In this document: positions 1 to 64,000 of the stretch, piece after piece
Layout of the letters: each line of letters begins with the position of its first letter
How positions within the stretch are numbered: position 1 is the first letter of the stretch
Assembly: GCA_951406725.2 (NCBI GenBank)
Contig: OX597820.1
Location: 120,156,001 to 120,220,000, forward strand
From: Octopus vulgaris
Taxonomy: Eukaryota
Direction: 5' to 3'
Length of the DNA stretch: 64,000 nt
Made by a program: the position numbers and the translations under genes
Notes under the pieces: model-generated
Told to the model about the DNA's origin: nothing
The model's database searches: none
Seen by the model: only the letters and a program-made list of their open reading frames with translations

Positions 1-354
1 TACCCCAGTAAAATGCTTATTTCTAAAAGTAGTGTGCAACACTTGAATATTCTCTGATATTATTTGCGGAATATCCTAGTTTTGGACTCGTTGATTGGGT
101 AGTTCCATGTGTGTTTGAGCAAAGAATTTTATTGGTTCCATCTACTCAGTCTATATGAGCAGAAATGTTGGTGCAGACTGTTCCTCCCACAGGCTTTACA
201 TTCTCGGTGACCTACTTGACCACGTGCTGATGAGTGCTCCAATTTTGGTAACTGACGTTATGTCACGTGATTTTAATTGGAACCTAGAAATAATAATCAA
301 AAAGCATCGTACATGGTGCCAGTAACATTTATTTTTGTTCCTTATTCTTGGCTG

Positions 355-388
<34 letters not shown>

Positions 389-842
389 GTAAAATTGAAG
401 GATCAAGTTGTAGGAATAAGTTTGTAAGATCCAAGCAGGTCGTAGGAGGTATATAAAAAGGAAATCTTTCGGGAACAATCATGGTCTATAGATATAGAAG
501 TTTGTAAATTTTTCCCATATTGAAATGCCATAAAATCCTTTAATCATCTCTTTACAGACTGTTACTTGTTCCTACTTTTAGGCTTATTAACAGTCTGGAA
601 GACATGGGAATTGAAAAAAGGGAAGCTAAACATGTTGTTAAAGGACATTCCTCTAACCATTGAAACCGAATATAACAGGGGATCCCTTTGCGATAATGCA
701 AACTTCATTTGATGAAGGTATGTTTGATCCGACGAGTAGCTAACGGATCACCCCTCCTCTGGGTCATGACTACTTCCGAGATTCTGACAGCTAGGAAACG
801 CATGTACCACGGAAATTATCTGCTCCATTCCTTAATATTTTG

Positions 843-1120
<278 letters not shown>

Positions 1121-1125
1121 TGTGA

Positions 1126-1172
<47 letters not shown>

Positions 1173-1613
1173 GTATATACGTATGTATATACGTATATAC
1201 GTATGTATATACGTATGTATATACGTATATATATATACGTATGTATATACGTATATATATGTATATACGTATGTATATACGTATATACGTATGTATATAC
1301 GTATGTATGTATATGCACACACATGTATGGGCATAAATATATGACGAATCAGTAATTGCATATCTGGTGACTTGCCCCCGCCAAAATGCTTATATTCTGC
1401 TTCTAACTAATACTCGAAAAAAGAAAAAAGTATTTTGGATATGTGGCAATCTTGGTCCAAATAAACAGGTATGATCAAATTTCAGAGATGACATTTGTGT
1501 TTTCACCATTTTATATATTATACAGCGTAAAATCTCGTCATAGAATCTCGTAGCTATTTCTAACAGCTGGAGTGGTCGCATAGAGTCCCCTGCCTTGGAT
1601 CAGCATTATATTC

Positions 1614-2055
1614 ATATCTTTTCGGTTTGAACGGCAGTTTTAAACATAATTGCTTGGTAACTAAAAAAATTTAAACTTCGTATACTGGTAGAATGTGTTT
1701 ATAAAACATCTTTTTCTCTTGGCTTTATTGAGAAAATTCTATAGTTTGTAAGATATGTGTTGGGTTTTTTTTCTTCAATTTCTTCAATTTCAACCAATCA
1801 CTAACGTCTATTGAGGTAAAAAAAAACATTCTTTGCCGTATGAATATGTCCCTCGTTTAAGAAACAGATTGGGTTTATTTACATTTGTGAATAAAAAAAG
1901 ATACCCTTCCACCCACCCCTATACCTAACCCTAATCCTTACTAACCCTAACCCTAAAACAGATTGAAATGCAATAGATCGATACTAGGGTCATAATTATG
2001 GGTGACAATTTCATGACACCGCTAGAAAAAACTGCCGTTCAAACCGAAAAGATCC
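1614..2055. mobile_element. Non-autonomous TIR DNA transposon (MITE), possibly Merlin-like
   Basis: TIR ATCTTTTCGGTTTGAACGGCAGTTTT ... AAAACTGCCGTTCAAACCGAAAAGATCC. Imperfect 8-bp TSD TTATATTC/TTATATCC. Internal CCCTAA repeats. Second copy at 40465-40877. Confidence 0.85.
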
Positions 2056-2659
2056 TTATATCCTATAAATGTATGTTATAAGCCATCTGACTCTTTGGCT
2101 TTCTTCGATATTGGTTTTTCGCATTCATTTGTGAATTACAAAAATGGCAAAAATTACAAAAAATTACAAAAATGGCAAAAACTTTTTATCCTGACCTGAC
2201 CTAAAAGAAAAAAAGTTGTCACAACAGAATGAATGCACCTCCCTCTCGAAAAAAAATTCTTGGTCAGTCGAAATTATATACGCATGTCTGTTGAAAATTG
2301 TTACAAGAATGTAAATTCGATCAAAAAACAATTTTGAAAGACATTTCTATTCTTCGATATAAAAAACAAAATGTACATCGCTGTTGATTTGAGTGACTTG
2401 AAAGTATGCTCTCTGCTGGATTTGTGTTCCGAACCAGAGCCAACAAATGTTATGCCACACATTACATTCTAAAAATAATGTTTAAAAGGAATAAAATAAG
2501 ATTTTTAAAAATCTAACGAAATTTAGAGTTTAGAAGGGAATATACGATTCTTTTGTACATATATTTCCAAGGAAACAATGTTATTATATAACATGCTCTT
2601 ACCCTAAATGTATATGCATCTATGTATATATAGGTTTGTATGTTTGTATATACAGCTGT

Positions 2660-3760
<1,101 letters not shown>

Positions 3761-4306
3761 TCTAGTCTCCACTTTTTTTGTCTTATATTTCTCCTATTTC
3801 TTTTATTGGTGTTGGTTTTCAATAAAAGCTTCTTACTTTGATACACGTCTTAATTACCAATTAAACCACGAGTTGTTTTTTTCTTTTTTTTTTTTCAATT
3901 ATGCATCTTGGTAATTATTACGACCGATCAGTGCATAAGAATTGAAGTAGAGGAAAGCATGCAAACGAACATTAAATCTTTGGGAAATTAAATTACACAC
4001 TCTGCCATAAATTTCATGCAAAACTAATTAAGAATTTCATAATGACATTTTAATGGAGAGTTTGAAAGCGAAAGTAAAAGAGAGAGAGAGAGAGAGGGAA
4101 GTGGAGAGAGAAAGAGGGAGTGAGAGTAAAAGAATGTGAGAGTAGGACTGGGAAAAAGAGAGTTCTTTGCAGAAAGGTGGTTATGTATACATTGTGTACT
4201 GGAGAAATAATGAGGGAAAGATCGAGAGATATCGCAAAACATCCCGTATTTATTAGTTAGGGAGAAACAGATGGTGACAAAGTGACAAAGAGCGAAAGGG
4301 GGAGAC

Positions 4307-4337
<31 letters not shown>

Positions 4338-4788
4338 AAGAGAAAGAAAGAGAGAGAGAGAGAGACTGAGTTAGCGATTTCACCGATATATACACTCTGT
4401 GTGTTTGTTTGTGTATGTGTACTAGGATGTATATGTGTATCCTTAGAAGTATGGTATGTTGTAGATAAGCAGCACACACAAACATTGTTGTATGTATCTT
4501 ACTATAATTCAGAGAAAGAGAGACAGCGAGGTGGAATGAGAGAGAGAGAAAGACGGGAAATGATGAAGAGGGCATCAGAAGGGATATGAGACCTCTTACG
4601 AAGAGAAATACAGCCAGAGAAACAGGAAAGTGTCGTTGTTCGGACGATAATCTGAAATAAATGATGCACTTGAAATCTTCCACGTTTACTATGCGTCCCA
4701 GGCTGGCAACGATAATGTATACATCGACAGGAAAAACTACCGAAACACAGGGTCTGCAGATGTCTGGCCCAATATATATTCGAATGTT

Positions 4789-5174
4789 GAGGCGCAATGG
4801 CCCAGTGGTTAGGGCAGCGGACTCGCGGTCGTAGGATCGCGGTTTCGATTCCCAGACCGGGCGTTGTGAGTGTTTATTGAGCGAAAACATCTAAAAGGCT
4901 CCACGAGGCTCCGGCAGGGGATGGTGGTGATCCCTGCTGTACTCTTTCACCACAACTTTCTCTCACTCTTACTTCCTGTTTCTGTTGTACCTGTATTTCA
5001 AAGGGCCGGCCTTGTCACTCTCTGTGTCACGCTGAATATCCCCGAGAATTACGTTAAGGGTGCACGTGTCTGTGGACTGCTCAGCCACTTACACGTTAAT
5101 TTCACGAGCAGGCTGTTCCGCTGATTCGGATCAACCGGAACCCTCATCGTCGTAACCGACGGAGTGCTTCCACA
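4789..5174 (+). mobile_element. tRNA-derived SINE, family 1
   Basis: tRNA-like head (A box TGGCCCAGTGG, B-box-like GTTTCGATTCC). Near-identical copy at 24261. Imperfect TSD TATTCGAAT/TATTCAAAT. Confidence 0.9.
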
Positions 5175-5567
5175 TTTATTCAAATAGCACACACTCCAGT
5201 GTATTTGTAGCAAATTGATGATAGGTCGGTAAATAACAGTTGTTGTATATCTTTGTCTGTTGTGTAGGTGAATCTTCCGGGACAACACGTTGTACTGTTG
5301 GAGGGATGGGGTTATATAGATACCTGACTCTCGGTGTATTTGCATACATTTGTCTATCAACACCTATAACTACCTGCTTACGTATCTCTCTCCCTCGCAC
5401 CTCTCCCCTTCACTCAATCACTCACTCACTCATTCACTCACCCACCAACCCACTCCCTCTCTCTGTATAAAAGGGGCGAAATTGTTTTGAGTTTTGAGCA
5501 GTAAATGACGAGGGAAGAGCATGTCCACGCCTTCTGTGCGTAGTTTGCATTCTTCGGTGCAATTTAG

Positions 5568-5619
<52 letters not shown>

Positions 5620-6023
5620 CATAGACTCTTCATCTTTTGTCGTCTGTTTTATCTACTCCACATTTCGAGCAATTAAGTACGATATGTCTAAAATACAGAA
5701 GGTGTCTAAATATGAACTCATAACGAAGGTTGGTCTCAATAAATAGTTTCATTTATTATCGCATATCCATCACTGTACATATTACTCGTCTCTACTTTAC
5801 CTCATCACTTCATATTCAGTTAATTTTTCCACCCCTACGCAAAAAATGAGCTATAACCTCCCCTGTCCTGAAAATTAACAATCAACAATTACCCCACACC
5901 TTATATGATTCTACTTCTTGATTCATTCACAGGATTTCGTACTAGAACGTGAACTAAAACCTTCTTAAGAAAATACGAAATCTGGTCACGAATAAATCGG
6001 GGTATATATGTAAATATATATAC

Positions 6024-6054
<31 letters not shown>

Positions 6055-6148
6055 GATTGATAGATAGATATAAATCAATATATAAAACACGATTTATTCG
6101 TTATCAGAGTTTTTCGATAACCGAGGTGCTAGTGTGCATCTATCTATA

Positions 6149-6211
<63 letters not shown>

Positions 6212-6287
6212 ATATATATATATATATATATCTTTTATATATCTATATATCAATATCTATATCTATATCTATCTATCTATCTATCTA

Positions 6288-6343
<56 letters not shown>

Positions 6344-6404
6344 ACATGTATATATATATGTATATATATATATATGATATATATATATGTATATACATAT
6401 ATAT

Positions 6405-6474
<70 letters not shown>

Positions 6475-6494
6475 GTATATGTATGTATATATAT

Positions 6495-6650
6495 ATTTCA
6501 TATTTACAGAAACGCCAAAGAAGAAGACATGTGTATGAACAATAATTCATACACTTGTTTAATAGTTTGGCGCTCGGTAAAGTGAGAAAGTCTTTTACGT
6601 TTCGAGCCTACGTTCTTTAATAATAGAAAGGTATAACAGAAAATTAAAAG
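6495..6650 (-). mobile_element. Degenerate family A hammerhead-bearing short repeat
   Basis: GTCTTTTACGTTTCGAGCCTACGTTCTT is the reverse complement of the family A stem II-GAAA-stem III segment; next to (TA)n. Confidence 0.5.
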
Positions 6651-6734
6651 AGTATAAAAAAATTTGTCGTCTTAGCGATCAAGCATGTATATATAAACAC
6701 AAAGTTACACATCTCTCTCTCTCTCTCTCTCTCT

Positions 6735-6776
<42 letters not shown>

Positions 6777-7833
6777 TACACACACGCTATGCGTACTCGC
6801 ATGCACGCATATCTTGCACCAAATAAACACACGTATACACGCATCTAGATTGTGATAGATACCTAAAAAGATAAAAATGTCTATGTGCTAACGGGATATC
6901 TACACGTGTTTTTGCGTCGTAAAATATATGTATATATAATGACGGTAGAGCAATAGAAAACATACAAAGGTGGTATATTCTCTTCTCTTTATTATTCACT
7001 TCACTAATTAGTTCACTAATTAATATTCAATAATTTAATTAAATGGCCTGTCAAAGTCCTTTCCTATCAACCTGTCACGTTAACGATAACATTCCACTCA
7101 GGTACTTATCCAGTTCTTGTGCACTTGTTATCTGCGACGTATTACTTGCGTGGTGGGTTAATATTGAGTGTGTATTTTTATCAAAAATACACAACACGCA
7201 TCATTAGTAAACCTGCTGGGTCACAACGCAGGCTAGGTGAGCTGAGCGACATTTCCCCCTGATTGGGACGCTATTTCGTCGTATATATATATTTCCCTAC
7301 ACCTCCTTCGTTCCTTTTTCTCTCTCTCCCTTTCTTTCGTTCCCCCCCTTACTCAGTATATGAGAATCGCTACATAGATCTTTTTTAACTTGCGTTCTAG
7401 ATGGTTTTGCGTGAATATATGTACACATGCTTTTATGTGTATATTTAGATTTATATTCATACGTCTGTATATGTATGGCGTTTGCACGCATAATTTTGTG
7501 TATGTTGATATATATATGTAGATTTTAATATAAATATGTATTGCAGTGTAATATTTATAACAGGTTTAATTTCTATGCATTAATTTGCACTTTCTTCATT
7601 AACGTCAATATGTATTTTATTCAATGTAAGGTTTTTTCCTCGGATTTTATAATTTTTATAAGTTTTTTTTTTATATATATATATATACATATATTTTTGA
7701 CCTTTTTGTTTATCGCTCGAAGATTGACCGTTTTTTTCTAAAGGGCCAATCAAACAAGACCATTTCTTTTTAAAGGTGTAGCGTTTGTAAGAGTATAGAT
7801 TGAATTGATATATCAGTTCCATTCTAGCAAAAA

Positions 7834-7871
7834 CTGTCTGATGAACGGCAACGAGAAACTCAGAGTAACAG
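7834..7871 (+). ncRNA. Minimal type I hammerhead ribozyme motif
   Basis: CTGT-CTGATGA-ACGGCAACGA-GAAA-CTCAGAG-T-A-ACAG: canonical core, stem I CTGT/ACAG, quasi-palindromic stem III, weak stem II. Confidence 0.6.
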
Positions 7872-7903
7872 ATTTTGTTGAATTTTCTGCTGCTTAAAAT
7901 AAA

Positions 7904-7980
<77 letters not shown>

Positions 7981-7984
7981 GATA

Positions 7985-8160
7985 GCTACTACACACATTT
8001 TTTCTCTCCTTGTTTTTTTTCTCTATGTATCTTTCTGTAGAAGAGCGTAGGCTCGAAACGTAAAATACTTTTTCTATTCCAGAGCGCTATACTAATACAT
8101 CTGTTTGTTTGTACACCACCTGCCTTCGTCTTTTGTTTATTTTCGTAAACTTTCCCTTTA
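7985..8160 (+). mobile_element. Family A hammerhead-bearing short repeat
   Basis: TTT-CTGTAGA-A-GAGC-GTAG-GCTC-GAAA-CG-T-A-AAA near 8030-8066. The body is the reverse complement of 953-1120; (TA)n flanks. Confidence 0.65.
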
Positions 8161-8291
8161 TATATATATATATATATACATATGTATATATATGTAAGTA
8201 TATGCACTTATATATATCTATATATAACTATTTATCTATCTAGCTATCTTCCTTCCTACCTACCTACCTACCTACCTACCTATATATATAC

Positions 8292-8369
8292 TTTATTTAA
8301 AGCAGCGAGAAATTCAACAAAACTCAGAATAACAGGTTTTGTTGAATTTTCTGCTGCTTTAAATAAAGC
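8292..8369. repeat. Inverted repeat / hairpin
   Basis: CTTTATTTAAAGCAGC-GAGAAATTCAACAAAAC ... GTTTTGTTGAATTTTCT-GCTGCTTTAAATAAAG. The right arm matches 7857-7903. Confidence 0.85.
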
Positions 8370-8569
8370 ATATTACTCTACAACTGGTATTCGAGTACTC
8401 TTTTTTCCACCTTGTTTCACATTTATGTGTTTACTCCGGTGTACCTATATATGTATGTGTTTACTCCGGTGTACCTATATATGTATATATATATATATAT
8501 ATACTCATATGTATATCTCTGTATGTATATATACTTATACATATCTATAAGTAACTATTTATCTATCTA

Positions 8570-9110
8570 TCTAGAGTGCTCTTTCCCATCTGCCATGTCA
8601 CCATTAGTTTTATTGTCTTCTTCCACACTGTCTATATGTCTCTCATCGAGCAAGCTACCACTGTTCCTTCCTTGTGGTTTATTAGAGATTTCACCTCTGT
8701 TTTCTGCTATGAGATTACTTGTATCAGTAAGGAATGTATTTTCATCGTTTCCTCTGCTGCCAGTTTCCAACAGCTGTCTTTTGATAGGTTCGTGCTTTGC
8801 TTCTGTGAACCAACAATTTTTATCTTATTGCTCTAAGCTTGATCACATAATCTCTGTCCCGTCAGTTTCAACAATACTCTTTCTCTCCATTGATCATACA
8901 TGGTTGTCAGTATCCCCTAATCTAATATATATGCACCATTTTTGTCTACAGGGTTGGTCAGGTGATTGCTTGTCCATTGCTGGAAAACGACATGTTGGAA
9001 CCTGACCAATATCTCTGAGCCTGTCGTGTGCAACACTGTCACCATCAAAAGCTTTTTGGTTAGTACTAGGTTCCGGCTCTTATCCGTTTGTGTAGACAAT
9101 TTGATAGATC
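8570..9110 (-). pseudogene. Decayed N-terminal part of an R4/Dong-like LINE ORF
   Basis: Minus-strand translation with stop and frameshift, MYDQWRER..TGQRLCDQA*..IKNCWFTEAKHEPIKRQ, resembles the QRLCDQAR..KNGW..E..IKR N-terminal motif of this group (recognised from memory). Confidence 0.5.
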
Positions 9111-9184
9111 ACCGCTTCATTAAATATAAACAAATAAATGAGACAAAGAACACTAATATCCACTCCTATATTCCGTGGTGTATA

Positions 9185-9432
<248 letters not shown>

Positions 9433-9435
<3 letters not shown>

Positions 9436-11212
9436 TAGTTTTATTTTTATAGCGTGCTTTCACTTCACTACTGAGCACAGCTCTGTGTGCCTTGGGTATG
9501 TGCTGTCATTTGTTGTGTTGCTCTGATGGTTATTGTATGGAAAGTGTTCTGCGTAGGATGTGTGCAGTGCCTAGTAGTGCAATTTTCTGTATGTTATATG
9601 TGTTTGTAAGTCCTGGTGTTTTTGTTATGTATTTGTCTGAATATTTTTTTATCATGCCTAATGCACCTACTATGATAGGAATTGTTTCTGTTTTCAGATT
9701 CCACATTCTAGTTACCTCTATTTCCAGGTCTTTGTATTTTGAGAGTTTCTCCATTTCTTTTAGATACACGTTGTCATCAGCCGGTATTGATACATCATTA
9801 GAAAGCATTTTTTTTCTACATGATCTCTGACAACTATATCTGGTCTGTTGGCCTTAATTTCTCTATCTGTGTGTATCGGCATATCCCAGAGTATGGTTGC
9901 TTTCTCGTTTTCTGTGACCTTTTCTGGTGTGTGCCTATACCATCTTTTTTCTGTTGTTATTCCATAATGTTGGCATAGCTTCCAATGTATGTAGGTTCCA
10001 ACTCTGTCATGTCTGTGAATATATTCCTTCTTAGCCAGGACTGGGCAGCTAGAGATAATATGATTTATTGTTTCTTGTCCATCTCCACATATTCTGCAGT
10101 TACTTGTAATATTTCTTTTCATTACATGTTTTTGGTAATTTCTGGTGGGGAGGCTTTGGTCTTGTGCTGCAATTAAAAATCCCTCTGTTTCTGCTTTGAG
10201 TCCTGAGCTTCTCAACCATTGCTGGGATTTTTCTTTGTCTATTTCTTTTGCGTTTAGTTTAGTCCAGTATTTACCATGAAGGGGCTTTTCTTGCCATCGT
10301 TTTATCATGGTTCGTTGCTGTTCTATTTTTAGTTTGGATTTCATTTGTTTTATAGCTTTTGTAGTTTCTTCATCTTCTTCTTCTTCTTCATGTTTATTAG
10401 GTGGTATGATTTCTTGTTCGTATTTGTCAGCTTCCTTAAATACTGAGAACAGTTTTTTGTTTTGCTCGTGTTTTGCCGCTATCTGGATCAGTTTTCCTTC
10501 CTTCTGAAGTAGATATTTTTGCAGTCCTATGGTGGTTATTTTATAGTAGTTTTCCAGCTGTATAAGGCCTCTACCACCTTCTATACGTTGTATATATAGT
10601 CTTTCTATGTCAGAGTTTGGGTGATGCATCCTAGATCCTGTCATTATTTTTCTTGTTTTCCTATCTATTTTGGTCAGTTCATTTCGTGTCCAGTTAAGGA
10701 TATTGTAGCTGTAACTTATAACTGGGACAGCTAAAGTGTTGATACCTATTATCTTGTTTTTAGCATTGAGCTCTGTGTTTAGTATTGATCTAACTCGTCT
10801 ATAATATTCTTTTTTTATTTTCTCTTTCATTTGTGTGTGTTGTGTCTTATCTAGTTCATGGATTCCTAAGTGTTTGTAAGTTTGGCTTTGGTCTAATTCT
10901 TTTATTTCATTGGTTTTATCTAGTGTGATGTTGTTACTCTTAACTAGTTTTCCTTTTTCAGGGTTACTTTGGCGCATTTTTCTAATCCAAATTTCATATC
11001 TATTTCTTTGGTAAATCCATGAACTGTCTTTAATAGTGTTTTCAGCTGTTTGTCATTTGCAGCGTATAGTTTTAGGTCATCCATATATAAAAGGTGGCTG
11101 ATCGTTTGGCCGTAACATTTATATCCGCATCCAGTTCTATTTAGCATATCAGATAGAGGTGACAGTGCCAAGCAGAAAAGGAGTGGAGAGAGCGTGTCTC
11201 CCTGGAATATTC
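9433..11212 (-). mobile_element. 5'-truncated R4/Dong-like non-LTR retrotransposon (RT + CCHC knuckle + restriction-like endonuclease), frameshifted
   Basis: IFQGDTLSPLLF and SHLLYMDDLKLY (RT); CRICG..ETINHIISSC (zinc knuckle); RHDRV, RPDIVV and KLSKYKDL..PIIVGALG (RLE), spread over ORFs 10944-11372, 9760-10977 and 9530-9808. (TAA)n on both sides. Confidence 0.9.
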
Positions 11213-11219
11213 TTCTTCT

Positions 11220-11355
<136 letters not shown>

Positions 11356-11552
11356 TTGTGCCTTATTAACATAGAGATTATCTCACTGTGAATAATGCAG
11401 TATTCGGCGATCTGTCTATCTATCTACATACTCACATAGTTACATAGATACATACGTAAATACATATATCCACACATGCGTACATACATACATACATACA
11501 TACATACATGCATACATAGATGCATACATACATACATACATACATACATACA

Positions 11553-11583
<31 letters not shown>

Positions 11584-12517
11584 GCGTGTCTCTCTGTGCT
11601 TCTATATTTTGCGAAATCTGATAAATAACAACAGTGCTATTTTCGAATGAAGTCTGAAGTTTAGATTTCTTTCAGACAACCCCATTTTCTAGCCCCTGCG
11701 CTCAAAGCACGGAGTGACTCGATTCGCCAGACTAAATCTGAACCTCAGTTCTTTTTTAAAATTGAATTTTGACCTTTGCGCATGCTCTTCTCATTTGTCC
11801 GTCAGCCAACAACATCCTAATTTCTATTAATAATAACTGTGAGTTTTAAATCTCGGAACACGACAACAATTTCGGAGGAAGTTATAAAGCGATTACGTCG
11901 ATCCAATGCTCAAATGGACTTATTCTATACACTCCGAAAGTGTGACAGAGCATGTCAACCTCGGTGGAATTTGAACTCGGAACCTATGATAGACGAATGG
12001 CCACTAATCATCTTTCCCCCCATGCTAATGTGTTTGCTGGATAGCCGTCTTATAGTACTATAAATATTAAAACTCTTAATACCTAATTCCGACCTTGTGT
12101 GAAGAAATGCTCTTATAAATTTTATAGTTTCCAGCTGTACTGATATATGCATGGAAGAGAAGCATAAATACACCAAAACAACAATGTTTTCTCTTGTTCT
12201 TAGCCTCGTATCTGTTTGCTTGGAATCAGTAATGATTTTCTCAGTTTGATTCAAATCTAATAATGATAATTTTGTCTAACCAAAGTCCACCATAATATGG
12301 TGAACTACATCGTCATTTCGTGCATCATATTTGTTTCAGGCGTTAAATTACTTCGTGCATCCTTTGATTTTTAAAATGGTATGGTGCAACGCAATGACGT
12401 TTTGACTTCTGCTTTTAGGAACATTAAAACCTGCGCTAATGATCCGTATTTTGTTTATTGAAATCCAACTTCAAGAAGTATTGAATTGACACCGATATCT
12501 GTGAGAGAGATGTTCAA

Positions 12518-12715
12518 GATCGATAATGTTGGAAACGTATCATGAAAGATGGGCTAACATCTCTTGAGACCTGTAGGACTGCCGAAGAAGAATACAAAAG
12601 GTGGTGCAGCGGAGATAGACAAGAACAATCAATAGGCGACCATACATCCGGAACAGCTTGGCCAACTTGGGGAAGAAACTTCCAAGTTGGGCTCATACAT
12701 TATCGTCAATAACTG
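12518..12715 (+). pseudogene. Possible decayed 3' end of an RTE-type LINE
   Basis: Translation DR*CWKRIMKDGLTSLE..EEYKRW..WPTWGRNFQVGLIHYR resembles the RTE C-terminus DRxxW..CxxCGRxF..GL. Confidence 0.35.
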
Positions 12716-12935
12716 GGGAAAAAAGAGCACCATCTTTGAACTCGGCGGTTAGCTACAACGACAATTTACAGTGGGAAACTATTTGTAGTTCTCCACAAAT
12801 GTAAGTATCGGAAGCTACCTTCTGCTACGACGAGAATATATTTAGTTGTAACAAACCAGCTTACTGATATAATTTTTATTGATCTACGTGTTATGGAGTG
12901 TGATTAGAAATTAGATATCAGATACATACATACTT

Positions 12936-13283
<348 letters not shown>

Positions 13284-13345
13284 TGATAAAAACGGTAAGA
13301 TAAAAGAAAGGAAGATACCTCGATATTATGTAAATAGAGGAATTT

Positions 13346-13749
13346 GTCTGTAAATATAATATGTGGCAATTACTCGGATGCTGATGTGGAAATCCACGCC
13401 ACCATCTCTTCAGTTATCTGGCCGTTATACAAAGAGAAATTACTATGTTATTGACCGCTATTAAGACAAAAGTGCTACTCGAATGACCGTTAATTAAGGT
13501 AAGGTGCGCTTACGCGAATACTATGAACTTTTTACCCCTTACCTTAATTAGCGGTCATTCGAATAGCTCTTTTGTCTTAATAGCGGTCAATAACACAGTA
13601 ATTTCCCTTTGTATAACAATCCTTTTTCATAGCGTTTTTTCAATGGCCAGATAACTGAAGAGATGGCGGCGTGGATATCCACCTCGGCATCTGTAACTCG
13701 GAATTTTATCTTGGCTACCGAATAATTGTCACATATTACATTTACAGAT
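13346..13749. repeat. About 400-bp imperfect fold-back containing a degenerate hammerhead
   Basis: Arms TCTGTAAATATAATATGTGGCAATTACTCGG.../...CCGAATAATTGTCACATATTACATTTACAGA, plus internal matches such as TTATTGACCGCTATTAAGACAAAAG/CTTTTGTCTTAATAGCGGTCAATAA. Confidence 0.85.
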
Positions 13750-13789
13750 ACATATATATATATATGTATGTGTGTGTGTGTGTGTGTGT

Positions 13790-13965
13790 GTTGGCGATGT
13801 TCTTTCTCTGGATCTTCCTTGGATCTTTCATTTTTCTATGTTTCTGACGAAGAGCTCGGCTCCAAACGTTAAATCCTTCTTTCGTTTCCTTTCCTGAGCG
13901 TCCAATAACGCTGTACTTGTTCCACATCCTCGCGTTGTTAGGCTTTCTCTTCGTTCATGTTTGGA
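13790..13965 (+). mobile_element. Family B hammerhead-bearing short repeat
   Basis: 13840-13874: GTTT-CTGACGA-A-GAGC-TCG-GCTC-CAAA-CG-T-T-AAAT (G12 mutated). Confidence 0.65.
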
Positions 13966-15069
13966 TATATATATATATATATATATATACCATAGAGAGA
14001 AAAAGAAGAGAGGAGAGCGAGGGAGCGGAAATCTAACCTGCAACTTCATCCAGTCAAGTGTACCTGTGCAACATACATTTATATATAATGACTTATTCCC
14101 AAATCAGATGATCATTATCTAGGAATGAATTATTATTTTTTTTTAAATCGACACCAATATATTATCATTATTTTTTTGTGATCCTCAAGTAAAATAAGAA
14201 CAGTTTTGGAATATTGTAAATGAAGGATGTAGACAGACAACAGCAAAGGTAGTAAAGCTTTTAGACAGACACGACCGTTTCTCTCAACTAGATCCAACAT
14301 TTATATATAATGGTAATTTGAATGGAAGGGAAATATCGTAAACAAAATTCGAAATATTTTCCTATTTCTCTTATTTGATTCCATGATGAAATCCTCGCTT
14401 TCCACTCCATACAAAAACAAATAAATATAAAATAGCAGAAAATAAATATAAAAATTCAATCTATTTCAAAGATTCTGAATGGACATTAAATTTCCAAACA
14501 ACCCAATAAATCAAATTAGCGTAGAGGAATTTCGATGATGATGGCAAAGCAATTTTACTCTCATGATAATTACACTATATGATACATCAAAAATTGTGTG
14601 GAAATCAACTCCTGCACACCAGCTAAACTATAAAATGTAATAGAATCATTACTCAAAGGAGAGCTTTAAAAGCAGTTGAAAATACTTAATAAACAAATCA
14701 ATTAATAAATATATAAATACGTTAATAGAAAGAGACGCATGTAACAGGTATTAATAACTTTAATGGTGACAGAGGAGGGCTAAAACGATGAAATAAATAT
14801 AATCGGAAAATATAAAAAAGAGAAAAATAAAATACGGGAAGCAAACGAAAGCAAAGCAACGGTAGTACACATAGGAATTCCTACACATATACAGGTGATG
14901 AATAAAAGCTCTCATGAATGAATCACAAGAGTTCATTGGGGCCAAAATCTTCAAAAAGGCAACGTAAACATGCATGGCATAATCACCTTCCTACATTGTA
15001 TACGCGTCTGTGGCTCTTTGGGTGTATATGTAATTATTTCTACTATAGATATGTATATAAGTATGCATA

Positions 15070-15152
<83 letters not shown>

Positions 15153-15204
15153 TAATGTATATATATATAAATGTATATATATATATAAATGTATATATAT
15201 ATAA

Positions 15205-15281
<77 letters not shown>

Positions 15282-15421
15282 AATAATGTATATATATATA
15301 TATATAATCATAATGTATATATATATAAATGTATATGTATATATATATATAAATGTATATATATATATATATAAAATGTATATATAAGTGTATATATATA
15401 TATGTCTATATATATATATAA

Positions 15422-15526
<105 letters not shown>

Positions 15527-16232
15527 AATGTATATATATATAAGTGTGTATATATATATATATATATATATACATGCGTGTGAGTATATAAATAAAATAG
15601 AGTGCATGTGTGTGTGGATTCTATATGTATAATATAAGAATATCGATTGTTTAATGCATAAAACACAATTACAACCTAATAGCATCTATGATTAATGTAA
15701 AATGAAAATATGTATGTTACATGGTAAAAGTAAGCGAACAAGTCACGTTGTATGTTGTTATATTATGCGTTGAAACAATATCACGTTAATACAAATCGAT
15801 TCAGATCATCTGCACCCTGCATTAGGAGTGAAGTCTGTATTATATCTTCCTGCCTACACGGAACATTAGCAGTTAACAACTAATATGTGAAATAAGAGAC
15901 TTTATCCATCTGTAACTTAAGAAACTTTAACTTAAATACGTCGAATAGATTCATATCTAGTGGTCACGTGTTTCATATTTTTGTTTCGCAAAAGTAAAAC
16001 CCTGGGCTCCATCGGCAAGATTTACTTATTGAGTAAATTGTTTTAGAATAATCTCCGTTTGCTCCAAATTTATAAGTGAAGTTTTGGGACGAAGAATCTT
16101 TGAGAATATTGAATTGCATGATATGTTACTGAATCAGAGCACGAATATTACTACTGTGTGACCATGAATCTAGTCTAAAAAAAAAAAGCACAATATGTTC
16201 ACATATTACACACACAAACACATATATATCAG

Positions 16233-16266
<34 letters not shown>

Positions 16267-16274
16267 ATATATAC

Positions 16275-16338
<64 letters not shown>

Positions 16339-16349
16339 ATATATATATA

Positions 16350-17409
16350 AAAAGTTAATCCAAACAAGAAAGCACAAAAAACACAACAAAGCGAGGACGT
16401 GGGACAAATATAGTATTATTGGACGCTCAGGAAAGAAGGAAAGAAGGAGGGTTTAACGTTTGGAGCGGAGCTCTTCGTCGGAAACATAGGAGAAGGAAAG
16501 ATCCAGAGAAGGGAAGACAGAGGAAAAAATCGCCAACGGTACACACGAGGTCACATTTTGAAAATGATACCTACATACATACAGATATATATATATATTC
16601 AAACATATATATACAAGTGTATGTGTGTATGTCTTGTACTACCCCACATCCTCACCCCAAATCCACACCCCACCCTCACACATTACAGACGCACACAATT
16701 AAACACACAATTGCACACGAATGCGCACCTTCGTTTTGTGATCACCAGTACTTTATTATCTCACCTTCCTCTTAGCTCTCCTGTCCAACAACCTTTTTCC
16801 AGCATGTTGCTATGATTGATCGCTAAATCCACAAGTTTTTTTTTAATTCTCTCTCTATTTACTTCCTCGCGTTCTTTTCTGTTGAAGAACGCAGGCCCGA
16901 AACGTAAAAGACCTCCTCACCTTCCTGAGCGCCAAACTAAACACCTCCTTGTTCTTTATACACAAGTCTTCGTCTTTTGGTTTTCTGTAAATTTCAAGGA
17001 CGTGAAACAAGTATAGTATTATTGGACGCTCAGGAAAGGAAAGAAAGGAGGAGGGTTTAACGGTTCGAGGGGAGCTCTTCGTCAGAAACATAGGAAAAAG
17101 AAAAAGAATAAGAAAACGTCCAAGGAAGGGAAGACGGAGAAAGAAAATCGCCAACGATACACACGTGGTCATATACATATATATATATACTGCCCGAAGT
17201 CAGGACGCCATGATAGATCGTTAGCTTCTACACGCATTTTTTCTCTCCTTGTTTCTCTCCTTTTATTTCTCTGTGTCTTTCAGTCGAAGAGCGTAGGCTC
17301 GAAACGTAAAAGACTTGTTCTATTTCTATTCCTGAGCGCCATACTTATACAATTGTTTGTTTGTACTGCACCTGCCATCGTCTTTTGTTTATTTTCGTAA
17401 ACCTTTCCG

Positions 17410-17410
<1 letters not shown>
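16350..17410. mobile_element. Cluster of four hammerhead-bearing short repeats in alternating orientation (B-, A+, B-, A+)
   Basis: Motifs at 16451-16485 (-), 16873-16911 (+), 17055-17089 (-) and 17275-17314 (+), each followed by a shared TTCCTGAGCG tail. Confidence 0.7.
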
Positions 17411-17459
<49 letters not shown>

Positions 17460-17897
17460 CGAACAACCTATATATACATATATACATCAGACATACAGGC
17501 ACTGTTACATGGCTACATACATATACAGAGGAATATAGGCGAAAAATAAATATATTGAAATGCATATATATGAATGCAAACACACACTTGCACACGCATA
17601 TTATCTCCTGGTGTATGCTTATACAACTTAGCTGTTACTGGCGAGAGAAAGAAAACGTAAAGAAGAAATCAAAAAGGAAAAGAAGAAAAAGAAATAAAAG
17701 AAAAAAAGAAATAGAAAAGGAAAATAAATAGAGGCAGAGAGTAAGATGATTTGGAAGTTAGCGTTCCTAAAACGAATTTAATGAATGTTAAATACTTCAT
17801 TCAGCTTCCCAAATGCCCATGTATAAAACGACACTACATATCTACATAAAAACAAACATAAATACAGTTACACACAAAGAGACATGCATACAAATAT

Positions 17898-17972
<75 letters not shown>

Positions 17973-17986
17973 TCTTCACATGAATG

Positions 17987-18037
<51 letters not shown>

Positions 18038-18424
18038 CATAACGTATATACGTATAAAACATATAAAAACTGTCTGGTATATAGAATATTGAAATAAGGA
18101 AATTGTACAATAACTTAATATAACATAATTAAATGTAATATAAAATAAATATATAAATTTAAAATATAAAATTAGAATATATAAAAATGAGTAAAAATGA
18201 GTAAAACGTAACCCTCGGCGAAACTTAAGTTTAAATTTGTCAGACAATCGAAGGCGTTCTTTAAGACCGGATGTAAAATATGTAAAAAAAAAGGCGACGA
18301 AATATGTACTAGCAATCTAATAGAACAATAATTATAAATTAGGTGTAAAGTCAAATTCAAATGCGACAGTCAAAATTTTCCGAAAATTAAAAAATTTTAC
18401 CCAGGCCTTATATATTCGGTCGAA

Positions 18425-19775
18425 ACTTTAAACCGCGCAGCATGCCTGCATGAATTTAAGAGTTCGCGTCTCTGGATCAATGCATGTTTATCCTCGAATA
18501 GGATGAAGAACTTTTCTGAGAGGCAAAGATAACTTTTCGTAGGTCTTCTATGAGCTAATATCTGTATGATGACGTTTTTTTACCAAAATTACCCAGCTGA
18601 TATTGAAAGGAAAAATTTAATGAAATTTAAATGAAAATTATAGCATAGAATATAATATAATAAAAATGTGAGATATAAATGCAATTGCATTCTTTGATTG
18701 AAGTCTCACTAATAACAAGGCAAATCAAATGGAAGCCTACAAATAAATTGTGCCGAGGAAGAAGAAAATAATTGAAATTCAACTTATTGAAATCGTTTGA
18801 CCCGTTTTCTTTGCTGTTCGGAATATCTATTAGATATAGAAACTGCATATTTATATTAGAGCTCATATGTCTTAATCTGTATGTCCGTACTTATGAATAC
18901 GTTTATATGCATATGTGCATTCTCCTTCAATTCCGCCCAGATAAGTTTTGCAACAATTGTTGCTGTCCTATTCTCGGGGTATCGGAGAGAATTCCGGTGG
19001 GAGTAAAACCGAGTCTTGAATGAAGTTTGCGAAGCCAGTATGTAAGTTTTGATATTCTTCTGAGCCATCTATTAGCACATTTGCTCTATAAACAATTACT
19101 TTTTTTCAAGACATTTACCTTCTAACTGACAGCAAATCTTATTGTTGAAATAGCAGTTCCTCAGATTAGATTCCGTACTGTGGTTGTTTGTATTAAATTT
19201 TGTGTTATGTTGATTAATAAAAGCGGCGAATTTTTTGCAAGAAAGAATATCTAACCTTCAGTGTTCTCGTATGAAAAATTCTATAGAACATATGACTAGA
19301 TTAAAAATATTTAGAAACTAATTTTAAGAATTCCTTACCTATATTTGTTTTTACTGCAATATTAAATGCCGAATTAAACCAGGAAACATTCCTAGTTCTA
19401 GTTCTACGTGATCTATTATGGCTAGAATTAACTTCACTATATTGGATCTTCTCCAAGAATCCACTTTTCCTTAATACATTATTATAATACGGCGTGGGAT
19501 TTTGAAATGGTGTCTCAACTGAAGATATTGATGATCTGCGCCTTTCTGTATTACTAACTAGGTTCTTAAGAATTACGGGTGGATGATTTGATTCTTTGCT
19601 AATGTAACATAGCTTTTCCTTGGGCTTGCGATAGGGTTTAAATTTATCTATTGGAAATCTAAGTTGATATCTAAAATATCTACGTTATTCAGGTTACGTT
19701 CTCTCGTAATCCGTAAGCACATTCTTTGGAAGAAAGTAATCAGATTCTTCCTAAGTTTATCTAACTTATGGCAGT
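18425..19775 (-). mobile_element. Decayed Penelope-like element (RT C-terminus + GIY-YIG endonuclease), interrupted at about 18620-18920
   Basis: Minus-strand translation gives VDILDINLD, FKPYRKP..YISKESNHPP, CQLEGKCL..VYRANV, KTYILASQTSFKTRFYSHRNS..AKLIWAELK and LCLSEKFFIL..RELLNSCRH. Confidence 0.8.
18623..18915 (+). repeat. About 290-bp local direct duplication of 21214-21505
   Basis: Nearly identical text; near-identical 79-aa pseudo-ORFs at 18627-18866 and 21218-21457. Confidence 0.9.
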
Positions 19776-19786
19776 TATATTTATAC

Positions 19787-19817
<31 letters not shown>

Positions 19818-19848
19818 TGTATGTATGCATGTATATATATATATATGC

Positions 19849-19944
<96 letters not shown>

Positions 19945-20721
19945 ATGCTGTAAATGACAGAAAGAGAGAGGCAGTCAGACAAAGAAAGAGAAAGCATTAT
20001 CTATTCTCAAAGGAGTTATGGTTGTCTTGAACCCTCAAATTTTATTGATATATTCTCTTTACATCAGCAAGTTATGGAAGAGTAAACAACGGCATTATAT
20101 TTTGACGCCAGTTTAGTGTTCTTGATGCAGGTTGTTCTGGTCGGCAACATTGAGCTCAAAACTAGTAATTCCTTGTTACTTTATTTTATCTACGCAGAAG
20201 TGACAAAAGACAAAGTTGACTCCGGCGGAATTTGATCTCAGAATGTTTGGAGTTTCATACGATTCTGCTAACGATTTTTATTATTCACCACTTTATGTGA
20301 GAGTAAACGATGAATATTTACATATGCTAATAAGTATTTGCTTGCTTCATATATACATCAGGTTTTGTCGGTAGAAATTGGAAATTGGCATTTTACCCTA
20401 ACGTTATGAAATATTCTTCTCGCCTATAAGATTTCAAATATTCATTTAAATGCACGCACACAGAAGCATGCACAAAAACATAAATATACTTGCATATCCA
20501 TGTGCATGTGTCTGTGTGTGCATGTGTTTGTGCGTACAACCCATAGCGATGAAAACGTCCTAAAGTTGTTGAAGACTTTCAAAGAATTCCAAATGTAAGA
20601 AGAATAAGTGTAGGGAAGGCATCAAATACGGAAAAAAAACATAACAAAAGTACCCTTTCACTGTGTATGCGTGTGTGTCTGTGTGTCTGTGCGTCTGTGT
20701 GTGTGTATATGTATATATATA

Positions 20722-20814
<93 letters not shown>

Positions 20815-21506
20815 TTATGCACGCGCACACACGCACAAATACATACATACATACATACATACATGTGTATATTTCAACGTATGTACATGTATGGAGTTTT
20901 AGTGTTCTGTGAACATATAACATCATGGATGTGTTTATGTTTGTGTATAAAGTTCTTGTTTATTATATTTTTTCCCCACATTTCAGAAAATATGTATAAG
21001 AAGTGAAATAAAATTTATAGAAATGAAATGACAGAAATCAATAAAATTTCAACTAAACTGTTTATATTTTCTTAGTTATGTCCTACCAAAACACAGATTG
21101 GACATAAGAAGAATGTATATTTCATTCGTTCGTGGATTGGCAAATGTTTTGAAACTGAATGAAGCTCAGAAGAAATAGAAGAAAAGGAATAAAGAAAAAT
21201 TGAAGTAACGCAAAAATTTAAATGAAAATTATAGCATCGAAAATAATATAATAAAAATGTGAGATATAAATGCAATTGCATTCATTGATTGAAGTCTCAC
21301 TAATAACAAGGCAAATCAAATGGAAGCCTACAAATAAATTGTGCCGAGGAAGAAGAAAATAATTGAAATTCAATTTATTGAAATCGTTTGACCCATTTTG
21401 TTTGCTATTCGGAATATCTATTAGATATAGAAATTGCATATTTATATTAGAGCTCATATGTCTTAATGTATATGTCTGTACTTATGAATACATTCATATA
21501 CATATG

Positions 21507-21550
<44 letters not shown>

Positions 21551-21811
21551 TGTAGGTATCAATGTGTGTGTATGTGTTTGAGCGGCATAAGTATTCTATA
21601 AAACATAGATATTTGGATATGCATGTTTATAAAACTTCTTCATGTGTGCACACACATGCATGCATTGAAATCTCTTTGAAGACTGTTAAGAAATTCACCA
21701 CACATTTCAATACGTAAAATATTTTCAACAATTTATCTGAAGAAAATATTGAAAAAAAAAATTAAGCTAAGAATAAAACCATTCGCATTCTATCTATCTA
21801 AGTAAGGTAGT

Positions 21812-22135
21812 GAGGGCGCGTGGCTTAGTGGTTAGGGCATTCGGCTCATGATCGTAAGGTTGTGAGTTCGATTCCCGGCGACGCGTTGTGTCCTTGAGCA
21901 AGACACTTTGTTTCACGTTGCTCCAGTCCACTCAGCTGGCAAAAATGAGTTGTACTTGTATTTCAAAGGGTCAGCCTTGTCACTCTCTGTGTCACGCTGA
22001 TTATCCCCGAGAACTACGTTAAGGGTACACGTGTCTGTGGAATGCTCAGCCATTTGCACGTTAATTTCACGAGCAAGCTGTTCCGTTGATCGTATCAGCT
22101 GGGACCCTCGTCGTCGTAACCGGCGGAGTCTTTAG
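21812..22135 (+). mobile_element. tRNA-derived SINE, family 1b (different head, shared 3' body with family 1)
   Basis: A box TGGCTTAGTGG and B box GTTCGATTCC. 13-bp TSD ATCTAAGTAAGGT at 21796-21808 and 22136-22148. Confidence 0.9.
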
Positions 22136-22307
22136 ATCTAAGTAAGGTTACATTCTCGATATTTTTGTATGTTGCAATATATTCATGGATAAAGCATAGC
22201 ACTAGTTCGTTTATCCATTTAACTATCCTGCGGAATTCTTCTCTTATTCCATGGACATGTCAATGTATATATATATATATATATATATACATACATGCAT
22301 ACAGAAA

Positions 22308-22472
22308 TACCTATAATTATTGCGGCCCTGGGATAACACACTGCCTAAATCACAATCTTGAAAAGTTAGGCTTCTCAAAACCAGAAAGGCGAAAGCTAGT
22401 TCGAAGACAACAGATCCAATCCATCACTGGAACTGTAAAAATCTGTAAAACATTCCGGAAGATTATCATTTA
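22308..22472 (+). pseudogene. 3' end fragment of an RLE-type LINE
   Basis: PIIIAALG, then after a frameshift THCLNHNLEKLGF..QIQSITGTVKICKTF, typical of an RLE LINE C-terminus. Confidence 0.6.
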
Positions 22473-23261
22473 GATATATATGAGTGTCTCTAGATATGAA
22501 ACTATATGCATAAAATAAATGCATAAAACAAAACATACAAATTTGTACACATATATATGTATGTATGTATATGTGTGTGCGTGTGTGTGTGCATTTATAT
22601 ATCTACATATATATGTATACATATATCTATATGCATGATGCATATATACGCATATATACATGTTTGTATATGAATATCGAAATATACATAGGAATGTAGA
22701 CATACAGACACATTTCATATTTACATCACCCACAAACATGTTGATATATGTGTCTTTATCAATAAAATTTGAGAGAGTGTGTTTGCGTATGTATCTTAGC
22801 GATTTTGAAGGGATTGAGTGAAGAAACTCGCAAAACAATTACAATTTTCTTTGCAGGTAAACCTCTATTTGTGTGCACTCATGTTTTTTGTATGTTTTTC
22901 CTCAGGTAAGTATGTTTGTGGAGAGATAGTGAGAGAGTGTGTAGGAGGGGATGAGGGGGGGACGACCTAAAGGTAAAACGGGATGGTAACGTGTCTGCAT
23001 GAAGATATATATTTGTTAAAAGTATGGTCACTGAGAGATAAGGAATCGCAGATGTCAAGGTAAACAGGTAAACAGATGCAGAAGTTTTTGAGCGTGACCC
23101 CTGTATGTTTATATACACTCAGATAAATAAATAGATAAATATATATATATATATATATACATGTGTTTTTAAATGTGTACAAGGAAATAAAAGAAGAAAT
23201 ATGAAAGAAATATAAGAAAAATAACATGAAATAAATGAAGGAATGAATGAATATATAAATA

Positions 23262-23341
<80 letters not shown>

Positions 23342-23968
23342 GAAAGTAGGTAGATAGATTGAACGTCGTTAACTGACCGCAAGCGGTATCTCGTTAATGT
23401 TCGATTATTCTTCTGATAATATTTTTTCAGTTCGTTCTGCGAAAACTAAAAATTTAGGAATAATGAAAGGTAATTATAGTTAGCAACGCTAATCATACAA
23501 TTGGTACCAAGTCTGTCAGGCTTATACTTAAACAACCCTATATTACAAATAAATCACCATAGATTCTGTATCTGCGTAATGTATGTATTCATGTGTGTGT
23601 GTGTGTGTGTGTGTTTATGTGCATGTTTGTACGCAGGATAGGCAAATGCTAAAGAAATTAACTTTAGGTCTAACAAAGAACTGGGTTCCATTTCAATCTG
23701 AGTCATTTTGTTCTAATCTTATTCTGTCAAACTGGGTACAAAAATATTCAAAGGTAACCAGTTTCTAGATGCTATTTGTCATTTAAAACTGCCAAACAAG
23801 CCATGAACCCATTGATGCAAATTTTTACCTAAACATGTAATTAAATTTACATCTGGCAGATAAACTTATAGTTTATGAATAACATGCATCATAATTTAAT
23901 GAGTTTTCAATGCGTGGATATGAAGACAAGCAGTTGAGAGAATCATCAGCGCGTCAGAACAAATTCAT

Positions 23969-24090
23969 GGATCTTTTCGGTTTGAACGGCAGTTTTTTCT
24001 AACGGTGTCATATGAAATTGTCACCCATAATTATGACCCTAGTATCGATCTATTGCATTTCTATCTGTTTAGGGTGAGGCTTAGTTAGCG
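23969..24090. mobile_element. One-ended fragment of the GGATC MITE
   Basis: GGATCTTTTCGGTTTGAACGGCAGTTTTTTCT... is the reverse complement of the right end of 1614-2055. Confidence 0.8.
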
Positions 24091-24260
24091 TATGAATGTA
24101 CATAGGATTGGATGATTATGCGTGTGTTCGTAGATAGAATGTTATTAGTGGTATTAAACCGCCATTAATTGAATAAAATCCTTATCACCTGCATTAAAAA
24201 CGGCCTCGGAGAACCGAGTCCAAGGCTTTTGTGTCCTTTGGTTGTTTATTGTCTTAGTGT

Positions 24261-24650
24261 GGAGGCGCAATGGCCCAGTGGTTAGGGCAGCGGACTCGCG
24301 GTCGTAGGATCGCGGTTTAGATTCCCAGACTGGGCGTTGTGAGTGTTTATTGAGCGAAAACACCTAAAAGCTCCACGAGGCTCCGGCAGGGGATGGTGGT
24401 GATCCCTGCTGTACTCTTTCACCACAACTTTCTCTCACTCTTACTTCCTGTTTCTGTTGTACCTGTATTTCAAAGGGCCGCCGGCTTTGTCACTCTCTGT
24501 GTCACGCTGAATATCTCCGAGAACTACGTTAAGGGTACACGTGTCTGTGGAGTACTCAGCCACTTACACGTTAATTTCACGAGCAGGCTGTTCCGTTGGT
24601 CGGATCAACCGGAACCCTCATCCTCGTAACCGACGGGGTGCTTCCACCAC
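24261..24650 (+). mobile_element. tRNA-derived SINE, family 1
   Basis: Copy of 4789-5174. 12-bp TSD TATTGTCTTAGT at 24247-24258 and 24651-24662. Confidence 0.92.
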
Positions 24651-25004
24651 TATTGTCTTAGTCAAGCGGATGTTTAACTAGATGTGGATGATTTTAAAGT
24701 GGTGCAGATTTTATATACTTTGTCTCTGGACAAATCATCTTAGGATGACGTCATTATGAGGGAAGAAACATCTTAATTAGCACGTTCGTTGCGTTGTAGG
24801 CGAAGTCTATGTCAGAAGAATTTTCTTACGTAGACATTTCGAGTAAATCAGTAAATCAGAGTTATTTTCAGCTTCGATCTGGTAACTTCTGTGGGTAAAA
24901 TGATACCCGGCTCGACATATTTAACGAAAGATTTTTAATATGTTAAAAAAATATTACAGGAGATTGTTGTTTATCTGCTCACCCCTCTTCAGACAACCAA
25001 TGTT

Positions 25005-25094
<90 letters not shown>

Positions 25095-25213
25095 CACACG
25101 TACATATATATATATATATATATAAATATACACTTTCATTTGATTTTTAACATACAGACATACGTGCTCGCGTTGAAACTATGCATACATACTTGCATGC
25201 ATACATACATACA

Positions 25214-25244
<31 letters not shown>

Positions 25245-26383
25245 GTATATACATGTGTATGTGCATGTGTGTGTGCATGTGTGTGTGTGTGTGTGTGCGT
25301 GTGTGTGTGTGTAATTCAAAAACAATAATGTTATTGATAGTTACTGTCAACAGTATTCTTCTTAAACTCTAGAAAATTATAGTTTAACCTTCGAAATGAA
25401 TTCAGAATTGGGTTTATTATAACTGAATATAAGGTGGCGAGCTGGCTGAATCGTTAGCACGTTGGGCAAAATGCGTAGCGATATTGTGTCAGAGGGTCGA
25501 TAAAATTAGTATCATTTGGACACTAGAAGGTAGAACAGACGGAACACAGTCGATGGGACGAAAAACTGCCTTCTTTATTCATGTACACTTTACTATCACT
25601 CGCCTTCATACTTTTCTTCCTGTTTCGTTCAAAAACCAAAATAGGTTGGTATTGCCATATGTCAGCAAATTTTATATGGATTCATACAAAGTAGTTTTTA
25701 AGCAGTAGTTTTAACTTCAATATACTTGCCGCCCGGTATATAGGAGACAACCAATATTTTTCCTCACACAGACGCACATGTACACATGATGAAAGTACTG
25801 ATAGATTTAGATATAATGGATTTGGAAAATGATTCTCTAAAAAATATCACTCGGATAACAGGGAATATGTTCTATTTCCCAAGATTCTGAAACATTATTC
25901 TAGAAACATGTGAAAGCCCTTATATACAACTTTAAGTTCACATATATTGTGTAATTATCTCCGAGAGTCTGCGAGTTCAACATTTTGTAGTAATGTATAC
26001 ATCAACAGAATGCAAGAGGAACTATAAATGAAATTGAATGTGGCTCTTAATTGTTGAAATTATGTTCTTTTTCTATACGAATATATCTTATGATCTTTTA
26101 AGAAATAGACAATAATTTCTTTTTGACAGAGATAAATGGCTTTGTGGCGCTCAGTGAATGGAACTAAAATCTGAGAAGTGAGCCTGTGATCCATAGTGTC
26201 CTGTTGTCATTTTTTTGATTAAATTTTCATAAATCTTACGTAAATGATTACGTTTTTGATAAGTGAAATCTATATATATATTTTACATCAGAATTTATAT
26301 ATATATATATTAAGTTAATATTTGCAGTTTTAATCATTAGTAATAACTATTTACGTAATACATCTATCGAATAATCTATTGTA

Positions 26384-26796
26384 GGTGCAGGAGTGGCTGT
26401 GTGGTAAGTAGCTTGCTAACCAGCCACATGGTTCCGGGTTCAGTCCCACTGCGTGGCATCTTGGGCAAGTGTCTTCTGCTATAGCCCCGGGCCGACCAAT
26501 GCCTTGTGAGTGGATTTGGTAGACGGAGACTGAAAGAAGCCTGTCGTATATATGTATATGTATATGTATATGTATGTGTGTTTGTGTGTCTGTGCTTGTC
26601 CCCTTAGCATTGCTTGACAACCGATTCTGGTGTGTTTACGTCCCCGTCACTTAGCGGTTCGGCAAAAGAGACCGATAGAATAAGTACTGGGCTTACAAAG
26701 AATAATTCCCGGGGTCGATTTGCTCGACTAAAGGCGGTGCTCCAGCATGGCCGCAGTCAAATGACTGAAACAAGTAAAAGAGTAAAAGAGTAAAAG
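26384..26796 (+). mobile_element. tRNA-derived SINE, family 2
   Basis: Head TGGCTGTGTGGTAAG..GGTTCAGTCCC, internal TA/TG microsatellite, (GTAAAAGA)n tail. Copies at 31139, 56830 and 62433. Confidence 0.9.
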
Positions 26797-26908
26797 GGTA
26801 GTTTCCGATATGCATGCCTACGAGCATATACTAACTGAGACTCGTTCGTTTTAATGGGCGTATATATTCTTCTTTTTTGAAATATGTATGATACACACAC
26901 ACATATAT

Positions 26909-26967
<59 letters not shown>

Positions 26968-27643
26968 GTGTGTTTATGAAGTTCTCTCGTCCTCCAAATC
27001 CTGTGGCTATACGCCAAACCATTGATAAAAAACAGGTGCTCACACTTAATGACTGATATTATCTGCTCGTACAGCTTTCTATAATTTTTACATGCTAATT
27101 GCGATCTGCACCGAGAAGTTGGATAGAATCTGATACTCGCATTAATACGGATAATACTGCATATTCTAACTAGACAAGAAACATACAACCCTGAACCTTG
27201 AAAATATATGCGTGTAGTCGTTAATCCAATACAATCTATTCTTGAAATGCAAATAAATTAAGCCGAACTGTGATGCATAAAGATAATACTTACTGTAATA
27301 TATCCTGAATATTAAAAGTTTTCATTTCCGATTTAGTGTATAACCTCCAAGTATCGTGTGAGCAGAGTTGAATTGGTTTGGAAATGCTAATAGTTGCATC
27401 TCGCGAATTAATTTAAATTGTAATATATGGTAGTTTCTACTATGGGCACAATGCCTGAAATGTGTGTGGTGGGAGAAAGGACCTGACAGCTACATCGGTG
27501 CTTGACTGGTATTTATTTTATTGACCCCGAAATTATGAAAGATAAAGTCAGCTTCGGCAGAATGTACGGTGTATAGGTGGATGAATTGTGGCTACGCATT
27601 TTGTCCGGCATCCAAACAATTCTGGCAGATCGTCGCTTTCAAA

Positions 27644-27938
27644 TCTTTATATATATAAAAGTCAAGTTGTGTGTCTGTCTCCTATGATTTAGATTCCTAA
27701 CTACTCCCACATTTTGCGGTGCAGTTTAACCAAAACCGGGTATCTTATAGTCGTGATTCATATCGAGCCCTTCTGTGTATTAGCGCGCGTCTACGATGAG
27801 TCTACAATTTTTAAAAAAATTACCATCATTTTTTCCATTTTAATGTATTTTTTTGCTAATTTTTGGCTATAACTCTCTAAAAATGCTTATATAGTTATTT
27901 CCCTTACAAACCCGAGAAATGCCGGGCGATACTGCTAG
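27644..27938 (+). mobile_element. Non-autonomous Helitron
   Basis: Starts TC after A and ends CTAG before T, with subterminal hairpin CCCG..CGGG and no TSD. 5' part is repeated at 63680. Confidence 0.8.
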
Positions 27939-28021
27939 TTTTAATATATAATGCAACCGATGTGTTTAAGCTTGATTACATAAGCTGAATACAAGGAATA
28001 ACGGAAATTAAACGAATTAAA

Positions 28022-28162
28022 TTACTGACGAAATGCCGCTAGGTATTTCGCCGGCGTGCAAAGTTGACCTCGGCGGAATTTGAGCTCAGAATGTAAGGAC
28101 TGAAGAAACGTCGCTAAACATTTTGCCCGGTGTGCTAACGATCCTGCCAGCTTGCTGCCTTA
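28022..28162 (-). mobile_element. SINE family 3 fragments (similar decayed pieces near 11930, 20170, 25432, 27440 and 62200)
   Basis: AAAGTTGACCTCGGCGGAATTTGAGCTCAGAA..GCTAACGATCCTGCCAGCTTGCTGCC. Confidence 0.75.
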
Positions 28163-31138
28163 TGTGTGTGTTAAACGAATTAAGCTACGGAAATATGTGT
28201 TTATTTAACTTATTTTATTAATTAACTTATTGTAATCATATATAGATTTCTCGGTTTAAAATAATTCAGCAGTATAGGAATTAAACAAAACACCGAAAAC
28301 AGTGTTTTCGTAGTGAAATAAGGGGAGAAATTTGGTAAATGAGAGTGTAAGTAAACTGCCACCGTGCATGCAAAATAAGGTATTTTTAGGAAGATGTTCT
28401 TATGGAAATAGGTGTATTTAAAAATATGGTAATTTTTTGAAAATTACTTTTGAGGAGGTAGGGTGTAGTTCTTTTTACACAATGTAACGGAATGTCGCGA
28501 CGTGGTTAACTTATCGACGAAAGGAAGTTAATTCGTCATAAATATCTTTTTTTTTCAAGTGTTCGAAATGTGCCACAAAGCTCAGACGTTTTGGTTGGAA
28601 TGCGCAGGTCATAATGTCTTCTAGAAAATAGCGCAAAGGCAGGGAACTTACGTATCATGTAAAATTGTTGTCCTGTCACCCCAAAACCTGACATATTTTG
28701 GCGGACGAGTTTACCGTGGTTGAGAGGCAGCTTGACTGAGTAAAACCTGACAAAATCCGAACGAAATGATGACCTTTGTCAGTCTGTAGAACTCACCAAA
28801 TTTCGACAGCTCTTCAAGTAGAGCTGCTGTAGGACGACTGGACAGGAGTGTTACATTTAGTAACTGACTTGTTTTTGAATTGGTAGAATGGACATGGATG
28901 AGTGGTTCTTATCTACGCGCAGAAAACGTCTATAACAGAAGGCCAAAGCCATATCTGATTGTTCTTCTGTGAAAGCAACAATTTTATGATGGCGTGAGAA
29001 GTCCATACGGAAACAATCTTACTCGAAGAAACAAGGCTTTGCCTTTACAACGCATAGCAAGCCACTTAGTAGCCGCAATTTAGGCCTGAGTAAAGAAAGG
29101 ATATCATAAGTTTCACCAGTTTAGACACAGTGTATGTATTGAACAGTGAAAAACCACATTCCTTGTTGAACTTCGGATCGAGGGAAGTCGAAGAAATCGA
29201 AATTTGCACCATCCGACTTCTACCAGAGAAAAGGACGCAGGTAGTGATATTGTTGATCACTCACAAACACCAAAAAGATCTTCGCGGTTCTGAGGTTGTC
29301 AGGATGGGAAACGGAAGTTAATTATACTGATTCCAAGTAGAAAACCGACTGAACAAGCGAATGAGAAGTCAAATATAGATAAAACTTCGTCGTTCTCTAT
29401 GAAACCGATGTAAATATACCGGACAGGAATAGATTTAGTTACGGTAGATATTCTTTAACCAGAAACAAGGACGTGAAGACACAGAAAAGACATAGCTTAC
29501 ATTACAAGCAAATCTACCAACAACGAACCAGAATGGCACCTAGTGTCACATACTTGTTTGAAGCCATTGTTTTCTAGGAAAAACCTTTAGTAACACTGTG
29601 ATACCAGTTTCTCCTTTTTAACATCACTATAACATATTCTATAGTATTAGAAATATATGATGAAAACAAAATAACAAACATTCTATGGGAGAATAAATAA
29701 CAGAATAAATAAATGGCCCATCCATCCCACACTGGAATATTGAATTTTTAAGAGGCCTCTAAGAGATTATCATTGAAAGATTTTCTTCAGATTTGCAATA
29801 TACGATTAATTGAAGGAGATGATCGCTTGTGAAAGAATTAAAAGCAGAAAATAAAACAATATTAAGATTTATCGAATAATGACATTTTAAGTAGTAATTG
29901 TTTTAAATCAGTTTTATTAAGATGAAATTTATTTTTATAAATATTTAAAAATTAATAATTTGTGGGGAAAACGACTTTTAAATAAAAATTATAATAAGAA
30001 ATAAATAATTTTGTAAATTATTTTCATTATTAACGTAATATGTTCAATAAAAATACGAGTTGTCTATTTATAGCACATTCTCGATTATTCGTATTAACAA
30101 GACCGAAAATATGTGCTTTCAAAAAATAATCATTTATAATCATGTATTTGTTTTCTCATAGAACATGCATAGGAAAATAATTTTGTTTTACATATTGTAA
30201 ATGCATAACTTCTAAAAAAATTGTTATTTTTTGAGACCCAAATTATATTTCTTTAGCAATGTAGTGGAATAATTTTGCCTATTACATTTTTACTGTATTT
30301 ATTCAGCCAGATCCTTGCGACTGATACAGTTTCGTATAATTGGATATCAGTGTCTATGGTCACTGGAATCATACGTAATTAACGCCTGCTTGCAATTTCT
30401 AAGTGACTGCGAACTTTCCAAATTAGGAGAAACACTCGGTTAAAACCTAACACAACTACGTAAGATGTAGGACAGATAATAAAATATAATTTTTCTTTCT
30501 GTCAAATCAAAAGGCATTTCATAGCAATTATGGCACTCGTGATTGAATTTAACATTAAGTTTGATTACTCTGCAACTCAATAAGGTTTTCTGGTAGCCTC
30601 ATGTCAACGTTAGCGGCATTTATCCCAAATGGGTCTACTACCAAACTTTGATGACCATTTGAAAGGCATCTTTGAAATAATTTCCTTATCTTTGAGCAAT
30701 TTTTGAAAGTGCTTCATGCATATTAAATTATAATATTCTTGCAGGTTCTCTACCAATTGTTGAAAGATTTACCAAATCCTTACACACGCAATCTGTCCTC
30801 AACAGACTAAGTCTTCGAAGGAAAACACTAACAACCTTTTATCTAAATGACATTACCCCAAAATACTGACTTAATTTTCACTGTAATGGGTAGTATAATT
30901 CCTGAAGTAAACAACTCATATGAAGACAAATAGTAGTTCCTATCAATAAGAAGCTTGAAAAGAGATCTTTAAAGTTTAGCAGTGTGCATTAAGCTTTATC
31001 TCAATGGTTGGAAATTTTTGGAGAAAAATCCAAGAAAGCAATTTTCGCTTTTCTTAATTGAACACTTGCGCAACATTTTGCATCAACTATTTTTAAAGCA
31101 ATAAGAAACAACCAAACAACATCATTATTCCATACATT

Positions 31139-31565
31139 GCGCAGGAGTGGCTGTGTGGTAAGTAGCTTGCTAACTAACTACATGGTTCCGGGTTCAGTCC
31201 CACTGCGTGGCATCTTGGGCAAGTGTCTTCTGCTATAGCCCCGGGCCGACCAATGCCTTGTGAGTGGATTTGGTAGACGGAAATTGAAAGAAGCCTGTCG
31301 TATATATGTATATATATATATATGTATATATAAGTGTGTGTGTATATGTTTGTGTGTCTGTGTTTGTCCCCCTAGCATTGCTTGACAACCGATGCTGGTG
31401 TGTTTACGTCCCCGTCACTTAGCGGTTCGGCAAAAGAGACCGATAGAATAAGTACTGGGCTTACAAAGAATAAGTCCCGGGATCGATTTTCTCGACTAAA
31501 GGCGGTGCTCCAGCATGGCCGCAATCAAATGACTGAAACAAGTAAAAGAGTAAAAGAGTAAGAGT
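31139..31565 (+). mobile_element. tRNA-derived SINE, family 2
   Basis: Full-length copy of 26384-26796. Imperfect TSD TATTCCATACA/TATTGCATACA. Confidence 0.9.
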
Positions 31566-32986
31566 ATTGCATACACACCAAGCAAGTAATAATTAGTGTT
31601 GAATTCAGTTCCTTTAAAAGAAAACAACATTCGACCCTAATTTGAATTAAATGGTTTCAAGTAAAGCAGATGCAAGTGCTAATGAGAAAATTCAGGGAGG
31701 ATTACGAAAATTAATCCCTTGCCAAAAAACATTGGGTTATCGCAATGGCTTTCCTTCAACTGATTTTGAAGAATTATACGAAATAAAATCGTTTACATTT
31801 GCTTATCAGTGTGTCAGGAGCTGCAATGTATAAGACTTGAAGTGCGTTCATATCTGTCTCCCTAGGTAGACACATTTATATACACTACAAGTGAGACCAT
31901 ACATCATTTTGACAAACAAATGATTTTTAGGAATTATTCCAAATTCATAGAATTTCTCATATCAAGTGAGAGGAAACTTACAGTTGTTTAACACAATGCT
32001 TATTATTATAGGATTCTTTTCTGAGTTAATTTTCAGCTCTTTCATTAAACATAGGTTACTTGCGTTTCGCTTAGCTGATAGCATTCAGTATAAGTGAAAT
32101 ATTTTAATCTGCCATATGGCATACATAAGTTCATCCGTAATCGCAGAAGGCATAACATATTTGATAAAAATTTAGAGCATTAAAACTTCGTGATTAGAAT
32201 AAAAATTTTGTCGTTTGACAATAGAATGCATTAAAATAGTTTATGCTTCAATAGGTGCCATAAGTTGCTAGTCGACATAAAGGAATTAGAATTTGCTAAT
32301 TACAACTTTATATTTAAATTGTTCAAATATTTTAAATGATCAATGCGTGGTTCGTGTCGTAAGGCAAATGGAAGCCTCGGGGCCATTCGAGTGGATGACC
32401 TACTTTCTATCCGCGCTGTTAAGGCAATGCTTTCCTTTTGCATTGTGGATATCCCTCGTGCTGTTATTTTCATTGTTTTCATTTCCCTTAGATTTATATT
32501 TGCCTGAAGGTTAAATAGCAACACAATATTCTAAACAACAAAATCTGCGTGAACGAAGGGTCCCAATGTAATTTCTGTACGGCGTTTTACTTGTTTTGCT
32601 GTCAGTTGGATTTTTGAAGACATTCTGCGTCAGTGGATTGGGATTTTCACAGCAGCACTTAATATATACCCATGGCAAGTATATTGTTGACAAGGCTATA
32701 ACAAATATAAACATGTTTACGAAAATTAACCAATGTTTGATTAAGTAATAATTAAATACTTCGTTAAGTCTTTTGTGAGTTTTACATTCACAGATAATTT
32801 GAATTCATTTAACTTGGTCAGTTATTCACAACAATTCTATGAGGCTAACGTTCCTTATCTTTAGTTAAGACCCCAAAATTTCCAAGTGTGTAGTTATGCC
32901 CGATTAGCAATAAATCTACTGCTGCTACTGCTATAAATAATACCACCAAAGAACTACCACCACCACCACCACCTCTGATACAACTG

Positions 32987-33038
<52 letters not shown>

Positions 33039-33092
33039 AAATACTATTTGTTGCTAAATATACAGGTGTTCACACAGAGACAACGCACATGC

Positions 33093-33141
<49 letters not shown>

Positions 33142-33150
33142 ATATGTGTG

Positions 33151-33207
<57 letters not shown>

Positions 33208-33268
33208 GAAAAATGTATAGAAATGGTTTTTCTGATAAGTTTCCCACTTTCATAATACGATGTATTTT

Positions 33269-33480
33269 GGCGGTGAGCTGGCAGAAGCGTTATCACGCTG
33301 GGCGAAATAGCAGTATTTCGTCTGTCTTTACGTTCTGAGTTCAAATTCCGCCGAGGTCGACTTTGCCTTTCATCCTTTCGAGGTCGATAAATTAAATACC
33401 AGTAGCGTAGTGGGAGCAATCTAGTCGACTGGTCGCTCCCCCCAAATTTCGGGCCTTGTGACTAGAGTAGAAAAAAATAA
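33269..33480 (+). mobile_element. SINE family 3 (tail variant a)
   Basis: GGCGGTGAGCTGGCAGAA..GAGTTCAAATTCCGCCGAGGTCGACTTTGCCTTTCATCC; tail CCCCAAATTTCGGGCCTTGTGACTAGAG. Confidence 0.85.
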
Positions 33481-33574
33481 TTAGATGTATATAAGTAAGG
33501 TAAAAAAAAAACTAATCATTAAAGTGAAAAAATTGTGAGATGTCATTTATATTCATTTTTCAAATATATTTTAC

Positions 33575-34055
33575 TGTACCAAGGGCCTATACACAAATGG
33601 TGGCTGCCCCCTCGTTATCGAGTATGGCCATTGCACAAAGCTTAATCAATGTTGTTATCATGCAATTCCTGTGCAAGAAGATTTTTTTAAAATCCGCAGG
33701 TTTTCTGTCGGAGTTATCCCAGTTACTTGAGTTACCTTCTCCTAGAAGTATGCCCTAACAAAGGCTAGGAGTCCTTCACTCCGATTGGTTTAACCGCGCG
33801 ATCGGGTATTCAGTCCGATTATTTCTATGTCCACGCGCATGATACAGCCTTAAGACATTTATTGGATGGCCGTTGACACTCAAGAGTTCCTGCGCCCTTT
33901 GACGGGTTTTGTTTTTCATCCGCATGGTGTCCAATAAACACCCTCCTCACCAAGCAGGCTTGGTGGGGTTGCCGGTTTAGTCGCCGACGACCCCACCATG
34001 CAACAGGTTGTACTGGGTTACATGTTACCAGTAGCACTCGAAAGTGACCCGACAT
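33575..34055 (-). mobile_element. GC-richer repeat, probably related to an RTE-LINE 5' UTR
   Basis: Minus-strand CCTAGCCTTTGTTAGGGCATACTTCTAGGAGAAGGTAACTC resembles a motif recalled from RTE 5' regions; (TA)n at one end. Confidence 0.4.
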
Positions 34056-34068
34056 AATTATACACAAA

Positions 34069-34126
<58 letters not shown>

Positions 34127-36039
34127 GAAGACTATTTGCCAACATAAATGTGACAAGCATATTTGGGACAACTGTTGCCGTTGATTAACTGGTTATATGA
34201 CAATATTTGTGTCCTTATATTTTTGAACAGGGCAGCTCAGCAGCCTCTAGGTCTTCCACATTATATTGGTAAATAATCCTTACTTTATATTACTGTTCTT
34301 TTACTGAGACCTACTTCTTCGAGTGTTCCTACTATCAACTGGCAATAATGAAAGGGAAACGGGACAACAACGTTCTGTGATTTCTCTCAGGAAAAATAGG
34401 CGTTTGTAAATTTTATATTACGAAAGATTACTATAATTTATTTTAATTTATTCTTCCTTTAATTTTAACATGATTAAATCATCTTTACTCCGTTAATTTA
34501 TCCCTTATTAAATTTACGAAGTATATAAATATGTATGCGTGCGGGCGCGCGAGTGTGTAGTTATAGTTATTCAACTGCAAGCCCACCCAATCGATCTCAT
34601 ATATGATCAGCAATATTCCAGCTGTTATTATCCTTTCTTGTCCTATGCCGATCGAAGCCAGGATTATATTATACATTTTGTCAATTCCAGAATGCCAGGC
34701 TGTGGTATGGATGAAAGGTGTTTGACTACAAATTCTAGTACATAACAGACCTCCACGCGCAGGTCCTTTTTCTTTGGAGTTGGGGTAGGGGCTATAAAGT
34801 ATGCCAGTAGTACAGACCTTAGCAATTGTTTGTATTTCATCTTAAGATGTCATTGCACATGGTCTCATTGCATAAAGTCTTTTGTACGACCAGCTAGATA
34901 TTGGCGTGCACAAAGAACAAAGAAAGGTTTACTAATCATTTGCAGCAAACGAATTGTTTTTCTCAAAGGCCTAGATTATAGGCAATCCAGTAACTGAGTG
35001 TAAATGCTGTCAAAAGAGTAGCCTCAAGCAAATCCACGTATAAAGTGAAGGCGGTAATGATAGGGTAAGTAGAAACTAAATATAGTTAATCAGATAATCT
35101 ATGGACGTTCCTAAGTCCTAGGCGTCAGTCGATGTGAGATTGTAGTAGAACGAACTCCGCGAGAGTGCTTATACCTTAGAATCAAACCAAGAGAAAATTA
35201 TTACAAGTTTTTGAATCGCCCTGCCTTCCGTTGTTGCCAAGCGTAGAGTGACTATTTACAAGATTAACGCAACTAAGAATTAGTGTATATAATAACGCCG
35301 ACTGGAATTAGCAAGAGAGGATATCACATAAGATTTTATACTGTTGCTCTTTCTTTCTGAATTACATTCATTGCAAATAACACCGATCATCTAGTTCCAG
35401 TAGAACTTCATTTACCAAAATAATGGAAAAAAACAAACATGCTAATCACTCTGAAATCAACACTATATTTATCAGTAACATTCATGCATATTCAAAATCA
35501 GCATACAACGTTTATTTTTCTTCTTTTTCTGTGGTTTCACACCACATGATCATTTTGCTTGAGAAAAGAACAAACACGGTACATCTAAAGAAATCATTCA
35601 CATGTGAAAGTTCTCTGACACCTTAAAGAAATCATTCAATATCATTAAGCGAAGAGGCACACATGCACATGAACTGCAACAGATGGATTCCATGCAACTA
35701 AGACGTGGTTCTAATTCTCGATTCAAAAATTTTCTATGAACGACTGTGCTTCAATACCACCTGATTAACAGGAAAACTTTCTAAATTTCTTTTTACTTCC
35801 TTAATCTCAGTTTTTTTTTTTCTTTGTATATAAGACAACGTTCAATACTTTTTGGCATGACAACATCCTTTTATCAATTTATTGTATACCCGTCTGCCTC
35901 AGGTCTATATCCTTCTATCAATGAGATGGTACACAGATTGTATTGTCTTGATTCACGTGGAGTTTTCACTGGTTCATAGATTTTATTTTTGTTTCGCCAA
36001 AATGAAATCACTCATTTTGTTTGTACCTGCACATTTTAC

Positions 36040-36111
<72 letters not shown>

Positions 36112-36197
36112 CTATGCATATATACGTATATCTATACATATATATTATATCTATACATATATATTATATATATACATATGTATATACACAGACGTGT

Positions 36198-36233
<36 letters not shown>

Positions 36234-36354
36234 CAACGGTTTCTGTAGCTGTTACATTTGTTCTATTAATCATCTTTTCCATACAATTTGAGTTTTTCGA
36301 TACATTCGGTGTTTTTTTTTTCTCTTAACGGGTGTGATTATTCGTGCAATGGAA

Positions 36355-36473
<119 letters not shown>

Positions 36474-36502
36474 CATATATATATATACATATATATGTAT
36501 TG

Positions 36503-36556
<54 letters not shown>

Positions 36557-36572
36557 TATATATATATATATA

Positions 36573-36632
<60 letters not shown>

Positions 36633-37174
36633 ATCTCTCTATTTATTCATGTATTTAACAAATAACAAATAGAAAAGTTTCGCGTGCCAATTAGAAAACA
36701 AGCCTTTCGGGGTTTAATCTCGTTCGTCTTCTTTGATGTGTTCCTTATACAAGAGTCAGAAAAGCTTCGCTTATATCTTATTTGTCTGAGATCTTTTGTT
36801 AATAACATAACCTTCGATTTGTTTGATATTTTGGCATTCTAGTATATTCTTATTTAGAATGGGATAACGTTCATCCTTTCATGTTTCGTCTCTCGTTATA
36901 TATTCTGGAATGCTTCTTTTCATTTACTGATTTCTTTGTGCACTTCTCAATTTCTGTCAAAAGTTTTCTTTGTCTATAACGACTCGTCATGTCTGCTATT
37001 CCGCCGCATGTTTTAATATGACATAAATAAAACAAAGGCACCTTATCATAAGCATATTATAAATATATATATATATACATATACATATATATATTATTAT
37101 TTTTTTGCAAAAAAACAATGTAATTTTCTTTTTCCCCTCTCCTCAATTATAAACAATTTTTCTTTTCACCTTAT

Positions 37175-37216
37175 AATTCTTGAAAAGTCGCATTGCGATG
37201 AAAACTGTTTTGAATT
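37175..37216 (+). ncRNA. Hammerhead-like motif with a U3-A8 core
   Basis: AATTC-TTGAAAA-GTCGC-ATT-GCGAT-GAAA-ACTGT-TTT-GAATT. Confidence 0.45.
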
Positions 37217-37410
37217 AATATATACATATTTTTTTAAAATATTTTTAAAATCTTCAACACACCCATTTTTATTATAATTTACCTTCAACTTAGCATTCTG
37301 CCTTTTTATAATTTTTCCTTGCCTATCATTTCTCCACGTGCGGTCAACACAACCTCACCATTTATTGATTTTTTACATATATATAATATTTTTGCATTAT
37401 TATAAATATG

Positions 37411-37529
<119 letters not shown>

Positions 37530-37556
37530 TTTACATTATTATAAATAAATAAATAA

Positions 37557-37606
<50 letters not shown>

Positions 37607-38149
37607 TTATATATATATATACTCTTAGAGTTCTATGTATATATGAGCAGCATTATAAACAGTACAAATTACAGTAGCATTCCCATTTCTTGCTTTAGTA
37701 CGGTTCTTCGCAGAAGATGTTCTGGTATTCTGGTTGTCACTTCATGTTATCTCTCTTTCATGGTTTCCTCAAATAATTGAAGTCGCAGGCATGTTAGTCT
37801 CATGACACCGCACATATTTTCGTCTCTGGTATTACAATTAAAACAAAATCATATTGTGACCGGGAAACGGAAAAAAACGCACCTCACTTCACACCTATCA
37901 AATAACTTATGATCACATATTCCAGTATTTTTCAGATATATTCCTAAAATTGATTGAATGTATGTTGTAAATTTTGTTGAAAGAAAAGTAAATTTGTATA
38001 CATGTATGTATGTCTGTATTCCAGTATGTATGTATGTATGTATGTATGTATGTATGTACGTACGTACGTATGTATGTATGTATGTATGTATGCATGCATG
38101 CATGTATATATGTATGTATATATGTATGTATGTATGTATTTATCTATCA

Positions 38150-38204
<55 letters not shown>

Positions 38205-39215
38205 AATAGGTGTATATGTATATGTCTATATATTTATATATGAATGCATGTATATATATATATATATATAATCCATATAAGAAGACTAATATTTTAGCAG
38301 TCTTTAATAACCAATTAATTCTGTTTCCATGCCATTTTGTAATATTTGCGGTTTTAGACATTAGAATGACATTTTATTAGAATTGCATCAAATAATACAT
38401 TCTTTTATTTTGCAACTATCAAGCGTTGGGCGTTGCTCTTATCTGGAGGAAACAATAAGTATAAAACAAGAATTTAAAAATTGTGAAATCGCGATCAACA
38501 CTGTAATCTTAAGAGATATGTGAATTGTGGAAACGAGCGTAGTAATGCTTTAGATATTTATTAATTCTATCAAAGGATTATTTTGATTATTGTTATATTT
38601 ATCCTCCATTTTTTGGTACAGTGCGATGCAACACTTAAGATTTGTTCAATAGTTATTGTCATTAAACTTTGGCCGGTATAATGGAAAGGAGCTTTATTTG
38701 CATATTCAAGACGTTCCCTTTAAAAAACTATAAAAATGCACAAGGAGCAGATACACATGCAGATACAGACACTTGCTCAGACACATAAACACAAGCAACA
38801 GGTATAGAGACATACACAAGTACACATTCATATATACGCTAATATACAAACAGGCACATACATATAAGTTACCATTTACCTGAGAAATTTGCATAATCAA
38901 TATGAGATATACTATTTAAATTTTTTTTCTGCCTTCCTTTTTCATCGTTAAATGAATATAAGCTCGTACAATCGTAAGTGACTAGCTAGCGAAAATTCGA
39001 AACATTTTAAGATATTGAGAAAAAAAATGTAAACGATGAAAGCGCTGCACTCGGAAAAATCATTGATAATTTAAATATTCAAGTAGGAATATGGCTTAGT
39101 ATTCCTTCGATGCATTTAAGACACTGAGAAAACGTCTGCAATTTACATATCAATCACATTGCTTATGATACACGCATACATACACACATACATAATACAT
39201 ACATGCATGCATACA

Positions 39216-39267
<52 letters not shown>

Positions 39268-40464
39268 TGTGTGTGTGAACGGGTTTTTTGTTGTATATGT
39301 TTATGAGTGTATGTCAGGTTATATACATATTTGTGTCTACGGATGCTGTCGTATATATTTAAATATTCTCTTTGGTAAACAACTATCAGAAGATATTTTG
39401 CTAAACGATGTTTTGTGATTATAATTTGTCGTTTTTCCTTTAAGATATGGCATGAAGAAATCAGTAGATGCATATCTAAAACTATATACATGTTTTATAT
39501 ATCTCTAACACGCACACACACATATACGGACACAACACACGCACAGAACGATAGATAGATAGATAAATAGATAGACAGCTAGATAGATATGATATGATAT
39601 ATACATAGATGTCTTACTGAATTACAGCTGTATATATTTTTCTCTGTTGAAATGAAAGGAGATATGTTATCTTATTATTCCGTGGTTAGCATAATAAAAG
39701 GCCATTGAAATTTTAGATTATCTTCCTTACAATAACTGGGCAACTGGGGACACTGCGTGACATGTATGTCATCTTGGTGTCTTCCGCATCAGGAACAAGA
39801 ATCTTTAATATTTCCTCCCTAATATACTTGTTCTAACATCCAGTCATTGTGGAACTGTATTATTATTTCCTTACTTTAAAATCGATGTGTCGCACTGTTT
39901 GCTTGTTTTCACGAGGAAAAAAAATTAACATAATGGTATAATTGAATCTAAATCTGCTGATCTGAAATATATTTTTACTTTACTTCCTGGAAGTAATACG
40001 AATTATTACATTCGGCAGAAATTGTCTCACGCCAGAAACAAAAGTACTCTTTTCTGGACTTCCTTATTGCAATAAATATTAGTTTCACAGACGAATCTTT
40101 GCACCAGCCGTGGCAGTTGTTGGGCGGGTGAGGGCTTACTTTCTTCACACGCATACACTAATGTCTCTAGCATTTGTAGGTATTTTGACTTATTAACATT
40201 TTCCAAGATATAATGAAAAGCTGTAGTGAATTCTTCAGCCTGTTAAATGTATGTGTATTAATCGGACATGATATAAACTTAGCTACGCTATAGACGTATT
40301 ACACCTTCCAATGTCAGTTATGCTATCAGTGATATATCTTATATAAAGACCAAAATTAGTTTTAAAAAATACGATCCCAAAAGCCTTACATGTCTCTGGC
40401 CAAAATTTTATTCGAAACATGCTCCACGGTAACATTAGGCTCCGACTACTTTACAGGAAAATTC

Positions 40465-40877
40465 AGATCTTTTCGGTTTGAACGGCAGCTTTTAACATAA
40501 TTTCTAGGTAACTAAAAAAATTTAAACATGGTATACTTGTAGAATGTGTTTATAAAACATCTTTTTCTATTGGCTTTATTGAGAAAATTCTATAGTTTGT
40601 AATATATTTGTTGTTTTTTTCTTCAATTTCTGCAATTTCAACCAATCTCTGACGTCCATCGAGGTAAACAACATTATGTGCCGTATGAGAAACAGATTAG
40701 GTTTATTTACATTTGTGGAGAAAAAAGATACCCTTCCCCCACCCCTAACCCTAACCCTAACTAACCCTAACCCTAAAACAGATTGAAATGCAATAGATCG
40801 ATACTAGGGTCATAATTATGGGTGACAATTTCATATGACACCGCTAGAAAAAACTGCCGTTCAAACCAAAAAGATCC
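40465..40877. mobile_element. MITE, second full copy
   Basis: Same TIRs as 1614-2055. Imperfect 8-bp TSD GAAAATTC/GAAAAGTC; internal CCCTAACCCTAACCCTAA. Confidence 0.85.
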
Positions 40878-41194
40878 GAAAAGTCAAGTCCATTCTGTCT
40901 TGGATAAAATTTGGTCCAACATTTAATGCAGGCAGTGTTTGTTAGCGTGCGGTCAGCTGATGGATGAAACACTACCAATTACTTACGAGCATAATCTAGC
41001 ATTGGCAATGTGGATAAGCTCAAAATATATTTTACGAAAACTATACGATTACGTATCTGCCTGTCTCTCTCACAGTCTACTGCTTTCTCTGTCAGGTTGT
41101 CCCTCTGTTCACGTATATATTTATATGTATGTAATGTTCACACCCACACATATATACATACATGTATGCATAAACACATCAGTACATATTTTCA

Positions 41195-41300
41195 ATTTCT
41201 GCATATTTTTCTCTTATTCCCTTCTGCTGAAGAGAGTAGGCTCGAAAGGTAAAATACTTCATTTTCCTGAACGTCTTCGTCTTTTGTTTTTCTATAAATG
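41195..41300 (+). mobile_element. Degenerate family A hammerhead-bearing repeat
   Basis: CTT-CTGCTGA-A-GAGAGTAGGCTC-GAAA-GG-T-A-AAATAC, followed by (TA)n. Confidence 0.5.
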
Positions 41301-41345
<45 letters not shown>

Positions 41346-41676
41346 CTATATAAGCCACATATATCTGGATATAACTAACGCAATAAGAACTCCCTAGTCG
41401 AATGGACTTTGATATTACAAATCTTGACTGCGAAAACATTTAGCTAATCCTATTAAGCTAGGCACGACCAGGACCATTCTTTGGTCGAAACATATCTTAG
41501 CTATATATATATATAACTTAGATATAAATAATATAAACAGCAGTTTGCGATGTTGCACCAAAAAGGAGAATTGCTGACGTCAATAAATACTGAGCCAATG
41601 CTGTAGTTAACGCACATGAATGGAAGCATCTAAACGAACAGCGATCATAATCATTCGAAAAGTACCGATCGAGAAT

Positions 41677-41729
41677 TCTTAATACTGACGCTTCAGTTTC
41701 GACAATTTCCGTTCCTTCATCAGTTAAGA
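41677..41729 (-). ncRNA. Type I hammerhead ribozyme motif (stem II degenerate)
   Basis: Minus strand TCTTAA-CTGATGA-AGGAACGGAAATTGTC-GAAA-CTGA-AGCG-TCAG-T-A-TTAAGA, with perfect stems I and III. Confidence 0.65.
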
Positions 41730-41815
41730 CAGCTCGACTTCGACTCTTCCCGAACTCGGTTCGTCATTAGTATTTCGTCATCCAAATAATTGGATAATTT
41801 AGTGATTCGCTAATG

Positions 41816-41854
<39 letters not shown>

Positions 41855-42321
41855 CAACGGTTTACAGTGAAAAGCAACTTCACATGTGCTTCGGAGAACC
41901 TAATATACTCACTAACCTGCTCCGGGTGTCAAGAGCAGTACATAGGCCAAACAAAAAATGGTTTGCGTAAACGAATGGCCCTGCACAGATCCCAGATAAA
42001 AATTCCCAAAACAGAAAAATAGCTTTTAGCCAACACATAGATACTTGCGCCAACAAAAAAACACCAAACTTCAGAATTTTCCCCCTCTACCAATTTAGGG
42101 ACGATACAACCTCGAGACAAAGAATAAGTAAAGAAAATCTCTTTATTACAAAATACAAGCCACTTCTTAACGGGTCTACGACAAACAATTAATATACCTC
42201 AACTTTAGAATAAAAGAAAAATATATATATACACACACAAATACTACACTCCATAGAATCCATTACTAATCAGCCCCTTCATAGCTATATTTACACCCAT
42301 TCATATTCTCCTTCTCTGTTT

Positions 42322-42700
42322 TTTTCTTCTTCTTCTTCTTCATCATCATCGTTATCATCATCATCGGCGTCATCATCATCACCACCATCATCACCACCAT
42401 CTTCTCCTTCTCCTCCTTCTTCTTCTTCTTCTTCTTCTTCTTCTTCTTCTTCTTCTTCTTCTTCTTCTTCTTCATCATCATCGTTATCATCATCATCGGC
42501 GTCATCATCATCACCACCATCATCACCACCATCTTCTCCTTCTCCTCCTTCTTCTTCTTCTTCTTCTTCTTCTTCTTCTTCTTCTTCTTCTTCTTCTTCA
42601 TCATCATCGTTATCATCATCATCGTCGTCATAATCATCACCACCATCACCATCATCTTCTCCTTCTCCTTCTTCTTCTTCTTCTTCTTCTTCTTCTTCTC
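42322..42700. repeat. Compound (CTT)n/(CAT)n repeat with a higher-order unit of about 130 bp (x3)
   Basis: The block CATCATCGTTATCATCATCATC..CACCACCATC..CTTCTCCTTCTC..(CTT)n occurs three times. Confidence 0.9.
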
Positions 42701-43031
42701 CACCCCCTACCCCTTAAGTTTGTCACTAATGTTTTTTAGTATAACACCTACGCTAATTCTATAAACAATCCTGAATTGAACTGAGACTGCCAGCCGCCAC
42801 TGACCATTCAAAATACGACCATCAGGGCACTCCCAGATTCTCCCACCCCCTTTCCTCACCAGCCTTCCCTCTACTACCCTACCAAGAACTCACAACTACC
42901 TCGAACACACAAGTGCAAACAAGGGAGTCAGAGAAAGGCAGAATGCCACTTAAATCTGAACACTACTATAGAAATATTCTTTTAAAAAAACTTTTCTTCT
43001 AATTTTTCTAAATTTAATTATTTAATCGTTA

Positions 43032-43069
43032 CAGTTGAAAAGGTCTCAAAATGACCGAAACCGGTACTG
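43032..43069 (+). ncRNA. Minimal type I hammerhead with U3-A8 covariation
   Basis: CAG-TTGAAAA-GGTC-TCAAAAT-GACC-GAAA-CCGG-T-A-CTG, with palindromic stem III ACCGGT. Confidence 0.7.
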
Positions 43070-43155
43070 AAATGTTCACTATAAAATTATTTTAGCATTT
43101 TCTATTTTTTACTTGTTTTTTATATATATCAACTCGTGTGTTCCTTTTCACCCTT

Positions 43156-43306
<151 letters not shown>

Positions 43307-43391
43307 GAAAATACATATATATATATCTATTGTATGTATATATATATATATATACATTAGGAAAAAATACATATATATATATCTATGTATG

Positions 43392-43439
<48 letters not shown>

Positions 43440-43481
43440 TATATACATACATAGATATATATATATGTATTTTTCCTAATG

Positions 43482-43513
<32 letters not shown>

Positions 43514-43516
43514 TAT

Positions 43517-43626
<110 letters not shown>

Positions 43627-43727
43627 GTTGTATATATATATATATATATATATATGTGTAGTATATATATATATATATATATGCATTAGGAAAAAATATA
43701 TATATATATATCTATGTATGTATATAT

Positions 43728-43785
<58 letters not shown>

Positions 43786-43799
43786 CATACATACATACA

Positions 43800-43830
<31 letters not shown>

Positions 43831-44223
43831 GCAAACATATCAATACTCATAACAAACGACACACCTGAACACATACAAATAATATTCATATCCACCTCAG
43901 CAACTTAAACGCATATTCATTGCTTCTCTGCTTACACACTCATAACCACTATACCCCCCCCCTATATCATATCTATACAATAAGCGAGAGGGAAGACCAA
44001 ATGGAAGTGACGGGTAACAATTCGGAGAAACAGTTTTTTTTCAAATAGATTATTTCCGTAAAAATCATTGATTTACCGACTCAACAGCCACAAATGCCTT
44101 CACAATGGCGCGCACACACACATGTACACATGTACCTATATGCATACACATATGCAATCTAAATATCGATCGGTCGATCTCTGTGTAGCTATCTACCTAT
44201 GTATGTATGCATGTATGTACGTA

Positions 44224-44290
<67 letters not shown>

Positions 44291-45574
44291 CTCTATCTAT
44301 CCATCGACCGATCGATCTATCTGTCTGCCTGTCTATTTATCTAACTATCTATATCTGTCTATCCTTCTGTCTGTCTATCTATCTATCTGTCTATCTATCT
44401 ATTTAACTATCTATCTGTACACACAGATATAAATACACACACACACACACACACACGCACACTCACATATATATATAAAATATACATTATATATATTTAT
44501 ATTTATATACATATATATTATGTACATGTATGTATATACACAAATGTATATACATACACTATATTTATACAATTATAAAATATATATGTGTGTAAAGAAG
44601 TATATTCATATATATATATATAAATATAAATATATGTATGTATGTGTTTACCTGTGACTGGTAATCTATCTTACTCTCTATATGTATACGCATGTACGCA
44701 TGCGTGCACGCACACGTACGCTCACACACAGTGATATCATTCAAGTGTGCATACGTACAAGTTTTGTATGAATGTTTGTCGGTGTATATGTGAGTGTATA
44801 TCACACTTACTGATGTATAAATGTGTCAGTCTATTGCTATACATGTGTTCATAATTCCTCTTATTTTCAGAGCAACGAGAAGGGGGAAATGAGTGACGTT
44901 GATAAGATTAATTTAGTAAGATAAATTTAAGCAAGATTCCTACAAATAGAAATTGATGCTATTAAAACTGACCTGCATATTCTCTCTTACTTCTCTGCTA
45001 TTTAGTCATGTATTCTGTTCATTTTTTTTTTCCTTCTTTTTAACGCATTGCTAGTTTATATATTTATAAAATCAAAGGTTTTGTTTGTGTTTTCTCTATG
45101 TATTTGCTTTTTCGGTACTGCCAACGTGTATTATATATCGTACGTTTTTCATTAATAAGCGCTTAGTGAAAGGAGATTTTAATAAGAAGAATCAATAGTT
45201 GATCTCAGAGCGTCTCTTTCATCTCAATAATATAACCTGTTTGGGATCAGATATTTCTTATTTAAGTTGCTCCTTACAAATAACTCTATCACCTCAAAGA
45301 GATTTTCTTTCAATGAAAGCAAACTTAATTATTCGACTGCGGTATTTTTAACGTCTGATTGACGTTCCCATCTCAGAATAAACTTCACAAGTTTAGAAAT
45401 TTTCCGAGTGCTAATTATAAATGTTCACCGCTGTCTGCATAACTGGTGAATAGCAGCTTTCTTCCATATATATGCGTTCGTGGATACAAAGGATATATCA
45501 ATATGTGTATAATACATCCATAACTGCATGCCTACATACATACGTGTATCTCTTTATCTTACTTACTCTCTCTC

Positions 45575-45612
<38 letters not shown>

Positions 45613-45677
45613 AATATATATATATATATCGGCCCCAAACAGGCTAAAATATATATATGTATATATTACATACACAA

Positions 45678-45754
<77 letters not shown>

Positions 45755-46129
45755 CATATATACATATATATTTAGATATATGTATTTATGGATATATACA
45801 CACATATATATGTATGTATGTATGCATGTATAGCATGAAATTTGCTATCGTATGCAATTGTTTCAGTAGCATTCCGTTCAGAAACACATTACAGCTAATT
45901 CAAGTGTTCAATTATACGGGAGTTCTATAAAATTGGGCGTCGATTAAATGGTAGGAAATAACATTTTGAACTCTTGCGAAACTGTGATTTCTTACATGTT
46001 ATTTTCCGCCGCTTATGGAAATTTCTTGCAAAACTAATGATGATACGTTTTCTGTTTCTTTGCGTATTGCACACCACCTCAACTGTTAAAAGAAGCTATC
46101 ATATTCCTTGTAAATATAGAAAGAGGCAG

Positions 46130-47650
46130 AGCTGAGGGTATGAATTACAGCCGTATCCTTCCGACTTTATATGGAGCGCATTATCAGAAAGTGACAGATC
46201 TCGTTCTTGGAAGAAAATAACTTGCTCACAAATACACAACGTGGTTTCCCCCCCCGTTACTACAACGTTATGGGTCGTTACTCAGACATCAACTCAAAGA
46301 TTCGAATGTCAAAGTAATTAATATCGAGTTTATCAACCCTTTTCAAATAATTGTGATATACTATGGAATAATATGTTCCAATCTACGTGACTTTGGTATC
46401 ACCGGAAAACTAGGAGTATGGCTGCATGACACTGCGAAGCACTGAATTCAGACACTTGAAGTCAATGTCGATTTCTGTGGGGAAGCATCAGTCTGCAGCG
46501 AGGTTCCTCAAGGAACTATATTGGGACCAGTACTCTTAGTAGCGACTTTCTCACACATGCCCTCAACTGAACAGTCACTCTCTCCTGCTATGCTGATGAT
46601 ACAAACGTATCGCTGGTGATCAAGGGTCCTAGCGACATACTAAAACTACATAATGACTTGCATGGAATACACAAATTAGCTAATGAAAATAATATGCAGA
46701 CCAATACTGAGACGTTCCAAGCACACCTCCATCGGCCCCAAACAGACTAAAATCGAAATTCACAGGAGCAGGGGTTGTTCAGTCCAGAGTTAGAGTCGGT
46801 GCGTGATCTGGGAATTTAGATGACAATGATACAACCTTCTATGTGCATATCACCAACATAAAAACATTGTGCATATGAGTCACTGGATTCATTCTTATAC
46901 AGAACCAGAAATAAGGATAGCTTGCTACTCATGTGGAGAACTTTCGTTGTCAGTCGTTTAGATTACTGCTCCCAACAGTGGTCGACATAGGACGTCAAAC
47001 CGGTGACTAAGTTTGAGGAAGGCGGGTAGCTGGCAGAAACGTTAGCACGCCGGATGAAATGCTTAGCGGTATTTCGTCTGTCGTTACGTTGTGAGTTCAA
47101 ATTCCGCCGAGGTTGACTTTGCCTTTCATCCTTTCGGGGTCGATAAATTAAGTACCAGGTCCGCACTGGGGTCGATAAATTAATTACCAGTTCCGCACTG
47201 GGGTCGATGTAATCGACTTAATACCTATGTCCGTCCTTGTTTGTCCTCTCTATGTTTAGCCCCTTGTGGGTAATAAAGAAATAGGTTACTAAGTTTGAGG
47301 AAATTCAGTGTCACTGCACAAGGAAGGTTGACTCGGTGAAACAGATGAGCGACAAGGAGAGGCTAAAAAAACTGAAGATCCACTACCTGGAAAGATCTAG
47401 CTCTTAACTTTGGAATTAAAAGTTATACCAATTGGATGGCATTGCATAATACCTAAGATCTTGTCTATTCCATTTCGAATAAAGACCCAGTGTAACAGCC
47501 TATGTTTGAGGGATCCACAATTACTTGAGAGTCTGGCAAACAACCTCAGAGATCTGTGAGGTGTAGACGTCGACGTCATCAAATAGCTTATATATATCAA
47601 TCTACCCCAGAATATATGAACACATTAAAGGTGTGGATACCTGAGGTTAG
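46130..47650 (+). mobile_element. Old, decayed CR1/L2-group LINE interrupted by a SINE
   Basis: VPQGTILGPVL, CYADDT, VRDLGI and SRLDYCSQQWS motifs with many lesions; same motif order as 58713-60610. Confidence 0.8.
47021..47287 (+). mobile_element. SINE family 3 (tail variant b)
   Basis: 15-bp TSD ACTAAGTTTGAGGAA at 47006-47020 and 47288-47302; internal duplication of about 35 bp. Confidence 0.92.
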
Positions 47651-47743
47651 AGGGAGTAACCCGACGGCTATATCAGTTCTATAAGGCATAAGAACGAACC
47701 CGAGTCAAATCGCCAATAATAAGCAAAAGCTGAAGGAGAAGAG

Positions 47744-47771
47744 TAATAATAATAATATTAATAATAATAAC

Positions 47772-47870
<99 letters not shown>

Positions 47871-47957
47871 AAGAAGAAGAAGAAAAAGAGGAAGGAAGAA
47901 GAAGAAGAAGAAGAAGAAGAAGAAGAAGAAGAAGAAGAAGAAGAAGAAGAAGAAGAA

Positions 47958-47989
<32 letters not shown>

Positions 47990-48000
47990 AAGAAAGAAAA
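47744..48000. repeat. (TAA)n-(GAA)n microsatellite
   Basis: Directly visible. Confidence 0.95.
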
Positions 48001-48296
48001 GTCGGTGTAGGTAGATTGCATCATTATTTATGAGACGATGGTAGCATTTTCATATTGAATTTATTTAACTTAAGTAATTAAATATATTCGAATATTGAGA
48101 TTAAATCCAATGAATAAATCAATGGACCAATTAATTAATAAATAATAAATCTATTAATTAAAATCACCTATGGAAATGTGCAGCTGATTCGTAAAATAAT
48201 TGTAATGAGTTTTCTAATGCAGCCTTTATTTAATGTTGTTGCAGAATCAAACAAAATTCTCGCGTTAAGTAATTTAACAATATTTTCGAAACCAAA

Positions 48297-48510
48297 GACG
48301 GCGAGTTGGCAAAAACGTTAACACAACGGGCGAAATGTTTAGCGGTATTTCTTCTGTCTTTACGTTCTGATTTCAAATTCCACCGAAGTCGAATATGCAT
48401 TTCATCATTTCGATGTCGATAAATTAAGTACCAGTTGCGTACTGGCGCCGATTTTATCCACTGGCCCCCACCCCAAGAATTTCGGGCACTCTGTCTAGAG
48501 TTGAATAGAA
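48297..48510 (+). mobile_element. SINE family 3 (tail a), diverged
   Basis: Homologous to 33269-33480; imperfect direct repeat AATATTTTC.AAA.CAA on both sides. Confidence 0.8.
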
Positions 48511-48780
48511 TATTTTCAAAATCAAGAAAGCAAAATCTGGCTGAGGAAGAAAGTAAGGATCAACAACAACCAAAAAAAATCATGTAAATAAAATACAAAA
48601 AAATATTACATAACTCTATAGTTTTAGTTTCATAATCTACGAATGATGAGAAAATTCAAGGATTAAAATTGATCGGTTTATAAATCTATATCTGAAATGG
48701 TGTAAGAAATTCCTGATGTGTCTTTCAGATTAGAATGAAGAGCCATCAACTAATTATAGTAAAAAGAGAAATGGTTAAAT

Positions 48781-49544
48781 ATTCTTCTCTAATCTAAGCA
48801 CGAGACCAGAATTTTTGGTGGAGGGAACCAGCGGATTAGATCGACCCAGTACGCAACTGGTAATTAATTTATCGGCTGCGAAAGGATGAAGGGCAAAGTC
48901 AACCTCGGCGGATTTTTGAGTTCAGAACACAAAGAGAGACGAAATACCTATATCTTTACTACCCACGATAGGCTAAACACAGAGAGGGAAAACAAGGACA
49001 GACAAACGGATTAAGTCGATTATATCGACCTCAGTGCGCAACTGGTACTTATTTAATCGACCCCGAAAGGATAAAAGGCAAAGTCGACCTCGGTGGAATT
49101 TGAGCTCAGAACGTAGCGGCAGACGAAATACCTATATCTTTACTACCCACAAGGGGCTAAAAACGGGACAAACAAAGGCAGACAAACGGATTAAGTCGAT
49201 TACATCGCCCCAGTGCGTAACTGGTACTTAATTTATTGATCCCGAAAGGATGAAAGGCAAAGTCCACCTCGGCGGAATTTGAACTCAGAACGTAGCGGCA
49301 GACGAAATACCTATTTCTTTATTACCCACACGGAGCTAAACATAGAGGGGACAAACAAGTACAGACATAGGTATTAAGTCGATTACATCGACCCCAGTGC
49401 GTAACTGGTACTTAATTTATCGACCCCGAAAGGGTGAAAGGCAAAGTCGACGTCGGCGGAATTTGAACTCACAACGTAACGGCAGACGATATACCGCTAA
49501 GCATTTACCCCGGCGTGCTAACGTTTCTGCCAGCTCGTCGCCTT
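48781..49544 (-). mobile_element. Head-to-tail tetramer of SINE family 3
   Basis: Four units of about 175-185 bp joined at ATAGGT/ATTTCGTC. One 13-bp TSD GAAATGGTTAAAT at 48768-48780 and 49545-49557. Confidence 0.88.
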
Positions 49545-50640
49545 GAAATGGTTAAATGTTGTGACATTATGAATACAGTGGTACAGGAAAGCAATGAGAG
49601 TGTAAATGAAAAAAAATGTTTCAATCATAGGGTAGTTAAAAGAGTGTGATATATAAAGATAACATTATGAATTTAGAAATGAACTGTGCGATTTAAATTT
49701 CAGAGTTCGGTATTGAGAAGTGTAATAATCACAATTAGTAGTGAAAATGTTTGTCTAATTAATCGTGGAAACGCTCAAAAATAAGCCACTGAGGAAATTA
49801 AAGGATTAAGCTTCAAATAGTAACGGAGTTTAAATTTAAATACAAAACGGAATAAATCTGTTTGTTTAGAATGCATTTAAAGTAAAGTTTTCTTGATTGT
49901 AATTGTTTTAAAAACACATAGCAAGTTGAAAATTATGAAAAAACAGGTATGACGAAAATTGTAAAAACTATAATACTGTAGACACGGAAAGTTCTAAAAA
50001 TTTTGAATCCACGAAATCGGAATATATGAAACGAAAGGAATTTTAATATTAATGGCTTAAAACAATGGAGATTTTTAATATTTAAATTTTTTATATTTAA
50101 TGTAAGCGATAATAATTGAAGTCGTATTACAGCGTACTAAGCACAAAATAATTGTTTCAAAATGTAAAATTTACAATAATAGAATTTCCAATGAAATTTT
50201 AACCAAACAAGAATTAATTAACATCCATTAATGATATGAAATATTAATTATTAGGTTAGAGATGTAGTGAAAAGGGTTGAAAAAGAAATGTTACTTGTAA
50301 ACTGTTTGGATTTTATAACTGTTAAGAGTAACTACAGCTGAAATTTGCTGAAATCAGCACGTGAGCATCCTTAATCGATCTATCTGTAAGTTAAAGTCCG
50401 ATCTCCGCCCTATTCCCTGTCTAGAAACACAAACGGTTTTTAGAACAAAGGCTAGAAAAGATAATTTGCAACGCAGCTCCACTTAGTATACGCGTTTGAT
50501 CATGAAATTTGAAACTGGTTAAGTGAACACACACACACACACGCATAGAAGATTGCGCTTAGGTATAGCCTGATGTAGAATTAAATATATGTAAAGTCCA
50601 GGCAACGATGTCACATGAATATAGAGCGACAATAAAAAAG

Positions 50641-51253
50641 AAAGGGATATCACAGCCACCAAAGAAACCGAATGTTACATAATGAACTCCATTAGCTGAC
50701 AACTGTTTCGGCTATGTTAATAGTATACTCTTCGTTGAGTACCAGGATAACAACCTATGTATTTCTTTACTACCCACAAGGGGCTAAACATAAAGGAGAC
50801 AAACAAGGACAGACAAACGGATTAAGCCGATTACATCGACCCCAGTGCGAAACTGGTACTTTATTTATCGGCCCCGGAAGGATGAAAGGCAAAGTCGACC
50901 TCGGCGGAATTTGAACTCAGAACGTAACGACAGACGAAATACCGCAAAGCATTTCGCCCGGCATGCTAACGTTTCTGACAGCTCGCCGCCTTTTTAAAGG
51001 ATAACAACCTATAGCTTAATCAGAGCCTTTGATATGAAGTCCACTTTACTTGAGAAAGATGCATTTTCAGAACATACACTTGTATGTTCTGAAAACGTAA
51101 CTTTCCTAAACCAAGTTCATGTCATATTCAAGGCTCTGATGAAGCTAGAGGATGTTACCCTGGCACTCAAATAACAATCCACCACATCTTATAGCAGAAA
51201 CAGACGTAAGGTAATGGATTTCATTACATAACATTTTTTCCGGTGTTATCTCT
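50641..51253. repeat. Degenerate fold-back element with a hammerhead-like motif in each arm
   Basis: Centre TTTTCAGAACATACA-CT-TGTATGTTCTGAAAA; arms TAGCTTAATCAGAGCCTT/AAGGCTCTGATGAAGCTA and AATGTTACATAATGAA/TTCATTACATAACATT. Confidence 0.7.
50759..50997 (-). mobile_element. SINE family 3 (tail b) inserted into the fold-back
   Basis: 15-bp TSD AGGATAACAACCTAT at 50744-50758 and 50998-51012. Confidence 0.92.
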
Positions 51254-51386
51254 TTGCTTTTCCTCTCTCGCCGCACATTCATAGTCTCTATCTCTTTCTC
51301 TCTTTCTCTCTCCGCAGATTAATAATCTCTATCTCTTTCTCTCTCCGCAGATTCATAATCTCTATCTCTTTCTCTGTCTCTTTATT

Positions 51387-51449
<63 letters not shown>

Positions 51450-51781
51450 ACAATCAAGGAACGGCCATAATAAGCCATTCACCCACTAGAAATAACAGCC
51501 AAAGCTTCAACCGCAAATATGTTAAACTTAAAAATGGTCTATGACTATTTAATTTTTTCCTACTAGGCCGCTGGTGGCAAAAGAATTCTACAAATTTTTT
51601 TTTGCCACCCTATATTGATTAATTATGAATTTTCTGGTTAATTCCGTAATGGAATCGACGGCTTATATTTATTTGCTGCCGATAAATTTGGCGCGAGTGC
51701 GACGATTTGATAATTTTAGGTCAGATATAAACTTGGCAAGGTCGGAAATGCCTCGTGAAAATATCTGTTCCGACTTGGGCT

Positions 51782-51888
51782 ATTTCTTACTGATGAATCT
51801 GAGGGCCTGTGGAAGATTGGCTTGATTTAATTTAATCAGGTTAGTTTACCATTAATCAGCAGATGAAACGGTATATCGTATAAGAAAT
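51782..51888 (+). ncRNA. Type I hammerhead ribozyme, unit 1
   Basis: Stem I ATTTCTTA/TAAGAAAT; core CTGATGA 51790-51796; stem II ATCTG..CAGAT; GAAA 51865-51868; stem III ACGG-TATA-TCGT; predicted GUA cleavage after 51880. Confidence 0.88.
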
Positions 51889-52273
51889 TACAGGGTAAAT
51901 GTTTTTTAAATTTTCTCCTGGTTTACAGAATTAACTTTTATTTGCGGTTGAAGCTTTGGCTGTTATTTCTAGTGGGTGAATGGCTTATTATGGCCGTTCC
52001 TTGATTGTTGATGTTAAACTTAAAAATGGTCTATGACTATTTAATTTTTTCCTACTAGGCCGCTGGTGGCAAAAGAATTCTACAAAATTTTTTTTGCCAC
52101 CCTATATTGATTAATTATGAATTTTCTGGTTAATTCCGTAATGGAATCGACGGCTTATATTTATTTGCTGCCGATAAATTTGGCGCGAGTGCGACGATTT
52201 GAAAATTTTAGGTCAGATATAAACTTGGCAAGGTCGGAAATGCCTCGTGAAAATATCTGTTCCGACTTGGGCT

Positions 52274-52380
52274 ATTTCTTACTGATGAATCTGAGGGCCT
52301 GTGGAAGATTGGCTTGATTTAATTTAATCAGGTTAGTTTACCATTAATCAGCAGATGAAACGGTATATCGTATAAGAAAT
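52274..52380 (+). ncRNA. Type I hammerhead ribozyme, unit 2
   Basis: Same sequence as unit 1; predicted cleavage after 52372. Confidence 0.88.
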
Positions 52381-52766
52381 TACAGGGTAAATGTTTTTTA
52401 AATTTTCTCCTGGTTTACAGAATTAACTTTTATTTGCGGTTGAAGCTTTGGCTGTTATTTCTAGTGGATGAATGGCTTATTATGGCCGTTCCTTGATTGT
52501 TGATGTTAAACTTAAAAATGGTCTATGACTATTTAATTTTTTCCTACTAGGCCGCTGGTGGCAAAAGAATTCTACAAAATTTTTTTTTGCCACCCTATAT
52601 TGATTAATTATGAATTTTCTGGTTAATTCCGTAATGGAATCGACGGCTTATATTTATTTGCTGCCGATAAATTTGGCGCGAGTGCGACGATTTGAAAATT
52701 TTAGGTCAGATATAAACTTGGCAAGGTCGGAAATGCCTCGTGAAAATATCTGTTCCGACTTGGGCT

Positions 52767-52873
52767 ATTTCTTACTGATGAATCTGAGGGCCTGTGGAAG
52801 ATTGGCTTGATTTAATTTAATCAGGTTAGTTTACCATTAATCAGCAGATGAAACGGTATATCGTATAAGAAAT
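52767..52873 (+). ncRNA. Type I hammerhead ribozyme, unit 3
   Basis: Same sequence as unit 1; predicted cleavage after 52865. Confidence 0.88.
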
Positions 52874-53258
52874 TACAGGGTAAATGTTTTTTAAGTTTTC
52901 TCCTGGTTTACAGAATTAACTTTTATTTGCGGTTGAAGCTTTGGCTGTTATTTCTAGTGGGTGAATGGCTTATTATGGCCGTTCCTTGATTGTTGATGTT
53001 AAACTTAAAAATGGTCTATGACTATTTAATTTTTTCCTACTAGGCCGCTGGTGGCAAAAGAATTCTACAAAATTTTTTTTGCCACCCTATATTGATTAAT
53101 TATGAATTTTCTGGTTAATTCCGTAATGGAATCGACGGCTTATATTTATTTGCTGCCGATAAATTTGGCGCGAGTGCGACGATTTGATAATTTTAGGTCA
53201 GATATAAACTTGGCAAGGTCGGAAATGCCTCGTGAAAATATCTGTTCCGACTTGGGCT

Positions 53259-53365
53259 ATTTCTTACTGATGAATCTGAGGGCCTGTGGAAGATTGGCTT
53301 GATTTAATTTAATCAGGTTAGTTTACCATTAATCAGCAGATGAAACGGTATATCGTATAAGAAAT
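53259..53365 (+). ncRNA. Type I hammerhead ribozyme, unit 4
   Basis: Same sequence as unit 1; predicted cleavage after 53357. Confidence 0.88.
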
Positions 53366-53751
53366 TACAGGGTAAATGTTTTTTAAATTTTCTCCTGGTT
53401 TACAGAATTAACTTTTATTTGCGGTTGAAGCTTTGGCTGTTATTTCTAGTGGGTGAATGGCTTATTATGGCCGTTCCTTGATTGTTGATGTTAAACTTAA
53501 AAATGGTCTATGACTATTTAATTTTTTTCCTACTAGGCCGCTGGTGGCAAAAGAATTCTACAAAATTTTTTTTGCCACCCTATATTGATTAATTATGAAT
53601 TTTCTGGTTAATTCCGTAATGGAATCGACGGCTTATATTTATTTGCTGCCGATAAATTTGGCGCGAGTGCGACGATTTGAAAATTTTAGGTCAGATATAA
53701 ACTTGGCAAGGTCGGAAATGCCTCGTGAAAATATCTGTTCCGACTTGGGCT

Positions 53752-53858
53752 ATTTCTTACTGATGAATCTGAGGGCCTGTGGAAGATTGGCTTGATTTAA
53801 TTTAATCAGGTTAGTTTACCATTAATCAGCAGATGAAACGGTATATCGTATAAGAAAT
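53752..53858 (+). ncRNA. Type I hammerhead ribozyme, unit 5
   Basis: Same sequence as unit 1; predicted cleavage after 53850. Confidence 0.88.
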
Positions 53859-54243
53859 TACAGGGTAAATGTTTTTTAAATTTTCTCCTGGTTTACAGAA
53901 TTAACTTTTATTTGCGGTTGAAGCTTTGGCTGTTATTTCTAGTGGGTGAATGGCTTATTATGGCCGTTCCTTGATTGTTGATGTTAAACTTAAAAATGGT
54001 CTATGACTATTTAATTTTTTCCTACTAGGCCGCTGGTGGCAAAAGAATTCTACAAAATTTTTTTTGCCACCCTATATTGATTAATTATGAATTTTCTGGT
54101 TAATTCCGTAATGGAATCGACGGCTTATATTTATTTGCTGCCGATAAATTTGGCGCGAGTGCGACGATTTGAAAATTTTAGGTCAGATATAAACTTGGCA
54201 AGGTCGGAAATGCCTCGTGAAAATATCTGTTCCGACTTGGGCT

Positions 54244-54350
54244 ATTTCTTACTGATGAATCTGAGGGCCTGTGGAAGATTGGCTTGATTTAATTTAATCA
54301 GGTTAGTTTACCATTAATCAGCAGATGAAACGGTATATCGTATAAGAAAT
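54244..54350 (+). ncRNA. Type I hammerhead ribozyme, unit 6
   Basis: Same sequence as unit 1; predicted cleavage after 54342. Confidence 0.88.
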
Positions 54351-54575
54351 TACAGGGTAAATGTTTTTTTAAATTTTCTCCTGGTTTACAGAATTAACTT
54401 TTATTTGCGGTTGAAGCTTTGGCTGTTATTTCTAGTGGGTGAATGGCTTATTATGGCCGTTCCTTGATTGTTGATGTTAAACTTAAAAATGGTCTATGAC
54501 TATTTAATTTTTTTCCTTCTAGGCCGCTGGTGGCAAAAGAATTCTACAAAATTTTTTTTTGCCACCCTATATTGA

Positions 54576-54611
<36 letters not shown>

Positions 54612-54674
54612 GAACACACACACACACACACATATATATATATGTATAGATACATCAATACATATATATAAATA

Positions 54675-55620
54675 TATTAGGTTTTTCACATGAAATGCCA
54701 TATTTGAAAGGTAACAATAAAATGCGCCAGAAGTGTTAAAGAACTGCTTCATTTAATCAAAGTATGATCCATGATCATTTATGACGTTTTCCCATCGTTT
54801 CTGTTTGTCATATATTCCATCATAAACTGTGATAAACTGTCCGAATCTTTCAATTAACTCTTCTCTATTTAAGACTGTTTTATTGTTTATGATAAGTTCA
54901 ATATGCTGCTTCAATAAGTGATGATCAGTAGGAGAGATATCGGTGGTATAGGGAGGACGTTGCAAAATCTCATAATCCAGGCTTTGCAGCTTTTGGACCG
55001 TAGCTTGTGGAGTGTGAGGACGTGCATTGTCGTGGAGCAAAATTGGGCCATCTCTATTTACTAGTCTGGGTTGCTTCTTTTTAAAATTTTCATGGATACA
55101 ATCAATTTCCTGGCAATACGATGTTGCTGTTACCATTTTTCCTTGTTGCAAAAATGAATAATGAATAATTCCCTTTGCAGACCACCATACAACGACCACT
55201 AACGTTTGAGGGTGCAGTGGTGGGTTTGGGTAATGTATAGCTGACTCTCCTGCATCTAATCACTTTCCTGTTGTCCTGCTGCTGTCAAAGAGTATCCATT
55301 TTTCTCAGATATAGAGAGAGAGGATAGTAACACTACTATTTCATCAAATATTTTTTTATTTCTTGTAATCCGTGAATGTATCGATGTGATACAAACGGTT
55401 GTACTGGTAATAACGGTTTTAGTGAGAGATGAAGTGGAGTAGGGTACTGGAGCCAATATTGCTAATATTTGTCAGATGATCATTGTTTTGGTGCAAATTG
55501 AATTATATTTCTTTGGCAATTTTGTCAGAATTTGGATGGAACTGTCGATGATACTGAACTGGTAATCATTGTTTTCTTTTTCGTATCATTCATAGTTTTA
55601 ATAATGAAGATAATATTTGT
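54675..55620 (-). mobile_element. Decayed mariner transposon (DD34D-type catalytic region)
   Basis: ORF 54753-55199: VWWSAKGIIHYSFL..ILLHDNARPH..YEILQRPPYTTDISPTDHHL..RWENVINDHGSYFD. TIR-like TATTAGGTT at 54675; upstream limit approximate. Confidence 0.85.
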
Positions 55621-55899
55621 GGTTCAGATGCTGGCAACGCTAATGTATTTGTTAGAGTGTAGTAGCTGAAGAATTACGGAATACAACAGAAAGATTTGAA
55701 TGTGAATTAGTGCCCCTCAAAAATCCTTGCCCCAGGCCAGGTGACAAGTTTACAGTTGATCCCTGAATATATACATCAAATATAAAAAGAAATAAATGTA
55801 AAACTATTACCAAATGCATCTTCTCTAAAAACTATTGTTAACAAACACACACATATACAAACATAGCACACAAGCACACATCCATACAATATACGTACA

Positions 55900-55935
<36 letters not shown>

Positions 55936-56030
55936 TGTATGTATGTTTGTATGTATCTATGTATCTATTTATCTTTCTATGTATGTATATATATATGTAT
56001 ATATATATATACATATATATATACACATAC

Positions 56031-56089
<59 letters not shown>

Positions 56090-56202
56090 CATATATATAT
56101 ATATATATTTTTATAACATTAAATTTAGGGTAAAAATTGATATTTATCAATTAGAACCAGTGGTCTAGCATATTAAAGAAAGAATCCGAAGATTAAAATA
56201 TT

Positions 56203-56394
56203 TATATATACCAATTAAGGACTGAACACGAAAAAGTGGACAGTCACCATGCTAGATATAGACGTCAAATCGCCATTCTCCACAAAAAGTCTATGTTCTC
56301 AGATCTGAGAACATAGACTTTTTGTGGAGAATGGCGATTTGACGTCTATATCTAGCATGTTGACTGTCCACTTTTTCGTGTTCAGTCCTTAATT

Positions 56395-56404
<10 letters not shown>
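56203..56404. repeat. Near-perfect spacerless palindrome (101-bp arms, one mismatch)
   Basis: Centre AGA|TCT at 56303/56304; the single mismatch is 56247 C vs 56360 T. Confidence 0.95.
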
Positions 56405-56452
<48 letters not shown>

Positions 56453-56829
56453 TATGTATATACACACATGTATATATATATATAAATATGTATATACACA
56501 TATATATATGTATATAACCTGTGCTCACTAACTCCACTTTCTCCAACAATGAGGAACTGCCGATCAAATGAAGAATTTAGATTTCAGAGATTTAACATAG
56601 GAAATCAAATTACAAGTTAACTTTATTTAGACGAAATGAAATATTACAATCATCTCTCCTTGGATCGAAGCTTAATTTAGTGACAATGATTAAAAATAAG
56701 GTTTATATAAGACTATATTACATAAATCTAGATATACTAAGCCGATAGACTATGCGTTCAGAATACGTAACTTTATCAACATAGATGGAGTGTTTGTACA
56801 ATTCATTTATAAAATATATATTAAGATTG

Positions 56830-57245
56830 TCACATGGAATTGCTGTGTGGTAAGTAGCTTGCTTACCAACCACATAGTTCCGGGTTCAGTCCCACTGTGT
56901 GGCACCTTGGGCAAGTGTCTTCTGCTTCAGCCTCGGGCCGACCAAAGCCTTGTGAGTGGATTTGGTAGACGGAAACTGAAAGAAGCTTGTCGTATATGTG
57001 TACATATATGTATGTGTGTGTGTGTATGTTTGTGTGACTGTGTTTGTCCCCTCAACATCGCTTGACAACCGATGCTGGTGTGGTTATGTCTCTGAAACTT
57101 AGCGGTTCGGTAAAAGAGCCCGATAGAATAAGTACCAGGCTTACAAAGAATAAGTCATGGGGTTGATTTGCTCGACTAAAGGCGGTGCTCCAGAATGGCC
57201 ACAGTCAAATGACTGAAACAAGTAAAAGAAAAAGAAAAAGAAAAA
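56830..57245 (+). mobile_element. SINE family 2, diverged
   Basis: Homologous to 26384-26796; an older inverted 5' half lies at about 57350-57505. Confidence 0.85.
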
Positions 57246-57689
57246 ATATGCACACACACACGCACCACACACATACACACGCACACACACAAATACGCAC
57301 ACACACGCGTATACACACATACACAGACACACACACACACATATATACATGCACGACAAACTACTACCAGTTTCCGTCTTCAAAATCAACTCACATTGGT
57401 CGACACGAGACTATATTAGAAAAAAATTTGCCGGAGGTGACAGGCAGTGGGATTGAACCCGGATCTTTGCAGTTGTGATACAAACCTCCCGACACACATC
57501 CACACCAGCCAACCCATCGCCATACTGTCTATTAAGTCTTAACTACCCGAAAGTCCGAAGTCACTACTAATAATATTGTTGTTAATGAAAATAAGTTTGT
57601 ACTCTACATAATTATGGAGTAAAACTTCAGTTTAAAGCAAAAACTGTTTTCATTATAAATGAGCATAATAACAAATATTAATATAAAGA

Positions 57690-58260
57690 CCCTATGCAGA
57701 ATTCATGGCGAATAGGTTTATCAGTGTTCTGCAACTTCAGAACTGATTGCAGCTTGGATGGCGGGAACTGCAGCCGTCTCTTGAAGACGCGCCAAACTGT
57801 TGTTGATGGGAGCTGGAGTTCTTCATTGGCCATTCTGACTGATTTCTTGGAACTGAGCTGGAAGGCTTGCTGAACTTGTTCTGCCGAAGTTGAGGGACGT
57901 CCTGTTCTTTCTGCGGGGCACAAATACGCCTACTTTTTAAATTTTGCATGCCAATTGTAAATGGAACTTTTAACTAATACCTCCTTTGTAAAATTTGTAC
58001 AAACTCGCGTTGAACACGTGTTCATGATTCAGTTTTAGCGTATTCGAGTACACAAAATGACTTCCTTGTTTTGTGAATAAAACTACTGGATCTGAAAAGA
58101 GACAAAAAAATTTAATTTAATTAACTAAATGAAAATTAAATTAACAGGAGAAAACTTGAGACATTTAGTTTTAAAATGGTACCAGTCCAATCATGCTACC
58201 ATTTGTAGTTCATGACATAAGTGTTCTTTGAATGTAACAGACTTTTCAAACACCTTCGGT
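57690..58260 (-). mobile_element. Tc1/mariner-superfamily remnant (N-terminal DNA-binding region)
   Basis: FCVLEYAKTES..VQREF and RTGRPSTS..QAFQLSSKKSVR..LQLPSTTVWRVFKRRL..KLQ..D..RHEFC. Confidence 0.75.
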
Positions 58261-58674
58261 ATGTGCATATATATGATAAAGAGATAAATGGATTAGAAAT
58301 GAATCACAATCCATTACAAGCTATGAACCCATTGGGCTTCATGCGACTCTTGGAAGTGTAATGTGCTATTCTTAGCTACAATAGCAACAACATGAATTTC
58401 TTCCATCATCTTGGTCTGTTAAAACATCTGAGAAAAATTATATAAATGTGTCCAACTAGTTAAAATACTATTTATTTATTTGTGCTGCCGATGATTGTAT
58501 TGCATTTAAAAATATGTAATTATTGTATTGTTCAATTAAATGGGGGCCCCTTGAAACGGTCGTACTGCATCACCAATTGATACGGTGTTGCTTATTTTGA
58601 TTTTACTTACCATACTTCGAGCTGTGCTTGGTGCTTCAACTTAAATATTTAATTAAACTGAATCTCAATTATTT

Positions 58675-58712
<38 letters not shown>

Positions 58713-58714
<2 letters not shown>

Positions 58715-60610
58715 CCTTCTTTCATTACGCGAAAGAAACAGCCTCAGTGCACTACAAGATAGGACCCCCTCCTCCAAAAGGATGGCTCCCTCACAGACAG
58801 TCCAACTAAGATCAGTGAGATACTGAATGACCAGTTCAAAGGTATCTTTACAACCCCGTTGGAAGACAGACAAGTGAATGAACTAGTGGACTTCTTTGCC
58901 GCCTCACCTATAACCAGCGAGGCCGTTACAATAGACCACATTGACATTAGGGAAGATGTACTACTAGCCATAGATGAAGTGGACACAAACTCAACTGCTG
59001 GTCCTGATGGTTTCCCAGCAATCCTACTCAAATCGTGTAAACATGCCCTGGCAAAACCTCTCCAGATTCTCTTCCAGAGCTTTCTTACAAATGGCAAACT
59101 GCCAAGCAAGCTGAAGGAGGGAATAATATGCCCAATACATAAAGGGGGAAGTAGAGCAGATGCCAAAAACTATAGGCCTATCTCTCTGACTTCACACATC
59201 AGCAAAGTCATGGAACGGATAATCAGAGAGAAACTAATCGCATTCTTTGAAAAAAATAACTTGGTTTTCGACCAGGTAGGAGCTGCCTGACCCAGTTCTT
59301 ACAACATTATGACTAGGTGTTGAGGCAGTTACTCAACAAATCACATGTGGATGTAATATGCCTTGGTTTTGCAAAAGCTTTTGACAAGGTGGATCATGGT
59401 ATGATATGCCACAAACTGTGTGACCTCGGCATAGCTAGAAAACTTGGAGTGTGGTTACTTGACTTCCTGAAAGATAGGAGTCAGGCAGTAGTGGCTAAAA
59501 GAGCCACCTCTATGAACACACAAATAGTGAGTGGTGTTCCACAGGGCACTGTCTTGGGACCACTGCATTTTATGGTGGCCCTTTCAGATATGCCCTCAAA
59601 TGCCCGGCTAACCACTCTGGCATTCTATGCAGATGATACGAAAGTCTCACAGAAAATACAGAACCCCAGCCATGTTGCACACCTGCAGCAGGATTTGGAC
59701 TCAATTTACAGATGCGCTGAGGATAATAATATGCAGTTTAATGCTGAAAAATTCCAGGCCCTGCGCTACCAGCATCCAAAACTGAATATTAAACCTACAG
59801 AGTACACCGGTCCACAGGGAATTTCAATCCCAGAGCCTAATTCAGTTAGGGACCTGGGTATCGACATGATTTATGATACCTCTTTCCAAGTGCACCTTAC
59901 CAGGATGGCGACAAAGTGCAGACGACTGGCTGGATGGATCCTAAGAACATTCAGAACCAGAGATAAGGAAACCATGATGGTCCTCTGGCGGATATTCGTC
60001 CTCAGCCGCCTGGATTACTGCTCACAGTGTGAGATTAACCCACCAGTGTGAGATTAACAGCGGACCTTGAAGCAATCCAGAGAAGATTCACAAAGAAGAT
60101 CGTCTCTTTGCAACAGCTCAGCTACTGGGAAAGGTTGAAACAGCTAAGACTCTACTCCCTGGAGAGAAGACGGGAGAGGTATGCAGTAATATATATCTGG
60201 AAGATCCTGGAAGGAATTGTTCCAAACTTTGGCATTTAAAGCTACACCAATGCCAGAACGGGACGACACTGCATGGTGTCAAAGATCCCAGCAATGCCAT
60301 CACGCTTCAGCACCAGTTACTGTAACAGTCTGGGTTTCAAGGGCCCACAACTTTTTTATATTCCCCCAAAAATCTGAGGAACTTGTACACAGTAGATGTA
60401 GGGGTTTTTAAATCAAAGCTGGACCTCTTCCTGTCGAGAGTCCCAGATGAGCCTACCTCACGGCAAGAGATGCAAACGAGGGTAGCTATATCAAGGTCCA
60501 TTCTTCATCAAGTGTCACATATTAGACGAGGCTCCTAGTAATAACAGTGTCGCGCAAAACGGCGGTGCATCAGCATGGCCGCAGCTCTGAGCTGAAACTT
60601 AAATTAAAAT
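58713..60610 (+). mobile_element. 5'-truncated CR1/L2-group LINE, RT with stops and frameshifts, intact 3' end
   Basis: AGPDG, NYRPISLTSHISKVMER, FAKAFDKVDH, SGVPQGTVLGP, YADDTK, RDLGI, SRLDYCS and LYSLERRRER; microsatellites on both flanks. Confidence 0.92.
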
Positions 60611-60673
<63 letters not shown>

Positions 60674-60702
60674 TACATACATATATATATAAATATATAC
60701 AT

Positions 60703-60734
<32 letters not shown>

Positions 60735-60798
60735 GCATATATATACATACATATATATTATTATACATACATATATAGATAGATTGATAGATAGACAA

Positions 60799-60839
<41 letters not shown>

Positions 60840-62432
60840 AGGATGGATATTGATATAGATAGATATACATATGTAAATATGTAAACACATGTCCGCACAC
60901 ACATATACTTGCATACACGCACATTCACATCTCACACACACACATATGTATGAGTTCTTTAAGCAAATTGAAATGTAACACAGGGATTCGTATGACTTTA
61001 GCTATTGATGGCTAAAATATTTTAAAGTGCATTATAGCAATAAATTTAGAGAGTTGCGATGTGATGACTTCTATGCCTCTCCTGATCGATGAATTCTCTT
61101 CAACCAGTAAAGGGCTCAGCAATCTGCTTGACGAGTTCGCTAGCTTTCAACTAAAAATAAATAAATAAATGGATAAATAAATAAATACGTAAATAAATAT
61201 ATTATTTTGTTGGCGTTAGTTTTATTAATAACGGAATTCATTCGGCTACGTTTATTATAGAGGATAACGCCATTTGTTGTTTTTTGTATTGTACTCTTAT
61301 CGCCGTTGTTTAATTTCTTTTGTTTTCTTTTGTGGTATTTGTATTTTGTAATGATATTGCCTTTATTATTATCATTATCGTTATAATTATAATTGTTTTT
61401 CGAAATCGATATTTGTTGAAGGTGGTGTTTGTATAAACTCCTATGCAGAATAATCAAAACCATAGAAACAAAATTGTAAAAAAGGACGAGCATTAACGAG
61501 TTCCTTTTGTTGGAACATTCTATATAACATCGCTACTACTCAATGACAAACACGTCTGTGTAGATTTTCAACGCTTAAGCATTATTTTATATTTGTTTAT
61601 TTACACTCGATTTTGTTTTGCCCGGCCATTAATTTATTCAGCAGCATTCCTTTGATCTTTATGGCTCATTAAAAGCCCTCCTCACTTTCCTCAAACAATG
61701 CACCACGTCACCCTAGCAAATGTAGAAATGATATACGCTTTTTAGTGCATTGTTTGAAGTATGAAAAGTACGCATGAAAACGCTCACGACGCCTTACCTT
61801 ACAGACTAGACCTAAACTGTTGCATTTACATAAAAACAATGAAACTATTTTCCTTCCCTTTGTATCAGCTTTTATTTTAGGAAACTAACCAATCAAACAA
61901 CACGCTAGGCATTCCGTTGCAATCAACAGTTAACATTAACAGAAAGTTCTACTGCAATACTACAAAGTGAACTAGGATTCTTCGAAGCATTAATGTAGGT
62001 TTTGTACAGTATTTTTATATAAAACATCTTGAAAAATTCATTGATTTGCATTCCATCACAATTCCTAATTAGAGGACCATTTTTCTATGTGTATAGACAT
62101 TCTTCCTTATCTTTCTTCATCTTAGCTTCCATCTCTTCATACATACACGATTTCATACTCACACAGGCATACACTAACAAAAATTACTGATTTCAAATTT
62201 TGGCACAACGTCAGCAATTTCGATGGAGGTGGTGTGTCAATTACATCGACCTCTGTACGCAACGGTTACTGTTGTTATCGACCCGGAAAGAAAAAAAGAC
62301 AAAGTCGATTCCAGCGTTACTTGAACTCACCCTAAGGAAGAATATAGAATGGGAAATGATGCATCTTTACGTGTCCGTAATCAGGAATGAGATTGATTGT
62401 TCGACTTCATTGTGATATCTTTATCCTTAGCC

Positions 62433-62813
62433 TTACTCTTTTACTCTTTTACTTGTTTCAGTCATTTGACTGCGGCCATGCTGGAGCACCGCCTTTTTAG
62501 TCGAGCAAATTGACCCCGGGACTTATATATACCGAACCGCTAAGTGACGGGGATGTAAACACACCAGCATCGGTTGTCAAGCAATGCTAGAGGACAAACA
62601 CACACACACAAACACACACATATACACACATACATATATATACATATATACGACAGGCTTCTTTCAGTTTCCGTCTACCAAATCCACTCACAAGGCTTTG
62701 GTCGGCCCGGGGCTATAGCAGAAGACACTTGCCCAAGATTCCACGCTGTGGGACTGAACCGAGAACCATGTGGTTGGTAAGCAAGCTACTTACCACATAG
62801 CCACCCCTGCGCC
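62433..62813 (-). mobile_element. SINE family 2 with an internal deletion
   Basis: Reverse complement of 26384-26796, lacking the CAAAAGAGACCGATAG..ACAAAG segment. Confidence 0.9.
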
Positions 62814-63679
62814 TCTGTGCTCATTAAGTCACATGTTTCTAACAGATCTTCGTATCGCGGTTGAATATTCTTTTCTCATATATCACCTGAAATCAAAATT
62901 AAGTAAAACTCAATTATTATGAAGATTGATGGTAAAACTTTTCAAAGTACGACGTTTGCTTCCTAAAAGGCTAAATATACAAATGCAACAATGGAATCGT
63001 TTGAAAAAAATATAATATTGACTACATTAATGCAAAAATATCAGTCGTGTAAAATCTGTGTAGCTTGCAATTAACCGAATCTAAGACATGGTCAATCAGT
63101 ACCTGACTAGGAGCATCAAATCTTTTAACTTTGTTTCATCTTCTCGTTCCACGAACGTATCGTCGTTACAAGGAACATGAGTGAGAAACAAATAAAATTC
63201 CTTTTCCAATCTACAGAAAGGAAACAACTCTATATTATTTAAACACGATAATAAGCAACATAGTTTTTATATACAACACAAAATAATTTCCAGAAAATGT
63301 ATCTTGCAAAACAAAAATATTTAGGTTCATCTTTCTAATCGGAATTAGAAACCCACCAAAATGGAAGATCCTCATAAGGGCAGTTGGTCTACTAGAAATG
63401 CCAGCAAAATCTTCCCTTATATAACACTCTTCAATTAAAATATGGTAGAGATTATATCATATTAGACTCAGATTTCTTTTAACAATTGAGATTATCGTAT
63501 TTTCAGCATGAACACTCATATATTAACTTGATTCATATCGATCAACGTCTAAACCAGTTGTTCGAAACGGAGATCTATATGACCCTTTGGGGTCCCTCTA
63601 AGATTTTGTTAAAATTCATTTGCACTGTCTAAGATGCGCAAAGAATTTTTAGCAATTTTTTATAGAGATGCTAATAATA

Positions 63680-64000
63680 TCTATATATATAAAACTGTAG
63701 TTGTGTGAGTGTCTGTCCCCTTCGATTTAGATTCCTAACTACTCCCACATTTTGCGGTGCAGTTTAACCAAAACCGGATATCTTATAGTCGTGATTAATA
63801 TCAAGCCCGTCTGGCTATTAGCGCGCGTCTACGATGAGTCTACGATTTTAAAAATAATTTAACATCATTTTTTATTCCATTTTAATGCATAATTTTTCGT
63901 GTGTCGATGGCGGCGGAGTTGGCGTCCATGGTCACACCTGCACCTGTGTTTGCTTCTCCCCCTTCTTCCCTCCCTCGTGAAGCTGTGGGGAAGGGAGTGT
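63680..64000 (+). mobile_element. Non-autonomous Helitron 5' part (runs off the window)
   Basis: TCTATATATATAAAA start; about 200 bp homologous to 27644-27845, then diverges. Confidence 0.7.

Follow-up and report, generated by a model that had tools for sequence, protein, structure and literature searches.

A dispersed family of two-armed retrozyme insertions in Octopus vulgaris, probably copied from monomeric RNA circles by a Penelope-like enzyme

The tandem array described here lies in a 64,000-nt stretch of the Octopus vulgaris genome (contig OX597820.1), referred to below as the window. Comparison with its relatives supports reading the array as one copy of a young, dispersed and non-coding family of non-LTR retrozymes, and its identity as a retrozyme is close to certain. 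Newt satellite 2 and schistosome SMalpha are kin of this type of element. The anatomy of the octopus insertions suggests that the family is a passenger inserted by a Penelope-like (PLE) enzyme and copied from a monomeric RNA circle, an account to which we assign a probability of about three in four.

Under this account, plus-strand transcripts of an array would self-cleave at GUA to yield 492-nt monomers, which would then be ligated into circles. A Penelope-like RT/GIY-YIG enzyme would cut a (TA)n tract, and the two target ends would prime on one circle at fixed AU-rich sites, near unit positions 132 and 238. Each RT would then copy a differing length of the circle, 9.4 turns in the longest case seen, and the two cDNAs would end up head-to-head, their junction varying from insertion to insertion. 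In roughly one ninth of two-armed cases the second arm would instead be a fold-back copy of a first arm primed at the second site. Cleavage, circularisation, priming chemistry and the identity of the enzyme are steps that we infer from sequence; that the template is a monomeric RNA circle is judged highly probable.

In the window, the main arm occupies 51519..54583 on the plus strand and runs for 6.23 units, from unit position 131 to a fixed end B (~238), where position 1 of the unit is the base after the GUA cut at window position 51881. TRF assigns 51519-54583 a period of 492, 6.2 copies and 99% matches. An earlier note on this DNA described tandem 492-493-nt units, each with a complete type I hammerhead and three named hairpins, and all of these are present in the sequence: the six hammerheads are intact, with stem II closed by A-U, and their stem I and CUGAUGA cores are located at 51782, 52274, 52767, 53259, 53752 and 54244. 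Hammerhead 1 spans 51774..51894 with its distal stem I, and hammerheads 2 to 6 span 52274..52380, 52767..52873, 53259..53365, 53752..53858 and 54244..54350, all on the plus strand. The predicted cuts fall where the same note had placed them, after 51880, 52372, 52865, 53357, 53850 and 54342, and would release the five monomers it had proposed: a first one of 492 nt (51881..52372), which is non-coding, and four more of 493, 492, 493 and 492 nt (52373-52865, 52866-53357, 53358-53850 and 53851-54342). Two further features were absent from that note. On the minus strand, 51446..51519 is a short arm of 74 nt that repeats unit positions 59-132 exactly but in inverted orientation and whose 3' end is a fixed end A (~132), and (TA)n target sequence adjoins the array on the left (51419..51447) and on the right (54581..54677). 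The unit has a GC content of 0.35 and a longest ATG-started frame of 66 aa; a search of it for an endless ORF found none, and LTR architecture is absent by the arm maps.

The dispersed copies that the earlier note anticipated exist in large number. Exact 23-nt ribozyme cores occur 815 times genome-wide and the reversed control pattern not once, while a search of the 2.8-Gb genome with the unit gave at least 220 matches, with 40 scored of 1142 candidates; identity to the unit is 89-100% among the matches listed. The mapped loci comprise 39 from the unit search, 32 among the first 100 matches listed for the ribozyme-core pattern, and the window. The fragmented locus L139 was left out, giving 71 loci, and a separate B piece of L031 and an old piece of L126 were also dropped before counting. 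Most of the 71 insertions consist of two arms placed head-to-head, with outer ends in (TA)n. These outer ends occur at two sites only, the presumed priming sites A (~132; 52005..52012 on the plus strand) and B (~233-238; 52113..52118, plus strand), and a strong hairpin (52065..52101, plus strand) lies directly upstream of end B. Both ends could be typed at 55 loci, 54 of which are A+B; the exception, L031, is A+A, none is B+B, and a further 16 loci have one end typed. The inner junction differs between insertions, and the BLAST ends there often overlap by 1-5 nt. At least one cut site is crossed by 111 of 123 arms, two by 63 and three or more by 20, and the longest arm measures 9.4 units. The earlier expectation of dispersed, circularly permuted arrays was therefore right as to dispersal and wrong as to random permutation, because the outer ends are fixed and the inner junction varies. 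A target-site duplication, above 4 bp where non-LTR retrozymes have one, is unreadable where insertion ends sit in (TA)n, and the hallmarks of PLE-type insertion (head-to-head inverted arms, a one-end tail and a microsatellite target) are all present.

Variant patterns suggest that each insertion derives from one template. After 56 homopolymer-edge and end positions were masked, mismatch was 0.26% within an arm, 0.28% between the arms of one insertion and 1.48% between insertions. Variants common to every copy of their insertion, here called fixed, numbered 184, alongside 114 confined to a single copy and 9 that are partial; among the fixed variants, 127 span both arms and 12 are private to one locus. 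For instance, the private 105T variant of the window is found in 7/7 copies, including the inverted 74-nt short arm. A permutation over the first 40 loci gave a mean of 6.5 and a maximum of 15 uniform locus-site cases in 1000 trials, compared with 67 observed. One exception is L035, whose two arms carry differing haplotypes; this locus was left out of the conservation, fold-back, haplotype-pair and strand-bias tests, and L031 out of the first two. One haplotype per insertion points to one monomer-length template, as rolling-circle reverse transcription of a circle predicts, and each insertion thus appears to have been copied from one monomer-length, single-stranded molecule. The rolling-circle origin put forward in the earlier note gains support from this fixation across units and arms, and the copy analysis likewise favors its reading of the array as a recent retrozyme. 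A circular trimer as template for the window, considered for 323A>T in units 1 and 4, was rejected, since the other variants are not periodic.

The ribozyme contains the three stems of a hammerhead with stem I open, that is, type I. In hammerhead 1 (plus strand), stem I pairs 51782-51789 with 51881-51888 over 8 bp and has a distal extension, the core lies at 51790-51796 with N7 at 51794, the long stem II of 68 nt occupies 51797-51864, and GAAA and stem III occupy 51865-51879; the cleavage triplet is GUA. The consensus C3 U4 G5 A6 N7 G8 A9, G12 A13 A14, A15.1-U16.1 and H17 is present in full. Stem III has three Watson-Crick pairs and a G-U, with a UAUA loop; it is short and self-complementary, and pairing between two copies is also possible. 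The active fold is predicted to lie 1.8 kcal/mol above the MFE (local z -2.2), with a well-formed stem II (p>=0.92) and a weak stem III (pairing probability 0.04-0.08). Judged by eye in two families only, the internal loops of stems I and II share 4-5 nt of complementarity (GGCU/GGCC), and a loop-loop pseudoknot between them is possible. The Rfam check that the earlier note had called for gave no hammerhead match at gathering score within the window, and at E<=10 only three weak unrelated hits in 51400-52500; the miss is probably explained by the 68-nt span of stem II. The minus strand of the unit folds nearly as well against shuffles as the plus strand (z -3.9 v -4.5). No minus-strand hammerhead core was found in the unit, other ribozyme classes being checked through Rfam only, so the hammerhead is on the plus strand only and not in both polarities as in symmetric replication.

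N7 is the free base of the hammerhead core. At this position (406 of the unit) all four bases occur across 67 loci (37 A, 18 T, 8 G and 4 C), and the base has changed repeatedly on differing backgrounds. Fixed variants are found at 0/48 of the other core and stem positions versus 34/387 positions elsewhere (p=0.016), a comparison in which conservation of the ribozyme 3' half is inflated by the 32 loci picked through an exact match to it. The pattern implies that selection acts on the ribozyme while leaving N7 free. Another view of the ribozyme comes from an older sister family of ~460 nt, with 349 exact cores and copies mostly 80-90% alike. This family is colinear with the unit and has its outer ends at sites equivalent to A and B. 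Its hammerhead is built from wholly different stems, with a GUC site and, in most copies, U3. As compared by eye, the hairpin near end B is kept with changed pairs, and the sister loops are complementary as well (GGCG/CGCC). No PLE ORF was found at two sister loci whose cores lie 2-3 kb apart.

Part of the stretch is present in 20 of the 24 listed public runs, which come from six organisms and nine studies, none of them on record as RNA. In all four putative RNA runs, from four studies, contigs cover the unit in all bins and join its end to its start. One run (X3) yields a single 523-nt contig (492+31) whose alleles are those of a major genomic subfamily. Contigs that close on themselves in this way would be compatible with a circle and a multimer alike. 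In runs X1, X2 and X7, 6 of the 16 loose ends listed, out of 22, depart from the window sequence solely through clusters of A>G or T>C changes; compared by eye, these edited ends hold 34 changes on both strands. Such clusters are the signature of A-to-I editing and hence of RNA, specifically of double-stranded transcripts as two-armed loci would give. They indicate that the unit is transcribed, with double-stranded transcripts among its products.

The same insertions could have been written from linear multimers: donor arrays that were homogeneous beforehand would give uncleaved transcripts, the same enzyme would twin-prime on these, and any circles would be by-products. The weak predicted stem III is in keeping with this reading, as is the conversion of the cleavage-site A to G, noted by eye in three loose ends from run X1, a change that would prevent cutting; the candidate PLE itself uses linear RNA. 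Inner ends are also in mild excess just after the cut site, at positions 1-30 (13/110, expected 6.7, p=0.017, one of four intervals tried), hinting at some linear templates. Against it, 0/2415 locus pairs (70 loci) share two non-fixed variants, with eight pairs sharing one. The 12 private fixed variants and the 25 haplotypes among 42 well-covered loci would need repeated bottlenecks through a monomer, and conservation of the ribozyme implies that cutting matters. Linear multimers as the main template are therefore considered unlikely.

Less probable still is a DNA circle of 492 bp, excised or cDNA-derived, that rolling-circle DNA synthesis would amplify and a PLE endonuclease integrate. It likewise predicts one haplotype per insertion, and the mechanism of PLEs is itself unsettled, with self-priming or antisense templates proposed in the accessible text of PMC3846280. 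Exact mirrors in which B has the longer arm, found at 5/43 two-armed loci (0.7 expected, p=5e-4) with no instance of the reverse case, could be accommodated by it too. Confined as they are to a longer B arm, these mirrors suggest that a minority of second arms arise by fold-back once B has primed. The length bound that fold-back imposes is broken by 8/43 loci, where independent arms would give 11, and the lengths of the two arms show no correlation (rho 0.03), which argues against the DNA circle and indicates that each arm can be a separate copy of the template. A pure fold-back model was accordingly rejected for 8-9/43 loci and kept for five; a first arm halting at the second primer site was also considered and showed no significant enrichment. 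Selection on the ribozyme weighs against a DNA circle as well, and so does the strand bias of inherited changes. With polarity taken against the consensus, 19 inherited changes on the ribozyme strand are from A and 4 from T (p=2e-4), and rare alleles show the same bias (14 v 4, p=0.007). Changes confined to single units, mostly G>A and C>T, show no such bias (18 v 15).

The enzyme that copies the template is very probably of PLE type. A PF01541 search, in which 150 GIY-YIG candidates were scored of 6136, placed many of the 150 in an open 781-codon frame. This candidate PLE encodes a 781-aa RT and GIY-YIG frame with a CX4CXXC linker and a 479-aa frame upstream, between 504-bp pLTRs with (TA)n ends; by the linker criterion in the accessible part of PMC8557442 it appears to be of Neptune/Nematis type. 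Its 15 compared copies differ by a median of 0.7%, and it is intact and coeval with the retrozyme. Among 25 copies, 20 have a short end, two a long end 40 nt further and three are two-armed, each of the three combining one short with one long end. The A+B rule thus holds in a linear PLE too and is a mark of the enzyme rather than of circularity. PLE copies are mostly one-armed (22/25) with ends 40 nt apart, whereas the retrozyme is mostly two-armed with ends 106 nt apart. Further PLE families are present in the genome, and Naiads, according to the available text of PMC8557442, are found in cephalopods and likewise have (TA)n as a target.

The earlier note had invoked Penelope-like machinery, and a plausible partner is now at hand: the co-occurrence of autonomous PLEs with the retrozyme is confirmed, and the coeval, intact PLE follows the same short-end/long-end rule. 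Whether the 781-aa family itself is the helper is about evenly balanced, and the true partner may lie among the PLE candidates outside the 150 scored of 6136. A U3-A8 hammerhead motif with a palindromic stem III occurs in the pLTR of 19/34 PLE loci scanned; it emerged in a relaxed scan, one with stem I >=5 bp and G8 having given none, and this variant is known from PLEs in the text available of PMC4209133. Derivation of the unit from a pLTR gained no support: a comparison with 50 PLE loci (from 150/6136 candidates scored) at word size 7 found no common sequence, and no pLTR homology, apart from a single retrozyme arm of 57 nt that had itself been inserted in (TA)n. The unit was rejected as the pLTR of an ORF-bearing element, as tblastn found PLE pieces in 0/32 and 4/39 retrozyme loci. 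These pieces sit away from the arms, judged by coordinates only, and no arm joined to a PLE ORF was found among the mapped loci. A more specific version of the account could go either way: two RTs at once on one ribozyme-made circle, starting at two fixed sites, a lineage evolving at the RNA level, and an intact, (TA)n-specific Neptune-type enzyme borrowed through RNA structure and not sequence. The RNA-level lineage is suggested because the changes that are inherited originate at A on the RNA strand, the core is frozen and N7 is free.

A CR1-like or RTE LINE that supplies the RT, with L1-style twin priming, is improbable. LINE pieces are common, and at L031 a B arm continues into part of a LINE RT that is truncated at its 5' end and tailed by (AAAATC)n, but such a fusion occurs at 1/71 loci and a common 3' tail was not seen. 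In addition, insertion into (TA)n, arms placed head-to-head and a 'tail' at a single end are typical of PLEs in the available text of PMC8557442 and PMC3846280, and these traits occur in the PLE of this genome. An ordinary satellite, arising by local duplication or assembly artefact and bearing a chance ribozyme motif, would agree with the lack of an Rfam hammerhead match, but is in practice refuted by dispersal and conservation: the anatomy recurs at 70 further loci spread over many chromosomes, single units carry variants of their own, stems are re-paired in the sister family, and the unit turns up in runs of several organisms.

Non-LTR retrozymes are a known kind of element, and the octopus family would belong among them, while its insertion anatomy was not found described. 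As in the metazoan examples presented in the accessible text of PMC7229834, the units are tandem and non-coding, of a few hundred nt and low GC, with one type I hammerhead per unit, a self-paired monomer and PLEs in the genome. The octopus unit differs, as known here from sequence, in its 68-nt stem II and possible loop-loop pseudoknot, and its insertions differ from those described there in having two head-to-head arms within (TA)n, whose outer ends are fixed at two sites, and in showing no discernible TSD. The monomer, which had seemed unusually large in the earlier note, is within the published size range: non-LTR retrozymes are given as 150-450 bp in the literature, and consensus lengths as 51-972 bp in the available text of a preprint on Xenopus (10.64898/2026.07.22.740005). 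The pLTR-derived retrozymes of that preprint are likewise proposed to be non-autonomous PLE passengers. In its accessible text 24/57 families match annotated TEs, mostly PLE ends, and local amplification of pLTRs into tandems is suggested, whereas the octopus unit has no pLTR match found and its arrays look written in one event. Cephalopods are outside the sample it describes, it calls the mechanism unresolved, and 8/9 of its predicted Xenopus retrozymes did not cleave. Circularisation has been shown for coral, mussel and axolotl retrozymes (PMC7229834), and rolling-circle copying of circles and a PLE helper are presented as hypotheses in the portions available of PMC7229834, PMC7761336 and 10.64898/2026.07.22.740005.

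EN+ PLEs of the Neptune and Nematis groups share head-to-head inverted arms, a one-end tail and microsatellite targets, features described in the accessible portions of PMC8557442 and PMC3846280, as well as a hammerhead in the terminal region (PMC4209133, available text). In contrast to these PLEs, the retrozyme has no ORF, a tail of 106 nt rather than 30-40 nt, multi-turn arms, and a full hammerhead that is monomer-competent by sequence. Hammerhead viroids and plant LTR retrozymes have a circular RNA intermediate and rolling-circle copying, both presumed for the octopus, which differs from them in a type I ribozyme on one strand only, a branched fold and no LTR architecture. No cephalopod retrozyme and no two-armed retrozyme insertions were found in the literature searched, although Repbase and supplements may list such repeats; an insertion-level test of rolling-circle copying was not found in the accessible texts either. 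Hundreds of recent insertions have an anatomy that can be read like a circle-sequencing experiment, and the family comes with a template of 492 nt whose two ends are mapped and with a candidate enzyme that is intact and coeval. The question of how retrozymes are mobilised thereby becomes testable, and the available text of PMC8557442 names an in vitro PLE integration system as the next task. The family would also bear on the entry of circular RNA into genomes, as well as on RT/endonuclease pairs with (TA)n tracts as target. If the more specific version of the account is true, it provides a defined template-enzyme pair for retrozyme mobilisation and for the unexplained 'tail' and inverted ends of PLEs.

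Transcription of the unit may involve a possible internal Pol II promoter block at 52179..52223 on the plus strand. Its putative motifs are what we take to be an E2F-like site, TTTGAA and TATAAA. The word GATTTGAAAA of this block is kept in the sister family.

The 492-nt retrozyme has an older sister family with units of about 460 nt (L160-L186, such as L161:1341-1803 on the minus strand), for which a first look returned 3021 candidates. The head-to-head arms and two ends of this family are those of the 492-nt retrozyme. Within the arms of five retrozyme loci (L134, L138, L140, L055 and L128), the sequence jumps from one unit position to another, and these jumps are template switches. At L134, a 241-nt sub-unit running from position 392 to 140 is repeated with its ribozyme retained, perhaps representing a shortened circle. 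At L031:901-2280, the B arm (130-238) is fused, inverted, to a truncated LINE RT piece; the fusion is at the 5′ end of this piece, which bears an (AAAATC)n tail.

A young, intact two-ORF Penelope-like element (PLE) of the Neptune/Nematis type lies in (TA)n at L103:744-5953 (G000:C6) and is likewise present at L100-L115, L119 and L152-L159. Its 3′ region contains repeated blocks, which we take to resemble CRE/CCAAT, and a U3-A8 hammerhead motif that has a GUU triplet and a poor stem I in the youngest copies and GUA in older ones. Repeats with inverted arms ending in TA (L072:400-690, L072:2720-2960 and the 3′ end of L118) are additional PLE-related families, one of which holds a decayed hammerhead-like motif. 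In record 21 of run X7 and the loose ends of run X2, some contigs match the unit in certain parts only, which suggests that the transcript sets include additional related hammerhead families.

Changes at N7, the free core base (window 51794 and its equivalents), are far commoner than at any other site, with A recurrently replaced by T, G or C. Neutrality together with an exposed or modified adenosine could be the cause.

Elsewhere in the window, a common SINE-like repeat, presumably with an RTE-type 3′ end, forms tandem 184-nt units (3.6 copies, 85%) at 48834-49495 and 50820-50995. Non-LTR fragments comprise a minus-strand zf-RVT frame flanked by (TAT)n tracts (9763-11052) and a plus-strand RVT_1 frame (59317-60048), as well as a decayed PLE endonuclease piece (41855-42171).
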